From an uncultured Pseudobdellovibrionaceae bacterium (GTDB taxonomy: Bacteria > Bdellovibrionota > Bdellovibrionia > Bdellovibrionales > UBA1609): 64,000 nucleotides of DNA. The notes under the pieces are model-generated. The model was not told the origin of the DNA and searched no databases. It worked only from the letters and a program-made list of their open reading frames with translations. Shown here piece after piece: positions 1 through 64,000 of this stretch; within the stretch, counting starts at the first letter, position 1, and each line of letters starts with the position of its first letter. The stretch lies in NCBI GenBank assembly GCA_964389375.1, contig CAYMDP010000004.1, positions 18,507 to 82,506 of the forward strand, in the 5' to 3' direction. A program made the position numbers and the translations under genes.

Positions 1-1628
1 ATGGCATTGTTGACTAAGGCTGGAACCATAATGTTTTTGAAAGGTTCAGCCAAACCTGCTCGAATTGATTTTAGTGGCTTAATATGTTGATAGGTTTTTA
101 CGAAGGCAATTTTTGCTCTTCCGGAAACACTGACATTGGCCGGAAAGCCTTCTCCAAGAGCAAAAAGACCTCCGTCAACTGCAAAGCCGACAGTGTCGGC
201 GATTTGTACTAGATTTTCTGTTCCAAGATAATTTCCAGAAAGGATGTCACGGCTCGCGATAATGTTCGAGTTGTAGTAGGGAGTACTCCAAAGTCCTCGA
301 GGGGTGGGCGTCACTGTTCCCGTTCGAATAAATTCTCCAAATTGCCTTGCAGAGACATCCAGTTGTCGATCTAGAATTTCCCAGCCCAAATCGGTTCTTG
401 GAAGAAAACGCGAGTTAAACTCAGAAACTGTATTTGCAATCGCATTACTAAGTCCGATGGACTTAATTAAGCCGATGATTTCTTCGCTAGACAAAGGTGA
501 ATTTGGATCGGTTCCGGCAAACTCCCTGGCGTAACCAGTCCATTTTTTTCCGATCAACTTCCCATTGATTAAGCGTTCTCCTGAGGTGATTCCAAGTTGT
601 GCGGGGATTTCGCTACTTTCGTTTTCTAACTTGAGGGCTTCTCGGAGGGCATTTCGACGCGAAAGCAATTTTTCCGTTAATACCAAGGAGACCTCGTAAG
701 GAAGGTCTGCGGACTTTACGATCTCTTCCCAGTCCTGGCGCTTCAGCTGCAACATTCGCCTTGTGATCCAACGCATGTCTTCAAAGGGTGGATTAAATTG
801 GTCCGCATCTTCATAAGGGAGACAATACTGAGTGTTCGAAATTCGTCCAGGAAGGGGAGAGAAGAGATTTAGACTTTGGGGAACATCAGTTAAGGCAAAG
901 GGAGCAAGCAAAGAATTGATCAGTCTTCGGCCTCGAATAATTCCGCTATTCATGTCACCACGGGCAAGAAGGTAAAAGCTGTCTTCAAAGTTATCAATGA
1001 CCACAAGATCTTGAAAAGTGAGCTCATCATCTTGGGTTTCGGGATTCGAGGTCACCCAGCGTTCGCTTTCGATAAAAGTTTTCCTTTTGATCTCTCGAAC
1101 AAACTCTCTTTTTTTGAAGGCGCTGCCAAAACGAACACGAACCTTTGCGACACGCTCAACGGCGGGAATATTGTAGCCAATTTTGCGCAGTAAGGTCTTT
1201 CTAAGTAAGATATTGTGGCCTTTTAGGTCTAACAAAAAGCGAAAAGTTTTGATCTGTCCGTCGGCGAATCTTTTTTGAGCAATAAAGCCTATCCGACCAT
1301 TTGGAACGATATCTTCCGCTACGAATTCAACCTGATCATCGGACAAATTCAGTTTCAGGGCCTGGATGTCATTTGGGAGCTGCTTAGGGAAATCATCCTT
1401 CCATAAAACCGAGCTGGTGATTGGGTTGAGTGTTGAGAGGTCTTTGACCTTTCCGGATTCATAAAGCTTCCTGGCCTCGTCGGGGAGAAGGGTTTTTTCT
1501 TGAAAGTTTAGGTCCGAAGCGGCCTGCCTTTCGTATTGAAGGGGAAAGCATCCCGGAAGATCCTTAAAAGGTGCTGCGAAAATTTTGCAGCTTGAGAAAA
1601 CTAGAATTGAACAAATCACAAGTCTCAT
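1..1628 (-). CDS. Exported hypothetical protein, C-terminus cut by window edge (at least 542 codons)
   Basis: Absent from the ORF track because it has no stop inside the window. My reverse-strand translation from the ATG (rc of 1626-1628) reads MRLVICSILVFSSCKIFAAPFKDLPG... with no stop down to position 3. The N-terminus looks like a signal peptide. Track ORFs 304-534 and 1011-1193 lie antisense to it. Confidence 0.75.
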   Translation of the reverse strand, partial: MRLVICSILVFSSCKIFAAPFKDLPGCFPLQYERQAASDLNFQEKTLLPDEARKLYESGKVKDLSTLNPITSSVLWKDDFPKQLPNDIQALKLNLSDDQVEFVAEDIVPNGRIGFIAQKRFADGQIKTFRFLLDLKGHNILLRKTLLRKIGYNIPAVERVAKVRVRFGSAFKKREFVREIKRKTFIESERWVTSNPETQDDELTFQDLVVIDNFEDSFYLLARGDMNSGIIRGRRLINSLLAPFALTDVPQSLNLFSPLPGRISNTQYCLPYEDADQFNPPFEDMRWITRRMLQLKRQDWEEIVKSADLPYEVSLVLTEKLLSRRNALREALKLENESSEIPAQLGITSGERLINGKLIGKKWTGYAREFAGTDPNSPLSSEEIIGLIKSIGLSNAIANTVSEFNSRFLPRTDLGWEILDRQLDVSARQFGEFIRTGTVTPTPRGLWSTPYYNSNIIASRDILSGNYLGTENLVQIADTVGFAVDGGLFALGEGFPANVSVSGRAKIAFVKTYQHIKPLKSIRAGLAEPFKNIMVPALVNNA

Positions 1629-2027
1629 AGGGAGCCCCTTTGTTCAGAAGCAAGCTAAAGGGATCTTGAGCTTTTTCTTCTGGCTGAAGACTTCCGATCT
1701 ACAAAAGACATGCCGAGTCAGAGTCTTGCCTCGAAAACCTTCGAGGTCATTTTGTCATTAACCAATTTACATTCATGCGGCGAGTCTTCGAATTTCAATC
1801 GATAGAAATCCGCTTTCGAAATAGATCTCTCAACTGAAAGTTTCAGGATCAAAATGACACTGAAACGGCTTGGCACGAGCTTAGCTAAGAGAGGGTATGA
1901 CTTCTGAATAGGGATCGTTTTGGGGTCATTTTGGGTCGGTTTTAAAAATATTAGAGGGGGGGCTAAACTTGAAAGTTTTTTTCATTTCTTATTCTTCCTC
2001 CTCAAAAAATCCTTAAGGAGGGTTCAT

Positions 2028-2762
2028 ATGAAAAAGTTACTAGTAGCTCTAACAAGCATCGCGATGGTGTTTGGCCTTGTTGCCTGCGGCGGCGGCGGTG
2101 GCGGAAATTCATCAACCGGCGGAACTTACTTTACACACGCTGAGCTTGCGGCTGAATTCGTCCGACGTGTTAACGTTGACGTTTCTGGATACGACATTCA
2201 GCTTGTTAAGACGAACACGCTTCAGACTGATTACATCGTAGTCTATGACTGGGTTTATGGAACTTATGATGCTTATTACCTTGGTGCCTACAACCCTGGT
2301 GAAAATCTTTATAACTACCTAGTTGCATATGACTATGCGTTTTACTACGACCTAGATGACGAAGGTGGAAACACTTACCGTGATTGGTTCTCTGGAATTC
2401 TTTTCGAAAAAGTTGAAGCCGGAACTAAGAACTTGGCTAAAATGAAGGCTTTCCAACAGGATTTCGCCATCAACAAAGCCGCTCAAGGCCTAGTTGCTGA
2501 CTACGGAATGAGTGTTGAAAAGGCATACGACGCTGCTCGTTTTGCTTACAACCTTAAGACTTTGCCTGCAGGAACTTACTCTAAGGCAGATTACGATTCA
2601 TTCGCTCAAGAGCTAACTGGATCGACGATCACTGAGTTCCAAAACGATATCGCTTCTGGAAACCTTTCTTCTTTGCAAGAGCGTCTTGCTAAAGCGGGTC
2701 AAGTTTCTGGAGCGGGTGCTGAAGGTGTTGCGAAATTGATCGCAGACATCGGCGCGAACTAG
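2028..2762 (+). CDS. Lipoprotein, unknown function
   Basis: Uses the frame of track ORF 1920-2762. The internal ATG at 2028 is preceded by AAGGAGG (2015-2021). MKKLLVALTSIAMVFGLVAC is a signal peptide with a lipobox, followed by a Gly-rich linker. No family recognised. Confidence 0.8.
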   Translation: MKKLLVALTSIAMVFGLVACGGGGGGNSSTGGTYFTHAELAAEFVRRVNVDVSGYDIQLVKTNTLQTDYIVVYDWVYGTYDAYYLGAYNPGENLYNYLVAYDYAFYYDLDDEGGNTYRDWFSGILFEKVEAGTKNLAKMKAFQQDFAINKAAQGLVADYGMSVEKAYDAARFAYNLKTLPAGTYSKADYDSFAQELTGSTITEFQNDIASGNLSSLQERLAKAGQVSGAGAEGVAKLIADIGAN

Positions 2763-2788
2763 ATTCTAGCTTTTAGAATTTGCTTCAC

Positions 2789-2822
2789 AAGGGCTTCGAC
2801 GAAAGTTGAGGCCCTTTTTTTT
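2789..2822 (+). terminator. Rho-independent terminator after the lipoprotein gene
   Basis: GGGCTTC (2791-2797) pairs with GAGGCCC (2808-2814), including one G-U, around a 10-nt loop. A run of eight T follows (2815-2822). Confidence 0.8.
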
Positions 2823-3050
2823 GCCCTTGTTTCGAGAACGAGGCGGTGACCTTCTCAAAAAGCTCGTCCTGATTTTTATAAGTGCTCCGCCTCAGCCGTC
2901 GGACATTCTCGGTCGGCCCGTAAGATTGCACATGACAACCATGTTCAACTTTGGGCCGCGCCTTAAGAAACTAGTCTTCGGCGGACACTTATTAAAAATG
3001 AGGACGGCCTTTCTAAGAAGACGACCTTGTGGTTTTTTTTGAGGTATTTC

Positions 3051-3566
3051 TTAGACTTGAATGTGAGAGAGATAGAATTTCAATTCGTCGATGCTTTCTA
3101 AAATGTCATCTAGGGCCCGGTGGGCTGTTTTTTTCTTGTACTGAAGGTTATAGATGTTGTTGAAGATGATCTTCCAAGATGTGACATCGAGCATGCGGTA
3201 GTGAAGCCGTTCAGAAAAACGCTTAAAGTACCGGTCGATGAAAAGGCGATCTTGTCCGATAGAGTTTCCGGCCAGGATCACCTTTTCGTTTAAAAAATGC
3301 TTATCTAAAAACTCGAGCATTTCATTTTCCACTAGATTGGGTTCGAGGCCAGAGGGAATTTTGTCGATTAAACCAGAATCACCGTGGTGTTTTTTGTTCC
3401 AGTCATCCATCCCATCGATCAGATGCTGGGGCTGCTTTATTATGGCGTGATATTGGTCAATAGCCTCAAATTTAAGGTCGGTGGCGATCATTGCGACTTC
3501 AATGACAACCTCCTTCTCAACTTCAAGCCCCGTCATCTCCATATCGAGCCACAGTAGTTTTTCCAT
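3051..3566 (-). CDS. orn: Oligoribonuclease
   Basis: 171 aa. LWLDMEMTGL (DEDD exo motif I) and HRALDDILESI (H-x4-D motif III). Length and collinearity fit the Orn family. Confidence 0.9.
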   Translation of the reverse strand: MEKLLWLDMEMTGLEVEKEVVIEVAMIATDLKFEAIDQYHAIIKQPQHLIDGMDDWNKKHHGDSGLIDKIPSGLEPNLVENEMLEFLDKHFLNEKVILAGNSIGQDRLFIDRYFKRFSERLHYRMLDVTSWKIIFNNIYNLQYKKKTAHRALDDILESIDELKFYLSHIQV

Positions 3567-3614
3567 CAGTTTCGTTCCTCCAAAATTACGCGGCTGGCGT
3601 CAGCTAGGATGTGT

Positions 3615-3956
3615 CTATTCATTTACAAAAACCAGCAAAACGCCTTCGTTTGCCTTTCCGTTGGGCATTTTATCAACTTGAAAGGGGTAGCCGGCCTGTT
3701 TTAAATATTTTTCTGCCTCTTCGCGCACAATTCCTGAGCCTTTTCCGGTCATAATTCTAAGGCGCTTGGTTCCTTTTTGTGAATGAGAGTGGATAAAACG
3801 GTCCATCTCATCCCAAACCTCATCTCGAGTTCGTCCATGAAGGTCAAGAGTTGGGGTCTTTTCGGGACCAGGCTTTTTAGTGTTCTTTTGTCCCAAGGGG
3901 TCTCCAAAATTCAAAAGCACAAGAAGGTGCGGCACAAAACTCAAGGCACAAAACAA
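3615..3956 (-). CDS. Smr domain protein
   Basis: LDLHGRTRDEVWDEMDRFI ... RIMTGKGSG matches the Smr core (LDLHG ... TGKG). 113 aa. Confidence 0.75.
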   Translation of the reverse strand: MFCALSFVPHLLVLLNFGDPLGQKNTKKPGPEKTPTLDLHGRTRDEVWDEMDRFIHSHSQKGTKRLRIMTGKGSGIVREEAEKYLKQAGYPFQVDKMPNGKANEGVLLVFVNE

Positions 3957-4158
3957 AACAAAACGTAATAGGTAAAGTGGAAGTAAAAATGATAGAGGAG
4001 AGCCTGTGTCGGATCAAGGCCACTTAGAAAAATAATGCTGCGATGCGCGTAAGATGATGGCCCAAGTTCCAGATTTTAGGGGTGAGTTCTGATTGATTTC
4101 GAGGCAATATTGTTGGGCAATTTCTGAGGATTGATCGAGGATTCTTAAAGGAGTTTGA

Positions 4159-4938
4159 ATGCAGGACAGTCTGCGGGGATTAAACGCACTTGTTTGTGGA
4201 GCCTCTAAGGGTATTGGGCGGGCCACGGCGCTCGCATTGGCCGATCGTGGAGCCAGAGTGTGTCTACTTGCTAGAGATAGTCAGAGTTTAAAAACTGTCG
4301 AGTCAGAGCTTTCTGGAACTGGACATAAAAGTCTTTCGGCAGACTTATCTGATTTAAATTCTTTAAGTGCTAAGGTTCAAGAACTGCTTCAAGCATGGGG
4401 TGGAATTTCTATTTTAGTTTGCAACAGTGGTGGACCCAAAGGTGGACCTTTGCTTGAGGCCGCAGAGGAAGACTTTGTACAGGCTTTCAAATCCCATGTT
4501 CTGGCCAACCAACGTCTGGTTCAACTGATTGCACCGAACATGAAAGAAAAAAAGTACGGACGAATTATCAACGTTATCTCAACCTCAGTAAAAGCACCGA
4601 TTCCAAATCTTGGAGTCTCAAATACCATCCGCGGAGCCGTTGCCAGTTGGTCGAAGACTTTGGCATCTGAACTTGGACCCTTTGGTATTACAGTAAATAA
4701 TGTTCTTCCCGGTTTTACTCAGACCGAGCGCCTTGAGACCTTGTTAAGCCAATCCGCTAAAGCTCAAGGGATGGATCGGGCGAAGCTTGCTGAAGATTGG
4801 AAGAAAACAATTCCGGCGAGACGTTTTGCCGAAGCTTCAGAAACTGCGGACGCGATTGCATTTTTGGCAAGTCCCCAGGCTTCTTATATTAACGGAATTA
4901 ATCTGCCTGTCGATGGTGGCCGAACGGTGAGTCTATGA
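4159..4938 (+). CDS. Short-chain dehydrogenase/reductase (SDR) family oxidoreductase
   Basis: RBS AAAGGAG lies upstream of the ATG. ALVCGASKGIGRA is a Gly-rich dinucleotide motif and NSGG is present. Length 259 aa. The stop overlaps the next start (ATGA at 4935-4938). Confidence 0.8.
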   Translation: MQDSLRGLNALVCGASKGIGRATALALADRGARVCLLARDSQSLKTVESELSGTGHKSLSADLSDLNSLSAKVQELLQAWGGISILVCNSGGPKGGPLLEAAEEDFVQAFKSHVLANQRLVQLIAPNMKEKKYGRIINVISTSVKAPIPNLGVSNTIRGAVASWSKTLASELGPFGITVNNVLPGFTQTERLETLLSQSAKAQGMDRAKLAEDWKKTIPARRFAEASETADAIAFLASPQASYINGINLPVDGGRTVSL

Positions 4939-6143
4939 AGTTTGATGTATTTTTTTCGATCTGTCAGACCGAGGTCAATGGATATCTGCCTTCTGAGCGG
5001 GTGATGTTCGAAAATTTTTTTGATCAAGTCCGACTTGCAGATGAGTTGGAATATGAAACAGCCTGGATCGCAGAGACCCATTTGTCTTGTGAAACCCAGA
5101 AGAAAAATCCGAATGCGGTCATCCCTCATTTTATTGGCGAAATTGGCTTAAATACAGACATTCTGCAAATGGCTCACAAAGTTTTTGCTCAGACAAAAAA
5201 TATCCAAGTGGGATCGGCGATAAGAAATATTTTGTGCAATGGGGGGCCCATCGCCCATGCGGAAGCGGTGAAGACCTTTTTAAGCCTTCATGGATTAAAT
5301 CCTGCAGAAAAAAGAAGGCTGCATCTGGGCTTTGCCTCTGGTCGCTTTGAGTTTAGCAACAGACCTTATGGAATAGTCCCGCGTAACGATCTTGAGCAAG
5401 CAGCTTGGGGACCCTTAAAAGGAAAGATTCTTAGGCAGGGTACAGAAATCTTCTTAAGACTTCTTAAGGGCGAGACTTTAAGCTCTGAGGATATTCAGCC
5501 GATTATTTTAAAAGCTCAGGATTTTAGAAAAGAAGAAGAATGGAAAAAGGTTCAAGCCTTAAGCGAATCAAAGCAATCTGAAATTCAAATTCCCAGCTAT
5601 TGGAAATTTGAAAAATTGGCGACGATTCCTTTTGATGTACGCCTCGATCTTTTGCGGCTGGTGATTGGGACTCACGATCCCGAAACTCAAGTTTTGGCAA
5701 ATCAGCACTTGCCTGTTGGAGTCTTTAATCTTTCCATCACTCCACCAAAGGTGATTGAAGAGACCCATCAACGGATGAGTGAAAAGTATCACTCCAGTGG
5801 TGGTGCTTGGCGTAGAGAGTATATGCCAAGAACAGCGATGGTATTTTTAAATGAGGATCCAGAGCTAAACCCGGATCAGCAGAACGAGCAAGCCCATAAG
5901 ATGGCCACCGCCGCTTGGGAGAACTACTGGAAGGCGATGGAAGGGACCTTAGACAGTAAAAAAGTTGAAGAGGCCGTTGGAAATGCCCTTGTTGGGAATG
6001 CTGAAAAAATTGCGAGTCAGATTAAACAAAAATATCATCCTGAAGACCGACTGATGCTGTGGTTCGATTTTAATAACCACGATAACACTTTCATTAAACA
6101 AAGCATGAGGGCCTTTAAAGAAAAGGTAGTCCCCCTATTATGA
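4935..6143 (+). CDS. Luciferase-like (LLM class) flavin-dependent oxidoreductase
   Basis: 402 aa. The N-terminus MKFDVFFS...ADELEYETAWIAETH is typical of the bacterial luciferase-like family. Translationally coupled on both sides (ATGA overlaps at 4935 and 6140). Confidence 0.6.
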   Translation: MKFDVFFSICQTEVNGYLPSERVMFENFFDQVRLADELEYETAWIAETHLSCETQKKNPNAVIPHFIGEIGLNTDILQMAHKVFAQTKNIQVGSAIRNILCNGGPIAHAEAVKTFLSLHGLNPAEKRRLHLGFASGRFEFSNRPYGIVPRNDLEQAAWGPLKGKILRQGTEIFLRLLKGETLSSEDIQPIILKAQDFRKEEEWKKVQALSESKQSEIQIPSYWKFEKLATIPFDVRLDLLRLVIGTHDPETQVLANQHLPVGVFNLSITPPKVIEETHQRMSEKYHSSGGAWRREYMPRTAMVFLNEDPELNPDQQNEQAHKMATAAWENYWKAMEGTLDSKKVEEAVGNALVGNAEKIASQIKQKYHPEDRLMLWFDFNNHDNTFIKQSMRAFKEKVVPLL

Positions 6144-7582
6144 TCAAACTGCAAAACTTTATTCATGGCGAGTATGTTCCGCCTCAAAGCGGGAAGTATT
6201 TTGATAATTTTCTTCCGGCGACGGGAGAGGTCTACAGTCAGGTCCCGGATTCAAACGAACTCGACGTCGTTCTTGCGATTCAGAGTGCCTCAAAGGCTTT
6301 CGAAAAATGGTCCGAGATGAAAGTTAAAGAGCGCTCGCAGATTCTTTACCGAATTGCGGATTTGATTGAGTCAAAGCTTGATGACTTGGCCTTGGCAGAA
6401 AGTCGTGATGTTGGAAAGCCCTTAAAACTTGCTAGAGAACTTGATATCCCGAGGGCCTCAGAGAATTTTAGATTCTTCGCTGGCCGCATTCTTCACCATG
6501 AAGAGCGGGCCACTCATATGGACTCAAAGACTTTAAGCTATACAGTGCGAAGTCCCCTTGGCGTCACCGGGCTGATCTCCCCATGGAATCTTCCCCTTTA
6601 TCTTTTGACCTGGAAGATCGCTCCAGCTCTTGCTGTTGGCAATACTGCAGTTTGTAAGCCTTCGGAGGTCACGCCCATGACGGCCTATCTGCTAGGGCAG
6701 ATTTTTAACGAAGCCGGTCTTCCTCCCGGAGTTTGCAATATTGTTTTGGGAAAAGGCGATCCTGCAGGGCAAACTTTGGTCTCTCATCCAGGAGTTCCGT
6801 TAATTTCATTCACCGGTGGAACTGCGACCGGTGAAAAGGTTGGAGTTGAGGCTGCGAAGCACTTTAAAAAAGTGGGTCTTGAGCTTGGTGGAAAAAATGC
6901 AGCCATTGTTTTAAAGGACGCAGACTTAAAGCGAGCGGTTTCTGGAATTGTGCGCTCAAGTTTTTTAAACTCGGGTCAAATCTGTTTATGCAGCTCGAAA
7001 ATTTTGGTTCAAGAAGAAATCTATGAGCAGTTTTTAGAGCAATTTAAAATTGAAACAGAAAAACTTAAAATGGGCGATCCAGGTCAGTCAGATACCACAA
7101 TGGGTCCCTTAGCCAGTAAAGCCCATCTAGAAAAAGTAAAATCCGCTGTGGCTCAAGCCGTCAAGGATAAAGCAAAAGTAGTGACCGGCGGAGATGAGCC
7201 AAAACTGGATGAAGCTTTGAAGAATGGCTATTATTTTAAGCCGACCATTTTAACGGATCTTTCGAACTGCTCGGACCTTCATCAGACAGAGATTTTTGGG
7301 CCCGTTGTGACGGTTCAACCTTTTAAATATCCTCACGATGCGGTGAAGTGGGCGAATAATTCTCCCTATGGATTGTCCGCAAGTCTTTGGACTCAAGACC
7401 TTTCGAAAGCCCACCGAATTGCTCCGCAAATTGATGCTGGTACGGTGTGGGTGAACTGTTGGCTTCAAAGAGACCTTCGGATGCCCTTTGGGGGAATGAA
7501 GGCCTCGGGTCTTGGCCGCGAAGGCGGCGACGACTCAATTGATTTTTACACTGAGCAAAAGACGATTTGTATTCAACTTTAG
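6140..7582 (+). CDS. NAD-dependent aldehyde dehydrogenase, muconic-semialdehyde dehydrogenase-like (XylG/AmnC type)
   Basis: 480 aa. ELGGKNA, the catalytic-Cys region FLNSGQICLCSS and EIFGPV are hallmark ALDH motifs. It sits directly upstream of the LigB-type dioxygenase pair. Confidence 0.85.
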   Translation: MIKLQNFIHGEYVPPQSGKYFDNFLPATGEVYSQVPDSNELDVVLAIQSASKAFEKWSEMKVKERSQILYRIADLIESKLDDLALAESRDVGKPLKLARELDIPRASENFRFFAGRILHHEERATHMDSKTLSYTVRSPLGVTGLISPWNLPLYLLTWKIAPALAVGNTAVCKPSEVTPMTAYLLGQIFNEAGLPPGVCNIVLGKGDPAGQTLVSHPGVPLISFTGGTATGEKVGVEAAKHFKKVGLELGGKNAAIVLKDADLKRAVSGIVRSSFLNSGQICLCSSKILVQEEIYEQFLEQFKIETEKLKMGDPGQSDTTMGPLASKAHLEKVKSAVAQAVKDKAKVVTGGDEPKLDEALKNGYYFKPTILTDLSNCSDLHQTEIFGPVVTVQPFKYPHDAVKWANNSPYGLSASLWTQDLSKAHRIAPQIDAGTVWVNCWLQRDLRMPFGGMKASGLGREGGDDSIDFYTEQKTICIQL

Positions 7583-7591
7583 GAAAAGAGG

Positions 7592-8488
7592 TTGCAAGTG
7601 GCTAAGGGAAAGATCGTGGCGGGAGTTTTAGCGCCCCATCCGCCGCATTTGGTTTACGCTGAAAATCCAAAGCAAAATGAACCCAAGGCCGAATGCGGTT
7701 GGGAAACTTTGCGTTGGGCTTATGAAAGTTTAAGAAAAAGTTTAGAAAAAATTGAGTTTGATGTGCTTGTTATTCAATCTCCTCATTGGAGAACTCAAGT
7801 GGGGACTCATTTTTTGGGACTGCCGCACTTTAAGTCTTTAAGTGTTGATCCCATCTTCCCCAATCTTTTTCGTTATCACTACGACCTTAAGGTGGATGTG
7901 GATTTGGCAAAGATGATCCACGATGAGGCCAAAAACTCTGGGATGGTTGTTCGCATGATGGAGAATCCTGATTTTAGAGTCGACTATGGGACGATTGTGT
8001 CTTGTCATATGAGCCGACCTGCTTGGGATAAGCCCATCGTCGGGATATCCTCTCATGGAGCTGCAAAGTATTTTAATATGGAAGTCCTTCAAGCTGAAAT
8101 GTTTCAGCTGGGGGAAGCGACTAGAAAAGCCGTCGAGAAAAGTGGAAAGCGGGCAGTACTTCTTGCCAGTAACTCTTTATCTCATCGCCATTTTGTCACT
8201 GAAAGTGATCCACCAGAGGATATGAGTAAAGAGCATATCAATAGTCACAATCAATACCTTTGGGATATGAAGATGATTGATTTGATGAAACGAGGCAAAA
8301 CTAAGGAGTTGATCGATATTATTCCTGATTTTACCGAGCACGCCACCGCTGAAACTGATGGCGGAAGTTTATCTTGGATGTTGAGTGCAATGGGCTATCC
8401 GGACTTTCCTGCAAAAGTCCACGGATACGGAACGGTGATTGGCACTGGAAACGCGGTCGTCGAATGGAGAGAGGGAGCCACTTTATGA
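7592..8488 (+). CDS. Class III (LigB-type) extradiol dioxygenase, catalytic subunit (AmnB-like)
   Basis: 298 aa. VLAPHPPHL and VIQSPHWRT carry the conserved His residues of LigB-family catalytic subunits. ATGA coupling to the next gene at 8485-8488. Confidence 0.75.
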   Translation: MQVAKGKIVAGVLAPHPPHLVYAENPKQNEPKAECGWETLRWAYESLRKSLEKIEFDVLVIQSPHWRTQVGTHFLGLPHFKSLSVDPIFPNLFRYHYDLKVDVDLAKMIHDEAKNSGMVVRMMENPDFRVDYGTIVSCHMSRPAWDKPIVGISSHGAAKYFNMEVLQAEMFQLGEATRKAVEKSGKRAVLLASNSLSHRHFVTESDPPEDMSKEHINSHNQYLWDMKMIDLMKRGKTKELIDIIPDFTEHATAETDGGSLSWMLSAMGYPDFPAKVHGYGTVIGTGNAVVEWREGATL

Positions 8489-9447
8489 TGAAAGCCTATG
8501 TTTTACCGGGGGTCCCCCATCCTTTGCTGGCTCCAAATCAAAATCCGGGCTGGAAGAAAATCCGCGAGGCTTACGATAAGGTTCGTCAAGAAATTGAGGC
8601 GCTGAATCCAGATGTACTGATGATCTACTCAACATATTGGCCCAGCGTGATCGGACATTTGATACAAGCTGATCCAAGTCCAGAATGGACCCATGTGGAT
8701 GAAGAGTTTCATTACCTCGGGTCCATTCCGTATAAATTGAAGATCGATACCAAACTTGCTGAAACCTACAAACAAGTGGCTTGTGAAAAGGGGCTTCACG
8801 CACGAACGGTCAGCTATAAGGGGTTTCCGATTGATACGGGCTCAGTCGTCTGCCTTAAACTTTTAAATCCAGACAATCGTTTTTCGGCTGTGATTACTTC
8901 GAGCAACGTTTATGCGGACCGGGCAGAGACGATTGTGCTTGGAAAATCTGCTCGTGAAGCGGTTGAAAAAGAAAATAAAACGGCGGTCGCGATTGTTGTA
9001 ACAAGTCTGAGCAATCGTCTTCATTCGGATTTTATTGATCCCAAAGACGATAAGATTCATTCCTTAAAAGATGAAGAGTGGAATAAAAAGTTTTTAGAGT
9101 TTTTTGAAGCGGGACGGCTAGAAGATATCTCACAACTCTCGAGGCAATTTCATCGCGAAGCTCGGGTACACAAGGTTTCAAACTTTAAACCTTTTTGGTG
9201 GCTTGCTTCCGTGATGGGCCAGAACAACAAGTATCTTGGCGAAATTTTAGAATACCAGCCCATCTTTGGCAGCGGAGCTGCAGTCATTGGGCTGACACCA
9301 ACAGAAAAAGCGGCCAGAGACTTAGAGTTTGATGAAGAAGATCCTAGCTTTTATCCGGGCGAGCGAAATGTCTTGGACAGCCTTGGAAAAGATCCCGGCT
9401 CAGATGGCTTTGAATTCGCTGAAGATGGAAATGTAAATGGAGATTAA
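8485..9447 (+). CDS. LigB-family paralogue, probable non-catalytic subunit (AmnA-like)
   Basis: Start moved to the ATG at 8485 (MMKAYVLPGVPHPLL), in frame with track ORF 8374. It is collinear with the upstream subunit, but the SPHW His is replaced (IYSTYWPS) and PHPPH becomes PHPLL. Confidence 0.65.
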   Translation: MMKAYVLPGVPHPLLAPNQNPGWKKIREAYDKVRQEIEALNPDVLMIYSTYWPSVIGHLIQADPSPEWTHVDEEFHYLGSIPYKLKIDTKLAETYKQVACEKGLHARTVSYKGFPIDTGSVVCLKLLNPDNRFSAVITSSNVYADRAETIVLGKSAREAVEKENKTAVAIVVTSLSNRLHSDFIDPKDDKIHSLKDEEWNKKFLEFFEAGRLEDISQLSRQFHREARVHKVSNFKPFWWLASVMGQNNKYLGEILEYQPIFGSGAAVIGLTPTEKAARDLEFDEEDPSFYPGERNVLDSLGKDPGSDGFEFAEDGNVNGD

Positions 9448-9448
9448 G

Positions 9449-10531
9449 ATGCCTTATTCGGTTAAGGATATTTATCCATCCGACCCCTTAGGACAATCTC
9501 AAAAAGGAATTCCAACGGGACGAGATGTCGAGTGGGAACCCTTGGTGGATTACCGCCGAAATGGGGTCAGTGAAAATACGGTTCACGGAGCCTTGGCTTG
9601 GTATTCGGGCAACAAGTTGATTCATTCCTTTGGGGGAAACGTTCTGTGTTATGGCCGAAGTATGATGAAGCCCTTTTATATCAAGGTTTTTTCGAAAGAA
9701 CTGGAGGCCGTGACAGATTGGCGCCAAAGAGCCATTAGTATTTCAAGTCATAACGGCACTGCAGAACACGTCGAGGTCTCTCAGTCTCTTTTAAGCGAAA
9801 GTGAATGGGGCTTGATGCAAACCCCTCTTGATTTGCCATTGGTGCAATTTGGCAGACAAGTTCGCAGACCCCGGCGCTGGTTTAATAATTCTTCTGGCCA
9901 CCATGCCGCAATTTTAAAAGGCTGTAGACTTAAAGGATGGAATCGCGCCGGCTACACTTTGCCAAGCCATCCACTTTTCGAAGAATATCTAAAGATCGTT
10001 CGAAGTTACTTAGGCGAGAATTTTAAGGCCCTTCGAGTAGCCAAAGACGGCGATGGGCTTCCGACCTGCTCGATGACAGTGAACGAACTGGCTCAGTGTT
10101 ATGCAGGCCTTGCGAAAAGAAAAAACGAAGACTGGATCTGGGAGAGTTTTATTCGTCATCCTGATTTAGTTGGGGGCTTTAATCGACTCGATACAACGGT
10201 CATTAAGTCCGGACGGGGAAAAGTGATTGCAAAAGAAGGTGCGGATGGTTTGCTTGGAATGGCCATCGAGCATCCCGATTATCCTGATGGTCTTGGTGTT
10301 GTGATTAAAATAGCTCATGGCTGGAATCCCCAAGCGACTTGGTATGTGGCTCGAGGGATTTTGGGAGTTTTAGGAATTGAACTTAGAAATCCCTATCCTT
10401 TAAAAAGGCAAAAAGCTTTTTTAGTTCCGGGCGTTGTTCCACCGAATCTATTAGAAAAACTTAAAAGGGTTTTGACTTGGGACGAGTGGGATCCTGATCA
10501 TGACCGCTGGTATGGAGAAACGAATGTCTAA
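9449..10531 (+). CDS. Asparaginase_II (PF06089-like) family amidohydrolase homologue
   Basis: The ATG at 9449 has GGAG 8 nt upstream. Blocks ENTVHGA, RSMMKP, SSHNGTAEH, YTLPSHP, HPDLVGG, AKEGADGLLGMA and GVVIKIAHG are collinear with Rhizobium-type asparaginase II as I recall it. Confidence 0.65.
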   Translation: MPYSVKDIYPSDPLGQSQKGIPTGRDVEWEPLVDYRRNGVSENTVHGALAWYSGNKLIHSFGGNVLCYGRSMMKPFYIKVFSKELEAVTDWRQRAISISSHNGTAEHVEVSQSLLSESEWGLMQTPLDLPLVQFGRQVRRPRRWFNNSSGHHAAILKGCRLKGWNRAGYTLPSHPLFEEYLKIVRSYLGENFKALRVAKDGDGLPTCSMTVNELAQCYAGLAKRKNEDWIWESFIRHPDLVGGFNRLDTTVIKSGRGKVIAKEGADGLLGMAIEHPDYPDGLGVVIKIAHGWNPQATWYVARGILGVLGIELRNPYPLKRQKAFLVPGVVPPNLLEKLKRVLTWDEWDPDHDRWYGETNV

Positions 10532-10943
10532 CTCAATTCACAGTAAAAAAGCCCCAGAACCTGTAGGGCCCTATCCACACGCAAGGCGTGTAGGGGATTT
10601 TATTTTTGTTTCCGGCATGGGCCCAAGAAAACTTGGGAGTAAAGATATTCCAGGAGTTTTTACTGATGCCGAAGGCACAGTTGTTGCTCATGACATCGAA
10701 GTTCAGACCAGAGCCACAATCGAAAACATTCGTCTGGTTTTGGAAGAGTGCGGAGCGGGACTTGAAGACATCGTGGATATGACCGTTTTTTTAACTCACA
10801 TGAAAGAAGACTTTAAAACCATGAACCGAGTTTACGCCGAGTACTTTTCTGAAAAAGCTCCGACTCGGACCACAGTCGAGGTTTTAAGTTTACCGACACC
10901 GATAGCCATCGAATTAAAGGCCATTGCCTTTCGTCCAGTTTAA
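10524..10943 (+). CDS. RidA/YjgF family deaminase (AmnD-like position)
   Basis: The ATG at 10524 follows GGAGAAACGA. APEPVGPYPHARRVGDFIFVSG and TRTTVEV are typical RidA blocks. It overlaps the upstream stop by 8 nt. Confidence 0.85.
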   Translation: MSNSIHSKKAPEPVGPYPHARRVGDFIFVSGMGPRKLGSKDIPGVFTDAEGTVVAHDIEVQTRATIENIRLVLEECGAGLEDIVDMTVFLTHMKEDFKTMNRVYAEYFSEKAPTRTTVEVLSLPTPIAIELKAIAFRPV

Positions 10944-11049
10944 TTGATTTTCGGCCCTCTTTTAAAGCCAAATACTCAGGGACGTCTCAATTTAAGCCGA
11001 CACCTTATTATCAAAGATGATGAATCTTTTGTTCAAAAGGGAGTCAGGG

Positions 11050-12084
11050 ATGAGAATCCTTTTAGTATTACTAGCCAGCGTATTTTCATTTTCAAGCTTC
11101 GCCGAAAAATCAGTCGCAAAAGCGAGTTGGGAGACTTTGCCCTCGAAGTCCTGGGAGAAGATTCAAATTGAAGATTGGATTTCCGCAAAATTAGCTCAGC
11201 AAATTAAGCGAGTTTTAAATTCTGACGAGTTCTTGGTGACGGCTCAGGTGAGCTTGCTTTCAGAGGTCGAAAAAAACAGAACCTGGCAGCCCAAAGCTTC
11301 GGATATTCAAAAATTTGGAGTAGCGCTTCGATTGCCTCAAGGTCACAATGTCAGTGGACTTCCAAAAGATATTTTTAAACGAATCGACCGAATTCAAGTT
11401 CAAATTCAAATTCCAAGCAGAAGCTCTACCGCTGAAGAAATGTTGATCCAAGCTCTTCCTGCACAAGTGTTGACCTTCGTTCATCCGGCTAAGGTCAAAC
11501 TAGAGTTAACTCGAGTTTCTTTGTGGGGTGGAGGTTTCTGGAAGAAGCTTCTGGCTCTGGATCAAACCGAAAGAATTTTGACTTATCTGACTCTTTTGGT
11601 TTTGGCTGTTATAGCCTTCGTATTTCTTCAGTTTAAAAAAATGTGGGTTTTTCTAAAAAATGACCAAATGCAGAGCCTGCCAAGTTCTAACAAATCGGAA
11701 TTCATTGAAGAGTTTCACTGGCCTGAGATTGAGATTAAAGTACTATCGAGATGTCACCCGGTTTTTCAGTATTCAGATCAAGTGTTAAAACAAGAGCTTT
11801 CGAGTTTTAGTTATTCGGAACTGATGGATCTCGTTGCCGGACTTAGTGGCCTTGATCAAACCGAGTGTCTACGAATCTTGGATCAAGTGGATCCGGTGAT
11901 TTCTAAGGTCTTACTAAACGAGATCAAAGATCTGCCGGAGGTCGGTCAAAGACAGAGAGCCAATAAATCAAAGGCCCTTTTGCAAAACCTATCGCATCGC
12001 TTAAGCCAATCGTCTTCAGCGAAATCTTTTGCTCTGCCTCAGGCCAAGGTAAATCTTTTGAAGGCGTTTTCGATTCACACCTAA
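11050..12084 (+). CDS. Exported/membrane hypothetical protein
   Basis: Internal ATG at 11050 (MRILLVLLASVFSFSSFA signal peptide) after GGGAG. One central TM segment (ILTYLTLLVLAVIAFVFLQF). No family recognised. Confidence 0.6.
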   Translation: MRILLVLLASVFSFSSFAEKSVAKASWETLPSKSWEKIQIEDWISAKLAQQIKRVLNSDEFLVTAQVSLLSEVEKNRTWQPKASDIQKFGVALRLPQGHNVSGLPKDIFKRIDRIQVQIQIPSRSSTAEEMLIQALPAQVLTFVHPAKVKLELTRVSLWGGGFWKKLLALDQTERILTYLTLLVLAVIAFVFLQFKKMWVFLKNDQMQSLPSSNKSEFIEEFHWPEIEIKVLSRCHPVFQYSDQVLKQELSSFSYSELMDLVAGLSGLDQTECLRILDQVDPVISKVLLNEIKDLPEVGQRQRANKSKALLQNLSHRLSQSSSAKSFALPQAKVNLLKAFSIHT

Positions 12085-13176
12085 ATCAGAATGCCCCGTC
12101 CGTGATTCAGACCGAAAATGAACTAATTTTTTTTCTGCATCTAGGAAAACTTCCAGATCATCAACAAATCCAAAGGTGGAACTTTTGATTTCAAAATGAA
12201 GGCGTCCTGATTCGTCGAGAATCAACTTCGAACCCTTAATTTTTAAGATCTCTTCTCGAAGAGCAAGAAACGCGTCCTCTGGCTTTCCTTCATAGGTCAA
12301 AGCCTCGATATGAAACTTTGAGTTTGAATCTTCCATGGAGTTGACACAATTTGGGCTACCAGGGCAAAGCGGCCAAGTCGAATGAAGGTGATTCGACTTT
12401 TCTTCGCAAGATATGGAGTCAATATGAATCACATGGTCAATCTTCGCCCCATTCATCTCCCGTAAGATTTTGATTTCCGAAGGGGCAAGAATTTCTCCAA
12501 ATTTTTTAAAACCACTATAAGAGATCACTCCTTGGTACCAGCTAAACATCTTTCGATAGGTGAAGACAGCAAACTCCAACTCTTTTGCCGCATTAAAATG
12601 CAAGACCATCTGATCAATATCGGGATCCGCTTCGATATGCTCTGAGAAACTAGCCAGAACTCGGTCATAGACTTTGCCCTGCAAAGTTATGGAGTCCAGC
12701 TTCGAGGTATATTCCAGTTCTTTTAAGCGAAGAGGTAAGCTTAAATAGAAGTAAAGCGAATCAAAATAGATTAGAGATTGTGAGCTGGATTCGCTTTTAT
12801 AAAGGCGATCTGATTTTTTAAAAAAGTTTGAATCTCGAATTAAGTAGTCTTCAGATTGACCTTGGATCTTCCAGTGTTGGGATTTAAAGTCTGTTCTAAG
12901 TTCAAGAGAAGATTTTGCCTGCTTAAGCGGAGTAAAGCGCCTTAACAGACTTGAGCCCCAGTCATCAGACAATTTAATGAGGAGTTCTCCCTGACAGAGT
13001 TCTGCGGCTCTCTTAGGTATAGATTGAGGATGGGCCTGAAGACTTAAGCTCTCTGAGGGCGGAGAAAAATTTTTTCCACTTTGGGCCTTGGGCCTAAGGT
13101 CCGCAATTGCACAGCCTGCAAGGGCTCCTCCGAGGAGAGCGGTCAATCCTAATGATTTTTTAAGAGGTTTTGTCAT
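12016..13176 (-). CDS. Lipoprotein with C-terminal DUF1499-like domain
   Basis: Start taken at MTKPLKKSLGLTALLGGALAGC (lipobox LAGC), preceded by AAGGA. CPGSPNCVNS resembles the DUF1499 signature. The 3' end overlaps the convergent gene by 69 nt. Confidence 0.6.
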   Translation of the reverse strand: MTKPLKKSLGLTALLGGALAGCAIADLRPKAQSGKNFSPPSESLSLQAHPQSIPKRAAELCQGELLIKLSDDWGSSLLRRFTPLKQAKSSLELRTDFKSQHWKIQGQSEDYLIRDSNFFKKSDRLYKSESSSQSLIYFDSLYFYLSLPLRLKELEYTSKLDSITLQGKVYDRVLASFSEHIEADPDIDQMVLHFNAAKELEFAVFTYRKMFSWYQGVISYSGFKKFGEILAPSEIKILREMNGAKIDHVIHIDSISCEEKSNHLHSTWPLCPGSPNCVNSMEDSNSKFHIEALTYEGKPEDAFLALREEILKIKGSKLILDESGRLHFEIKSSTFGFVDDLEVFLDAEKKLVHFRSESRTGHSDLGVNRKRLQKIYLGLRQSKRFR

Positions 13177-13285
13177 CACGTCCTTCTTGTTTTGATCCCT
13201 TTGGGTATACACCGCGCTGAATATTTTTCCAGATGAGAAAGTTCATGCGTGTGTCTGATCAGACTTTTGTTAAGATCCTTAGCCT

Positions 13286-13918
13286 ATGCTTTGCCCCTTA
13301 TGCTTATCAAGATCCTTTGAAGGGTTTCAGAAGGATTTATTTTATCGCTGCAGCGAATGTTACATAATTTTTAAGGACTCTTCTTTGTATCTAGATCCCG
13401 AAGAAGAGAGTCGGCGTTACAAGCGCCACAACAACAGCAGAGAATGTCGGGGATACGTGGAATTCCTAACTCCCGTATTTAACGAAGTCCTAAGTCATAT
13501 TCCTTCTCCGGCGCGAGGCTTAGATTACGGATGTGGGCCCGGGCCAGTCTTAGCCGAGCTTTTGCTTGAAGCGGGCTATCAGATGGAGCTGTATGATCCG
13601 TTTTTTAAGCCAGAATTCTCCCACTTCGAAAAACACTCGTTTGATTTTGTCACTTGCACTGAGGCCGCTGAGCATTTTTATAAACCCAGCGAAGAATTTG
13701 ATCGAATCTTTTCTCTTTTGAAGCCAAGGGCATACTTGGTCTTGATGACGGAGTTGTTTACTGAGGAAAAGTCCCTGAAGGACTGGTACTACGCCAAAGA
13801 TCCGACCCACGTGGTGTTTTTTTCGAAGCAATCCCTTCAGTGGCTTGCAGAAAAATACAACAGTGAGCTTGAAATTAAAGACAATCGAATCGGATTGTTT
13901 CGTCTTCGGGCAACCTAA
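13286..13918 (+). CDS. Class I SAM-dependent methyltransferase with N-terminal Cys4 zinc ribbon
   Basis: CPLC...CSEC at the N-terminus. GLDYGCGPGPVLAELL is SAM-binding motif I. 210 aa. Confidence 0.75.
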   Translation: MLCPLCLSRSFEGFQKDLFYRCSECYIIFKDSSLYLDPEEESRRYKRHNNSRECRGYVEFLTPVFNEVLSHIPSPARGLDYGCGPGPVLAELLLEAGYQMELYDPFFKPEFSHFEKHSFDFVTCTEAAEHFYKPSEEFDRIFSLLKPRAYLVLMTELFTEEKSLKDWYYAKDPTHVVFFSKQSLQWLAEKYNSELEIKDNRIGLFRLRAT

Positions 13919-13977
13919 GCGCCTATATCCAGTACTTTGAGCGCATAGCGAGACGAATGTTTTGATCAGTAATTCTT

Positions 13978-14093
13978 CCCCTTTTTTGCTTATTATTTTT
14001 TGTTAAATTTAACTTGCTCCTCTTCGAACTGGCCTGAAGCCAGTCCTTCGTCGTCGCAAATTAAATTTAACAAAAAATTCCGGCGCAAAAGGG
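13978..14093. repeat. Long AT-rich imperfect inverted repeat (about 116 nt hairpin)
   Basis: TTTTTTGTTAAATTTAA (13996-14012) is perfectly complementary to TTAAATTTAACAAAAAA (14061-14077). The stem extends inward 4 bp (TTGC/GCAA). Outer pairing is CCCTTTT..GC with GCAAAAGGG. There is an inner mini-hairpin GGC-CTGAA-GCC. Confidence 0.7.
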
Positions 14094-14215
14094 ATGAGAA
14101 CTATTGGGAAAGGCACTAGATCTTGGGTGGGTTCTTAAATCGCAGAGCAGTCGAAAGGCTAGTCTATAGATTTTGCTCTACATGGATTTGGCTAAGCTCA
14201 GTTAGACTATAAGCT

Positions 14216-14764
14216 ATGAACAGACATGGCTTTGCCTGGGTTCTTTTAATTTTATTTCTACTGCCGTTTCAGGCATTTGCTGAGGGCACAACCTTTGTTG
14301 GTTTGACCTACGGACTGGCTGTTCCTGATGCCAAAAATACTAAGATTCATCAGATGTATGGACTTGTCGGTGGAGCGCAAATCGCGGCTAATGTTGGGGT
14401 TGGTGGATATCATATGATGACTAACTCTGAGAGTGGCCCCAATAACGGAAAATTTAGTTATAGTATTACGGGCATCGAAGTTAGAACTTACCTTTCGACG
14501 GGTCCAAAACTTGTTTTTATTGGACTTCGAGGCGGAGTTTCTAAAGTCACTTCGACTCATCTTGAGGAAGAGATTATTTTTTCTCCCTATCACTGGGGCT
14601 TGGTCTCGGGTTTCTACTTTCCCTTTTATAAACTTCTTCACTTTGGTTTTGAGGGAAGTTATCTGGGTTTTCAACGCTCCGATACAACTAGCGGCAGCGA
14701 AGAGATTTTGTTTCCGGCCTTTAATGCAATTAGCTTCTTGGCCGTTCTCAGCATTCATTTTTAA
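14216..14764 (+). CDS. Small outer-membrane beta-barrel-like protein
   Basis: Signal peptide MNRHGFAWVLLILFLLPFQAFA, an alternating hydrophobic strand pattern and a terminal aromatic residue (..LSIHF). Two overlapping track ORFs are rejected (see the rejected list). Confidence 0.6.
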   Translation: MNRHGFAWVLLILFLLPFQAFAEGTTFVGLTYGLAVPDAKNTKIHQMYGLVGGAQIAANVGVGGYHMMTNSESGPNNGKFSYSITGIEVRTYLSTGPKLVFIGLRGGVSKVTSTHLEEEIIFSPYHWGLVSGFYFPFYKLLHFGFEGSYLGFQRSDTTSGSEEILFPAFNAISFLAVLSIHF

Positions 14765-14808
14765 TTTTTCTTGCGCCCATTTCGAGCCCGTGTTTGTATC
14801 CCAAATCT

Positions 14809-15642
14809 ATGACTCAATTAACTGTGTTGAAGCCTTATTTTTTGTATGGAACGGCCTGGAAAGAAGAGCGCACCGCGGACTGTGTTCGAGCAGCCCTTGA
14901 AAGCGGCTTTCGGGCTATCGATACCGCCAATCAAAAGAAGCACTACCGTGAAGACTATATGGGCGAGGCTTTAAAGGGTCTCTTTGAAGAAGGGCTTGAT
15001 CGCAAGACTTTGTTTTTGCAAAGCAAGTACACCTATCAAAGAGGACAAGATCACCGGCTTCCTTATGATCCCGTTGCGCCTATTTCTGAGCAGGTTTTAT
15101 CTTCTTTCGAGAGCTCATTAAAAAACCTGCACACGGACTATTTAGACTCTTATCTTCTGCATGGGCCCCACAATCCAATTTCGGTCTCGGATCAGGATTT
15201 TGAAGCCTGGAAGACAATGGAAGGGCTTTTTGAAAATGGGAAAACTAAGTCTATCGGCCTAAGTAATGTGAGCTTAAATCAGCTCAAAAGTTTTTGTGAC
15301 TTCGCCAAGGTCATGCCGTCTTTTGTGCAGAATCGTTGTTATGCGAATCGAGGCTGGGACAAAGGGGTCAGGGAGTTTTGCAAAGAGAGGGGAATCGTCT
15401 ACCAAGGCTTTTCGCTTTTAACTGCAAATCCAGAAGTTTTAAATCATCCGCGGCTTCAGCAAATCGCTCAGCAAAAGAAACAATTGCCTCAACAGATCAT
15501 TTTTCGATTTTGCCTTCAGATTGGGATGTTACCGATTACAGGCACAACAAATCCAAATCATATGAAGGAAGACCTGGGGATTTTTTCTTTCGAGCTTTCA
15601 AGTCAGGAAGTTTCTGAAATTGAAGAGCTGGGTTTAAGTTAA
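14809..15642 (+). CDS. Aldo/keto reductase
   Basis: YGTAWKEE, AIDTANQKKHY (Asp/Tyr region), LLHGP and GLSNV are AKR-family blocks. The start is ambiguous: TTG at 14794 or ATG at 14809. Confidence 0.8.
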   Translation: MTQLTVLKPYFLYGTAWKEERTADCVRAALESGFRAIDTANQKKHYREDYMGEALKGLFEEGLDRKTLFLQSKYTYQRGQDHRLPYDPVAPISEQVLSSFESSLKNLHTDYLDSYLLHGPHNPISVSDQDFEAWKTMEGLFENGKTKSIGLSNVSLNQLKSFCDFAKVMPSFVQNRCYANRGWDKGVREFCKERGIVYQGFSLLTANPEVLNHPRLQQIAQQKKQLPQQIIFRFCLQIGMLPITGTTNPNHMKEDLGIFSFELSSQEVSEIEELGLS

Positions 15643-15648
15643 ATTTTT

Positions 15649-16128
15649 ATGAAAGAGACCTCTTCTTCTCCGAACTACATCACAACTGAAGGCTTTGCGC
15701 GCCTTAGGGAAGAACTAAAAGAGCTTCTTTATACCGAGCGCCCTAAAGTTGTTGAGGTGGTCTCTTGGGCTGCAGGCAACGGGGATCGCAGTGAGAATGG
15801 CGACTATATCTATGGAAAAAGACGACTGCGTGAAATTGATCGAAGGATTCGATATCTCACAAAGCGTTTAGAATCTGCAGAAGTCATTGATCCCAGCACA
15901 ATAAAAACCTCGCAAGTGGTCTTCGGAGCCCGGGTATTGATCTCGACTGAGGATGGGGAAGAGAAGACCTATCAGATCGTCGGCGAAGATGAAATCGACC
16001 CCGAAGGCGCCAAAATAAGTTGGCGAAGCCCCATGGCGACCGCCCTTCTTGGCAAAAAAGAAGGGGATGAAACCCTTGTGAAACGCCCAAAGGGCGATAT
16101 TTGGGTGGAAGTCCTTAAAATATCCTGA
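15649..16128 (+). CDS. greB: Transcription elongation factor GreB
   Basis: ITTEGFARLREEL...ERPKVVEVVSWAAGNGDRSENGDYIYGKRRLREIDRRIRYLTKRL is almost collinear with E. coli GreB. 159 aa. Confidence 0.9.
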   Translation: MKETSSSPNYITTEGFARLREELKELLYTERPKVVEVVSWAAGNGDRSENGDYIYGKRRLREIDRRIRYLTKRLESAEVIDPSTIKTSQVVFGARVLISTEDGEEKTYQIVGEDEIDPEGAKISWRSPMATALLGKKEGDETLVKRPKGDIWVEVLKIS

Positions 16129-16225
16129 TTTTTCGAATTTTTTAGGGACAAATCAGGATTCTTCATGATACACAGCATCACAAACCTAGGGGTTTCTTTG
16201 ACCCCACAACTTAAAGAGACCCCAA

Positions 16226-17953
16226 TTGAAAACCTTTAAAGAACTCCCTTTGCGTGAAGAATTACAGAAAGCCATTACCGAAATGGGCTTCGAAGAAACT
16301 ACAGCGATTCAAGCTGAAGCCCTTCCTATCTTATTGAATAAAGAGACAGATTTCCTAGGACTTGCCGCCACCGGAACAGGCAAAACGGCCTCTTTCGCAA
16401 TTCCACTTTTGCAAAAAATTAAGAAAGATCAAAAGGGCGTTCAAGCCTTGATTCTTTGTCCAACTCGAGAGCTTGCTCTTCAGGTGGCCGGACAGATTGA
16501 TATGCTTGGAAAATATTGTGGGATTCGCTCGGTCTCTATTTATGGTGGAGCCGCTTATGGGGGCCAACTTGCAGGCCTAAAAAATGGTGCACAAATTGTC
16601 GTTGGAACTCCTGGCCGGGTTTTAGATCACGTCGAGCGCAAAACCTTAAAGCTGGATCAGTTGAAAACTCTTATTTTAGATGAAGCTGATGAAATGATTT
16701 CGATGGGCTTTAAAGATGATATGGAAGCCATTTTGTCGGGTGTTTCATTAGATCAGTGTAAGACTTGGTTGTTCTCAGCAACCATGAATCCTCAGGTCAG
16801 TCGCTTAACTGAAAAATATCTTAAAAGTCCGGCTCGTGTTCAGGTGAACCGCACTGAAGTTGTGCCCGTCGGAATTGAGCAGATTTATTACTATTCAAAA
16901 GAAGCCAATAAGCCCGAGATTCTTTGTAAACTTATTGATATGGCAGAAGACTTCTATGGTCTGATTTTTTGTCAGACAAAAGCTTCGGTTGCAGACCTAA
17001 CTCGGTTTTTAAATACAAAAGGTTACAAAGTCGATTGTCTTCATGGCGATATGACTCAACAGGCTCGAGAGCGCACGATGCTTGCCTTCCGCAATCGCAC
17101 TTTAAAGATTTTAGTTTGTACGGATGTGGCTTCTCGCGGACTTGATGTAAAGGATATTTCACATGTCGTGAATTACTCTTTGCCTCGTGAACTTGAGAGC
17201 TATGTTCACCGAATTGGTCGAACGGCGCGAAGTGGAAAAACAGGATTTGCGATGAGTTTAGTCAGCCCAGCTCATTTTCACTTAGTGTCTAAGCTTGAGC
17301 GCATCACAAAATCAAAAATGAAAGAAGGCGTTGTTCCGACTCGAAAAGAAATCGGAGCGAAGGTTTTATCTAGCCATCTTGAGGGCTTTAAAGGTGCTCA
17401 GAATGAACAATCTAGTCGTGCTATGGAGCTATTGGATGCTTCTTGGAAAGAAACTCTTGCAGGCATGACGACAGAAGAAGTCGCGGCCAGATTTTTGGCA
17501 ATGCAGTTTCCTTCTTTGTTCTCTGGCCTAGATCGCGCAAAAGAGCATCAAGTTGCGCCTTTAAGAGTGAGGGATGATCACGACAACAGGGGCACTCGTA
17601 AAGGTCGCCCAAGTTCTGGTGGCGGCGGTTTTAGAAGAAGAGATGATGATCGTGGCCCTAGAGGCGGAGATGAGCGTCGTGGAGACGGACGACGACCAGA
17701 GGGCCGTCGTTTTGAAGATCGCCGCAGTGATGATCGTCGACCAGACGACAGCAGAGGTGAAGATCGCAGACCCGGCGGACGCCCAGCTTTTCGTTTTAAA
17801 AAACAAGGCGGCGGCACTACGGGTGGAGCAAGACGATCTAATGCAGGAGATGATACTGGTGGATCATCTACGACTCGCCGAAATCGCTCTGGATCCGAAA
17901 CCAGACGCCCAAGCAGCGGCGGGTTTGGTTCGCGCCCAGCCTCTCGCTCTTAG
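16226..17953 (+). CDS. DEAD-box ATP-dependent RNA helicase with R/G/D-rich C-terminal tail
   Basis: Motif I AATGTGKTA, motif II LILDEADEM, SAT (FSATM) and motif VI HRIGRTARSG. TTG start. The last ~130 aa are low-complexity RGG/RRD repeats. Confidence 0.9.
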   Translation: MKTFKELPLREELQKAITEMGFEETTAIQAEALPILLNKETDFLGLAATGTGKTASFAIPLLQKIKKDQKGVQALILCPTRELALQVAGQIDMLGKYCGIRSVSIYGGAAYGGQLAGLKNGAQIVVGTPGRVLDHVERKTLKLDQLKTLILDEADEMISMGFKDDMEAILSGVSLDQCKTWLFSATMNPQVSRLTEKYLKSPARVQVNRTEVVPVGIEQIYYYSKEANKPEILCKLIDMAEDFYGLIFCQTKASVADLTRFLNTKGYKVDCLHGDMTQQARERTMLAFRNRTLKILVCTDVASRGLDVKDISHVVNYSLPRELESYVHRIGRTARSGKTGFAMSLVSPAHFHLVSKLERITKSKMKEGVVPTRKEIGAKVLSSHLEGFKGAQNEQSSRAMELLDASWKETLAGMTTEEVAARFLAMQFPSLFSGLDRAKEHQVAPLRVRDDHDNRGTRKGRPSSGGGGFRRRDDDRGPRGGDERRGDGRRPEGRRFEDRRSDDRRPDDSRGEDRRPGGRPAFRFKKQGGGTTGGARRSNAGDDTGGSSTTRRNRSGSETRRPSSGGFGSRPASRS

Positions 17954-17967
17954 CATTTGAATGTTGA

Positions 17968-17997
17968 GTCATGAGTCAGTTAGAGCTGACTCATGAC
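17968..17997 (+). terminator. Perfect 12-bp hairpin downstream of the helicase gene (terminator-like, no U tract)
   Basis: GTCATGAGTCAG (17968-17979) and CTGACTCATGAC (17986-17997) with a 6-nt loop, 15 nt after the stop. An A-rich rather than T-rich tract follows, so function is uncertain. Confidence 0.4.
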
Positions 17998-18182
17998 AAA
18001 AATCCCGTCTAAAAAAAATCAAAAGAATAGACCTAAGCTTAGTTTGTAAGGAACCTTTTAACAAAGATTCTTCACTCTAAATCGCTCCAGCTTTGGTGGA
18101 ATTCCTGTATCCAGGTCCTATTCGGGGAGGCAGAGCTTCCACAACTAGGACCAGGAGCCCAAATCAATCCCCCAGCAGGATT

Positions 18183-18878
18183 TTAAACTTTGTGGACGAC
18201 TTTCTCGAAGGGCAGTCTAAATCTCGGACCCCAAGTTCCGCGCTCGCCTTCATAACCAACTCCTATCATCATGACGATTCGGGCTGATGAGCCTAACTTT
18301 AAAAGTCGCTTCATTCGGACTTCGTCAAAACCCTCCATCATGCAACTCGCTCCACCAAGTGCGGTGACCGCAAGAACAAAATTTTCGGCGGCAAGAGCTG
18401 CGGACTTGATGACCACTTCTTGCAGATGTCCGCGAGTTCCGGCCCCTCTAGTGATCGGCCTGAATAATCCAACTAAAAACAATGGCAGCCATTTAAAAGG
18501 TGCCAGAATATTAAAAAGCCCCCATCGATAACTGACTGGAATTAGATTTTGATAGTAAAATAATACGGGCTTTGGAGCCTTCGATTCTTCAACCCATTTT
18601 ACCAAAGGTCCTTGAGAGCGGCGCCAAAGTTTTGGATCGGCAACAACTGCAATTAACTGAGTGGCTGTGCGCGCGGCCGATTGGTTAAAACAATTCTCCT
18701 GGGCTTTTTTTAAAACTTCAGGATTCTTAATCCAGTAAAAATCCCAGGCTTGGACGTTGGAAGAGTTCGGAGCAAGAATCGCCGCCTTGAGCGCTTTTTC
18801 TATAGATTCGTCAGGGAAGAGTTCGGGCTTGAACTTCCGAATGCTTCTACGTTTTTCGACAACCTCAAAAAAATCCAA
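18183..18878 (-). CDS. Nitroreductase family protein
   Basis: TTG start preceded by GGGAGGGG. The N-terminus EKRRSIRKF is typical of the nitroreductase fold family. 231 aa. Confidence 0.75.
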   Translation of the reverse strand: MDFFEVVEKRRSIRKFKPELFPDESIEKALKAAILAPNSSNVQAWDFYWIKNPEVLKKAQENCFNQSAARTATQLIAVVADPKLWRRSQGPLVKWVEESKAPKPVLFYYQNLIPVSYRWGLFNILAPFKWLPLFLVGLFRPITRGAGTRGHLQEVVIKSAALAAENFVLAVTALGGASCMMEGFDEVRMKRLLKLGSSARIVMMIGVGYEGERGTWGPRFRLPFEKVVHKV

Positions 18879-18897
18879 AAACCCCTCCCAACTTTAA

Positions 18898-19075
18898 AAG
18901 GTTCCAGGTCCCAAGTGGTAGCAATACCGAGTCATCATAAGCCAGTCATCTGACCTTTGGCGCGATTTCACAACCATCTAGGCCATGGAGTCATTCGTTT
19001 ACGTATAAAGCATTCTGTGTGGAACCTTCAGTGCTCTATGACACGACTTAGCTACCACCTGGGACCTGGAACCTT
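18898..19075 (-). other. Long-range inverted repeat: candidate structured intercistronic RNA or MITE-like element
   Basis: AAGGTTCCAGGTCCCAAGTGGTAGC (18898-18922) against GCTACCACCTGGGACCTGGAACCTT (19051-19075) gives 24/25 complementary positions around a 128-nt interior. The single mismatch is A-C on the + strand but G-U on the - strand transcript. An extra copy of TGGAACCTTCA lies at 19020-19030. Confidence 0.6.
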
Positions 19076-21306
19076 CAAGATTGTAATGCATTGATTTTTT
19101 CTAAATCACCCACGACCCACAGAAGATCCTCAGCCTCGAGGACTAAAGATGAGTCCGGGCTTAATATCCGCTGGGTTCCGCGCTCGACTCCGACCACAAG
19201 GCCTGCAATGCGCTCACGAAGTCCACTGTCTCGCAGGATCTTTCCTGCGAAGGGGCTTTCTTTTCGGATTAACAAAGATTTTAAGCCAAAACTTGGATCG
19301 GTGGTTTCTGGAGCCCTAAGTTCAACCGGGCTTTCGAGTTGGATTTTTGCACGACTCAGTTGATCGTCAGAGCCAATAACAAACAATCGATCAAAAGGCA
19401 TTAGGACCCAATTTCGGTCAGGCGCAACAACTCGATCTTGTCCTCTTTCAATCAAGGCCACAGTGACGCCATATTCCTCTTTAATTCGTGATTGTTGAAG
19501 GCTTAAGCCCACTAAGGAGGAGTTTGGGTGAAGTACAAAATCTGATAAGGCGGCATCCCAAGGGGCAAGCCTTTGCTTTTGCACGGCCGAATCCGAGTCC
19601 TTTCCATTTGAAGACTCTAGGTTTTCGATAAAGCGACCCTCAAGATTTTTATAAAAAGAAGAGGGAAACTGAGCAAAGAAGACTAGGCTTAATAGAACGG
19701 CGAACAAAATAATTCCCGTAAGCGACTCTATAGGAATCAAAAGATTAACTAAAGATCCGGACAACCATACTACGTAAGAGCCTCGGGCAAGAAAGACCCC
19801 AAGACTAAGCTTTTCGATTCGCTCGCAACCGGCAGAAGGAACTTTTTTTGCGGGAGAACTTGCGAAGATGACCCGCAAAAATGGAGTCGCAAGTCCTCCA
19901 GCTATTACTGTTAAGGCCAATAAAGACCAGTCGTGTTCAAGTGGAAGAATCTTGTCCATAAAGGGCAATAGTGCATGCCGTGCTAGCAAAAATATCGAAA
20001 GGGCTAAGATGGAGTTGATTAACATTCTCCAGCCGTAGGCCTGCCAAAGAAGGCCAGAGATTCCAGATTTGTTCCCTTCTTTTTGGAGAGCCGCTTGGTA
20101 GCGTTCAAGTTGCCGCAAAAGAATTTTTGGCAAAGTGCGCTCAATCCAGCGGTAGGTTCCATCAGAATGTTTAATTAAATAGGGTGTCGAAAAAGTCGTA
20201 ATTGCAGAGACAGCGACAGCGATGGGGTAAAGAAATTCGCTGGTCACTTTCAAAGTCAGACCTAGGGTTGCAATAATAAATGAGAATTCCCCAATTTGCG
20301 CCAAGCTTAAGCCCGCTTGGACCGAATGTTTTAAACTTCGACCAGCGACCAAGGCTCCAATGCATGAGCTTAAAAACTTTCCGCCGATAGTCAGAGTAGT
20401 AATCAGTAAAACTTCGGGGCCATAATCCCAAAGAACTTTAGGATCGATCAACATTCCGACGGATACAAAGAAAACGGCGGCGAAAAGATTTTTAATGGGC
20501 TCGATTAGTTTTTCGATGCGGTGACCTTGATTAGTTTCGGCCAATAAGGATCCCATAACGAAGGCACCAAGGGCCGGTGAAAAGCCGACATTTGTTGCGA
20601 TAATCACCATCATCAAACAAAGTCCAAGGGCCACCACCAAAGTTGTTTCGTCGCTTAAAAGTTTTCGAATTTTTTGTAGAAGTGGGGGGAGTAGATAGAT
20701 CCCTAGGATAAACCAAAGGATTAAGAAGAATCCAAGGCGGGCGCCGGACAGAAGTAATTCTGTTCCGGCCAAGGTCTGTGAGATCGCAACAGTGGATAGT
20801 AAAACCAGTAACAAAATGGCCAAGATATCTTCAACAACTAAAACCCCAAAGACCAGGGGCACAAAGCCTCGTCCACGAATTCCAAGTTCATCAAAGGCGC
20901 GAACAATGATTGTGGTCGAGGAAATCGAAAGTATGCCTCCAAGAAAGATGCTATCCATTCGGCTCCAGCCTAAAAATTGGCCGACAAAATAACCAATGGA
21001 CAACATAAAAGCGATTTCAAACACGGCGGTAATGGATGCCGTAGAGCCCACGCGAGACAGCTTTTTAAAGCTAAACTCAAGACCCAATGCGAAGAGTAAG
21101 ATGATTACCCCAATCTCGGCCCAGACATTGACGGAGTTGATATCTTTTACGGTTGGGGTGAAGGGGACGTGGGAGCTGAGTAAAAAGCCAGCAATTAGGT
21201 AGCCCAACACAACGGGCTGTCCCATTTTTTTAAAGAGCAGGGTAACCACCGCGGCCGTAACTAGGATAAAGCCAAGGTCCTGAATAAGTAAGGGCAAGTG
21301 AAGCAT
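19075..21306 (-). CDS. Monovalent cation:proton antiporter (CPA2/Kef-type) with C-terminal TrkA-C (RCK_C) domains
   Basis: 743 aa. The N-terminus [38 protein letters not shown] and a polytopic core are typical of CPA2. The soluble C-terminal ~200 aa contains two repeated RCK_C-like units. Confidence 0.8.
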
Positions 21307-21405
21307 TGGCTTATGCTATCGGCAGTCTTGGATAGATTCAAGGACTTCGAATTGACTTTTGTTATTGTTGGACTAGCTTCAGGGCACATCCCGGAGGGTG
21401 AATCT

Positions 21406-21957
21406 ATGCATGCCTGGCACGATGTTGATTTTGGAGACGAAGCACCGAAACATGTAATGGCCGTCATCGAGGTCCCAAAGGGCTCGAAGGTCAAATATGA
21501 ATTGGACAAACAAAGTGGTCTGATCAAAGTGGATCGGATTTTATTTAGCTCAGTTCATTACCCTGCAAACTATGGCTTTATTCCAAGAAGCTACTGCGAA
21601 GATAAAGATCCTCTAGATATTTTGGTCTTGGGACAAGAGCCGGTTCTTCCATTGTCCTTGATGTTGGCCAAGCCCATCGGAGTGATGAAGATGGTTGATC
21701 AAGGTGAAGCCGATGATAAAATTATTGCGGTCCATGTTCATGATCCAGAATATGCCCACTACAATTCGATCGACGAGCTTCCTCCGCACAGACTTTCTGA
21801 GGTGCGACGTTTTTTCGAAGACTATAAATCCTTAGAAGGAAAGTCCGTTGTGGTCGAAAGGTTTCTAAATCGTGATGAGGCTTTGAAGATCACTCAACAG
21901 GCCATCGATCTATATCGTAGCTTAGCTACTGAGTTAAATCCGAGCCGAAGTTTTTAA
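21406..21957 (+). CDS. ppa: Inorganic pyrophosphatase (family I)
   Basis: ATG at 21406 after [38 protein letters not shown] and [10 protein letters not shown] are the conserved family I PPase blocks. 183 aa. Confidence 0.9.
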
Positions 21958-22012
21958 ATTTGGCAATAAGGCCTCGGTTTTGGGTGGCATCAATCTTGTT
22001 ACATAGGCTTAT

Positions 22013-23122
22013 ATGCTTCGTCAGATTCAATACATTCTATTTCTAGCACTTTGGATGCCGTTTTACGCGGCCTCTGTTGAATCGATAGTCATTCCCAGTC
22101 TGTGGGATCCAGGGGCTAGAGAAGGTGTGGCTTCGGGCTATCTTAGATACATTATTCCGGCAGAGGAAGGGGTTTCGTCTTTTCAACCCATAAGAAATTA
22201 CCTTTTATACCTTCAGAGCCCTGAAAATATAGCTCTACAAAGCGTCGTTCCGATATCTGAGTGGAAGAAACTTTCGAGTTCAATTCCCGTTCGGCCGCTT
22301 CCCCCTGCGGAGAAGGGCCGTCCCAGGGTTTTGTTACTGGCAAATAGAACTTCAGATCACCAAGCAAATCCAAAGCGCTTACTTGATATTATTGCTCAGC
22401 TTGAAGAGCGGGGAGCGGAGGCTTTTGTGCTTCCGGTTGGGGCTGTCGGCCGATTATCTGCCTCTGAAAAAGTCACCTTTTATCAACACCTAGGTCAAAT
22501 GTTTGGACAACAGCGCGCAGCCGCATTCCCTTTGGGGGGGCAGGACATTGACCCAAGTCAATATGGAGAAGAGGTTAATGGGGCCGTCGGAACAAATGCT
22601 CGGATGGATGAAGAAGAGATAGATGTTATTCGTGGAATTTATGATCATACAGAAATGCATATCATCGGAATTTGTCGAGGTGACCAGGCTATAGGAGTCG
22701 CTTTCGGATGCAAAATGCACCAACATATTTTTAGCAAAGAGGGGCCGGGAACTCGGGTCGCTACTGAGGGTAATGTTTTAAGAAGTAATCGAGTGCTAAG
22801 AACGAATTATCAAGTTTTAGAAGCGCTCCTTGAAGACGTTGATGCCCTGAGAAGGTCTGGAGATGGCCGATACAGAGCTAGACTGGTTCATGATCATCAT
22901 CAAGCCGTGGCTCTCGAAAAGGGTCAGCCTCTTCGTCGACCACAAGATCCGATCCTTGAGCCCAATATGCGTCTAGGTGACGGCAGTGTGATTACTGGTT
23001 TTGAGTCAGTGGATCGCAATGGGCGAGTCGTTCTTGGTTTTCAACCTCATATCGAGCGAGAGCGTGACGGTCTTGGCGGAAAAATATTCGGAGCCATTTG
23101 CGAGAGAGTTCTTAAGGATTAA
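22013..23122 (+). CDS. Exported class-I glutamine amidotransferase-like / peptidase C26 family protein
   Basis: Signal peptide, IGICRGDQ (nucleophile-Cys elbow) and FQPHIE (His-Glu pair). Confidence 0.6.
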   Translation: MLRQIQYILFLALWMPFYAASVESIVIPSLWDPGAREGVASGYLRYIIPAEEGVSSFQPIRNYLLYLQSPENIALQSVVPISEWKKLSSSIPVRPLPPAEKGRPRVLLLANRTSDHQANPKRLLDIIAQLEERGAEAFVLPVGAVGRLSASEKVTFYQHLGQMFGQQRAAAFPLGGQDIDPSQYGEEVNGAVGTNARMDEEEIDVIRGIYDHTEMHIIGICRGDQAIGVAFGCKMHQHIFSKEGPGTRVATEGNVLRSNRVLRTNYQVLEALLEDVDALRRSGDGRYRARLVHDHHQAVALEKGQPLRRPQDPILEPNMRLGDGSVITGFESVDRNGRVVLGFQPHIERERDGLGGKIFGAICERVLKD

Positions 23123-23302
23123 TTTATCGGACTTAGGCTTCTATAAAATCTGTTTGTTTACATTTTTACATGGCAAAAATCCTGACATCTATGAATCTTT
23201 CGCAGGATAAGTTACACTCTGCCCACGTATAAACGCGCTGTCGACACAAAGACTTTGAGACCTGAGATCGATAACTGACTTTAGAAATCGTGAGGAAAAA
23301 AT

Positions 23303-24934
23303 ATGAACAAGAAATTACTTTTAAGACACTCTTTGATCTCGGTACTTGTTCTATACTGTACAAGTTCTTTCGCGGTTAGACCAATTGATCGATGTGAGGG
23401 CGCTTTAGGGACTCAAGCCTCAGTCCAAAATTCAACTTTAAAAGTCGGTGATATTCTTGATGTCTACAAGTTGGGATTTACAAATGGTTTAGCCCTGGGC
23501 CAGCTTCGCGGAAATGGGAAAACTCTTCAAGAGGCGGGTTATGGGTCGAATGGTCAACGGACCTATTTGTCCACTTCATTTATAAATGAAGCGCAAATTG
23601 TAGGAGTATTCGAAAATCAACTCTGTCTCGTAAACGCGGCAGATGGTCGGGTTTTATATGTATTCCCGAATACGAATCTTCCGACAGATTCTCGGAATCA
23701 GTTTGGTCCTATGATTGGTCCAAATAAGGATTTGGCCATATTTGTTATTGATCGCCAGATTAGATTCTATGATCTTGCTAAGGAGAAATGGGTTAAGTCC
23801 ATTCTAATCACATCTAACTTTGCAAACGAAATTACGAGCAGCGTGAAGCTTTCTAAAGACGGTGAGCGAATCTTCTGGATGGGATCAAAAGGGAGCATGA
23901 AGATCATTTCGACTACGGATGATGCCTCCGCCTACTTCGAAGCCAATATACTTACAGAAGGTATGTTAGACGTGAAGGGGCATAGACCTCATGTGATTGA
24001 AAGTGAAAATGGACGTTATGTTTTCTTTGTAAACTATGATTTGGGCACTCCAAGTTCTGCGAGTAGTTTTTTATATGACCTTAAAGAGCAAAAGATGATT
24101 GCGCCTCCGAAGAAGAACTCTTTTTTAAGTTTGTTTAGAGGCTCCTCAGAGAGGGATCAGTTTTTCGCGGGCGTCACTTCTGCGGTATTTTCGGGTGACG
24201 ACAGGCTTATCGTTGAAATGGGAGAAGAGGGTGATCCGGTATCGACCGGAGTTCATTATTCTGCCCGCCACCGACGTGAGTTGGATCTGAAGACCGGTCA
24301 ATGGATTGCGCTTGGATTTCCTCAAGACAGCAGTCGGTTTACCCGTATTCGCGAAGGTCTTTCGGCCAGACTTTGGGATATATTTTCTTTGCCAGAAGTG
24401 GGCCTTCGGGTCACTGAATTGCCTGTGTTCCAGGATGGGTACTCAGTACGAAGAGCCATAGGCTCTAAAAGAGAAGGGCAGCTTCCATACTTAGTTGTAA
24501 CCGACGAGGCAGGACGCACTATCGAAATAGACCACAGCAGTGTCAGTTTAGCGCATTTCACTTCCAACGGGCGTGTATTCGATTCTTCACACTATGTATT
24601 TAAAGCCGTATACGATGCGGATGTGGCTAAGGAATTTGGATTTGATAAAGGTAGAGTGCCCTACCGCACGAAGCCCGAGGTCGAAATGGCTCATTTTCGG
24701 GCCAATAAACATAATCAGACCTCATGGTATGTGTTTGTTGGAAGTACAAAAAAGATTGAGCGGATTGTTATGGATGAATTTGATAAATATGCCGCCGAAA
24801 ATCCGATAGAAGCAAGGGCCCTCAATTTAATTGGCATTACTCCTGATTTTACGCGTTTAATTTTTGTCGGTCCGTCTTCGAAATGGATGAGCTTCGAAGT
24901 CAGTAGCCCAACTTTAGTGTTACGCGATCAATAA
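23303..24934 (+). CDS. Exported hypothetical protein (543 aa)
   Basis: Signal peptide MNKKLLLRHSLISVLVLYCTSSFA with RBS GAGGAAAAAA upstream. No family recognised. Repetitive beta-rich composition. Confidence 0.6.
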   Translation: MNKKLLLRHSLISVLVLYCTSSFAVRPIDRCEGALGTQASVQNSTLKVGDILDVYKLGFTNGLALGQLRGNGKTLQEAGYGSNGQRTYLSTSFINEAQIVGVFENQLCLVNAADGRVLYVFPNTNLPTDSRNQFGPMIGPNKDLAIFVIDRQIRFYDLAKEKWVKSILITSNFANEITSSVKLSKDGERIFWMGSKGSMKIISTTDDASAYFEANILTEGMLDVKGHRPHVIESENGRYVFFVNYDLGTPSSASSFLYDLKEQKMIAPPKKNSFLSLFRGSSERDQFFAGVTSAVFSGDDRLIVEMGEEGDPVSTGVHYSARHRRELDLKTGQWIALGFPQDSSRFTRIREGLSARLWDIFSLPEVGLRVTELPVFQDGYSVRRAIGSKREGQLPYLVVTDEAGRTIEIDHSSVSLAHFTSNGRVFDSSHYVFKAVYDADVAKEFGFDKGRVPYRTKPEVEMAHFRANKHNQTSWYVFVGSTKKIERIVMDEFDKYAAENPIEARALNLIGITPDFTRLIFVGPSSKWMSFEVSSPTLVLRDQ

Positions 24935-24966
24935 CTACATTTGAGGGATAATTAATCCCTTGGTAC

Positions 24967-25027
24967 GCCGATCCTTTTTGCGACTAAGTGGGTCGCAAAA
25001 AAGATCGGCCTATCTTTATTCTTTTTT
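24967..25027 (+). terminator. Rho-independent terminator
   Basis: An 18-nt stem, GCCGATCCTTTTTGCGAC (24967-24984) with GTCGCAAAAAAGATCGGC (24992-25009), has one mismatch. A T-rich tract follows (TATCTTTATTCTTTTTT). Confidence 0.8.
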
Positions 25028-25204
25028 GGTAAAAGCGGTAATGACCTTTAAACAGCAAAGATGTTTGGCGGTAGTGAGCTAAAACATCGGTTCTAGGCTC
25101 TGTCTTGCTGCCTAGTGGAATGCCTTTTACATTATTCATATTCCATGATCTCTTAATTAGATCTTGTGATTTCGTTTGATCTAAATCTGAGCGAGGCATG
25201 GAAT

Positions 25205-25621
25205 ATGAAAACCCAACTGATTTTCCCGATGGCCTTTTATGTTCTGTATATTTGGTGTGTCACTTTGTACATGTTTCGTGTTCGTATTCGGGCGGTTAAG
25301 TCCGGCGAGGTGGCGATTCGCTACTTTAAGGCTTACACCGGGGCTCCCCCAACAGAACGGACTCAATTGGTGGCAAGACATTACGATAATCAATTTCAAG
25401 TCCCCATGTTATTTTTTGCGGTTGGAATTTTGCATACCTTTGTGGCGCGGATAGATACGGTGACTGTGGTCTTGGCTTGGGTATTTGTCTTGAGCCGACT
25501 TGCCCATGCTTGGGTGCACCTGGGTTCGAACCGGATTCAACATCGGTTTAAAGTCTTTGCAGCGGGATGGATTGTAATTCTACTTCTCTGGGCCCAGTTG
25601 GTTTATTTTTCTGTTCAATAA
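25205..25621 (+). CDS. MAPEG-like small membrane protein
   Basis: Internal ATG at 25205 after GAGG. Four hydrophobic segments. ARHYDNQFQVPMLFF and LSRLAHAWVH resemble MAPEG family blocks. Confidence 0.5.
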   Translation: MKTQLIFPMAFYVLYIWCVTLYMFRVRIRAVKSGEVAIRYFKAYTGAPPTERTQLVARHYDNQFQVPMLFFAVGILHTFVARIDTVTVVLAWVFVLSRLAHAWVHLGSNRIQHRFKVFAAGWIVILLLWAQLVYFSVQ

Positions 25622-25806
25622 GTTTGTATTTGCCCCAAGGAATGCTAAGCCAGCGGCCAGACGGCCTAGTCCAAAGTGACGCAGTTATCCTTTATCTATA
25701 TCGCCTAAGCCCAAGATATTTCTAATCCTTCTTTGTCGAACTTTATTTTACTCTTGCTCGGCCCCTTTGTTTGAATATGATCTTGGACAAGCATGTGGGG
25801 GTATTA

Positions 25807-27093
25807 ATGTCTAAGTTTTTAAGTATTCTAGTGGCGAGCTGTTTTATCTCTGGAGTCTCCCTAGCAGAATCTGATCTGCAGAAGGTTCTGGTCGTTTATA
25901 AAGATAATTCGGTCCGTGGATTACAAACTCTTTCGAATCAAAACCGAAACCAGCTATTAAGGCAAGTGACTGCAGAAAATGAAGCCAAGCTATTTGCGGG
26001 ACGATTTGGAGTTTTAAATAAAGGTGAAAGTTTGTGGATTCTAAATTCTACGATCTTGTCTGTTTCGGAAGCAGAGTCTAAACGAATTGGGACTTTATCT
26101 TTTGTAAACCAGGTGATTCCATTAGGTCGCCCCGTTCAAATTCTGCGGTCGGTGGAATTTGAGGCTTCTAACGAATTAGATCTTTTCACCTATGGACTGA
26201 TTAAAATTGGAGTTCCCCAAGTTCGGGCTCAGTATGTGGGTCTTGAGGGCCGGGGAGTGCGAGTTGGTGTTATCGACACCGGGATTACTCAACGACATCC
26301 AGATTTAACCGATCGAATTGTGGCCTTTCGCGATTTTATAAATCCAAATAACAAATTGGCTATGGATGATCACGGTCACGGGACCCATGTTGCGGGAACT
26401 ATTGCGGGGGGCTCAAGCTCTGGCCGCTCTATTGGTGTGGCACCCGGCGCAGATTTAATTGTGGCTAAAGGATTTAACTCACGCGGAAATTCAGAAGACA
26501 GTGAATTGTTAAAAGCTCTTCAGTGGATGGTCGATCCAGACGACAATCCCGAAACAGATGATGGGGCTCACATTATTAGCAATTCTTGGAATATGGGAGT
26601 CCGGGTCGGAACCTTAGAGCCCGAGTCCGAGCCCTTTTGTCAGATTATTATTCGTTTAAAAGAATTTGGAGTTTTACCTGTTTTTGCTGCTGGTAATGAT
26701 GGGCCCCGTGAAAATTCAATTACACCTCCGGGTGCTTGCCCCGAATCTTTAACCGTAGGCGCGACAAATTCTTCAGACGGGATGGCGGATTTTTCGTCTC
26801 GGGGACCAGTGCGATGGAAGAATCAGACTGTAGAAAAGCCGGATGTGACGGCTCCTGGAGTTGGTGTTTACTCTGCGGACTTAGGGGCAAGATACCGAAC
26901 ACGTTCTGGGACTTCGATGGCGACTCCTCACGTAGCCGGAGCTTTGGCTGTGATGAAGCAACTTTATCCTGAGCTTGGTCCCGATGAGTTGTCGGACTTG
27001 CTTCGTGAGTCTTCAGATAGCTTCGGCAGAACCGGGTATCATCCAGGATTTGGACTTGGCCGTATCGATCTTTTAAAAGCGGTCACCGAGTAA
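25807..27093 (+). CDS. Secreted subtilisin-like serine protease (peptidase S8)
   Basis: ATG at 25807 after GGGGG. Signal peptide. The Asp/His/Ser triad motifs are VIDTGI, HGHGTHVAG and GTSMATPHVAG. Confidence 0.9.
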   Translation: MSKFLSILVASCFISGVSLAESDLQKVLVVYKDNSVRGLQTLSNQNRNQLLRQVTAENEAKLFAGRFGVLNKGESLWILNSTILSVSEAESKRIGTLSFVNQVIPLGRPVQILRSVEFEASNELDLFTYGLIKIGVPQVRAQYVGLEGRGVRVGVIDTGITQRHPDLTDRIVAFRDFINPNNKLAMDDHGHGTHVAGTIAGGSSSGRSIGVAPGADLIVAKGFNSRGNSEDSELLKALQWMVDPDDNPETDDGAHIISNSWNMGVRVGTLEPESEPFCQIIIRLKEFGVLPVFAAGNDGPRENSITPPGACPESLTVGATNSSDGMADFSSRGPVRWKNQTVEKPDVTAPGVGVYSADLGARYRTRSGTSMATPHVAGALAVMKQLYPELGPDELSDLLRESSDSFGRTGYHPGFGLGRIDLLKAVTE

Positions 27094-27165
27094 ACCTAAA
27101 TTATTGATTCTCAGTTTTTGAACAGTCATGTAATGGCCGGGTTTTGCTTGCAAAATCTCCGTTTC

Positions 27166-27195
27166 TTGACATTTCATGAAATGTCATGATAAACT
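27166..27195 (+). promoter_or_regulatory. Candidate sigma70 promoter with an overlapping 18-bp perfect palindrome (operator) for the RHH-Doc operon
   Basis: TTGACA at 27166-27171. The perfect palindrome GACATTTCATGAAATGTC spans 27168-27185. An extended -10-like TGATAAACT lies at 27187-27195. The antitoxin ATG at 27204 would leave almost no leader. Confidence 0.55.
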
Positions 27196-27203
27196 TGCCC
27201 ATT

Positions 27204-27416
27204 ATGAAAGCCAAAAAATTTGCCACACAAATTGATGAAAAAGTGCTGAAGGATCTGAAGTCCTATGTGATTCAGACAGATCGAAGTATTTCAAGTGTGG
27301 TGAATGAGGCTGTGGCTGAGTATCTTCAAAGATCCAGACTTCGGCCGGCCTTTCGAGAGGCTATGGACGAAGTTTTAAACGAACATCAAGAATTGTTAAA
27401 ACGACTGGCTAAATGA
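27204..27416 (+). CDS. Ribbon-helix-helix antitoxin (Phd/CopG-like)
   Basis: 70 aa. MKAKKFATQIDEKVLKDLKSYVIQTDRSISSVVNEAVAEYL fits a beta-strand plus two helices of the RHH fold. The stop overlaps the Doc start (ATGA at 27413-27416). Confidence 0.7.
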   Translation: MKAKKFATQIDEKVLKDLKSYVIQTDRSISSVVNEAVAEYLQRSRLRPAFREAMDEVLNEHQELLKRLAK

Positions 27417-27793
27417 AGGCCGTTCTTTACCCAAGCCTGATTGAAACCTTAGAACTTCACATTCGATTGATCGATCGATTTGGCGGCAAGGGGGGAGTCA
27501 GAGACATGGGGCTGTTAGAGAGCGCCCTTATGCGTCCGCAGACTGGTTATTACAATTCCCTTTCTCTTCAGGCAGCGGCGCTACTACAAAGTCTTGCGCG
27601 TAACCATGGATTCGTTGATGGAAACAAACGGATCGCATTTGCAAGTAGTGCAATTTTTCTTCGCATGAATGGCTATCGCTTAAAGGTAGATGCCGACAAC
27701 GGAGAGGCCTTTATTATCGATAGAGTCCTTAAGGCTAAGGCAGAAATCGATGAGATCGCGGCCTGGTTAGAACAGCATATGAAGTCAGTGTGA
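27413..27793 (+). CDS. doc: Doc (death-on-curing) / Fic-fold toxin
   Basis: 126 aa. HGFVDGNKRIAF matches the Doc/Fic motif H-x-F-x-D-x-N-K-R. Confidence 0.85.
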   Translation: MKAVLYPSLIETLELHIRLIDRFGGKGGVRDMGLLESALMRPQTGYYNSLSLQAAALLQSLARNHGFVDGNKRIAFASSAIFLRMNGYRLKVDADNGEAFIIDRVLKAKAEIDEIAAWLEQHMKSV

Positions 27794-27896
27794 TTCAAAA
27801 TGGGTCAATCGTGAGGGTTTGGACCCTAAAATGCGAAGTCTTAACTAGGTCCGATCCGAATGTTTTTTGAGGTAGATTCCGATAAGTAGGGACTCT

Positions 27897-29165
27897 ATGC
27901 TTAAGAAAATAATTTTGTTTTGCATCGTCTCTACACTTACAATTCTTGTCGGAGTTTTTTCAGCCTGTTCTTCTGATAAGGCCAGCAATGGCAGCGGAAC
28001 GACGCTAGCGTCAAAGGCATTTTGGCTAGAGCCTCTTAATCAAACTACAATTGGCCTTGGTCAAAATTTGAATGTCTATGCCGCCCTAAAAGCAGATGCC
28101 GGGCTTGCTTACCCTAGCTACGTGGATGCAAGTCAGGTGAGCTGGGCCTCTTCAAACCCCACTGTGGCGGCAATCAACAGCAGTGGTCTTGTGGCAGGAC
28201 TTGCAGAAGGGACCACGACGATCACTGCTAGCTATCAGACTTATTCTGATCAGATCACTATCAAGGTCAGTGGACAGTTTTTAAGCCGAAGTGTTTTTGT
28301 TATGGGACAAGGACAACGCTCTTATTCTTTATATGTCCCGTCCTTTGGAAGCAGCGCTGGCCCGCACCCTTTATTGTTATCTCTTCATGGCGGTGGGGGA
28401 AGCGCGATGATTCAAGCCTCTACCAGTCTGTTAAGTCAATTTGCCCAATCCCAAAAATTTTATGTGGCTTTTTTAGAGGGTACTGGTGGAATTAAAACCT
28501 TCAATGCAGGAAATTGCTGTGGGACTGCCGAGACAAATAATGTGGATGATGTTTTATATGTGCGAAGGGCCATCGAGCAAATCGAAGCAGATTTTGCTGT
28601 AGATTCAGGAAAGATTTTTTCTACGGGTTTTTCAAATGGGGGGATGATGTCCCATCGATTGGCTTGTGAGTTAGCAGACAAAATTAGTGGCATTGCGGCC
28701 ATTGGCGGAGCTTCGGGGCAATTTGATATCGATGACAATCAGTATTACCCATGCAATCCAAGTCAGCCTATTCGAGTGCTTCATATTCATGCGGCAAATG
28801 ACAGAAATTATCCCATTGAAGGTGGATTCGGAGACGGATTTTCAAATACTCCATTTTATTCGATTGAATCTACGATCGAGACCTGGCGGATCCGAAATAA
28901 CCTGACAAGTCAGGCGGCTATCGAAAACATTTCTTCAACGACTCAATGCCGGCACTATCGGACGGTGAGTAATGGGGCTTTGCCCAGTGCGCCCGTAAGT
29001 CTTTGTGTCTTGGACCCCACTGATATCTATGACTCCATCAATGAAATCGTATTTGGAGGCGGGCACTCATGGCCCGGCGGAGCCCGCTCTCCGGCTCCAA
29101 ATAGCGATGTTCCACCTCAAGATTTTAATGCCAATGCCTACCTGTGGGACTTTCTAAATAATTAG
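27897..29165 (+). CDS. Lipoprotein with Big_2-like domain and PHB-depolymerase/esterase-type alpha/beta hydrolase domain
   Basis: Lipobox VFSAC. VSWASSNPTVAAINSSGLVAGLAEGTTTITA is Big_2-like. HGGGGS and GFSNGGMM (GxSxG) are typical of LpqC/PHB-depolymerase family esterases. Confidence 0.7.
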   Translation: MLKKIILFCIVSTLTILVGVFSACSSDKASNGSGTTLASKAFWLEPLNQTTIGLGQNLNVYAALKADAGLAYPSYVDASQVSWASSNPTVAAINSSGLVAGLAEGTTTITASYQTYSDQITIKVSGQFLSRSVFVMGQGQRSYSLYVPSFGSSAGPHPLLLSLHGGGGSAMIQASTSLLSQFAQSQKFYVAFLEGTGGIKTFNAGNCCGTAETNNVDDVLYVRRAIEQIEADFAVDSGKIFSTGFSNGGMMSHRLACELADKISGIAAIGGASGQFDIDDNQYYPCNPSQPIRVLHIHAANDRNYPIEGGFGDGFSNTPFYSIESTIETWRIRNNLTSQAAIENISSTTQCRHYRTVSNGALPSAPVSLCVLDPTDIYDSINEIVFGGGHSWPGGARSPAPNSDVPPQDFNANAYLWDFLNN

Positions 29166-29257
29166 TGATAAAACAAGAGCCAGGTGACTGCTTGATGGAG
29201 TAAGGATAAGAGTAAGAGCCGATTCTGTAGACTTATCGAACGAGAGGCCCTCTTAAG

Positions 29258-30166
29258 ATGTTGTTTAGTGAAGTACTTAAAGCTCACCGGTCAGCGGAAG
29301 CCAAGCATAGTTATACCGATATTCTGGGTGATGCATTTTTAATGAATGAGAATCCGATCTATCGAAGGATCAGATTACAAGCCTTAAATCTTGGAGTGAG
29401 CTTTGCCGAGGCAACGACTCAATACCTGTTAATGCCGTTTAATCAACTTGATAAGATCCTCGCCTCAAAACAAGTTCCCTTTGTCCCATCAGCGCGCCTC
29501 ATGGCTGAGGTTGAATTGAAACACCCGATGGTCTTCGATCTTGAACAAATGCCGATGCCCGAGAGCTATCACTTGCACGAAAGTGCGCATATTGTGGGTG
29601 AGCATTGCAGTTTAACACTTAAGGTAAGTCATCAAGAGGAAAAAATCTTAAAGGCGATTTTATGTGAGAGTTTTGCCAATACTGTGGATGCCTTGGCCTG
29701 TGTTTATGCCGAAACGGAGTTTCACAAAGTTTTTTTGCGACTGAATTGTTATATGACTCCCGTCGATAAGACCCGCAATCTGATTAATAAAGTAAGCCAG
29801 GCCTTGGGTGAGGAGTTCGCGATACGCTTAGTTTTGATTTCCTATGTGTTTGCAAATTTTTTGCGTGATGAAGTCCCGCTCGCCTTAATTGAAGAATGGA
29901 TCGAAAAGTTTGCGAATCTGGAAAAACCTCCGACAAAAAAAATGCTGAAGGATTGTGTGGAACTTGGTGGTATTGGCCAGGCTTTGGATCCACTTTTTCG
30001 AATACGGACAACAGAAAATTATTTTATGACCCAAGGTTTAGGTGGCGAAGTCTATGATCTTCTGAATTTTGATTTCTTAATTCAACTTCGACGCAAGGAT
30101 TTTACTGAAGTTTTTGAAGCCATGATTTCGAGTCTTTATAGGGATCAAAATCTTTCATTAAACTGA
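29258..30166 (+). CDS. Hypothetical protein with HExxH motif
   Basis: 302 aa with no signal peptide. A single HESAH (HExxH) occurs within YHLHESAHIVGEH. No family recognised. Confidence 0.5.
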   Translation: MLFSEVLKAHRSAEAKHSYTDILGDAFLMNENPIYRRIRLQALNLGVSFAEATTQYLLMPFNQLDKILASKQVPFVPSARLMAEVELKHPMVFDLEQMPMPESYHLHESAHIVGEHCSLTLKVSHQEEKILKAILCESFANTVDALACVYAETEFHKVFLRLNCYMTPVDKTRNLINKVSQALGEEFAIRLVLISYVFANFLRDEVPLALIEEWIEKFANLEKPPTKKMLKDCVELGGIGQALDPLFRIRTTENYFMTQGLGGEVYDLLNFDFLIQLRRKDFTEVFEAMISSLYRDQNLSLN

Positions 30167-30329
30167 AGTTTTGGTCATTCCCATGGCCTGACCATGTGCC
30201 CCACTGCCAGGTGCCGGGCACTCACTGTTTAGACGCAGCTCTAAGGCTATTTTCAATACTGACTAGCTACGAATTGTTTACTAGATTATAGCTACTGATC
30301 AATCGGATCAATTACCTAAGGAGATGAGA

Positions 30330-30809
30330 ATGTCCGAACTTGTGACCTGCGTTTGGTTTGATTACGGTGAAGCTAGTAAGGCTGCCGCTTTTTATGCAGC
30401 CACCTTTCCGAACAGTAGTGTTGGGCGAGTCAATTTTGCACCTGGAGATTTTCCGGGAGGCAAAGGGGGGAGTGAGCTGACTGTAGAGTTTAATGTGATG
30501 GGACGAAAATTTGTCGGTCTTAACGGCGGACCAAATTTTTAACCTAACGAATCTGTCAGCTTCATGATCATTACCGACAATCAGGAAGAAACGGATCGAT
30601 ACTGGAATGCGATCATTAACAATGGTGGCGCAGAAAGCGCCTGTGGTTGGTGCAAGGACCGCTGGGGTTTCTCTTGGCAGATTACTCCAAGATTGCTGCT
30701 TGATCTGACAACCAGTTCTGATTCTGAGCAAGCAAAGCGTGCATTTGAGGCGATGATGGGCATGACTAAAATTGACATCGCCGCCCTTCGAGCTGCCGTA
30801 AAGTCCTAA
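30330..30809 (+). pseudogene. PhnB/3-demethylubiquinone-9 3-methyltransferase-domain (VOC-like, PF06983-like) gene interrupted by one in-frame TAA
   Basis: Track ORFs 30324-30542 and 30564-30809 share one frame. The read-through sequence is ...LNGGPNF*PNESVSFMIITDNQEETDRYW...CGWCKDRWGFSWQITP, a single continuous family-typical sequence. The stop is TAA at 30540-30542. Confidence 0.75.
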
Positions 30810-30888
30810 AGCGAACTTTGAGAATTTAGGGATTTTTTTGTTGAAAAATAGACTGGGCGGACTGGACACGAATTGAGTAGGATTCGGG

Positions 30889-30925
30889 GTCCTGTTTTTA
30901 GAAAGCGTGTTTCCAAAAACAGGAC
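30889..30925. terminator. Hairpin between convergent genes (possible bidirectional terminator)
   Basis: GTCCTGTTTTT (30889-30899) is perfectly complementary to AAAAACAGGAC (30915-30925). The T and A tracts form part of the stem. The loop is 15 nt. Confidence 0.5.
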
Positions 30926-30941
30926 TCGGTCTTAGGGAGGA

Positions 30942-31283
30942 CTATTCGCAGCGTGAAACTTCCCAAATTGCGCGGCAAGAATCTGGAGTTGCGTCAAGGC
31001 TGTCGTCTAAACACTTTGTATCGACGTAGCTGATAACTAAAAGATCCTTTTTTCGATTAACGCGAATACGAGATTCATCTTTTTCGATATCTTCTTTCAT
31101 AAGCTTCAGTGCTTTGTGTCTTACGGCGTAGGGGTTTCCAGTAAAGCACATTTCATAATAGCCAATTGAGCTTTCTAAAACATTTTGGCCTTTTTCGGGG
31201 CCTTCAGAGAAATAAAGATCTCCGCTAGAGGCCATGGCGGATAGGGGTAAAACTAGAAACAGTAAGGCGATAAGAACTTTCAT
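30942..31283 (-). CDS. Small exported hypothetical protein
   Basis: Signal peptide MKVLIALLFLVLPLSAMA with RBS GGAGGG. 113 aa and Cys-containing. Confidence 0.6.
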   Translation of the reverse strand: MKVLIALLFLVLPLSAMASSGDLYFSEGPEKGQNVLESSIGYYEMCFTGNPYAVRHKALKLMKEDIEKDESRIRVNRKKDLLVISYVDTKCLDDSLDATPDSCRAIWEVSRCE

Positions 31284-31427
31284 AAACCCTCCAAATGTTG
31301 CTAAGGTCTTTAGCAGCGAAGGTTTTGCCTGTAAATAGGCAAGCCTTTTGTGAAATTTTGTCCTAATGCTTTGGGATAGCAGGGGCCGGCTTATAATCGA
31401 GCTGCGGATTACTTAGGGGCGGAATAC

Positions 31428-32675
31428 CTAGAGTCGGTTTGCCTGCTTAAGTTTATTCAATAAGACCTTTTCAGCCCGTTTTAATTGGGGGTCTTCGCTA
31501 GCGCCAGCTTGTAGGGGCCAATCGACATTTACATCGGGCTCAACACCCTTACCCTCTAGATCGACTCCATCAAGTAAAAGTCCCTGGGATGAAAGATAAA
31601 GGAAATAGGGCAAAGAGAGTTCTCTCATGTGGGCTGCGCCTGCCACAAAAAAACCTGCGGTGCGGGTGCCAATCAATGTGGCTCTCTTGGTTTTTTTAAA
31701 TTGAAAGGCCAAAGCCTCTTTTCCCGAGCGCACACCTTCGTTGATGATCACGACCATGGGTTTTTTAAAGCTTTCAGGGTTTGTTTTAGATTCGGGTTTG
31801 CTTTTATTCTTGGTTCCGTCCCGAAGAATAAAGGCGGATTCAAAATAAGTAGAGCTGTCTTCGAAAAAGGGATCTAAGTGGTCGTACCAGGCTCCGCCAA
31901 AGCCGTCTCTTAAGTCTAAGATAAATCCGTCGACATGTTTTAAGGATTTTACGGCTTTTGCGAGTTCTTTCTTTGTTTCATCGTGGGTTCCGGTCCACAG
32001 ATGGACATAGCCGAAAGTTTTATCTTCTTTTTTAATTTCTCGGACACTGTTTTTAGTTGCCGAGATATAAGATTGATGAAGCCCTTCTTGAAGGGGAGTG
32101 ACTTTGATTTTATGTACTTTGGATCTTCGTTTGATTTCTAGCTCGACCGTTTTATTTGCAAGGCCCTGAAAGGATTTTGCGGGGACAAAGGGGCTGCCAT
32201 TCGCTTTTAAAATTAAGTCCCCTCTTTTTAGATCTGCTTTTTCTGCTGGGTAGCCGTTTAGGACCGAGCGGACTTGAAAGCCATCAACACTTTTTTTGTA
32301 TTCGGCCCCGATATGCGCAATCGCAGGAGTCTTTGGATCTCTTGTGCCGAAGAGGGATCTAAAAAAGAAAAATTCTAGATCTGATTCCGTATAAAACTGA
32401 GTGTGGGAAACCTTTAAGGTCGATAGAAATGCGTTGATCTGAGTGGCAAGCTCATCCAGGTTTTTTGCATCTGCTGCCCGGCGCTTCATTTTTTCATATT
32501 GTCTGGGTGTAAAATATTTTTGTTCTAGTTTTAAAGGGTAGATATTGGGCTTTGCGGTTTGCCAGAATTCTTCGAATATTTTTTGACCCTCGAAATTGGC
32601 GGGTGGGGCAAGTTGTTGGCTTTGGGCCCAAGTGGTGCTGAGGAGAAAAAGTGTTATAAAAAATGATTTTGCCAT
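31428..32675 (-). CDS. Peptidase S41 family protein with PDZ domain
   Basis: Signal peptide. PDZ-like VRSVLNGYPAEKADLKRGDLILKANG. ILDLRDGFGG and VVIINEGVRSGKEALA match S41 core blocks. Confidence 0.75.
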   Translation of the reverse strand: MAKSFFITLFLLSTTWAQSQQLAPPANFEGQKIFEEFWQTAKPNIYPLKLEQKYFTPRQYEKMKRRAADAKNLDELATQINAFLSTLKVSHTQFYTESDLEFFFFRSLFGTRDPKTPAIAHIGAEYKKSVDGFQVRSVLNGYPAEKADLKRGDLILKANGSPFVPAKSFQGLANKTVELEIKRRSKVHKIKVTPLQEGLHQSYISATKNSVREIKKEDKTFGYVHLWTGTHDETKKELAKAVKSLKHVDGFILDLRDGFGGAWYDHLDPFFEDSSTYFESAFILRDGTKNKSKPESKTNPESFKKPMVVIINEGVRSGKEALAFQFKKTKRATLIGTRTAGFFVAGAAHMRELSLPYFLYLSSQGLLLDGVDLEGKGVEPDVNVDWPLQAGASEDPQLKRAEKVLLNKLKQANRL

Positions 32676-32680
32676 TTACC

Positions 32681-33067
32681 TTATATTCGCTGAGCAAGAC
32701 GAGTTGCAAAGTAGGTACGCGAGTAGACTAGAACGGGAAGAGCTAGCAAAAGAAGCAGGGTGGTGTACTGCCAGTAGGCAGTAAATTGTGGAGTAAGTGC
32801 TGGCCCGAATCCATACCAAACCAAAATTCCATTTGGACCGAGTCCTTCGCTGAGCACTTGGTAATCGAAAACAATTCTGTTTATTTGAATTGAAGCCATT
32901 AGTCCTAGCAATGCGCCAAGGGATAGGGAGCAAGCATTCACTAAAAGAGAAATGATCCAGGAGCGAGCTAAAGCCTTAAACCACTGATCTAAAAAAAGTA
33001 GTGAAATCGTAGCGATCAACAATGCGGATAAGACAGGGATCCATATAAGAAAAATATTTGCAGTCAT
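32681..33067 (-). CDS. Small polytopic membrane protein
   Basis: 128 aa with about 4 hydrophobic segments. The stop lies 5 nt upstream of the S41 start, so they are probably co-transcribed. Confidence 0.55.
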   Translation of the reverse strand: MTANIFLIWIPVLSALLIATISLLFLDQWFKALARSWIISLLVNACSLSLGALLGLMASIQINRIVFDYQVLSEGLGPNGILVWYGFGPALTPQFTAYWQYTTLLLLLALPVLVYSRTYFATRLAQRI

Positions 33068-33134
33068 GGCTTTGTTTTAGGTCGAAGAATCAGAAATGTA
33101 AATGCGTTTGGCAGTGGAGTTTTCGCGGGTGGCC
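33053..33134 (-). repeat. Copy A of an ~80-bp duplicated upstream element
   Basis: Shares the perfect 14-mers AATATTTGCAGTCA and GTAAATGCGTTTGG, plus most intervening bases, with 33752-33831. Here the first 14-mer encodes the first codons (MTANIF) of the 32681-33067 gene. Confidence 0.75.
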
Positions 33135-33155
33135 AATGCGCTTGGATAATCCGTC

Positions 33156-33710
33156 TTAATCTGATCCCTGTAAAGTTAGCCACTGACCACCCTCGCAATA
33201 ATAAGTCACTGAGGCCTTTGGCACAAACGCATCATCAATTCCTTGATGATCTAGATTTTTAGGAAGGGGACCGCCATAGGTTTGTTGATGAGCTAAGATA
33301 GAATCTTTTGAAGCTGCAGAGAGAAATCTTGAGTAACCCACTTTTCCCTCGTTAATAACTTGCAACACGCGCCTATTTTCAGATGGTGCGAATGTAGATG
33401 GGCATGGCGCCTCCTTCTCCCAGACTACAAAAATAGAAGAATTGCCATTTTTCGAGCAAAGAACAGCCCAATCTTTACTTTTCCGAGAGGCAAAGCTGCC
33501 AGCAATCAGGTTGTGCGGATTCCGCACGTCCCAGGACTGAGGTATTTCGCAGCCTTGGCTTTCTATTGCCTTTACAACTTTCCGAGGGACGCCGGGAACC
33601 TGGTCGGGTTTTATAAAGCGTATTTCTTTCTCTGCTTTTTTCCAATCAATTGTCGCCGACGCCACATCAGTTGAGAGTAAGCATAGGACCGTGCTAATTA
33701 GAACTTTCAT
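33156..33710 (-). CDS. Exported hypothetical protein
   Basis: Signal peptide MKVLISTVLCLLSTDVASA with RBS GGAGGAAC. 184 aa, several Cys. No family recognised. Confidence 0.6.
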   Translation of the reverse strand: MKVLISTVLCLLSTDVASATIDWKKAEKEIRFIKPDQVPGVPRKVVKAIESQGCEIPQSWDVRNPHNLIAGSFASRKSKDWAVLCSKNGNSSIFVVWEKEAPCPSTFAPSENRRVLQVINEGKVGYSRFLSAASKDSILAHQQTYGGPLPKNLDHQGIDDAFVPKASVTYYCEGGQWLTLQGSD

Positions 33711-33751
33711 TAGTTCCTCCGAGGGACGAATTCTCTTCTATAGCGTCCAAG

Positions 33752-33831
33752 AATATTTGCAGTCACGGGTTTCCTTTTAGGCCGAAGGGCAAAAAAAGTA
33801 AATGCGTTTGGTGTGGGCTTTCGCAGCTGGC
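33752..33831 (-). repeat. Copy B of the ~80-bp duplicated upstream element
   Basis: Aligns with 33053-33134 at a 699-bp offset. In this copy ATG is changed to GTG/CAC (AGTCAC), so the 14-mer is non-coding. It lies 41 nt upstream of the 33710 start. Confidence 0.75.
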
Positions 33832-34391
33832 TAGGATCTTTCTCTAGCTAACTTTTTGTATTCAGCTAAAAACTCATTAAATTTCTCGAGTTCCTCTTCA
33901 TTTTCAGACCACTTCTTAATTTTTTGAATTTTAATTGGGTGTTTCTCTGCGACCCAAAGGGCATGAATGAGGCTTCCACGGTCCTTCCAGTGGTACCATG
34001 CGGCTAGACGATCCATCACACATTGAGTCGGGGAGTAGAGTTTAACGACTACGCCAGCTACTTCAAATTTTCCTTCAGCTTCGACTGGGACCTCATCACC
34101 AATGCCGAGCGGGCCACTTCCAGGAAACTCAAGATAAAACTTCGAGTCAGGATGTTTGAAGTATCGATCATCTTTCTTAAATCCAATTTGAGATAAGCTT
34201 TTATGGATCGCATCTTTCGAATAGGGTGAAACAAAGTCTAAATCGTGAGAATGATATCGTTCATCCGTATAAATCGAAACGCAGGAGCCGCCAACTAAAA
34301 CACATGAGATGCCGGATTTTTCGAGTTGCTGCACTACTGCCGCTGCAAAATGTTTTCGGTCAAGTTTTGGGGAAATTTTTAAGCGTGACAC
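33831..34391 (-). CDS. Minimal nucleotidyltransferase-fold protein (Pol-beta superfamily-like)
   Basis: GTG start overlapping the upstream stop by 1 nt (TAGTG). VLVGGSCVSIYTDERYHSHDLDF fits the pattern G-[GS]-x(9-13)-D-h-[DE]-h. 186 aa. Confidence 0.55.
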   Translation of the reverse strand: MSRLKISPKLDRKHFAAAVVQQLEKSGISCVLVGGSCVSIYTDERYHSHDLDFVSPYSKDAIHKSLSQIGFKKDDRYFKHPDSKFYLEFPGSGPLGIGDEVPVEAEGKFEVAGVVVKLYSPTQCVMDRLAAWYHWKDRGSLIHALWVAEKHPIKIQKIKKWSENEEELEKFNEFLAEYKKLARERS

Positions 34392-34723
34392 TATAAGGGT
34401 TTACCTTTTTTTCGCGGTTTGCCTCTTGTGCTGGCGAAATATTGCTCCTGTTTATCAAGAGGCACTTGCGTAAGAGCCTTCTTCAATAAGATTTCAAGTT
34501 CCTTAGCCAAAAACCATCTTTTATTGAGTGAATAGAGTCTTGCTCTGCCTTGGTTTTGTCCCACAAGAATATTGGCCTGCTCGAGTTTATTAAGTGTTCG
34601 TAAAACCTGGGTATTGCTGATCTTAAAGGCCGTGGCGATTTCAAGAGAATAGCCCTCACCTTGCGCTATGAGATACAACAAAACCTTTTCTGCGGTCTGG
34701 CTACCAAAGAGTTCTTTCAGCAT
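34391..34723 (-). CDS. Winged-HTH transcriptional regulator (ArsR/MarR-like), candidate antitoxin/regulator
   Basis: 110 aa. YSLEIATAFKISNTQVLRTLNKLEQANILVGQNQGRARLYSLN fits an HTH plus wing. The C-terminus is basic. Confidence 0.65.
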   Translation of the reverse strand: MLKELFGSQTAEKVLLYLIAQGEGYSLEIATAFKISNTQVLRTLNKLEQANILVGQNQGRARLYSLNKRWFLAKELEILLKKALTQVPLDKQEQYFASTRGKPRKKGKPL

Positions 34724-34729
34724 GTTTTT

Positions 34730-34768
34730 ATTATAACCTAATTTAGGCTTTAATCAACCTAAATTAGG
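34730..34768 (-). promoter_or_regulatory. Promoter with two 11-bp near-palindromic operator sites; probably a leaderless transcript
   Basis: On the - strand, TATAAT (34735 to 34730) ends 6 nt before the ATG (34723) and TTGATT lies 16 bp upstream. CCTAATTTAGG (34737-34747) and CCTAAATTAGG (34758-34768) are reverse complements of each other, 21 bp apart. Confidence 0.6.
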
Positions 34769-34972
34769 AAAATTATAAGGGGGGCTCGGCGAACATCCTT
34801 GTTGATTGGGCCAGAGGCCGCTTTCGACTTTACTTTAAAAACTATGGGCTTCGGCTGCTAAGTTTATGATGTTTTTGGGATTTTGACATAGTTCCACCAT
34901 CGAGTGAGTAGAACCGGAATAGAAATGGCGATTCGGGTGTGATCGCTAATTTGGATATTTTTTTAGTTTAAA

Positions 34973-35049
34973 TGGCGGGGTGGACGGGACTCGAACCCGC
35001 GGCCTCTTGCGTGACAGGCAAGCGTTATAACCAACTTAACTACCACCCC
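34973..35049 (-). tRNA. tRNA-Asp (anticodon GTC)
   Basis: The reverse complement folds as a cloverleaf: acceptor GGGGTGG/CCACCCC, D arm GTTA..TAAC, anticodon stem CTTGC/GCAAG with loop CTGTCAC, T arm GCGGG-TTCGAGT-CCCGT, discriminator G and an encoded CCA. Confidence 0.95.
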
Positions 35050-35289
35050 GCATAGATGTGAGGAAGAACTTATAATTCTCTCGGGGCTGAGGTTCAATCA
35101 AATTCTTTGGGGAATTGGACTCCTTGAGTGAAAAATCTTAGAGAATTTAAGCTTATTATATATTGCGTCAAACGTCTTTGGTTTTAGGACAGGACCGCTC
35201 GGACTATGGTCGCTCTTGATGTGGCTTAGCTGCCAGCTTACACTTAGAGGCTGTCTATTTCATATTTAGTTCATTTTTGGAGGTACTCG

Positions 35290-35943
35290 ATGAGCTCTAA
35301 GCGAATTTTTGCGGGATGTGCTGTTGTCACTCTTAGTCTTTTGGCAAATTTGGCCTGTGAATCGGCCGGTAAAAAGACGGCTATTGGAGCAGGGGTTGGG
35401 GCTGCTGCAGGAGCTGCCGTTGGTGCCGTCATCGGACATCAAAGTGGAAACCGTAAAAAGGGAGCCGCTATGGGCGCGATATTTGGAGGGGCTCTTGGGG
35501 GCACCGTAGGTCTTCGCATGGATAAACAAGCTAAAGAACTTGAGAAGATCGCCGAAACTAAGCGCACAGAGACCGGTCTTATTACAAAACTTAAAAGCGA
35601 TATCTTATTTGATACAGGCAAAGCAGATCTAAAGCCTGCAGCCATTACAAATCTTGGGAAGATGTCTGAGATCCTAAAAAAATATCCAGAAAACGTCTTA
35701 ACCATCAAAGGTTATACAGACAGCACCGGATCGGCGGCTTTAAATCGAACGCTTTCTGAAAAAAGATCAGCTGCGGTTAAAACTCAGCTTGTAGCTGGCG
35801 GGATTCCTGAGGCAACTGTTTCGGTTGTAGGGATGGGACCTGCAGATCCAATCGGTGACAACACAAGTGCTGAGGGGCGTGCACAAAACCGACGAGTTGA
35901 AATTGAAATCACCGTCGACGAAAGCAAAGTCCCTAAGAAGTAA
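35290..35943 (+). CDS. OmpA-family lipoprotein with N-terminal glycine-zipper
   Basis: RBS GGAGG. Lipobox LANLAC. GAGVGAAAGAAVGAVIG is a Gly-zipper. The OmpA C-terminal domain shows GYTDSTGSAALNRTLSEKRSAAV and NRRVEIEI. Confidence 0.85.
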   Translation: MSSKRIFAGCAVVTLSLLANLACESAGKKTAIGAGVGAAAGAAVGAVIGHQSGNRKKGAAMGAIFGGALGGTVGLRMDKQAKELEKIAETKRTETGLITKLKSDILFDTGKADLKPAAITNLGKMSEILKKYPENVLTIKGYTDSTGSAALNRTLSEKRSAAVKTQLVAGGIPEATVSVVGMGPADPIGDNTSAEGRAQNRRVEIEITVDESKVPKK

Positions 35944-36001
35944 GTATTTGAGTTGGGTTTTGCTGGCCACTAATAAGTAAGATTTAAAAAAACATATTTT
36001 T

Positions 36002-37147
36002 GTGGGTTTCTTAGACGTGAGGCTTGCAGAAATTAAAAATGAGGCAGTTGTGGTCGAGATTCAGCGCGGAGTAGCCTACCTTTATTACGCCTTCGACGTG
36101 GGCTCGGCCATTAATCTAGAAGAGGCTGATAAACTTCTATCGGCCACAAAAAAACAATCTCCATTTTTGCAAAAAAAGAAGATCAGTAAGTATTTTGAGT
36201 TTACTCCGGCTCCAATTCGAGTCGAACAAGTCGCCACGCCCTTCGAAGTCAGCAAAGGTTTTTTTACGGATGCGATGTCCGAGATCTTAATTTTTGATTT
36301 TGGCTCTTTGTCCGTGCGATTCCAAATCCCACTAGAGGGATCCCTTGAAGACATCATCCAATTAAGCGTAGATCTTTACGAGAATCTTCAGATGAGGGGA
36401 GTCGCCAGACAAGTGGCGGAATCTTTATTAAACGAGATCGCTCCTTCCGTTTTAAGGCCAGACTTAGCTGAGGGTGTGGAGGACTACTGGATTTTTCAGA
36501 TCTCAGAGACCAAACCGAATCTAACCCCGTCAGATATTGTGCAAAATCACATGCAGACCATGGCAAAGATTTTAAAAGCCGAAACTTCTGCTTTGTCGGA
36601 TCGCGAAATCCAAGAGATTCTGTCAGACCGAATTTCTTACGGCATCAATGATGTCACATTTTTAAATTGGTATAGTGCGATTATTTTTGATGAGCGCGCA
36701 GAAGATATTTACCGGGTTTTAGAGTTTGCCAATATCGTATTGATGGAGCTTTCGCACTTAGACGAAAAGCTAGATAAAGCCCTAGATGAGTTTTACGAAG
36801 AGTTTTCAAAAGAGCAAGATGGCGTTCGTAATGTCTTTGCAAGGCTTGCAGCTAGGCGCAATCAACGCCGTCGTTTTGCAAGATTTCAGATCGATAGCGC
36901 TATCTTTTTTGAGCGAGTCACCAATGCCTTAAAACTTATGGGCGATGACTTTCAAGCCAGAGTTTACCAGGTAGCCTCTAAAAAAATGGGTCTTTCTGCT
37001 TGGGACGCGAGCATTAATAAAAAATTGCGCACCATCGAAAGTATTTACGACAAGATTTCTGATTCAGAAGCCACCCGCCGCATGGAAGTGCTTGAGTGGA
37101 TTATTATTATCTTGATCGCCCTTTCAATTTATCTAGGGCTTAAATAA
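36002..37147 (+). CDS. Hypothetical protein, possibly DUF155/RMD1-like, with C-terminal TM anchor
   Basis: 381 aa with a GTG start. Soluble body ending in MEVLEWIIIILIALSIYLGLK, an arrangement I associate with DUF155. Weak assignment. Confidence 0.4.
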   Translation: MGFLDVRLAEIKNEAVVVEIQRGVAYLYYAFDVGSAINLEEADKLLSATKKQSPFLQKKKISKYFEFTPAPIRVEQVATPFEVSKGFFTDAMSEILIFDFGSLSVRFQIPLEGSLEDIIQLSVDLYENLQMRGVARQVAESLLNEIAPSVLRPDLAEGVEDYWIFQISETKPNLTPSDIVQNHMQTMAKILKAETSALSDREIQEILSDRISYGINDVTFLNWYSAIIFDERAEDIYRVLEFANIVLMELSHLDEKLDKALDEFYEEFSKEQDGVRNVFARLAARRNQRRRFARFQIDSAIFFERVTNALKLMGDDFQARVYQVASKKMGLSAWDASINKKLRTIESIYDKISDSEATRRMEVLEWIIIILIALSIYLGLK

Positions 37148-37171
37148 TAGACTTCATGCTCGGTTTTGCAT

Positions 37172-37963
37172 CTAACCGAAGTGGCCCGTCACGTATTCTT
37201 CAGTCAACTTTTTATGAGGCTTGGTGAAGATCTGGTTTGTGGGACTGCATTCGACAAGCTCACCCAAATACATAAAGGCCGTATAATCAGAAACTCGGGC
37301 GGCCTGCTGCATATTGTGAGTCACAATAATAATGCTGACGGATTTTTTTAACTCATGAACAAGCTCTTCAATCTTAGCTGTTGCAATGGGATCAAGGGCC
37401 GAAGTGGGCTCGTCGAATAATACAATCTCTGGATCAATGGCAAGAGCTCTTGCGATACAAAGTCTTTGTTGTTGTCCGCCGGAAAGGTTGTAGGCCTGCT
37501 GATGAAGGCGGTCTTTTGCTTCATCCCAAAGGGCCGCACTTTTTAAAGCTTTTTCGACTTGTTCTTCTAAAACACTTCTTTTTTTAATCCCACGAACTCT
37601 TAAACCGTAGGCGACGTTTTCGAAAATAGTTTTTGGAAATGGATTTGGTTTTTGAAACACCATACTAATTCGCATCCGCACTTCAATGGGATCCACTTCG
37701 CGGGCTAAGATATTAATGTCTTCGGGAAGCAGTCTAATTTCACCTTTATAATTGTGAGTATCATACAGATCATGCATTCGATTAAAACAACGAAGCAGGG
37801 TGGTCTTGCCGCAGCCAGAAGGGCCAATGAGAGAAAGCACCTGATTCATTGGAACATTTAAATTAATGTCCTTTAGCGCATGCACTGGACCATAGTGGAA
37901 GTTAAGATTTTTCACCTGGGCCTTTAAACTAAGATTTGAATCCATCGTTTTTGAGTTCGGCAT
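37172..37963 (-). CDS. pstB: Phosphate ABC transporter ATP-binding protein PstB
   Basis: Walker [10 protein letters not shown], signature LSGGQQQRL and Walker [11 protein letters not shown]. The PstB-typical CFNRMHDL block is present. Last gene of the pstSCAB order. Confidence 0.95.
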
Positions 37964-38872
37964 CTACCACTTAATCCTTTTTCGAAAGCCCTGACGAATA
38001 TAAATCGCCAAGCCATTTAAAGAGAGAGTCAGAAATAACAAAAGAAGACCTGCCGCAGCCGCATTGACATGAAACTCCTGCTGAGGTCTAGACACCCAAT
38101 TAAACATCTGAATTGGCAAAACAGTAAAGGGATCTAGAATCCACTGAAAGGACAAAAATGGAGGCTCGGCCTGAAGAGGGGGTGTTGGTAAAAAAGCAAT
38201 AAAAGTTAAGGCACCAATGGTAATCAAGGGAGCCGTTTCCCCAATCGCTCGAGATAATGCGATAATGATCCCCGTTAAAATTCCGCCCATCGAATAGGGA
38301 AGAACATGATCCTTAACAGTCTGCCACTTCGTCGCGCCCACCGCATAAGAGGCTTCTCGAATATGTAAAGGGATAGCCTTAATCGCCTCCCTTGTCGTAA
38401 CAATCACAATAGGCAGCACCAGCAGTCCTAAGGTCAAGCCAGCGGTCAAGATACTTTGGCCCAATGAAAACTTATAAACAAAAAGTCCAAGCGCCATAAG
38501 CCCAAAAATAATCGAAGGAACCCCTGCAAGATTTGTAATATTGATCTCGATAAAGGTCGTAAGTCGGTTTTTCGGAGCGTACTCTTCAAGATAAAGTCCG
38601 GCCGCAACTCCAAGTGGAATTGCGACAAGAGAGGTCACAAACATCACCAAAAGAGTGCCGACCCAAGCTGATAAGATTCCGGCTTTCTCAGCAAAGCGAG
38701 ACGGAAAGCTAGACATAAAGTCCAGATCAATTCGGTTAAGTCCCGAAGTGCTTAAATCAATAATCAACAAAAGCAAAGTGATCAAACCAAAGGCGAGAGA
38801 TAAAAATCCAATCCAAGAAAAGATTTTGTCCCGACGCTTTGATTTTTTAATTTGCGCTTTAAGATCTTGCAT
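37964..38872 (-). CDS. pstA: Phosphate ABC transporter permease PstA
   Basis: 302-aa polytopic protein with the EAA-loop region REASYAVGATKWQTV. Abuts pstB with no gap and pstC with no gap. Confidence 0.9.
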   Translation of the reverse strand: MQDLKAQIKKSKRRDKIFSWIGFLSLAFGLITLLLLIIDLSTSGLNRIDLDFMSSFPSRFAEKAGILSAWVGTLLVMFVTSLVAIPLGVAAGLYLEEYAPKNRLTTFIEINITNLAGVPSIIFGLMALGLFVYKFSLGQSILTAGLTLGLLVLPIVIVTTREAIKAIPLHIREASYAVGATKWQTVKDHVLPYSMGGILTGIIIALSRAIGETAPLITIGALTFIAFLPTPPLQAEPPFLSFQWILDPFTVLPIQMFNWVSRPQQEFHVNAAAAGLLLLFLTLSLNGLAIYIRQGFRKRIKW

Positions 38873-39856
38873 TTAGTAGCGCTCCCTATAGCGACTCTTT
38901 AAGGCGTGTCCTAAAATGTTAAAGCAAAGTGTGATTAGCAAAAGGCTAAGACCCGCAGCAAAGATGGTCTGGTAGCCGATGGTTCCGTGAGGTAAATCCC
39001 CAAGGCTGACCTGAACAATATAAGCCGTTACGGTTTGTGCGGGCTCCATGGGATTAAAACTAAAGTTTGGCTGCATTCCTGCGGCGATGGCTACGACCAT
39101 GGTCTCGCCAATCGCTCTTGAAATCGCCAAGATATAAGCCGCAGTAATTCCAGAAAATGCAGAAGGAACCACCACTCCAAATACCGTCTGCAGCCGTGTT
39201 GATCCCATCGCGTATGAACCCTCACGAAGGTACATAGGGACTGCCCGCATGGCATCTTCACTTAAGGAGCTGACGTAAGGGATAATCATCACACCCATTA
39301 CAAGACCCGCACTGAGCATGCTAAAGCCAGGAAGGCCTGGAAGAATTTTTTGTAAAAGGGGAGTCACAAACAAAAGAGCAAAATAGCCGTAAACAACCGT
39401 AGGGATTGCGCTTAAAAGTTCAAGTATCGGTTTAACAAAATCTCGGGTGCGCGAGTTCGCATATTCGCTTAAGTAAATCGCTGCGATCGAGCCTAAAGGG
39501 ATCGCAACTAAAAGCGCCACCAAGGTGATCACAAAAGTTCCGGCAAGCAAGGGGCGGATTCCGTAGTGAGCATCCGCAAAAAGAGGAGTCCACTGATCAT
39601 CCGTTAAAAAATCAACAATCGAGACCGCTTTAAAAAATGGAATGGATTCGTAAATTAAAACGCCCGCAATTCCAAGAGTGGCACAAACAGAGGCAGAGGC
39701 CGCCAAAAATAAAATGCCTTCCACCAGAGACTCGCGAAAGGCACGCCACTTACGCCGTTTTCGCGAAGCTTCAGTCAGCGAGGCCCGACTTAAGGCGGAC
39801 CTCCCAAGACTTAAAGAAGATCCATTTAAGGGAATTGAATCAGAGCTTGGCTTCAC
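38873..39856 (-). CDS. pstC: Phosphate ABC transporter permease PstC
   Basis: 327-aa polytopic protein with the EAA-loop region REGSYAMGSTRLQTV. Second gene after pstS. Confidence 0.9.
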   Translation of the reverse strand: MKPSSDSIPLNGSSLSLGRSALSRASLTEASRKRRKWRAFRESLVEGILFLAASASVCATLGIAGVLIYESIPFFKAVSIVDFLTDDQWTPLFADAHYGIRPLLAGTFVITLVALLVAIPLGSIAAIYLSEYANSRTRDFVKPILELLSAIPTVVYGYFALLFVTPLLQKILPGLPGFSMLSAGLVMGVMIIPYVSSLSEDAMRAVPMYLREGSYAMGSTRLQTVFGVVVPSAFSGITAAYILAISRAIGETMVVAIAAGMQPNFSFNPMEPAQTVTAYIVQVSLGDLPHGTIGYQTIFAAGLSLLLITLCFNILGHALKSRYRERY

Positions 39857-40877
39857 GCTTTAACAGCTCCTCGATGCTTAAGCCCACCTGAGCTTCACCG
39901 CCAAATACAGTTCCAATTTTATTTGAACTTAAGTTCTTTAGGCCCATTTCGTAGGCGGAAGCAGGAAGAGAAACATATTTTACTTGAGCTACTAGATTGG
40001 TGGCGTTCTTTAAATAGTATTCAGCAAATTCTTTAACTTCTGCCTTCTTCAGTGCGTTTGCACTGACGTAAATGAAAATGGGTCTAGCCAATGGGTAATA
40101 ACTTCCGTCTTCAACGGATTGTTTCGAAGGGCTGACTGGACCTGGCTTTGGAGCTTTGCTCCCGCCATCAACCGGGACCGCGCGAAGTTTTTCTTGGTTT
40201 GGCTCGTAGTAGGCGTAGGGCAAGTAGCCCAAGGCATTCGGATCATTGCTTACACCCAAGACGATCGTATTGTCGTCTTCACTTGCCGTATAATCACCAC
40301 GACTACTTTTTGCGTGTCCAACGATGGCCTCAGTAAAGTAGTCAAATGTCCCTGAATCTGCTCCAGCTCCGTAAAGAGTCAAAGCTTGGTCTGGCCAAGA
40401 AGGATCGATTTGATTCCACTTCATAATCTTTCCTTGGGCCCCGGGCTCCCAGATTTTTTTAAGTTGCTCAGCGGTGATCGACTTAAGCCAAGTGTTTTTT
40501 GGACTTACAACTACGGTTGTCGCGTCGTAAGCGACGGGAAGTTCGATATAGGTTACGCCGGCTTTTTTACAGGCTTCCATTTCGACTTTGCTAATGGGGC
40601 GAGAAGCGCCTTGGACATCCGTTTCGCCACGGCAAAACTTTTTAAATCCTCCTCCGGTTCCAGAAATTCCAACAGTGACGCGAATTTTTCCTTTTGCAGA
40701 TTTTTGAAATTCTTCAGCGATGGCTTCAGTGATTGGAAACACGGTGCTTGATCCGTCCACGGTAACCAAAGTTTGCGGGCTCTCTGCCTGTTCATTTTTC
40801 TTCGTGCAAGAGGAAAGTCCTAAAGACAATGCCAGTAAACTGCCGAGGGTCAGAAAGGTCATGAATGAAGAGTTCAT
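39840..40877 (-). CDS. pstS: Phosphate-binding lipoprotein PstS
   Basis: RBS AAGGAG. Lipobox [21 protein letters not shown] and GTGGGFKKF are typical of PstS-family periplasmic binding proteins. Confidence 0.9.
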
Positions 40878-40946
40878 CGAGGCTCCTTTTGTATTAACTA
40901 TGGCTGATTCACAAGCCGTATTTTTACACTTGTTTTAGGGGCTTCT

Positions 40947-40964
40947 TTGTTAGGCTTTTGTCAG
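40947..40964 (+). promoter_or_regulatory. Pho-box-like 7-4-7 direct repeat
   Basis: TTGTTAG-GCTT-TTGTCAG has 11-bp phasing. A weaker third copy, TTGTTTTAGG, lies at 40930-39. It sits in the divergent region between pstS and the 41236 operon. Compare the E. coli consensus CTGTCAT-N4-CTGTCAT. Confidence 0.45.
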
Positions 40965-41235
40965 GATCAGGCGGGCAATAAAGCTAAGTCTTAGGAATAT
41001 TCGGTACTTAGTGTTTCAGAGTGAGACGTGAAATTTTGCTAAACACTTGGTCGCTGCCAAAGAATTGTACAAGCCTTTGGTCTTTAGACGACTTGATGAG
41101 TTTTTTACACGGCACGGAGCTTGAAGTACTTTACTGCGACTCGATTAGTCTGGTCTCGATAACTTATGGTCTGTCGACTTTTTCTACAGACTTTAAAAGT
41201 TTCATTCTGAGACGAGTTTTGGCCTAGGGGGGAAT

Positions 41236-43164
41236 TTGAATAATAGTCGGACGTCCTTCAAAAAATCAGCGGTGATTATCCTAGCCATGTTCGGTTTGCT
41301 TTTACCTTTTCAAAACTGTGCTCCAATTGGTGGAGTTCAAACTTCTGAATCGACTGATATTTCTAGTTCTTCTGGTGACGGCGAAACGCCTTTGCCGAAT
41401 GATGGCTCTCTCCCTCCTCCTCCAACGGGAGAGCCGCCTCCAGCGGAACCACCGCCACCACCTCCTCCGGTGGGAGTCGACCCATGTGCTAATAATAGAG
41501 CGCCGGTATTAAGTGGATATCGCCCGACCGGTCAAACTACGGTGCAAACAACTGTTCCAAATCAAAACGCTCGAATTGGTATGGCAACAAATGCGGGGAC
41601 CCAAGTTCCAGGTGTATTAACTTTTGTTGGAAATCCTGGGGCTGGTGAAGATACTCAAACACTGAGTCTTCGTTGTAACGTCGCTCACTACGATCAAAAT
41701 GGAACGCGACTGACCGGAAACAATTCGGCTTTACTTGCGGTAAGTTGTACGAATAATGGCGGAGTCAATATGACTCGAGATGGATCCATCTGGAGAGCCA
41801 ACCTGACGACGACTCAAGCGGAGGGTCGCGAGTGTCTTGCCGGACGAACTGAAATCAGTGTGTTTGTGCGCGACCAATGTAATGCGAACTCGACGACAAT
41901 GAATTACACCATTCAAGTTGCAGATGGCTGTTTGCCCACTCGAAAAGTGGTGGCTTCGGATGCAACTGATAAAAATGATCAATTCGGACACCAAGTTGCT
42001 TTGACTGGAACTTATGCGGCTGTTGTTGCCAGTGAAAATGATCAAAACGGTATGGATTCGGGTGCAGTCTATGTTTACCAGGTCGGTGCTGGAAACTTAA
42101 GCTTCGAAGCAAAACTTCGGCCGACTGATGTTCCTTATGGCGGAAATAATTCAGGACTTGTTGGAGCCACTTTACGAGGTGTGGCTCTGAACGGAACAAC
42201 ACTTGCTGTAGGATCTCCCTATTATAGATCCGGATCGGTAACTAGTGGCGCAGTGTTTATTTTTAACCGGGTCAATGGCGTTTGGACTCAAACTCAAAGA
42301 ATTCTTCCTGCTGGTGGAAATGCCGGCGGTGGGGATACCTTCGGAGATGCTGTCGCCTTATCCGGAAACACTCTAGTCGTTGGAGCACCAAGAGATTCTA
42401 GTCGGGGAGTTACTGCGGGCGCAGCTTACGTCTACACGCTTACAGGAAATGATTTTGTTTTAGCTGAAAAAATAACTGCACCAAATGCAGCTGCTCGCCA
42501 GCTGTTTGGTTATAGTGTAGCTGTGGACGGATCTTTAGTGGCAGTTGGTGCGCCGGTCGACACAGTATTCTCCGAAGCGGCGGGTTTTGCTTACGTCTTT
42601 AATCGCGGCACTGGTTCTACGACCGAGATTAGTGGAATCACAAGTCGTCCGGCAGATATTGGTCAAAGAGCACGATTTGGCGAATCCGTTGGGATCTCTG
42701 GATCCAATTTGGTTGTCGGAGCAACTCTTGCTTCAAATCCTTCCGGGAATAATGGATCGGTTCGATCTGGCGCGGCCTTTGTTTATTCCATTTCTGCGGC
42801 TGGGGCGAGTTTTAGAAACAAACTCTTCGGTTCGGCGAATCAAATGCTATTCGGTCACTCCGTTTCAATCTCGGGATCCACTGTCGTTGTTGGGTCCCCC
42901 GGGGATGCGGCCGAAACAGGTGGCGATATGGGCGCAGCATACTTATTTCAACTTCCAGCAGGAGCAACGACAACTGCGGTCAATTCAAGTTTTCGAATCA
43001 TGGCTCGGGATCGTCTAAGAGAAGATCGGTTTGGATTCCATGTGGGAGTAGCTTCAGGACGAGTTTTGATTGGAACTCCAATGGACAACTTGTTGTCGTC
43101 TGAGACAGTTTCACAGCAAGAAATCGAGCGCGGCGGGTCTGCGCACTTGGTGACTCTGCCTTAA
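41236..43164 (+). CDS. Lipoprotein with Pro-rich linker, Cys-rich Ig-like region and FG-GAP-type beta-propeller
   Basis: TTG start after GGGGGG. Lipobox-like LLPFQNC. The linker is PPPPTGEPPPAEPPPPPPP. There are six repeats of the type FG(H/D/Y/E)xVxxxG...VGAP...GAxYV(Y/F). Confidence 0.8.
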   Translation: MNNSRTSFKKSAVIILAMFGLLLPFQNCAPIGGVQTSESTDISSSSGDGETPLPNDGSLPPPPTGEPPPAEPPPPPPPVGVDPCANNRAPVLSGYRPTGQTTVQTTVPNQNARIGMATNAGTQVPGVLTFVGNPGAGEDTQTLSLRCNVAHYDQNGTRLTGNNSALLAVSCTNNGGVNMTRDGSIWRANLTTTQAEGRECLAGRTEISVFVRDQCNANSTTMNYTIQVADGCLPTRKVVASDATDKNDQFGHQVALTGTYAAVVASENDQNGMDSGAVYVYQVGAGNLSFEAKLRPTDVPYGGNNSGLVGATLRGVALNGTTLAVGSPYYRSGSVTSGAVFIFNRVNGVWTQTQRILPAGGNAGGGDTFGDAVALSGNTLVVGAPRDSSRGVTAGAAYVYTLTGNDFVLAEKITAPNAAARQLFGYSVAVDGSLVAVGAPVDTVFSEAAGFAYVFNRGTGSTTEISGITSRPADIGQRARFGESVGISGSNLVVGATLASNPSGNNGSVRSGAAFVYSISAAGASFRNKLFGSANQMLFGHSVSISGSTVVVGSPGDAAETGGDMGAAYLFQLPAGATTTAVNSSFRIMARDRLREDRFGFHVGVASGRVLIGTPMDNLLSSETVSQQEIERGGSAHLVTLP

Positions 43165-43227
43165 GTTTTTTTGAGTTGGTGTTTAAGTTTTGGTTTTATG
43201 GGGATGGACCTTTTGGGGGATAAGAAG

Positions 43228-45465
43228 ATGAGAAACAAGATAAAAATCCTAAGTGTCGCGGCAATCATGGGATTGGCTCTGAATCACTTGCCTTCTTCCA
43301 GTTTGACGGTCGACGGGGATCGCGTCATGCCCGACGGACGAGTGTTGGTTCGTGGTTCTGCTGAGTGGCAAAATCAAATGCAAGTCGATGGCCTTGTTGC
43401 TCTCTATCTGTTTAGAGAAACCTCTGGTCCAGTATTAGATCTTTCAGGATATCGAAATTCAAATGGAGACCTTGAGCCACTGAATTTAACGATCGACGAT
43501 CCCGACTCCGGCGGCCCAAGTGCTGAGGTTCGTCGCCCTGGTTCTCACCTTGCGATTGATTTTCCGACACTGGTTCGCTCTTCTGGACCAGCCGCTAAGA
43601 TCCATCGCGAGTGCCGGGCCTCTCAGCAACTTTCTGTAGAGACTTGGATTAGTAATCGACAAGATTCTGCGACTTCACTGTCGCGTCCATTGAGTATTGT
43701 GACCCTGTCCAATCAGCGAGAGGCAAACCGCGATAATCTATCTTCAACCAACCGAAACTTCTTTCTTGCACAAGAATACGATGAGGGACCTCGGTATAGA
43801 GCGATTCTTAGAACCTCAAGCTCGGCAGATACTCGAGATGAAGAAGGTGCATTTATCCGGTCTGCTGCGGGTGTGGCCGAAAGAAATGTTCTTCAACACG
43901 TTGTTATGACGCGTTTTCGTGATGTGGCTGCAGGTGGACGAGAGGTCACTCGGCTCTATGCCAGTGAGCGAAGTGATTCGGGCCAAACCCTAGACTTGCT
44001 CCGTGAAGAAGTCGTCAACGACGGTGGGCTTTCAGGGACCTTTAACAATTGGGACGCAAATGCGGTGCTCGGGATTGGAAATGAAATTTCTTATGCCTCA
44101 CCTCTGGCAAGAAGAGCAAATGCAGAGGATCGATTCACTACGGAGCAAAGAGGCTGGACTGGGGACCTTTATCTTGTCGCGGTTTATTGTAAAGCGCTAG
44201 AGACCGAGGATATTCTAGGAGCTCGAGCTCCAGTAAAAGGGGCTTTTCAAAATCTTGGGATCAATCCGGCCGAGCAAGTGACTCAGAATTTGGAAAAAGC
44301 ATCAACGCTTTATCGCCGCCTAACCGGAACAACACTTCCCGTGACAAGCCCATTAATTAAAGACATGGCTCAAAGAATCCAAGGGTCTGGAGAAACGGGC
44401 TTAATGGAAGCCGCGGCCCTTGCAACAAATCAAAGGGATTTTTATAATATTACCGTAAGAGACTTTGCTTCTCGCATGTCCACACGAGATGAGACCGTAA
44501 ATACGGACCTTAATGATTTCTCAGCGACGCTAATTGGGATTGTCCGCGACAATATCAACGCAAAACAACTTTTGACTGCGGACTTTATGTATATTGCAGA
44601 TCAATCTAAGGCTGCGGTCCCCAGTCGAATGCAAGAAGATATTCTTACCTCCAACGCGCACTACGTGGCTTTGGAAGAGGGGCGCTTTAATTTGGCCGAG
44701 GTTTTGGTTCAAGTTCCACAGACTATCTTTGATGGTCGCGAAGTGCGCCCTCATCCAAATGCAGCGGGTCTTTTGACAACTCGAGCTTGGATGGAAGCCC
44801 ATGCAACGGCAGGAACGAATCGCCGATTGGTGGAGTACGCCTTTAGACAGTTCTTGTGTATCCCAATGGACAAATGGTCTGATAGCTATGCGCCAGATGA
44901 CTATGTCGGTCGAGACATTGATCGCTTTCCAGCTGGAGACAACACAAATTACACAACGACCTGTCGAGCTTGTCACTCAACGATGGACAGTCTTCGTGGA
45001 GCCTTTGCCTTTTATGACTTCAGCAATGGCTTTGCAAAGTATTCTTGGTACATGACTCCTGCGGCCCCAGATGCTGAGGACACGCCAACCACGATTCGAG
45101 TGACAAATCCCCAGACCATGGTTGTTGCAAAGATGAATCACAACGATCTAGGACGTGGTGGCCGAGAAACTCGAGACAGCTACTTCTTTAACAACGCGAC
45201 AACTGGAGTTAACGGAACTTACTTTCAGTGGAGTGGGCGTAAAGAAGGCTACGGAGTGAAAGACTTCGGGGATATGCTATCCAACTCATCCGCATTTCCA
45301 ACATGTATGGCTCAAAGAGTATTTCGCTCTGTTTGTAAGCGCGAGCCCGCAAGCTTTGATCGAGCTATGATCAATCGCGTGGCTCAAGACTTTGTATCCT
45401 CGAACTTTAATTTGAAAACTTTGTTTCAAAGGGTCGCAATCTCAACTGAATGTGTTGGCCAATAA
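43228..45465 (+). CDS. Exported protein: LamG/concanavalin-like N-terminal region plus C-terminal CxxCH region (DUF1588-like)
   Basis: ATG at 43228 after GGGGGA, then signal peptide MRNKIKILSVAAIMGLALN. The N-terminal half has a LamG-like pattern (LYLFRETSGPVLDLSG...VETWIS...). CRACHSTMDSLRGAFAFYDF resembles the DUF1588 heme-motif block. Confidence 0.6.
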   Translation: MRNKIKILSVAAIMGLALNHLPSSSLTVDGDRVMPDGRVLVRGSAEWQNQMQVDGLVALYLFRETSGPVLDLSGYRNSNGDLEPLNLTIDDPDSGGPSAEVRRPGSHLAIDFPTLVRSSGPAAKIHRECRASQQLSVETWISNRQDSATSLSRPLSIVTLSNQREANRDNLSSTNRNFFLAQEYDEGPRYRAILRTSSSADTRDEEGAFIRSAAGVAERNVLQHVVMTRFRDVAAGGREVTRLYASERSDSGQTLDLLREEVVNDGGLSGTFNNWDANAVLGIGNEISYASPLARRANAEDRFTTEQRGWTGDLYLVAVYCKALETEDILGARAPVKGAFQNLGINPAEQVTQNLEKASTLYRRLTGTTLPVTSPLIKDMAQRIQGSGETGLMEAAALATNQRDFYNITVRDFASRMSTRDETVNTDLNDFSATLIGIVRDNINAKQLLTADFMYIADQSKAAVPSRMQEDILTSNAHYVALEEGRFNLAEVLVQVPQTIFDGREVRPHPNAAGLLTTRAWMEAHATAGTNRRLVEYAFRQFLCIPMDKWSDSYAPDDYVGRDIDRFPAGDNTNYTTTCRACHSTMDSLRGAFAFYDFSNGFAKYSWYMTPAAPDAEDTPTTIRVTNPQTMVVAKMNHNDLGRGGRETRDSYFFNNATTGVNGTYFQWSGRKEGYGVKDFGDMLSNSSAFPTCMAQRVFRSVCKREPASFDRAMINRVAQDFVSSNFNLKTLFQRVAISTECVGQ

Positions 45466-45482
45466 GGTTGAGTGGGGGAAAT

Positions 45483-46151
45483 ATGAAACGGATAATTAAC
45501 CGAAGAAAAATTCAAGTGTTCGCAGCCATTTTGGCAGTCACTGCGGCCTCGGCTATCTTTGGCCATGGTTGTAGTGGAATTGGTCAAAGTTCAAAGTCCA
45601 ACTCGGGGGCCAACTCTTTGGGAGCAGATGTTCCCAGTGACTTTGTGCCGATTCCAAATCAACGAACAGTCTCGACTGTGTATGCAAAGCAAATTTTGGA
45701 CAACAATGTATCTTGTACGGGAATTGGGAGCGAAAGTACTCAGACTCGCTCGGTCTGGACCGAAAGACGAGGGTCATTAAGTGAATATGGATACGCGACC
45801 CATATTACCGCACCTAAGTTAATGGCAATTGCCTCGGTGGCAGGCGAAGTCTGCAATGACTTGATTCGCGCAGAGCGAGCTCGAGGAAGTCAGGATCGAA
45901 ACATTTTCACCAGTTTTGATTTGTCCGCAACACCAGGTCGTCTTCCAGCTTCTTCTGATATTTCGGATGCAGCCTCTCGCTTAGCTTTGGCTTGCTGGCA
46001 AAGAAACGTTCGTGAGGATGAGATTCGAATTATCGAAAGCAATGTCATGGAAGCCATGTCCGGAGCTATGGTGAATGCACGGCAAGTTGAAAACGCAGCA
46101 CTTTTACTGTGCACGGGGATGTTGTCGAGTTTATCGGCGATCGAGATCTAG
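45483..46151 (+). CDS. Small lipoprotein, unknown function
   Basis: ATG at 45483 after GGGGGA. Lipobox-like IFGHGC. 222 aa. AASRLALACWQRNVREDEI faintly resembles DUF1595-type blocks (weak). Confidence 0.6.
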   Translation: MKRIINRRKIQVFAAILAVTAASAIFGHGCSGIGQSSKSNSGANSLGADVPSDFVPIPNQRTVSTVYAKQILDNNVSCTGIGSESTQTRSVWTERRGSLSEYGYATHITAPKLMAIASVAGEVCNDLIRAERARGSQDRNIFTSFDLSATPGRLPASSDISDAASRLALACWQRNVREDEIRIIESNVMEAMSGAMVNARQVENAALLLCTGMLSSLSAIEI

Positions 46152-46215
46152 CTTAAAGTGAACTGAGCGAGCCAGAGTATTTTGTGGTTTTTGTAAAAGG
46201 GTTTTGGGGGATGAG

Positions 46216-47664
46216 ATGAAAAAAGTTAAAAAAGTGACTCAAAAAATTGAAGACGGGTCTGTTGAAAAGGCCTTGCCTACTTTTGAACACCTTCATGAAA
46301 AGCCACTGAATATGATGAGCCGACGAGACCTTTTGTCTGCTGGGCTCATTCAGTTTTCTGCAGCACTCACCTTGCCCTCAATTTACTCACTCTTTGCGGG
46401 CGCAGGTTTGGCGCAAGCTCAAGAAATCGTTTGTGCGGGAGCGGCTGGAAGCAGTCTAGTTCCAATTATTACAGTCAATCTTGCTGGTGGAGCTGGGCTT
46501 GCCGCAAACTTTGTTCCTCATGATCAAGCTTTACAGCCTTTACAAAGTTATAACCGTTTGGGATTAGGTGCTGCGGGCTCATTTACCATGGACTACGAAT
46601 TTAAAAATCGAGCCCCCTTTGCGGCCAATATCAGTCGGTTTATCGTAGGGGTTCGAGCGCAAGCTCTTCCTGCGACTTTGGCAAACACAGTATTTTTAGG
46701 AGTTCCAAACCGAACGGCTGATGATTCGGCGGCTAACAAAATGGTTATGGACGGAATGGTTGCAAAAGCCGGCCGAGTCGGACAGATCTTGCCAACTCTG
46801 GGGCGCAATCGCAATCAAGCGGCATTTGTAAATCCTCCGAATCCAATCCCGGTCAGATCTTTTGCCAATATTTCGGATGCGATTAGCGTAAAAAATAGTT
46901 TGGCCAATTTATCCAAAGCTCAACAGGAAAGATTATTTCGCATGACCCAGGATTTAAGCGCGAGCCAAACCGCAAGGCTTCAGGGGTTAAGTGGAGGCAA
47001 TGAATTAAGAACGCTGATTCAGTGTGCGAATAGAGATAACACTAGATTGATTGCATCAACTGATCCTGGAGTGGATCCGGCATTAAATGCAAACTTCGCT
47101 GCAGTCTGGGGCATTAACGCAAATAATAGAAATGGGGACAACTACGCGCGAGCTGCAGTTGTGTACAACGTATTAAACGGAAACGCTCCGACCGGAAATA
47201 TCGAAATGGGCGGTTATGATTACCATGATGGAAGCCGCACGAGTGGAGACCAAAGAGACGAGAACGCAGGAGTTCTTGTTGGTCAAATCCTTCAATCATT
47301 TGCTGTGATGGGAGTGAAGGCCTTTTTGGTAGTGACAACAGATGGCTCTGTGACAGGACCTATTTCAGAAACTCCCGGAGGAATTTGGACTTCCGATCGC
47401 GGAACAGCGGGAATGGCTTACATGATGGCCTACGATCCGTCGGGTTCAGTCAATGCCTCAAGTTTTCAGTTGGGACATTTTCTTCCTGGAAGAGATCAGC
47501 AGGGCGTGGATCAAAGTTTTATTACTGGAGGAACTCCTGAGCTTGCCGCAGCGGGAATGTTTGCGAACTATTTGAGTTTTAGCGGCCAATTGGGCTTAAT
47601 TGATCGAGTGATTCCAAGAGTGATCTCTGCCGGTGACTTAGACCGAGTGGTTAAGATCGCTTAG
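46216..47664 (+). CDS. Tat-signal exported protein, DUF1501-like (alkaline-phosphatase/sulfatase superfamily, remote)
   Basis: Twin-arginine motif MSRRDLLSAGLIQFSAALTL ... AQA. GGYDYHDG resembles the DUF1501 GGWDTH block. The start is ambiguous among TTG 46204, ATG 46216 and ATG 46312. Confidence 0.55.
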   Translation: MKKVKKVTQKIEDGSVEKALPTFEHLHEKPLNMMSRRDLLSAGLIQFSAALTLPSIYSLFAGAGLAQAQEIVCAGAAGSSLVPIITVNLAGGAGLAANFVPHDQALQPLQSYNRLGLGAAGSFTMDYEFKNRAPFAANISRFIVGVRAQALPATLANTVFLGVPNRTADDSAANKMVMDGMVAKAGRVGQILPTLGRNRNQAAFVNPPNPIPVRSFANISDAISVKNSLANLSKAQQERLFRMTQDLSASQTARLQGLSGGNELRTLIQCANRDNTRLIASTDPGVDPALNANFAAVWGINANNRNGDNYARAAVVYNVLNGNAPTGNIEMGGYDYHDGSRTSGDQRDENAGVLVGQILQSFAVMGVKAFLVVTTDGSVTGPISETPGGIWTSDRGTAGMAYMMAYDPSGSVNASSFQLGHFLPGRDQQGVDQSFITGGTPELAAAGMFANYLSFSGQLGLIDRVIPRVISAGDLDRVVKIA

Positions 47665-47727
47665 TTTGATTTTTTGTATCTGTGATCGCTATTGTATGTG
47701 ATTGGACGTAGATCTAGGGGGACGTAA

Positions 47728-49350
47728 ATGAAGAAGGGGACAAGAAGTCGTAGGCACAATCGTATGATGTGGCTGTCGGGCATTTGTTCGTTCATTTTGA
47801 TCCTGCTTTTTAACAATTGCTCATCAAGCCACTCCTATGATCCCAATGAATCCCTAGCCTCCGTTTCGGGAGACTGTAATCTTTCAAGTTTTTTTCAAAG
47901 AAGCTACCATCCTTTTCTTCAGACCAATTGCAATTCCTGTCACGTACAAGGTGGAGTGGGAAAAGGGGCTTTTGCCGATCCGGATTTAGGTGTGGCGTGG
48001 AACGCATTTAGTTTAGTTGGATTTTCTAAAGTGTCAGAGTATGCAGTAAACCCCTCGCACAATCCGCCCTATAGCGGAACTCAGCATCAAGAGACAATCG
48101 ATAATTTGGTTCTGTCATGGGCAAATGCCGAAGTTGAAAATGAACTTTGTCGAACTGGAGCTGCCGTCGACGATGGTCGAACGTTTAACGATGCCGAATG
48201 GTATCAAACGCGCAGCAAGCCGATCGGAATCACCAGCCTCACCGGAACTTCAACGATCACCTTTGATCTTGCCCAAGATTTATTACCGGGTGCCATGGCA
48301 GCACCAAATTTGACAGGTGCTCGTTTTCGTCTTCGCTTTGCGGTTCGTGAGATCACGGGGGCTCCATATTATATGGTTAGCAATCCGGTTCTGGATTTGA
48401 CAAACTCAAATACAGATTTGGATCTTGAAGGCCTTCGCGTAAAGATTAACGGCAGATGGATTGATGATCAGACGACTTTTACCCTTTTAAGAACTCAAAC
48501 TCGCAGGGGAGAAGGACGAGATGTGATCGTGTCCTCTGGAGTGCTGAATGCTTTAGGAACTCTTAGAAGTTCTGATGTGGTATCAGTGGCCTTCAGACGA
48601 CTTGATCCAGTGACACTTCCTCCGCCTCCAGCTCCGACTCCTGTAAACTTTCGAGTTGAAAACTTCACCCCGACCGAAGAGGGCGGACTTTACGATGTAT
48701 GGGTGGATCTAGCACAAGCTATTCCGGATCGCCCGGTCATTATTGGTCTTGAGGTGGATAGCTCAACCACGGCGACTCCAATTCGAAGTGGAAGAGAAGT
48801 GGTAAATCAAGATGGGGACACAATCGAGATTGATAACTTTGACTGGAATTTTAAGACAGACACTTTATCTATGACTTTGATTCCGGGTCAGACCTCGGCG
48901 CGGGTGCAACTTCGAATTGCAGATAACGATCGCTACGACCGAGTCGGAACTCAGAATAAACGTGTGGTTTTACGCCTTGGTTCGGTGACGGGAGCCATTG
49001 CGGGAACAAGAAATCGCTACACCCTAACTATTCCGGATGACGACCCAGCTCCAGACCCCAACAGTCTAGTGCCCACTTATTCTCAACTAATGGGTCCTGG
49101 CGGAGTGTTTGCGACCTATTGTATTCAGTGTCACAACTCGGTCGATCGCGCTCAGGGTTATGATATTTCTAATTACGAAGAAATGATTCAAAATCGCGTT
49201 TTGGTGCCGGGTGATATTTCCAGTAAGATGTTTGTACGTATGAATTCTGCGGTTCCTGGTGTGGCGACAATGCCTTTAACCGGACTTCTGCCAGTTTATT
49301 TAAGAAAACAAGTTGAGGATTGGATTTTAAATGGAGCTAGAAATGACTAA
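47728..49350 (+). CDS. Lipoprotein with two CxxCH motifs flanking a Calx-beta-like region (PSCyt-like)
   Basis: RBS AGGGGGA. Lipobox-like LLFNNC. CNSCH near the N-terminus and CIQCH near the C-terminus. The middle, TLIPGQTSARVQLRIADNDRYDR..VVLRLGSV, looks Calx-beta-like. Confidence 0.65.
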   Translation: MKKGTRSRRHNRMMWLSGICSFILILLFNNCSSSHSYDPNESLASVSGDCNLSSFFQRSYHPFLQTNCNSCHVQGGVGKGAFADPDLGVAWNAFSLVGFSKVSEYAVNPSHNPPYSGTQHQETIDNLVLSWANAEVENELCRTGAAVDDGRTFNDAEWYQTRSKPIGITSLTGTSTITFDLAQDLLPGAMAAPNLTGARFRLRFAVREITGAPYYMVSNPVLDLTNSNTDLDLEGLRVKINGRWIDDQTTFTLLRTQTRRGEGRDVIVSSGVLNALGTLRSSDVVSVAFRRLDPVTLPPPPAPTPVNFRVENFTPTEEGGLYDVWVDLAQAIPDRPVIIGLEVDSSTTATPIRSGREVVNQDGDTIEIDNFDWNFKTDTLSMTLIPGQTSARVQLRIADNDRYDRVGTQNKRVVLRLGSVTGAIAGTRNRYTLTIPDDDPAPDPNSLVPTYSQLMGPGGVFATYCIQCHNSVDRAQGYDISNYEEMIQNRVLVPGDISSKMFVRMNSAVPGVATMPLTGLLPVYLRKQVEDWILNGARND

Positions 49351-50041
49351 AAGATCTATGGGACACTCAAAATCCTTTCTTTTATGTTTAATGGCTTTGA
49401 TGCTGATTCTGCCATTTCAAAATTGTGCCAAACAACACGACCAACAGCTCGTTCAATCTTCCTCGGATCAAAACTTGATTTTTTTCCAGGGAGAAGTGCA
49501 AAAGGTATTTCAGGCAAAATGTGCAAGCTGTCACCAGCCCGGAAACGGATCTGAGTTAGAAAGCATTATGGATTCGGACGAGCTGATCTCGAAGGGTTTT
49601 GTGGTTCCTGGACGCCCTGAGATGTCTTCGGTCTATTTACTTGTAGTTGATGATATCGAGCCCAGGGATCTTCATTCAAAACTGACGATTCAAGAAAAGG
49701 ATGTTGTGGCAAGTTGGATTATTGCTCTTTATGATCCAACCGGCACAGGAGGCTCCATTGGTGGAGGAGGGGGTGTCGGATCGAACACCTACCAGCGAGT
49801 CCGAAACGAAGTCCTAGTGCCTTATTGTATCAGTTGTCATGGGTCCACAGGAGCTTCGGGTGGAATTCGTTTAGACACTTATCAAACTGTGATGGCACAG
49901 GTAAATCAAAATGCGCCGGCAAGTAGCCCAGTCTATGCGCAAATGCTTTATGACTTTATGCCCACGGGTCCCAACAAAGTTCCCCTGCAGCTAAAGAATC
50001 TTGTTTTAAACTGGATTGTCGACGGAGCTGCGAACAACTAG
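49343..50041 (+). CDS. Lipoprotein with two PSCyt1-like CxxCH domains
   Basis: ATG at 49343 after GGAG, overlapping the upstream stop (ATGACTAA). Lipobox-like ILPFQNC. CASCHQPG and CISCHGSTGASGGIRLDTY match the planctomycete cytochrome c domain signature as I recall it. Confidence 0.65.
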   Translation: MTKRSMGHSKSFLLCLMALMLILPFQNCAKQHDQQLVQSSSDQNLIFFQGEVQKVFQAKCASCHQPGNGSELESIMDSDELISKGFVVPGRPEMSSVYLLVVDDIEPRDLHSKLTIQEKDVVASWIIALYDPTGTGGSIGGGGGVGSNTYQRVRNEVLVPYCISCHGSTGASGGIRLDTYQTVMAQVNQNAPASSPVYAQMLYDFMPTGPNKVPLQLKNLVLNWIVDGAANN

Positions 50042-50929
50042 GCCGGACAGGCAGGCCCAAATAAAACTCATCCAAATCAAATGAGCCATTGTAAGGTGAA
50101 TCAGCTTTAGAGCTAGCGGCGATAAAGTCAGTAAAGTCAAAAATCCCAAAACAAATCCCAAGCCAATAAGAATTAAAAATCCCATGATCGGTTTTTTACG
50201 CGCCTTAGGAAGTGTGGAAAGCTTTAGACTAAATAGGGTAAACAGTAGGCCAGAGAACAAACTGGCCATAATCGGATGAAGAATCCTTAGTCGCAGGATT
50301 GGATTAGAGTCCGAGCTAAGGTCTTTTGCTAATCCTTCGAACAAAGACTCAGACGGAAACAGTGTTGTGGATAGCGAAGCCACGGCGCCAAAGCCCCCGA
50401 CAAGAAAAAGCCCCAAGCTTCCCCAAATAAACAAAGAAGAAGAAAAAAGCTCTTTAAAATTATAGTCCTCTTCGTTTCGAGTCGAAAGCCAAGCAAGACT
50501 TAAAGATCCGGTCAGTAGAAATGTATTTACCAAATGAATCGACATTACAACTGCGCGAAGAGTCGAGGCATCTGTAGTCACCAGTCCGAATAAAACAATT
50601 TTTGCCCCAATCAGGGCTTCAAGTATTGTAAATAGCAGAACAAACCAGGAGTATTTTCGGACTCGGTGGCCTTTTGGAAAAAGCTGATGTGAAAAATAAA
50701 TCAAGGCAAGAATCAAAAGGCCATAAAGAGCCGTTGAAAGGCGGTGGCCCTTTTCGATAAGGGTCGAGATGCTGGGCTGGCTAGGTAGGATTTCGCCTTG
50801 GCAAAGCGGCCAGTGGTCTCCACAGCCATCACCCGATCCCGAGATCCGCACCCATGCGCCCCACAGGATCACCAGAAGGGTGTAGAAGATTAGGAATAAG
50901 AGATAGCGGTTTAGTTTTAATTGGTTCAT
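50006..50929 (-). CDS. ctaA: COX15/CtaA (heme A synthase) family membrane protein
   Basis: 307-aa polytopic protein. WGAWVRISGSGDGCGDHWPLCQG matches the family N-terminal motif, and conserved His residues sit in TM segments. No other cox/cta genes in the window. Confidence 0.7.
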   Translation of the reverse strand: MNQLKLNRYLLFLIFYTLLVILWGAWVRISGSGDGCGDHWPLCQGEILPSQPSISTLIEKGHRLSTALYGLLILALIYFSHQLFPKGHRVRKYSWFVLLFTILEALIGAKIVLFGLVTTDASTLRAVVMSIHLVNTFLLTGSLSLAWLSTRNEEDYNFKELFSSSLFIWGSLGLFLVGGFGAVASLSTTLFPSESLFEGLAKDLSSDSNPILRLRILHPIMASLFSGLLFTLFSLKLSTLPKARKKPIMGFLILIGLGFVLGFLTLLTLSPLALKLIHLTMAHLIWMSFIWACLSGLVVRSSVDNPV

Positions 50930-51072
50930 AGGGCCGGGCCAAACTACCTTTCAGATCGATTCTGGGTCAAGTGGTCCTTGTCGGGTTAGGGACAGGTAGA
51001 TCCAAGACTTGTCATTCCCCCGGTTAGGGCATAGGCTTAATTTTAAACCAAATTAAATAGAGGTCTACACCT

Positions 51073-51555
51073 GTGAATTTCTTGAAAAGATGTCATTTGA
51101 TCTTATTGCTTTTAGCCCTTATTGGCCCCTCACTCTCTTTTGCAAATCAGAATATTGGAGCTGGAGTCATCATCGGATCTCCAACCGGACTTTCTGCAAA
51201 ATTAAAACTCCAGCAAAATCGCGCAGTGGATCTTGCGATGGCCTGGGATTTGGGCAGTCAAAATGATTTTTATATTCATTCAAATTACCTTATCGGCAAA
51301 AAAAGATTCCTCGTGATTGATCAGCAGCCCCTTGAAGGATTTTATGGTCTTGGAGGCAGTTTGCGATTTCACGATCCAGCGCCGGGCTCTAAAGATGACA
51401 GAAACAATTTTGGAATTCGAGTTCCTGTCGGTTTAAATTATCAAATTCAATCCGCGCCGGTGGAGATATTCGCAGAAGTCGCTTTGGTTGTTGAGTTGAT
51501 TCCCTCTACGGGTGTTCATTTGAATCTCGGCATCGGTGCGAGATATTATTTTTAA
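51073..51555 (+). CDS. Small outer-membrane beta-barrel-like protein (DUF3996-like?)
   Basis: GTG start. Signal peptide ..LSFA. GAGVIIGSPTGLSAKL and the terminal GARYYF suggest a small beta-barrel. Confidence 0.5.
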   Translation: MNFLKRCHLILLLLALIGPSLSFANQNIGAGVIIGSPTGLSAKLKLQQNRAVDLAMAWDLGSQNDFYIHSNYLIGKKRFLVIDQQPLEGFYGLGGSLRFHDPAPGSKDDRNNFGIRVPVGLNYQIQSAPVEIFAEVALVVELIPSTGVHLNLGIGARYYF

Positions 51556-51688
51556 GGCAGATCATTTTATTTTGTGTCCGATTGGCACCAGTTTCAGAAT
51601 GGAACCATGTAATTCGTTGGTGAATGCGCGTTGAAGGTTTCTATTCCATCTTTTTAGTGCTAGTCTTCTAATTCCTTGTGCGAATAAT

Positions 51689-51726
51689 AAATAACTTATC
51701 TGAGATTTTTTTGAGATCAGTTATTT
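51689..51726. promoter_or_regulatory. Imperfect inverted repeat upstream of the XRE-PAS regulator gene
   Basis: AAATAACTTATCT (51689-51701) and AGATCAGTTATTT (51714-51726) are 12/13 complementary with a 12-nt spacer, 60 nt upstream of the ATG at 51786. Confidence 0.4.
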
Positions 51727-51785
51727 ACTTTTTGTGAATGGGAGTTATTGCAAGCTAAGAACCTTAGTTTAGAAAGTGAGATAAA

Positions 51786-52448
51786 ATGTCATCCGAAAAT
51801 AACGAAAATAATAATAAAAATTTGAAATTTGAAGACAATGGTCAATTTAGAAAAAAGCTGGGCCATCGATTAAAATCCCTTAGAAAAAACAGTCGAATGA
51901 CTCAGGTGCAGACTGCCGATGGCTTGGGTATGAATTATCGCCATTATCAGGATATCGAAGCTGGAAAGTCTGATTTAAAAATGAGTAGTCTGATTAAGAT
52001 CGCTGGATTTTTTGATCTTCAACTAGATCAGCTGGTGGACCTGTCTGGTGGAGATAGCCAAACAGATATTCTAAAAACAGTCGAAGCCTTTGTGTGCGGT
52101 ATTGGCAACAGTCTGATGATGCCGCTAACCCTTAGGGATATGAATGGAATAGTGTTGACCTCTAACAAAGCATCCCTTGCTTTGGGTGGATTTGATTTAG
52201 CTGATGTGCGCGGTAAGCATGCTACAGATTTTGTCGCTGAGAATTTGAAGGCCTATTACAATGAGGTTATTGCTCAAGAGCAAAAAGGCGTCTTTAAGCC
52301 TGTGGTATTTCGTTTTCTAACAAAGGCGGGATTGCAGACTGAGGTTAATTATTTTCCGATTCCGATTGTCGGCAAAAATGGAGTCCCGGTGGCAGTCATT
52401 GCTGTTCTAAGCCCAGGTGGTTTCAATTTTGAAGAGCCACCGGTTTAA
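51786..52448 (+). CDS. XRE-family HTH regulator with C-terminal PAS-like sensor domain
   Basis: LGHRLKSLRKNSRMTQVQTADGLGMNYRHYQDIEAGKSD is an XRE/Cro-type HTH. The C-terminal ~110 aa are PAS-like (LRDMNGIVLTSNKAS...). Confidence 0.65.
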   Translation: MSSENNENNNKNLKFEDNGQFRKKLGHRLKSLRKNSRMTQVQTADGLGMNYRHYQDIEAGKSDLKMSSLIKIAGFFDLQLDQLVDLSGGDSQTDILKTVEAFVCGIGNSLMMPLTLRDMNGIVLTSNKASLALGGFDLADVRGKHATDFVAENLKAYYNEVIAQEQKGVFKPVVFRFLTKAGLQTEVNYFPIPIVGKNGVPVAVIAVLSPGGFNFEEPPV

Positions 52449-52501
52449 GCGGCGGCTCTCTACTTTAGGAACTGAATCGGCGAGGGCCTTAAGATTTTTT
52501 C

Positions 52502-53164
52502 TTAGGGCCAGTTTGAAGAAAGTCTTTGGTCAATCTGGTCGCGAAGTTGTTCTGCTTGATTCTCTTTCGCGATAACTCTTTGTTCTTGTCGGTCGTTATT
52601 CTTACTTAACTTTCTGCTTTTCTTTCTTAACTCGTTATTTTTCTTCTTATATTGAGTTACTAGTCTTTCTGCGTTCTTCATGCGCTTTTTAAGACTGACT
52701 TCACGACGCTCTTCTTGGCGGATTTCAGAGCGAAATTGTTTTTCTAAACCTTTGGCCTGAACAACTCGTGCTTCCATATCATCAACGCGCTTGTTGAGGC
52801 GTTCCACGCGATCTTTCGCGCGGTTTCGTTGTTTCTCGGCTGTGTTCTTTTGTTTTTCAAGATTTATTGCCAGCTTTTGAGCGCGATCAAAACGTTTGTT
52901 TTGAGATTCCACTCGGTTATTCAGTTTTTTGCTTTCGGCTTTGGCCTGGGCAATTTCTTTTTCAAGTTGTCTGGCTTCTTTTTCCAGAGCAAGAGCCTCT
53001 TGTCTTGCGGCCTCCTCAAGTTGAACTTGATCATAGACCTCCATTTGCTCTGCATCCGCTTCAACACCTAGATCATTTAAGAGACCTTGATTTGAATCGA
53101 TGTCATTCGACCAGGCAGTGATGGGCATCACGGCGATTAAAAAAGATAGAATAAGACTTTTCAT
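52502..53164 (-). CDS. Exported coiled-coil protein
   Basis: Signal peptide MKSLILSFLIAVMPITAWS, then heptad-like K/E/Q/R-rich sequence throughout. Confidence 0.6.
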   Translation of the reverse strand: MKSLILSFLIAVMPITAWSNDIDSNQGLLNDLGVEADAEQMEVYDQVQLEEAARQEALALEKEARQLEKEIAQAKAESKKLNNRVESQNKRFDRAQKLAINLEKQKNTAEKQRNRAKDRVERLNKRVDDMEARVVQAKGLEKQFRSEIRQEERREVSLKKRMKNAERLVTQYKKKNNELRKKSRKLSKNNDRQEQRVIAKENQAEQLRDQIDQRLSSNWP

Positions 53165-53386
53165 AAAAAACGCTCCTCTTGTTCCTAATTCCTGCCTGCT
53201 TCTAGAGCAAGCCGGGTGCCGGTGGCCTTTGGCCCTTTAAGCCCTCTAGAGCCCAGGAGCTTAGGAAAATTTTACACTTGAGGTGACGAAAATTGTCTAA
53301 ACCATTGAAAACCCTTGGTATTTTAATGTCACCCGAGGCCCGGGTGATTATTGCTCGAAACCAAAGGATAGTTTAAGGTCAGAGGC

Positions 53387-54154
53387 ATGTTGTTACGGAT
53401 TGCCACTCTGATTCGAGCCCTTGTTTTAACTCCTTTTTTTATACTCCATACGGCGATCTGTGGCTCTTTGGTTTTGTTAAGCTCACTGCTTTATCCGAAC
53501 CGCTGGTTTTTTGATCTTATCCTTGGAGGGATTTGGCCCAGGCCCATGTTGTGGCTTGCGGGCATTACTTTGGAGCTAAGGGGTGCAGAGAATATCCCGA
53601 AGGACCGAGGTTTCCTCTATATATTTAACCATACTAGCTACGTGGATATTTTTGCGATTGTTGCGGGCTTGCCGGCCCCCCCTCGTTTTGGTGCAAAGAT
53701 CGAATTGTTTTCGGTTCCGATATTTGGTCCGGCGATGGCTGCAGTGGGTGTCTTAAAGATTGCTCGAAATGATCGCTCTGGTGTTTTAAAAATATACGAG
53801 AAAGCTGCAGAAAAGGTGGCTCAGGGCGAGTTTTATGCTTTGGCGCCAGAGGGAACTCGCCAGACGCAAAAAGAGCTTGGGCGATTTAAGACAGGGCCTT
53901 TTATATTCGGAATCCAAGCCAAGATGCCCGTTGTGCCACTTGTGATCGCAGGGGCCAAAGAGTGTATGCCCAAAGGGGCCTGGCTGATGAATGTAAGGTC
54001 TCAATGGAACAGCAAAGTGATCGTCCAGATCTTGCCGCCCTTGGAGGGGGAAAAGTTTAATATGGACACTTTAAACGAGTTCCAGGGCCAAGCTCGAGAG
54101 CTGATGTCTAAGGCCTATGAAAGCTTAAATCTCGAACTTTCGTCTTCAAAATAA
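53387..54154 (+). CDS. plsC: 1-acyl-sn-glycerol-3-phosphate acyltransferase-like (lysophospholipid acyltransferase)
   Basis: NHTSYVD (H-x4-D acyltransferase motif I), PEGTR (motif III) and an N-terminal TM segment. Confidence 0.8.
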   Translation: MLLRIATLIRALVLTPFFILHTAICGSLVLLSSLLYPNRWFFDLILGGIWPRPMLWLAGITLELRGAENIPKDRGFLYIFNHTSYVDIFAIVAGLPAPPRFGAKIELFSVPIFGPAMAAVGVLKIARNDRSGVLKIYEKAAEKVAQGEFYALAPEGTRQTQKELGRFKTGPFIFGIQAKMPVVPLVIAGAKECMPKGAWLMNVRSQWNSKVIVQILPPLEGEKFNMDTLNEFQGQARELMSKAYESLNLELSSSK

Positions 54155-54183
54155 AAAAGGGGCCTCAAAGAGCCCCTAAAAAA
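54153..54183 (-). terminator. Rho-independent terminator (for the minus-strand gene; shared by the convergent pair)
   Basis: GGGGC (54159-63) and GCCCC (54172-76) form a stem with an 8-nt loop. On the - strand, TTTTTT follows the hairpin. Confidence 0.7.
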
Positions 54184-54204
54184 TAATCGAATTAAAAGTT
54201 AGGA

Positions 54205-54516
54205 TTAAAGAAAACGACCTGTGCACTGAATCTTTGAGCAAGCGATCGTTTCGAAGTCTCCATAAACTGAAGAATCTCCTCTTAATATCGCATCAAGATC
54301 AGTTAGCTCATCTTGGATCTGTTGCGAAGAGGCCTCAGCGTCTATGACCTGAATCTCTGTCTCGTGAAACCATTCCATCAGAGTCAGCATCACTAAGGTA
54401 TCGCGGTCTTCAGCGGTCATGACTTGTGTGCCGGCCTCGGTCTGTGTTTGACCAGAAGCGGGAAGCACAAAAAGCAGGGAGCAGGCCAGAGACAAACTCA
54501 GTATTAAGTTTTTCAT
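54205..54516 (-). CDS. Small exported hypothetical protein
   Basis: Start moved to MKNLILSLSLACSLLFVLPASG (54516), preceded by GGGAGG. 103 aa, acidic. Confidence 0.55.
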   Translation of the reverse strand: MKNLILSLSLACSLLFVLPASGQTQTEAGTQVMTAEDRDTLVMLTLMEWFHETEIQVIDAEASSQQIQDELTDLDAILRGDSSVYGDFETIACSKIQCTGRFL

Positions 54517-54702
54517 TCTAAATCCTCCCAGGGCCAAAACGCCCTTCAGACTCCCTATAAGGCAAGATCCAGACCACAGTAGTTTGGATCTAAATCCAGC
54601 TAGGCTCAAAACTATCAACATTTCACAGCAATGACAATAGGGAGTGGTGTCAGCCTGACCACATTTTATGAAGTTCTTTCAAAGGCCTGCCGAAGGAACA
54701 CT

Positions 54703-56541
54703 ATGTGTTGCATACTTAAGTCCGGGACTAAGGTCCTGCTTTTACTTACTCTTTGCTTCTCGGCTTATGGCCCACAAGCTCAAGAGCTTGAGTCTTTTCA
54801 GGTTCAAAGCGGAGATAGATTTGAGTTTGTAGAGGATGCTCTCGTTGGCGAAAGCAAAACTATCAATGAAGAAGCCGATTCGCAAAGGCCCAGCGAAGGA
54901 AAAAATCCATTTCTATGGCGGCCCAATGGCTCAAATCCAGGAATCCAAGAGCCCTTTTGTCAGATGGATCGCTTAAGCCACATTGTTCGCAGTACGGCCT
55001 CTGATCTAAATCAAGGCGTTAGAGATCTGCAAAGTTGGGCAGACCGTTGTGAGCCTCAGTTGGTCGATCCCAGAGCGCCGACCTGGACGGCATTGGTCAG
55101 ATCGATGATGCTGGATCATTCCTTTTCTGGTCATCCGGATATTCGCCCGATTCGTATTCATCTGTCTAGAGGTCGTGTGATCCGCGGGTATCTGGGTTTA
55201 AAAGCTGGAGATCGGCCAAGACCGCTGGTGATAGCTCGTTGCGGACTGTTTTGTGATGCCGACGACAGCGGAAGCACTCGAACCTTTATGATGAAATTAT
55301 TTGAAGAAAGCCCCTTTCATGTTTTAACTCTTTCCAATGTTTCAGGCTCGGACTTTATTAAAGACAACGAGGTTGTCGCTCTAGGGGGAGTCGAAGAGGG
55401 CCGCCAGTTTATTGAGATTGCTGATCTTGTGCGCGCGCCGGAGTCTCCATTTAATTTAAAAATTTCCAGCCTTCATATTATTGGTGTAAGCCTTGGTGGC
55501 CACGGAATTCTTTACGCAAGTTTGTTTGATAGCTTAAATCGGGATGGTTTAAAGCCTCAGGGAAGGTTTAGCAGTGCTCAAGCGATCTGTCCTGTGGTCC
55601 ATTTAGAAAACGCGATGAAGACCATCTATGCTCCGGGTTTGCTTGGGACCTTGATTAAAATCTTAAGTGTGTTTCAGATCCGAGAAGTGATTCGCTACAT
55701 TCCAATTTTAGGAGAGATTCTTGGCGTGGATCGAGATCTCAGTCGTGGAAGAATTCTTGAGGCCTTTTCTGTGACGGCTTTGGATTATTATAAAAAAATG
55801 ACTCAGGCCGAATCTTGGCCGCTTAAGCCCTTTGAAGGTATGAGAATTCAAAATTTAGATGAACTTTGGTCGATTCAAAATTTCGTAACTTGGGCGGGTC
55901 AAATCGAGGTTCCCACTCTTGTGATTCCCTCAAAAGATGATCATGTGGTAAAGTACCGATTGAATTCACAGCTTTTAGAAAATGAAATTACAGATTCTGG
56001 AAAGCTTAAAGTCGTCACTTTTGAAAATGGGGATCACTGCGCATTAAGTGCAACCGCCGGCTGGTCGACCGAGACACATATCTGGCGCGAATTTATTTTA
56101 GCTCACAGCCCAGAGTTCCCTCCGGCTCAGCATAAAAACCTTTACATTGCAGAGGATCTAAAGAACTTGAGTTGGCCTAGATCTTACAAAATGTTTCGCG
56201 GAAATATTCATGCGCAACAAAACTTTACTTTAAGTTCTGATGCAAAGACCTTGTACCTTCAGTTTAAGATCTTAGACACATGGAAGCAAACGGCTGAGGG
56301 CATTTACTGCGGACAAGAGCAGATTTGGCGGGTCCCCTCTGAAGAGTGTTACCGCTGGACTAAGCTTCCCATTCAGCTGGCTCGCTTAGGTTTTAATTTA
56401 GAGGACCATAACACTCTCGAGTCTCGCAATCGACTCGAGCGATACTTAAACACCAATCTTAAGGTGGTCGACGATCAGGGCCGGATGCTGAACGGTGGCC
56501 AGGCCTTCCCAAGCTATATTTTGTGGGATGAGTACCAGTAA
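54703..56541 (+). CDS. Exported alpha/beta hydrolase-fold protein
   Basis: The probable start is MCCILKSGTKVLLLLTLCFSAYG. Nucleophile elbow GVSLGG (GxSxG), then DDHVV and GDHCAL as candidate Asp and His. The N-terminal limit is uncertain (track start 54631). Confidence 0.6.
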   Translation: MCCILKSGTKVLLLLTLCFSAYGPQAQELESFQVQSGDRFEFVEDALVGESKTINEEADSQRPSEGKNPFLWRPNGSNPGIQEPFCQMDRLSHIVRSTASDLNQGVRDLQSWADRCEPQLVDPRAPTWTALVRSMMLDHSFSGHPDIRPIRIHLSRGRVIRGYLGLKAGDRPRPLVIARCGLFCDADDSGSTRTFMMKLFEESPFHVLTLSNVSGSDFIKDNEVVALGGVEEGRQFIEIADLVRAPESPFNLKISSLHIIGVSLGGHGILYASLFDSLNRDGLKPQGRFSSAQAICPVVHLENAMKTIYAPGLLGTLIKILSVFQIREVIRYIPILGEILGVDRDLSRGRILEAFSVTALDYYKKMTQAESWPLKPFEGMRIQNLDELWSIQNFVTWAGQIEVPTLVIPSKDDHVVKYRLNSQLLENEITDSGKLKVVTFENGDHCALSATAGWSTETHIWREFILAHSPEFPPAQHKNLYIAEDLKNLSWPRSYKMFRGNIHAQQNFTLSSDAKTLYLQFKILDTWKQTAEGIYCGQEQIWRVPSEECYRWTKLPIQLARLGFNLEDHNTLESRNRLERYLNTNLKVVDDQGRMLNGGQAFPSYILWDEYQ

Positions 56542-56636
56542 AAAATCTCGGGACTCGGCCTATTCAAATCCTTATCCCCAGTGTATAAACTGAATCTTGA
56601 ACAAGGTATTTATTCGGCGTGTGAGAGGAGTTTTAG

Positions 56637-57122
56637 ATGCCATCTTTTGATGTGGTTTCAGAAGTCGATCTTCAGGAAGTTGATAATGCTGTCAATCAGG
56701 CAAAAAAAGAAATTGGGGGACGTTATGATTTTCGAGGATCTAAAGCCCGAATCGATTGGGATAAGGTTGAGATTCAAGTTTTTGCAGAAGATGACTATAA
56801 ACTCGGCGCGATGAAAGAGATTTTGTTAAAAAAACTGCATCATCGAGGCATTGATATTAAGGCGATCAAGTTTGATGACCCAGAGCCTGTTGGCGGGATG
56901 CTGTTTAAGCAAAAAGTCAGTCTGGTTCAGGGAATTGACAAAGAAATGGGAAAGAAGATCAATCAAGATATAAAAGAGGCAAAGCTTAAGGTGCAAAGCC
57001 AAATTCAAGATGAAAAATTGCGGGTGACTTCAAAGAGTATCGACGAGCTTCAAAGCTGTATGGCTCTTTTGAAGAAGGGGGATTATAAAATCCCTTTACA
57101 GTTTACGAATCTGAGGGCCTAA
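56637..57122 (+). CDS. yajQ: YajQ family (UPF0234) nucleotide / c-di-GMP-binding protein
   Basis: MPSFDVVSEVDLQEVDNAVNQAKKEIGGRYDFRGS is the family-typical N-terminus. 161 aa. Confidence 0.9.
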   Translation: MPSFDVVSEVDLQEVDNAVNQAKKEIGGRYDFRGSKARIDWDKVEIQVFAEDDYKLGAMKEILLKKLHHRGIDIKAIKFDDPEPVGGMLFKQKVSLVQGIDKEMGKKINQDIKEAKLKVQSQIQDEKLRVTSKSIDELQSCMALLKKGDYKIPLQFTNLRA

Positions 57123-57166
57123 TTTAACAGACTGGTTCGAGGCAGATACGGGTCATTTATCCTCTC

Positions 57167-57607
57167 ATGAAGGAGAGCTCCTTGAGCATTAAGAATCTTG
57201 AAAAAAAAGCGGAAGATGCAAAAATCTCAGATTTGTCGGTTTTGGATTTTATGTCCAAACATGTGATTTCGCTTGTGGACGGGACAAAAATTTTTACCGC
57301 AATTCAAACACTTTCTACCCATCAAATTAGTGGTGCCCCTGTTGTCGACAGTCGGGGAAGACTTCTTGGAATTATATCTGAATACGATCTTCTTCTTCAG
57401 GCGGCCACTAAAGATCTATCCTCTGCCATGACATATAGCACGGAGGTCCTCACCTTAAGCGCTGAGGCCACCTTGAGAGAGGTCTTGGTGTTATTGTATA
57501 AAAATAAGTACCGAAGACTTCCAGTTGTCGATCAGAACAAAAAAGTCTTAGGTGTTGTTTCGCGGATCGATGTGCTGAATCGTTTGATCCAAAGGCCAAT
57601 TCGATAA
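57167..57607 (+). CDS. CBS-pair domain protein
   Basis: Two CBS repeats (HQISGAPVVDSRGRLLGIISEYDLL and YRRLPVVDQNKKVLGVVSRIDVL). Confidence 0.8.
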   Translation: MKESSLSIKNLEKKAEDAKISDLSVLDFMSKHVISLVDGTKIFTAIQTLSTHQISGAPVVDSRGRLLGIISEYDLLLQAATKDLSSAMTYSTEVLTLSAEATLREVLVLLYKNKYRRLPVVDQNKKVLGVVSRIDVLNRLIQRPIR

Positions 57608-57634
57608 AATTGATGGCCCATCAAAGGCGGGTCT

Positions 57635-58282
57635 TTAGCCCGTCAGGCCTGGAAGGGCCGCTTTAAGTCCGTCTAAAATAAACTGAATGGCCATCGCAGC
57701 AAGAATCAAACCCATCAGTCGTGAAAAGACGTTAATTCCAATCCGTCCAAGAAGCCGGGCAATGTAATCCGCCTGCCGCAGGATCAGATAGCTTGCGAGC
57801 ATAGTTAAAGCGATCGCTAGGACGATCATAAGATAGCCCAAAATATCTCCGGCTTTGTCGGATAAAATAAAAGTGGTCGCAATGGCTCCTGGTCCCGACA
57901 AAAGGGGAATCGCGAGCGGAAAGATTGCAATATCTTCTTTCTCAAAACCCTCTTGAGCTTCTTCAGCGGTGCTTTTAGATCGGGATTGTCGAGCGTGAAG
58001 CATATCGATAGCCACTAAAAAAAGTAAACACCCACCAGCAACCTTAAGGGCGGGGATTGTAAGGCCAAAGAATTTAAAAATAAAGGCTCCTGCTAAAAGG
58101 CAAGAGACTAAGACCCAAAAAGAAATCCAACAAGATCTCATGGCTGTGCGGACTTTTTTAGGGCGCTCATCCTGAGAGGTCATCGACAAAAATGGAGCAA
58201 GTGCCCCAAGGGGATTCACGATTGCAAAGATTGTCGAGAAAGAGACAAGAAAGAAAGAGTCCAAAAACATATTCAGGTTCAT
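57635..58282 (-). CDS. MarC family (UPF0056) integral membrane protein
   Basis: 215-aa polytopic protein. FAIVNPLGALAPFLSMT and LKVAGGCLLFLVAIDML match MarC family blocks. Confidence 0.8.
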   Translation of the reverse strand: MNLNMFLDSFFLVSFSTIFAIVNPLGALAPFLSMTSQDERPKKVRTAMRSCWISFWVLVSCLLAGAFIFKFFGLTIPALKVAGGCLLFLVAIDMLHARQSRSKSTAEEAQEGFEKEDIAIFPLAIPLLSGPGAIATTFILSDKAGDILGYLMIVLAIALTMLASYLILRQADYIARLLGRIGINVFSRLMGLILAAMAIQFILDGLKAALPGLTG

Positions 58283-58483
58283 ATGAGCTTCTCATTAGAT
58301 AAAAATTCAGTCTGACAATAGCGGATCTAGGGATAAGGGGTAGATATTTTTTTGTTAAGATAGGGTTCAATTGAAGTCAGAGAAAAGCTGAGTCATCCTC
58401 GCGGGGCGGCGAGCACAGATTTTTTAATGGGCAATTAAGGGATTTTACCCTAAGGTCGAAACTTATTTTTGAGGAGATTGTTT

Positions 58484-58981
58484 ATGAGCAAAGGTGAAGA
58501 GATCCAAGAAGGCAAAGTCGTTACGATGAGCTACCTTTTGACGAATCCAGAGGGCGAAGAACTAGATCGCGCAGATGTCTCGGATCCTTTTAGCTACCTT
58601 CACGGAGTTGGACAGATTGTGCCGGGTCTCGAAAAAGCCCTCATCGGTATGAAGGCCGGTGATAAAAAGAAGGTCGTCGTCACTCCGGATGAAGCTTATG
58701 GGCAAATGGTTGAGGATTTGATTATGACTGTTAGTCGAAGTCAGTTTCCAGAGGGTGTTGATCTTCAGCCCGGAATGGAGTTTGCGGCAGATGTGGGCGA
58801 TGGCAACCGAGTGCCCTTCGTCATCACGGATGTTGAGGGTGATCAGATTGAACTCGACGGAAATCATCCTTTGGCTGGCCTGACTCTGCATTTTAACGTG
58901 GAAATTCATGAAGTTAGGGAAGCAAGCGCCGAAGAAAAAGAGCACGGTCATGCCCATGGCCCCGGCGGACATGCACACTAA
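58484..58981 (+). CDS. slyD: SlyD-like FKBP-type peptidyl-prolyl isomerase with His-rich tail
   Basis: ATG at 58484 after GAGGAG. VTMSYLLTNPEGEELD, HGVGQIVPGLEKAL and NHPLAGLTLHFNVEI are present. The C-terminus is HGHAHGPGGHAH. Confidence 0.85.
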   Translation: MSKGEEIQEGKVVTMSYLLTNPEGEELDRADVSDPFSYLHGVGQIVPGLEKALIGMKAGDKKKVVVTPDEAYGQMVEDLIMTVSRSQFPEGVDLQPGMEFAADVGDGNRVPFVITDVEGDQIELDGNHPLAGLTLHFNVEIHEVREASAEEKEHGHAHGPGGHAH

Positions 58982-59074
58982 ATTCTAAAAAAGTTGAAAA
59001 AGTCCTTGAAGAACTAAACGCTACGCGTTAGAAGCGGAGCGTCGCTATCTGTAGATTCTTTAGGGAGAAACTCA

Positions 59075-59611
59075 ATGCAAAACATTTCTCGAATTTTAAT
59101 TCTTGTCCTTTTCAGCCTTATTTTTGCTGCATGTGGGGACCGAAATTCTTCAAACTCTTCAAGCTACGATCCTTACGGGCGCTCTTATGCGGATGCGGGT
59201 CACGGACTTAGTCCGTATGTCGTGGTGCGAGTCGGTGCAAACGGACAAGTCTATTATGTGTCCGCAAATCAGTCTCAGTTTCATAACCAACAGTTAAACC
59301 TGCAGCATCACTACCAATGGCAAAACGTCTCTCATAGCCAGATTGTTCAGCAAAGTATTCCATACGGCCTAAACCAATCTATGTATTTTGCTTATAGACC
59401 AGGGAGCAACTACCGTCGCTATCATGGAACCGCGAATTACTATTTCCCGAACAATTATTCAAACTGGGCAAGCTATTATTACGCACCGGTGTATTATCAC
59501 AATCAGCAATCCCAAAGTTCTTGGGCTTACGGCTACTACTTTTACCAACCTTATTCGACTTGGGTTTCTGCGGGATTCACTTACTACGCTTACCAAGCTT
59601 GGTGGTTCTAG
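59075..59611 (+). CDS. Lipoprotein with Tyr/Gln/Asn-rich low-complexity C-terminal region
   Basis: RBS AGGGAG. Lipobox IFAAC. The C-terminal 100 aa are dominated by Y, Q, N, S and W, ending AYQAWWF. Confidence 0.65.
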   Translation: MQNISRILILVLFSLIFAACGDRNSSNSSSYDPYGRSYADAGHGLSPYVVVRVGANGQVYYVSANQSQFHNQQLNLQHHYQWQNVSHSQIVQQSIPYGLNQSMYFAYRPGSNYRRYHGTANYYFPNNYSNWASYYYAPVYYHNQQSQSSWAYGYYFYQPYSTWVSAGFTYYAYQAWWF

Positions 59612-59663
59612 TTTATTAAGCATTATCGCTGCCTCGCCTGAGGCAGTGTGATGAGGATAGGCC

Positions 59664-60152
59664 CTAGGCTTTTCGCACCTTCGACCATTCTTTGATCTGC
59701 CAGCGGGTTTGGACTCGTGCAACCAACTCTTGATCCTTGTTTTTTATCAAGGTTTCCATCTCAATCCAGGCTTCTCCATCCTTAAACTCGGGCCAAACTT
59801 TTGGAGCCTGTGAGTAAGAGGTGAGTTCTCCGCGACCTTGTTTTTCGTATGTGACGTTAAGTGCAGAAATAATGAAGCGGTAGCGGTCGATCGGATAATT
59901 TTTTGCAATTAATAACCCCGAAGGGTATTCGCCTAAAAGAGCGAGGGCGCAGGCGTGGGCTCCGCCGACATGATTTTTTCTACGACGTTTGTCCTTTGAT
60001 CTAACGACGACGTCACAATTTGTGAGGCTCTCAATGCGAAAGCCTAGGTTTCGATTAAAGGGGATTGTCCACTCTAAGGCCTCATCCAAAACTTTATTTT
60101 GAAGATTTTTTGAGGGGATTTTTTCGATCCATTCAAAGATGTTAAACTTCAT
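59664..60152 (-). CDS. Hotdog-fold protein, DUF4442/YiiD_C-like (PaaI-type thioesterase-like)
   Basis: IPFNRNLGFRIESL and HVGGAHACALALLGEYPSG resemble DUF4442 blocks. The start is ATG at 60152 or 60164. It overlaps the upstream gene end. Confidence 0.55.
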   Translation of the reverse strand: MKFNIFEWIEKIPSKNLQNKVLDEALEWTIPFNRNLGFRIESLTNCDVVVRSKDKRRRKNHVGGAHACALALLGEYPSGLLIAKNYPIDRYRFIISALNVTYEKQGRGELTSYSQAPKVWPEFKDGEAWIEMETLIKNKDQELVARVQTRWQIKEWSKVRKA

Positions 60153-61170
60153 GTTTGACCCCATTTTTAAGTTTGTTTACGACGGATTGATACTCGGTAA
60201 AAAAATCGACCAGGATTTGCTCGCAACTTTTAATGTCGTCGATAAGCCCCACGGACTGACCCGCGCTCCAGACGGTTTTCCAGCTCGGAGTCAGGGCGGC
60301 TTTTTCTAAAGATTTCATCCCGGTCCAATGGATCAAGGGGACGACCCATTTTTTAGAGAGTTTGTTGCCTTTAAGAAACTTCATCGCAAATGAAAGCTCG
60401 GTTCCCGTTTTTTTGATGTAGTCGGTATTGATCACAGAGGCCGGAGTACCAGAAATTTTTGTAGTCATCACAATATCTTCAGCACTTGAATCCACTACGG
60501 CTTGTTTGTAGGCCGGATCAATTGAAGCTTCTTTGCAGGCAATAAATCGAGTGCCAACACTGACTCCTGAGGCCCCAAGTGCCAGGGCCGCTGCGAGAGT
60601 TTCACCATTCGCAATACCACCGGCAGCGATCACGGGGATTTTTAGATTGTTTTTAAGCCAAGGGATTAACACAAAGGGCGTGATGGGTCCGGCATGTCCG
60701 CCAGCCCCAGAGGCCACGGCGATGACACCATCGGCTCCTAAGTCTTGAACTTTTTTGGCGTGCTCAAGATTTGTGACGTCGCAGATCACTTTTGCTCCAT
60801 TTTTGTGAGCCTCTTCAATCACTTTTTTGGGACTTCCAAGTGAGGTGATGAAAAGCTCGACCCCATGATCAAGTGCAATTCTTAAGTCTTCATTTTGGCG
60901 TGTATTGCTTTTATTAACGATGATGTTCACACCGATGGGACGGGAGGTTTGAGCCTTCATTTCTTTTAAGGCCTGAGCGTAGTTTTGGATTGGGCGGTAG
61001 TTTAGGGCAGGAAAGCTTCCAAGCCCCCCAGCATTAGAGACCTCACTGACCATCTCGACATTTGAGACTAAAAACATCGGGGCCCCGATGATCGGAAGCT
61101 GAATATTCATCATGCGGGTGAAGTCGGTTTCGATTTTAGCGGAACTTAGGATCTGTTTGTTTTGATTCAT
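60142..61170 (-). CDS. Nitronate monooxygenase / FabK-like FMN oxidoreductase (NMO family)
   Basis: IIGAPMFLVSN, AVASGAGGHAGP and VIAAGGIANG are typical NMO (2-nitropropane dioxygenase-like) blocks. 342 aa. Confidence 0.8.
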   Translation of the reverse strand: MNQNKQILSSAKIETDFTRMMNIQLPIIGAPMFLVSNVEMVSEVSNAGGLGSFPALNYRPIQNYAQALKEMKAQTSRPIGVNIIVNKSNTRQNEDLRIALDHGVELFITSLGSPKKVIEEAHKNGAKVICDVTNLEHAKKVQDLGADGVIAVASGAGGHAGPITPFVLIPWLKNNLKIPVIAAGGIANGETLAAALALGASGVSVGTRFIACKEASIDPAYKQAVVDSSAEDIVMTTKISGTPASVINTDYIKKTGTELSFAMKFLKGNKLSKKWVVPLIHWTGMKSLEKAALTPSWKTVWSAGQSVGLIDDIKSCEQILVDFFTEYQSVVNKLKNGVKHEV

Positions 61171-61452
61171 AAACCTTTATATCAAGTCTTAGTCTTGGGC
61201 GCATCTGCAAATTCGCTCGGTCCGCGAATAGGTCTGTCTCATTTTGAGACAAGTCGATGCTTCACAGTTTTGATAGAGCCAGGGAAATCTGTCGCCGTTT
61301 TGCTATTTTTCAGAGGATAGATTTTTAGGCCACCTCTTTTCGAAGTGGTGGGGAGAATTTAAACATTTTTAGCAAAAGTCTCAATTTGGCGCTTCAATTC
61401 CGTACCTAGACTACCGAAAGGTCTAGTGTCTGGAATCTTTTTTGGGGGACGT

Positions 61453-62022
61453 ATGATCATGAGGTTTCTGAAACAAGTTTTCTTCTCTCTTTCTTTAGTT
61501 GGTATAATTGGTTCTTATTCGGCTTTTAATTTTTCTGATTCTCAGAACGAAGTTTTCGCGGATCTAAAAAATTCATTCACTCAAAAGAATATTCAACAGG
61601 ATCTTCAACTTCAGCCGCAGGAGACCGCACAGAAAAAAGCATTTCATGTTGAAGGCGCATTAGATCAAGGGGTATCCGAGACTCCTCCCCCAGAGGCCTT
61701 CCGCTATGTGCGAATCAACGGAAGATACTTTCGTCAAACTCACAACCATATTTACAATGTGGGAGGCGAGCGCATTTATTTTCGCGATGACACCCACTTT
61801 TATGATCAAGATGGAAAGCGCCACCAAGTCGCAAAAAAACAGCATATTGAAGATGGTCAGTTGAGAGTGGTGAAGCCGACAGCGCTTGGCCAAGTCTACG
61901 GACAAAGAGATGCGAAGATTGGTTATTCTCCGTCAAGTGTTAAAGACATGATGCAAGGACTTAAAGAAGCTCAAGAAAACATGAAAGAGCGAGCCAAGGC
62001 TTTGAACGAGCTCGCTAAATAA
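61453..62022 (+). CDS. Exported hypothetical protein
   Basis: ATG at 61453 after GGGGGA. The N-terminus is signal-like (MIMRFLKQVFFSLSLVGIIGSYSA). No family recognised. Confidence 0.5.
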   Translation: MIMRFLKQVFFSLSLVGIIGSYSAFNFSDSQNEVFADLKNSFTQKNIQQDLQLQPQETAQKKAFHVEGALDQGVSETPPPEAFRYVRINGRYFRQTHNHIYNVGGERIYFRDDTHFYDQDGKRHQVAKKQHIEDGQLRVVKPTALGQVYGQRDAKIGYSPSSVKDMMQGLKEAQENMKERAKALNELAK

Positions 62023-62043
62023 CTCGAAATATTCTCAATAAAT

Positions 62044-62784
62044 CTATTGGATCGTTTTGGGTGATTTCTTTGACGACAACTTCTGAAATTCATCTTCCAT
62101 AAAGTAAGAAGCATTTGCGCCTCGAGCTCGAATTTTTGAAATGACTCGAAGAGCTTCCTTATGCTTTTTGCTTTCCAGAAGAAGTTGGATGTAGCTGTGG
62201 GCAGCTTCAAAATTGTCGGTCTGGGAATTTAAGAAATGAGAATAGTATCGAGCAGCAGCAGCATTTTGCCCAAGTTGGTGAAGTGTTCGAGCGAAATAGT
62301 AGCTGCTTTCTATTTCAAGACCACCCTTTTTAAAGTATTCGGCGAAGGACTTTGCGGCCTCTGGATATTTTTTTTGTAGAAACTGAATTTTTCCAAGCTC
62401 AGCATGGGCTTCAACCTGATGTGGGTTTATGCGAAGCTGCTCAAGGTAAAGATCTTCTACACAATCTGGCTTTTGACGAAGTTCACAAATTTTTGCGTAG
62501 GCTTTGATATCTTCTTGAGTGGCTTTTTTAAGGATATATTTGACCTGATAGGGGATCACCTTCAGTGAGTAACTATCCCAGGTCACTAAATGAAAAAAGC
62601 TTGCCACGACAAAAATTCCTACGAAAACGAGGGACCGCGCCGAGGAGGATTCGGTGGCTTCTTGAGCAATCAAATTACTTGCTCCAGAGACCCAGGCGCA
62701 GGTTTGACAAACGATGACCGGGGCTTGAAGCCGTTCTGCTTTGATTTTGTCTTTACATCTCGGGCAGATATGGACCACTTTCAT
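62044..62784 (-). CDS. Membrane-anchored TPR-repeat protein with N-terminal zinc ribbon
   Basis: CPRC...CQTC, then one TM segment (LVFVGIFVVASFFHLV), then TPR-like repeats (AHAELGKIQFLQKKYPEAAKSFAEY...). Confidence 0.65.
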   Translation of the reverse strand: MKVVHICPRCKDKIKAERLQAPVIVCQTCAWVSGASNLIAQEATESSSARSLVFVGIFVVASFFHLVTWDSYSLKVIPYQVKYILKKATQEDIKAYAKICELRQKPDCVEDLYLEQLRINPHQVEAHAELGKIQFLQKKYPEAAKSFAEYFKKGGLEIESSYYFARTLHQLGQNAAAARYYSHFLNSQTDNFEAAHSYIQLLLESKKHKEALRVISKIRARGANASYFMEDEFQKLSSKKSPKTIQ

Positions 62785-63064
62785 CGAAGGACCTCCGTCT
62801 ATCTAATTAGCAAGCCCTGTTCCAGCCTAGACTGGCTAGTTTTGGGCCTACACCAAAGTCTTCGGTTTTTAGCGACCAAAATGTGACAAATTTTGCGAAA
62901 GTTAGACATTTTTTGGGTTCCAAATTGGCGCCTTTGACCCTGCAAAGAAGTAAGGATTAGGGCCAGGCCTTGAATCTATTTCAAAGCCTGACCAAGGACT
63001 AGGCTTATTCTCGACTTAAGGCTTTTAGGCAGGGTCCGAAATGGGACCTTGGTGTTTATACATT

Positions 63065-63088
63065 CGTAAATATTTTCCAATATTTACG
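63065..63088. promoter_or_regulatory. Perfect 10-4-10 palindrome upstream of the last gene
   Basis: CGTAAATATT-TTCC-AATATTTACG, about 105 nt upstream of the ATG at 63192. Confidence 0.35.
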
Positions 63089-63191
63089 GCTATTTTTGAG
63101 GTACTTGATTATTTCAATGGAGTTGGCATCGAGGCATGAGGCTTGCATAGCATCCCCTGAAGGAATCATTCATAAAAGAGAGGTATTTTAC

Positions 63192-64000
63192 ATGAAATCT
63201 TTAATCGTCGGTTTAACAACCAGTCTTCTAGTTGTCGGATCAGTTGCTTCTGCCCAGCGTGCTGGTGTTGCCACGACTGCTCGTCCTGGAGCTGCCGTTG
63301 TTAACTTAAAACCCTTCGGAACAGCCACAACAGGCGTGACCGGAAATGCTAAAACTTTTCAACTAGAGGCCGCTGTTTCTAAAGCAGCTGCAAATTCTGG
63401 AGTTCGAGTTGCCGGTGCGGTGGCTGCGTCTTTGACTTCTGCTGAAGCCATTCACGGTTCTGTTGTGACTGTTGCTTTAAAGCAGATTCAAAATAACTTA
63501 AAATCAAACTACCCCAACATTGCGGATGCAGAAACAAAGCGTTTAAAGGCTGAACTTGATCGCCAGCTGGTTGTTGGAATCGCTGCTTTAGACGGAGTTC
63601 CTAAGGCGGATGCTTCAGTAAAGTGTGATACATCTTGTGTAGTTCAGTTCGGTAAAGCGACTGACAAAAATGTTCGCGCATTAGATAGCTACTTCAGCCA
63701 AACTTCTTCTACGTCTCAGTTGTCTTTGACAGCTCAGCAGAAAGTGGATTTGATGAATTCACTGGTTGCCTTCATGACTGGTGAAGTCTTGAAGATGACT
63801 GATAAAGACTCTATTGCGAACGCTCTTCAGATTGCAAAAGACTTTGCTTCTGAAGCGACTCGATCAAATTCACGTGCGGATGCTTGGTCGATTGCTTTAA
63901 GAAAGCATGTTGAGCGAATGGACGCTAAAAACGGAAACGCAGATCGTTCAACTCAGGCTGAAAGAACTGCAGCTCTTGCAGGTCGTTTGACGACAGAGTG
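63192..64000 (+). CDS. Exported hypothetical protein, C-terminus cut by window edge
   Basis: Not in the ORF track because it has no stop. The ATG at 63192 follows AAAGAGAGG. MKSLIVGLTTSLLVVGSVASA is a signal peptide. My translation is open through 64000. Confidence 0.7.
   Translation, partial: MKSLIVGLTTSLLVVGSVASAQRAGVATTARPGAAVVNLKPFGTATTGVTGNAKTFQLEAAVSKAAANSGVRVAGAVAASLTSAEAIHGSVVTVALKQIQNNLKSNYPNIADAETKRLKAELDRQLVVGIAALDGVPKADASVKCDTSCVVQFGKATDKNVRALDSYFSQTSSTSQLSLTAQQKVDLMNSLVAFMTGEVLKMTDKDSIANALQIAKDFASEATRSNSRADAWSIALRKHVERMDAKNGNADRSTQAERTAALAGRLTTE

Follow-up and report, generated by a model that had tools for sequence, protein, structure and literature searches.

Which compound is processed by an operon that joins an aminophenol-type ring-cleavage dioxygenase to three unexpected enzymes is the question raised by a locus of a Bdellovibrio-like bacterium. 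It lies within a window of 64 kb, i.e., the whole stretch of 64,000 nucleotides that was analyzed.

Operon layout and ring-cleavage enzymes

The seven genes at positions 4159-10943 form a genuine, tightly packed operon. All of them are encoded on the + strand, in the order short-chain dehydrogenase/reductase (SDR), luciferase-like (LLM) protein, aldehyde dehydrogenase (ALDH), AmnB, AmnA, Asparaginase_II-family protein (AsnII), and RidA. Direct sequence reading revealed ATGA overlaps at the SDR/LLM (4935), LLM/ALDH (6140), and AmnB/AmnA (8485) junctions. ALDH and AmnB are separated by a 9-nt gap (7582 to 7592), with the TTG start of the latter placed after the ribosome-binding site GGAAAAGAGG. 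The AmnA stop at 9447 is followed by the ATG of AsnII at 9449 (an alternative ATG at 9437 would overlap), and AsnII and RidA overlap by 8 nt (10524-10531). Gene order, strand, coordinates, overlaps, and the single 9-nt gap were thereby found as described in a first-pass annotation of this DNA, and every protein family it had named for an HMM search was matched in Pfam. Terminator-like sites are not enriched within the block (10 versus 9.4 expected from shuffled sequence). A 200-bp gap separates the SDR gene from a divergent Smr gene upstream; this intergenic region (3957..4158, +) contains the SDR-gene ribosome-binding site AAAGGAG and presumably the promoter, with no strong sigma-70 match found on its + strand.

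The two LigB-type proteins were assigned, on the basis of sequence comparison, to a genuine AmnB/AmnA-type 2-aminophenol 1,6-dioxygenase pair, with 2-aminophenol as the probable substrate. PF02900 was matched twice (91 and 80 bits), by the putative catalytic beta subunit AmnB (7592..8488, +; 298 aa, TTG start) and the putative non-catalytic alpha subunit AmnA (8485..9447, +; 320 aa). Best PDB matches of AmnB were 8ihg_A, 3vsg_B, and 7txy_B (E 1e-114 to 1e-102), including end-to-end alignments with solved AmnB/CnbCb structures (8ihg_A, E 1.4e-114; 3vsg_B, E 6.6e-111), in which the APHPPH, SPHW, LSHxHF, and AE motifs are identical. The AmnA-type subunit matched 3vsg_A (E 6e-45), 7txy_A (E 2.6e-43), and 8ihg_B (E 4.3e-39). 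In place of the His motifs it has PHPLL and STYW, and it carries an acidic C-terminal tail of ~50 aa that is absent in the solved AmnA/CnbCa chains (271-279 aa). Both the AmnB/AmnA-type reading of the first-pass annotation and its motif assignments, intact in the first LigB protein and replaced in the second, are supported by these data. A protocatechuate, gallate, or DOPA dioxygenase identity was ruled out by the AmnB/CnbCb matches, HpaD (8iq8) being a far weaker match (E 8e-10).

The adjacent enzymes fit the same family of pathways. The ALDH (6140..7582, +; 480 aa; PF00171, 582 bits) is of the AmnC or 2-aminomuconic 6-semialdehyde dehydrogenase type, sharing 44% identity with CnbD and 40% with AmnC of Pseudomonas veronii; its top NCBIfam model was TIGR03216 (hydroxymuconic semialdehyde dehydrogenase) at 553 bits, below the cutoff of 693. 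The RidA-family protein (10524..10943, +; 139 aa; PF01042, 100 bits) is of the AmnD or 2-aminomuconate deaminase type, with 47% identity to the RidA in the AmnD position of the P. veronii amn cluster, compared with 27% to the other RidA encoded there, and a match to the solved 2-aminomuconate deaminase 6izh_A (E 1.3e-26). The earlier AmnC- and AmnD-like calls agree with these values.

In common with the amn/nbz/cnb clusters (Pseudomonas sp. AP-3 amnBACFEDHG type; Comamonas CNB-1 cnbCaCbD...), the operon thus encodes AmnB and AmnA in this order, together with an AmnC-type ALDH and a RidA deaminase of the AmnD type, with AmnB showing 55-58% identity to CnbCb and P. veronii AmnB and AmnA 32-34% to its counterparts. 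Unlike them, it is chromosomal, without transposon or plasmid context, and lacks decarboxylase, hydratase, aldolase, acylating dehydrogenase, tautomerase, and CnbZ amidase genes. No decarboxylase, hydratase, aldolase, tautomerase, or CnbZ homologue was detected anywhere in the 64 kb window either, extending the earlier observation of a missing lower pathway to its full length. The operon has three conserved genes in addition, SDR, LLM, and Asparaginase_II, that do not occur in the annotated cnb and amn comparison clusters, in line with the first-pass annotation, which had listed three enzymes as foreign to described amn/nbz/cnb clusters.

Conservation and linkage to tryptophan catabolism

Of the 80 loci fetched, 40 contain the complete seven-gene arrangement, which is far beyond chance, and the set is present in hundreds of Bdellovibrionota-type genomes, reaching other phyla and one archaeal metagenome-assembled genome (MAG). 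Most related loci come from MAGs, for which errors in taxonomic labelling and binning are possible. Two gene orders were found, SDR-LLM-ALDH-AmnB-AmnA-AsnII-RidA and SDR-LLM-AsnII-ALDH-AmnB-AmnA::RidA (order 2), and the maintenance of the gene set through this rearrangement argues for a single function. AmnA and RidA are fused in frame in 18 related loci as well as in L087 and L088. In a neighbour-joining tree, the operon-type AmnB proteins branch as the sister group of the two xenobiotic AmnBs.

In contrast to the amn/nbz/cnb clusters, orthologues of the operon are linked to genes of tryptophan degradation. An arylformamidase-type cyclase (KynB, kynurenine formamidase; PF04199, with TIGR03035 at 195-205 bits as the sole NCBIfam model matched) adjoins the cluster in 21 loci, and tryptophan 2,3-dioxygenase (TDO; PF03301, E 2e-57; TIGR03036) is encoded directly upstream in six. 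Both are present in a Thermoplasmata MAG with the order TDO-x-LLM-AsnII-x-ALDH-x-AmnB-x-AmnA::RidA-KynB, and a 6.9-Mb genome shows LLM-ALDH...AsnII-AmnB-AmnA::RidA-KynB. In three loci, KynB is followed by PurT, a formate-dependent GAR transformylase, which fits the release of formate. This physical linkage makes a tryptophan-derived substrate most likely. Neither TDO nor KynB is encoded in the 64 kb window, so that for the present genome the tryptophan link is made by orthology only.

Kynureninase, KMO, 3-HAO, and ACMSD were found neither in the Pfam-annotated loci nor among the gene clusters that recur across the 80 loci; the search covered loci and flanks, and canonical kynurenine-pathway genes could lie elsewhere in the carrier genomes. 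With these middle enzymes not seen, only LLM, AsnII, and SDR are left to join kynurenine to the AmnBA substrate.

A candidate route from kynurenine to ring cleavage

We therefore consider the operon, with a probability of roughly 55%, to be the core of a tryptophan (kynurenine) catabolism that reaches Amn-type meta-cleavage by an undescribed route, in which SDR, LLM, and AsnII most likely connect kynurenine with 2-aminophenol and process the final product. TDO and KynB, encoded in cis in other lineages and presumed for this genome, would provide L-kynurenine. Using reduced flavin and O2, the LLM protein would insert oxygen between the kynurenine ring and the side-chain carbonyl in a Baeyer-Villiger reaction, giving a beta-(2-aminophenyl) ester of aspartate, whose acyl group could shift to the neighbouring amine to yield N4-(2-hydroxyphenyl)-asparagine. 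AsnII would then form a beta-aspartyl-enzyme intermediate, as in asparagine hydrolysis, and free L-aspartate and 2-aminophenol. From here on, family assignments suggest the conversion of 2-aminophenol to 2-aminomuconic 6-semialdehyde by AmnB/AmnA, its oxidation to 2-aminomuconate by the ALDH, and deamination to 2-oxohex-3-enedioate and ammonium by the RidA/AmnD-type protein. Most tentatively, the SDR might reduce this product with NAD(P)H, e.g., towards 2-oxoadipate, standing in for the 4-oxalocrotonate decarboxylase/hydratase pair of other lineages. The LLM, AsnII, and SDR steps are drawn entirely from gene context and chemical logic.

The divergent LLM protein (4935..6143, +; 402 aa) matches PF00296 with 35 bits in its N-terminal part only and gave no significant match in a PDB sequence search, and is as such too divergent for flavin binding to be read from its sequence. 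Its AF2 model (pLDDT 87.5) showed the LLM fold in a Foldseek search, with RslO1, luciferases, Mer, and the type II BVMO 4uwm all at probability 1.0, Baeyer-Villiger enzymes not being singled out. The TIM-barrel fold is shared with the type II (FMN, luciferase-like) BVMOs 2,5- and 3,6-diketocamphane monooxygenase (4uwm, 5aec; probability 1.0), but these are not the closest structural hits, RslO1, luciferases, and Mer being ranked above them. The identity amounts to 13-15%, and a nearly invariant 25-residue insertion (residues 48-72) sets the operon protein apart. Among 8000 candidates scored, 4805 cluster representatives were related at E<=0.001; 373 species-level genomes hold relatives of the gene, and its neighbours in related loci are TDO, KynB, or AsnII genes. 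The conserved gene set contains no flavin reductase. Gene context and chemical logic suggest that the LLM protein oxygenates L-kynurenine or N-formylkynurenine in an FMN-dependent Baeyer-Villiger reaction.

AsnII (9449..10531, +; 360 aa; alternative start 9437) is a putative Ser-Lys hydrolase of the Asparaginase_II family (class 3 asparaginase-like; PF06089, 150 bits) and the best conserved of the seven proteins, with up to 83% identity over the fetched loci. In ReAV of Rhizobium etli, the catalytic set comprises Arg47-Ser48-x-x-Lys51, Ser80, and Lys263, zinc is bound by Cys135/Lys138/Cys189, and Arg47 holds the alpha-carboxylate of L-Asn (PMC12292245). This catalytic set, including Arg47, is invariant across 48 AsnII orthologues, and a beta-aspartyl substrate is therefore plausible. 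Although family and catalytic residues are common to both, the class 3 L-asparaginases ReAIV and ReAV are only distant matches (E 2e-14), their zinc ligands are exchanged for Ser/His/Asp in the window clade, and AsnII is encoded inside an aromatic catabolic operon; amino-acid recognition may differ, which we count against our best explanation. Based on gene context and chemical logic, AsnII would cleave a beta-aspartyl 2-aminophenyl ester or anilide. The AsnII gene lies next to that of the LLM protein in order-2 loci, in Oligoflexus-labelled loci, in the isolate Alteromonas sp. a30, and in L059, L088, and L089. This repeated adjacency, in Alteromonas a30 and L059 (LLM-AsnII-KynB) without AmnBA nearby, is what consecutive pathway steps would predict.

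The classical SDR (4159..4938, +; 259 aa; PF13561/PF00106, 158 bits) gave generic FabG-like matches only in NCBIfam and PDB. It is present (>=35% identity) in 62 of 81 tabulated loci. A DmpH/DmpE-like pair (TIGR03218/TIGR03220 best hits) was found in five loci, all among the 19 without a detected SDR, and never within the flanks of the 62 SDR-bearing loci. An SDR replacing the decarboxylase/hydratase branch may explain this complementarity, which, the five loci probably being close relatives, may also reflect just one or two evolutionary events.

Alternative readings and related pathways

The same gene set and TDO/KynB linkage would be explained if the LLM protein were a non-homologous KMO analogue hydroxylating kynurenine at C3, AmnBA cleaved 3-hydroxykynurenine, and AsnII hydrolyzed a C-C bond in the manner of meta-cleavage product hydrolases, freeing L-aspartate via a beta-aspartyl-enzyme and leaving 2-aminomuconic semialdehyde for ALDH and RidA. 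Aspartate would again arise from an asparaginase-like acyl-enzyme, as the conserved catalytic residues and Arg47 allow. However, LLM enzymes are not known to be aromatic hydroxylases, AmnB shares 55-58% identity with enzymes acting on small 2-aminophenols, and LLM-AsnII adjacency without AmnBA fits consecutive steps better than steps split by ring cleavage, rendering this scheme unlikely. Somewhat more improbable still, a kynureninase encoded elsewhere could make anthranilate, to be converted to 2-aminophenol by LLM-catalyzed oxidative decarboxylation, with AsnII serving separate nitrogen salvage. AmnBA would thereby receive its substrate in agreement with the TDO/KynB linkage, but kynureninase was seen in no locus, LLM enzymes are not known to catalyze decarboxylative hydroxylation, and the pairing of LLM with the most conserved protein would be left unexplained.

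The first-pass annotation had considered a different ortho-aminophenol or an amide-bearing aromatic as a possible substrate. Its amide-bearing guess comes close to our proposal, but an orphan module for an undefined aminophenol disagrees with the TDO/KynB linkage. An upper meta-cleavage module that stands on its own and serves environmental 2-aminophenols (derived from nitroarenes, benzoxazinoids, or aminophenol-type amides), with accessory extra enzymes and no tryptophan link, agrees with the similarity of AmnB, AmnA, ALDH, and RidA to characterized amn/cnb enzymes and with a window free of TDO and KynB. It is nevertheless quite doubtful given the breadth of conservation up to an archaeal MAG, the many orthologous loci with TDO and KynB in cis, the fact that no mobile-element or regulator context like that of the cnb and amn plasmid clusters was seen, and the lack of nitroreductase/mutase or aminophenol-generating hydrolase genes conserved alongside. 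The option that the operon makes a metabolite found no support. A picolinate-, muconate-, or aminophenol-derived product would match the missing lower pathway in the window, and 2-aminomuconic semialdehyde cyclizes spontaneously to picolinate. Yet, given an ALDH and a dedicated deaminase, the intermediate would be drawn beyond this branch point, other lineages pair these genes with decarboxylase and hydratase of a catabolic lower pathway, and the set is not accompanied by conserved tailoring, export, or NRPS/PKS genes, so that biosynthesis is very improbable.

The proposed tryptophan route shares both ends with the bacterial kynurenine pathway to 2-aminomuconate (TDO, KynB, KMO, kynureninase, HAO, ACMSD, AMSDH, 2-aminomuconate deaminase; Burkholderia cenocepacia cluster, nba genes), as related loci begin with TDO and KynB and end with semialdehyde dehydrogenase and RidA-type deaminase, sometimes followed by DmpH/DmpE-type enzymes. 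In contrast, LLM, the Asparaginase_II-like protein, and AmnBA apparently take the place of KMO, kynureninase, cupin HAO, and ACMSD; the ring would be opened at the level of 2-aminophenol, with the side chain lost as aspartate instead of alanine and CO2. If true, two undescribed enzyme steps take kynurenine to 2-aminophenol prior to ring opening; a description of this route was not found in the published literature. Its logic of oxygen insertion, ester hydrolysis, and ring cleavage is common to the 4-hydroxyacetophenone pathway of Pseudomonas fluorescens ACB, in which the BVMO HapE and the esterase HapD convert an aryl ketone via an aryl ester to a phenol and an acid. This resemblance is mechanistic only, HapE being a type I FAD/NADPH BVMO as opposed to the operon LLM protein, and HapD an esterase as opposed to a PF06089 protein.

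Organization and conservation of the seven-gene operon

Seven consecutive plus-strand ORFs were confirmed within 4159-10943, as the first-pass annotation had proposed, and Pfam searches returned the families it had named (adh_short_C2, Bac_luciferase, Aldedh, LigB, LigB, Asparaginase_II, and Ribonuc_L-PSP). These correspond to a short-chain dehydrogenase/reductase (SDR), a luciferase-like protein (LLM, its Bac_luciferase match being weak and confined to the N-terminal part), an aldehyde dehydrogenase (ALDH), the LigB-type proteins AmnB and AmnA, an Asparaginase_II-family protein (AsnII), and RidA. Reading of the junctions reproduced the tight spacing noted before, with ATGA overlaps at 4935, 6140, and 8485 and a single 9-nt spacer ahead of the TTG start of AmnB at 7592, which has a good ribosome-binding site upstream. 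The AmnA gene overlaps the AmnB stop codon, its own stop at 9447 is followed by the AsnII ATG at 9449, and the AsnII and RidA genes overlap by 8 nt (10524-10531). Terminator-like sites occur inside the seven-gene block at the same frequency as in shuffled sequence.

LLM has thousands of close relatives, labeled mostly Bdellovibrionales or Pseudobdellovibrionaceae. Scanning a single genome for each GTDB species gave 373 genomes with an LLM relative, from which the best 80 loci were retrieved and searched by tblastn with the window proteins. All seven genes were present in 40 of these 80 loci, many of the others ending at contig edges. The order of the window, SDR-LLM-ALDH-AmnB-AmnA-AsnII-RidA (order 1), is shared by loci labeled mostly Bdellovibrionales or Pseudobdellovibrionaceae; a second one, SDR-LLM-AsnII-ALDH-AmnB-AmnA-RidA (order 2), is found in MAGs labeled Oligoflexus, Bacteriovoracia, or Bdellovibrionales and in some labeled Thermoanaerobaculia. 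Most comparison loci come from MAGs, so that these taxonomic labels and the binning are uncertain. Two related loci, L068 and L069, have LLM transcribed divergently from the remaining six genes. Retention of the set through rearrangement across such breadth indicates that the genes form a single functional unit and were not recently acquired as a xenobiotic module. Genes inserted within variant clusters were also considered as a functional clue and set aside, since they encode unrelated products such as lipoproteins and a phytase-like protein.

Upstream of the operon, genes for an oligoribonuclease-like RNase_T and an Smr-domain protein (window 3051-3956, minus strand; 2673-3895 in the related locus L001) are syntenic in many Bdellovibrionales loci; related loci continue in the upstream direction with genes for AdoHcy hydrolase and methionine aminopeptidase. 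This conserved synteny places the operon in a stable chromosomal backbone. Elsewhere in the window, a partial Pfam survey gave housekeeping genes and a nitroreductase-family gene, and nothing related to the pathway.

Ring-cleavage enzymes of the Amn families

The supposition of an Amn-like dioxygenase pair was borne out by PDB matches of both LigB-type proteins to subunits of 2-aminophenol 1,6-dioxygenase. AmnB matched 8ihg_A (E 1.4e-114), 3vsg_B (6.6e-111), and 7txy_B (3e-102) over its full length, compared with E 8e-10 only for homoprotocatechuate dioxygenase, and AmnA matched the alpha subunits with E values from 6e-45 (3vsg_A) to 4e-39. In alignments, the APHPPH, SPHW, LSHxHF, and AE motifs of AmnB, which we take to provide the His/His/Glu metal ligands and the catalytic His as in the CnbC structures, are identical to those of 8ihg_A and 3vsg_B. 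The earlier reading of the His motifs also held: AmnB keeps them intact, and its paralogue AmnA, with PHPLL and STYW in their place, lacks the metal ligands. AmnB is 55-58% and AmnA 32-34% identical to the proteins of the classical clusters on pCNB1 (Comamonas CNB-1) and on a P. veronii plasmid whose source was a site contaminated with aniline, and a rough, quick neighbor-joining distance tree placed the two xenobiotic AmnBs as sister to all AmnBs of operon-type loci. Clustering of the pair with protocatechuate, gallate, or DOPA dioxygenases, the outcome that would have spoken against an aminophenol-type enzyme, was not observed in these comparisons. The pair is of the AmnB/AmnA type by homology, and ring cleavage of 2-aminophenol to 2-aminomuconic 6-semialdehyde is predicted.

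ALDH is 40-44% identical to AmnC/CnbD of the same two clusters; in NCBIfam it scores highest on TIGR03216 (553 bits, cutoff 693), with HpaE nearly equal. RidA shares 47% identity with the RidA in the AmnD position of the amn cluster versus 27% with the other RidA there, and scores 106.2 on TIGR00004 against a cutoff of 106.25. Among its PDB matches the 2-aminomuconate deaminase 6izh_A ranks second (E 1.3e-26), just after an uncharacterized archaeal RidA. Judged by sequence, AmnB and AmnA belong to the Amn families, and ALDH and RidA are probable members.

A single ORF (LigB plus Ribonuc_L-PSP) encodes both AmnA and the RidA deaminase in each of the 18 order-2 loci (L009, L024, L025, L029, L031, L032, L034, L036, L037, L040, L054, L061, L064, L074-L077, and L081) as well as in two distant genomes (L087, 12054-13439; L088, 15027-16463). 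Such a fusion implies that ring cleavage and deamination would be physically coupled. In the window, the AsnII gene separates AmnA (8485-9447) from RidA (10524-10943). Here the last 50 or so residues of AmnA form an acidic tail (9290-9447; DLEFDEEDPSFYPGERNVLDSLGKDPGSDGFEFAEDGNVNGD), missing from the solved AmnA/CnbCa chains, which may be a remnant of the fusion linker.

Linkage to tryptophan genes and the possible fate of the cleavage product

Both the gene cluster itself and its link to tryptophan are well supported. Locus L079 has genes for tryptophan 2,3-dioxygenase (TDO) and a cyclase-family protein flanking LLM, ALDH, and RidA, as well as two divergently oriented FAA-hydrolase-family genes, and L059 shows the order LLM, AsnII-like, cyclase. 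TDO was recognized in variant loci by Pfam (Trp_dioxygenase, E 2e-57) and by NCBIfam TIGR03036; the cyclases match only the arylformamidase model TIGR03035 in NCBIfam (195-205 bits, just below the cutoff), and the FAA-hydrolase pair has its best NCBIfam matches to DmpH and DmpE. Across all loci, the cluster is adjoined by arylformamidase (kynurenine formamidase, KynB) in 21, by TDO in 6, and by the DmpH/DmpE-like pair in 5; within the 64-kb window, tblastn detected neither TDO nor KynB genes. Looking up distant AsnII relatives extended the linkage beyond Bdellovibrionota. A Thermoplasmata MAG (L088) carries both TDO and KynB in the arrangement TDO-x-LLM-AsnII-x-ALDH-x-AmnB-x-AmnA::RidA-KynB with an SDR downstream, and a 6.9-Mb genome has LLM-ALDH...AsnII-AmnB-AmnA::RidA-KynB. 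The middle enzymes of the canonical kynurenine pathway, namely KMO, kynureninase, 3-hydroxyanthranilate-cleaving HAO (3-HAO, cupin type in the Pfam annotation), and ACMSD, appeared neither in L001 and L086-L090, the loci annotated with Pfam, nor among the recurrent neighbor families of the 80 loci. Because these middle enzymes are missing from the cluster, the operon is not of the canonical kynurenine cluster type.

Two further arrangements were recorded. The isolate Alteromonas sp. a30 (L086, GCA_026788005.1) has an LLM-AsnII pair at 8740-10945 with no Amn genes nearby; the contig ends roughly 1 kb from the pair. L089 (518-3424 and 7894-12540) combines SDR-LLM-AsnII-ALDH with genes for phenylalanine hydroxylase, an HPPD-like protein, and homogentisate dioxygenase a few kb away; from its gene content, this region resembles a catabolic island for aromatic amino acids.

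Nor is the operon of the amn/nbz/cnb type, because it has no lower pathway. Its reported absence was corroborated by tblastn of the 64 kb with proteins of the two classical clusters, which found no decarboxylase, hydratase, tautomerase, aldolase, acylating dehydrogenase, or CnbZ amidase; a search of the window with the DmpH/DmpE-like proteins of L079 was equally negative. Conversely, SDR, LLM, and Asparaginase_II, described before as foreign to known clusters, are all absent from the annotated pCNB1 and P. veronii clusters. The SDR is generic by sequence in NCBIfam and PDB searches. All five loci with the DmpH/DmpE-like pair are without SDR, and none of the 62 SDR loci has the pair in its flanks; the five are probably related to each other. 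Neither an aldolase nor an acylating dehydrogenase was found beside the pair, its neighbors being unrelated or unknown proteins. This mutual exclusivity favors, on thin support, a role of the SDR downstream of the deaminase, where its substrate would be 2-oxohex-3-enedioate, reduced towards 2-oxoadipate or a hydroxy acid. Such a reduction would explain the window's lack of a lower pathway. Together with the AmnA::RidA fusion, the alternation of SDR and DmpH/DmpE bears on the fate after 2-aminomuconate, a step whose gene in animals was first assigned in a 2026 preprint (10.64898/2026.06.05.730449). One order-2 locus with no TDO upstream (L037) has a gene for an FMO-like flavin monooxygenase at 3584-4921 beside the DmpH/DmpE-like pair.

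A putative route from kynurenine to 2-aminophenol

LLM scores 35 bits on PF00296 (cutoff 27.9), and its profile gave no significant match to the PDB by sequence. The AF2 model (pLDDT 87.5) adopts the LLM TIM-barrel fold, and of its 58 PDB matches at E<=1e-3 in Foldseek the 50 listed are all LLM proteins, which confirms the fold and cannot tell LLM functions apart. This fold takes in type II Baeyer-Villiger monooxygenases (BVMOs), and luciferase works by the same peroxyflavin chemistry; the modeled fold is thus compatible with a type II BVMO. A 25-residue insertion after the second barrel strand (residues 48-72, window 5076-5150) is near-invariant in 15 homologues, has a modeled pLDDT near 50, and is probably a mobile active-site loop particular to the subfamily. 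No gene for a partner flavin reductase is conserved with the cluster across loci. The SDR is unlikely to fill this role, since LLM occurs without SDR in L032, L037, L048, L054, L079, and L086, among others, and the two genes are divergently transcribed in L068 and L069. Nitroreductase-family proteins can work as NAD(P)H:flavin reductases; the window encodes one at 18183-18878 (minus strand), 7 kb downstream of the operon, which is not kept beside the cluster elsewhere. A Fre-like flavin reductase gene (FAD_binding_6 plus NAD_binding_1) just upstream on the opposite strand at L089 is likewise not conserved across loci.

AsnII is the most conserved of the seven proteins, reaching 83% identity in tblastn of the retrieved loci. 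It keeps both Ser-Lys tandems and Arg47, with R-S-M-M-K, S-H-N, and K-E-G-A-D-G invariant in 48 orthologues; the roles of these class 3 asparaginase residues and a beta-aspartyl-enzyme intermediate have been described for ReAV from Rhizobium etli (PMC12292245). The zinc site Cys135/Lys138/Cys189 (ReAV numbering), which anchors L-asparagine in ReAV (PMC12292245), is Ser/His/Asp in 32 of the 48, the window included, and Cys, Lys or Glu, Cys in the remaining 16, all from order-2 loci. The triad therefore covaries with gene order, the catalytic tandems staying constant. Lacking the class 3 zinc site, AsnII of the window clade should not, on sequence grounds, be classed as a bona fide L-asparaginase. 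A function as formamidase was rejected, as order-2 loci have both AsnII and KynB.

Kynurenine would thus be made at one end, and at the other a ring would be opened by an enzyme very like 2-aminophenol dioxygenase. Only LLM, the AsnII-like hydrolase, and often the SDR are present between them, so that these would connect kynurenine to ring cleavage. In the simplest chemistry in keeping with the known workings of both the LLM and asparaginase families, LLM would perform a Baeyer-Villiger oxygenation at the aryl ketone of kynurenine, giving the beta-(2-aminophenyl) ester of aspartate, which could rearrange to N4-(2-hydroxyphenyl)asparagine. The AsnII-like enzyme would hydrolyze this product via a beta-aspartyl-enzyme intermediate to L-aspartate and 2-aminophenol, and AmnBA, ALDH, and RidA would follow the established 2-aminophenol route to 2-oxohex-3-enedioate. 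We infer the LLM and AsnII steps from the invariant AsnII catalytic residues, the LLM fold model, and the repeated LLM-AsnII gene adjacency, and consider the odds of this specific chemistry to be roughly even. For the overall reading, a widespread undescribed route in which an LLM-type BVMO and an AsnII-like hydrolase split kynurenine into L-aspartate and 2-aminophenol, bypassing KMO, kynureninase, HAO, and ACMSD, with this as the natural role of AmnBA and the SDR possibly giving a decarboxylase-independent exit from 2-oxohex-3-enedioate, we estimate a probability of about 0.45.

The main competing explanation keeps the tryptophan context and is chemically coherent: LLM would hydroxylate kynurenine at C3, AmnBA would cleave 3-hydroxykynurenine, and the AsnII-like protein would act as a C-C hydrolase freeing aspartate. 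It is, however, a poorer fit to the LLM family, to the AmnB similarity, and to the LLM-AsnII adjacency. Three other readings, namely a self-contained module for xenobiotics, a route through anthranilate, and a biosynthetic function, each conflict with the pattern of conservation or fail to account for conserved genes. An analogy to the Rut pathway, suggested by LLM, amidohydrolase, RidA, and SDR, was dropped on the TDO/KynB linkage and because the hydrolase is not RutB-like. In a literature search of incomplete coverage, we found no published account of the cluster or of a route linking kynurenine with a luciferase-like enzyme, with AmnB or an aminophenol dioxygenase, or with a Baeyer-Villiger step to 2-aminophenol, nor one linking Bdellovibrio with 2-aminophenol.

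If the Baeyer-Villiger route is true, it would add a new branch to kynurenine-dependent tryptophan breakdown and bring two new activities to enzyme families of narrow known function, namely a second substrate class for class 3 asparaginases and an amino-acid Baeyer-Villiger oxygenase for the LLM superfamily. To our knowledge, AmnBA-type dioxygenases have hitherto been regarded as xenobiotic-degrading enzymes; the route would explain where degraders of nitrobenzene and chloronitrobenzene obtained their 2-aminophenol dioxygenases (amn/nbz/cnb). The cell would recover the carbon and nitrogen of tryptophan as aspartate, not alanine, and the route would form part of prey-tryptophan use by predatory Bdellovibrionota. 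In three loci, a gene for PurT, the formate-dependent GAR transformylase (above the NCBIfam cutoff), lies directly 3' of KynB (L068, 11876-13042; L069, 11929-13083; L080, 3984-5165), an arrangement which suggests that formate from N-formylkynurenine may be salvaged into purine synthesis.
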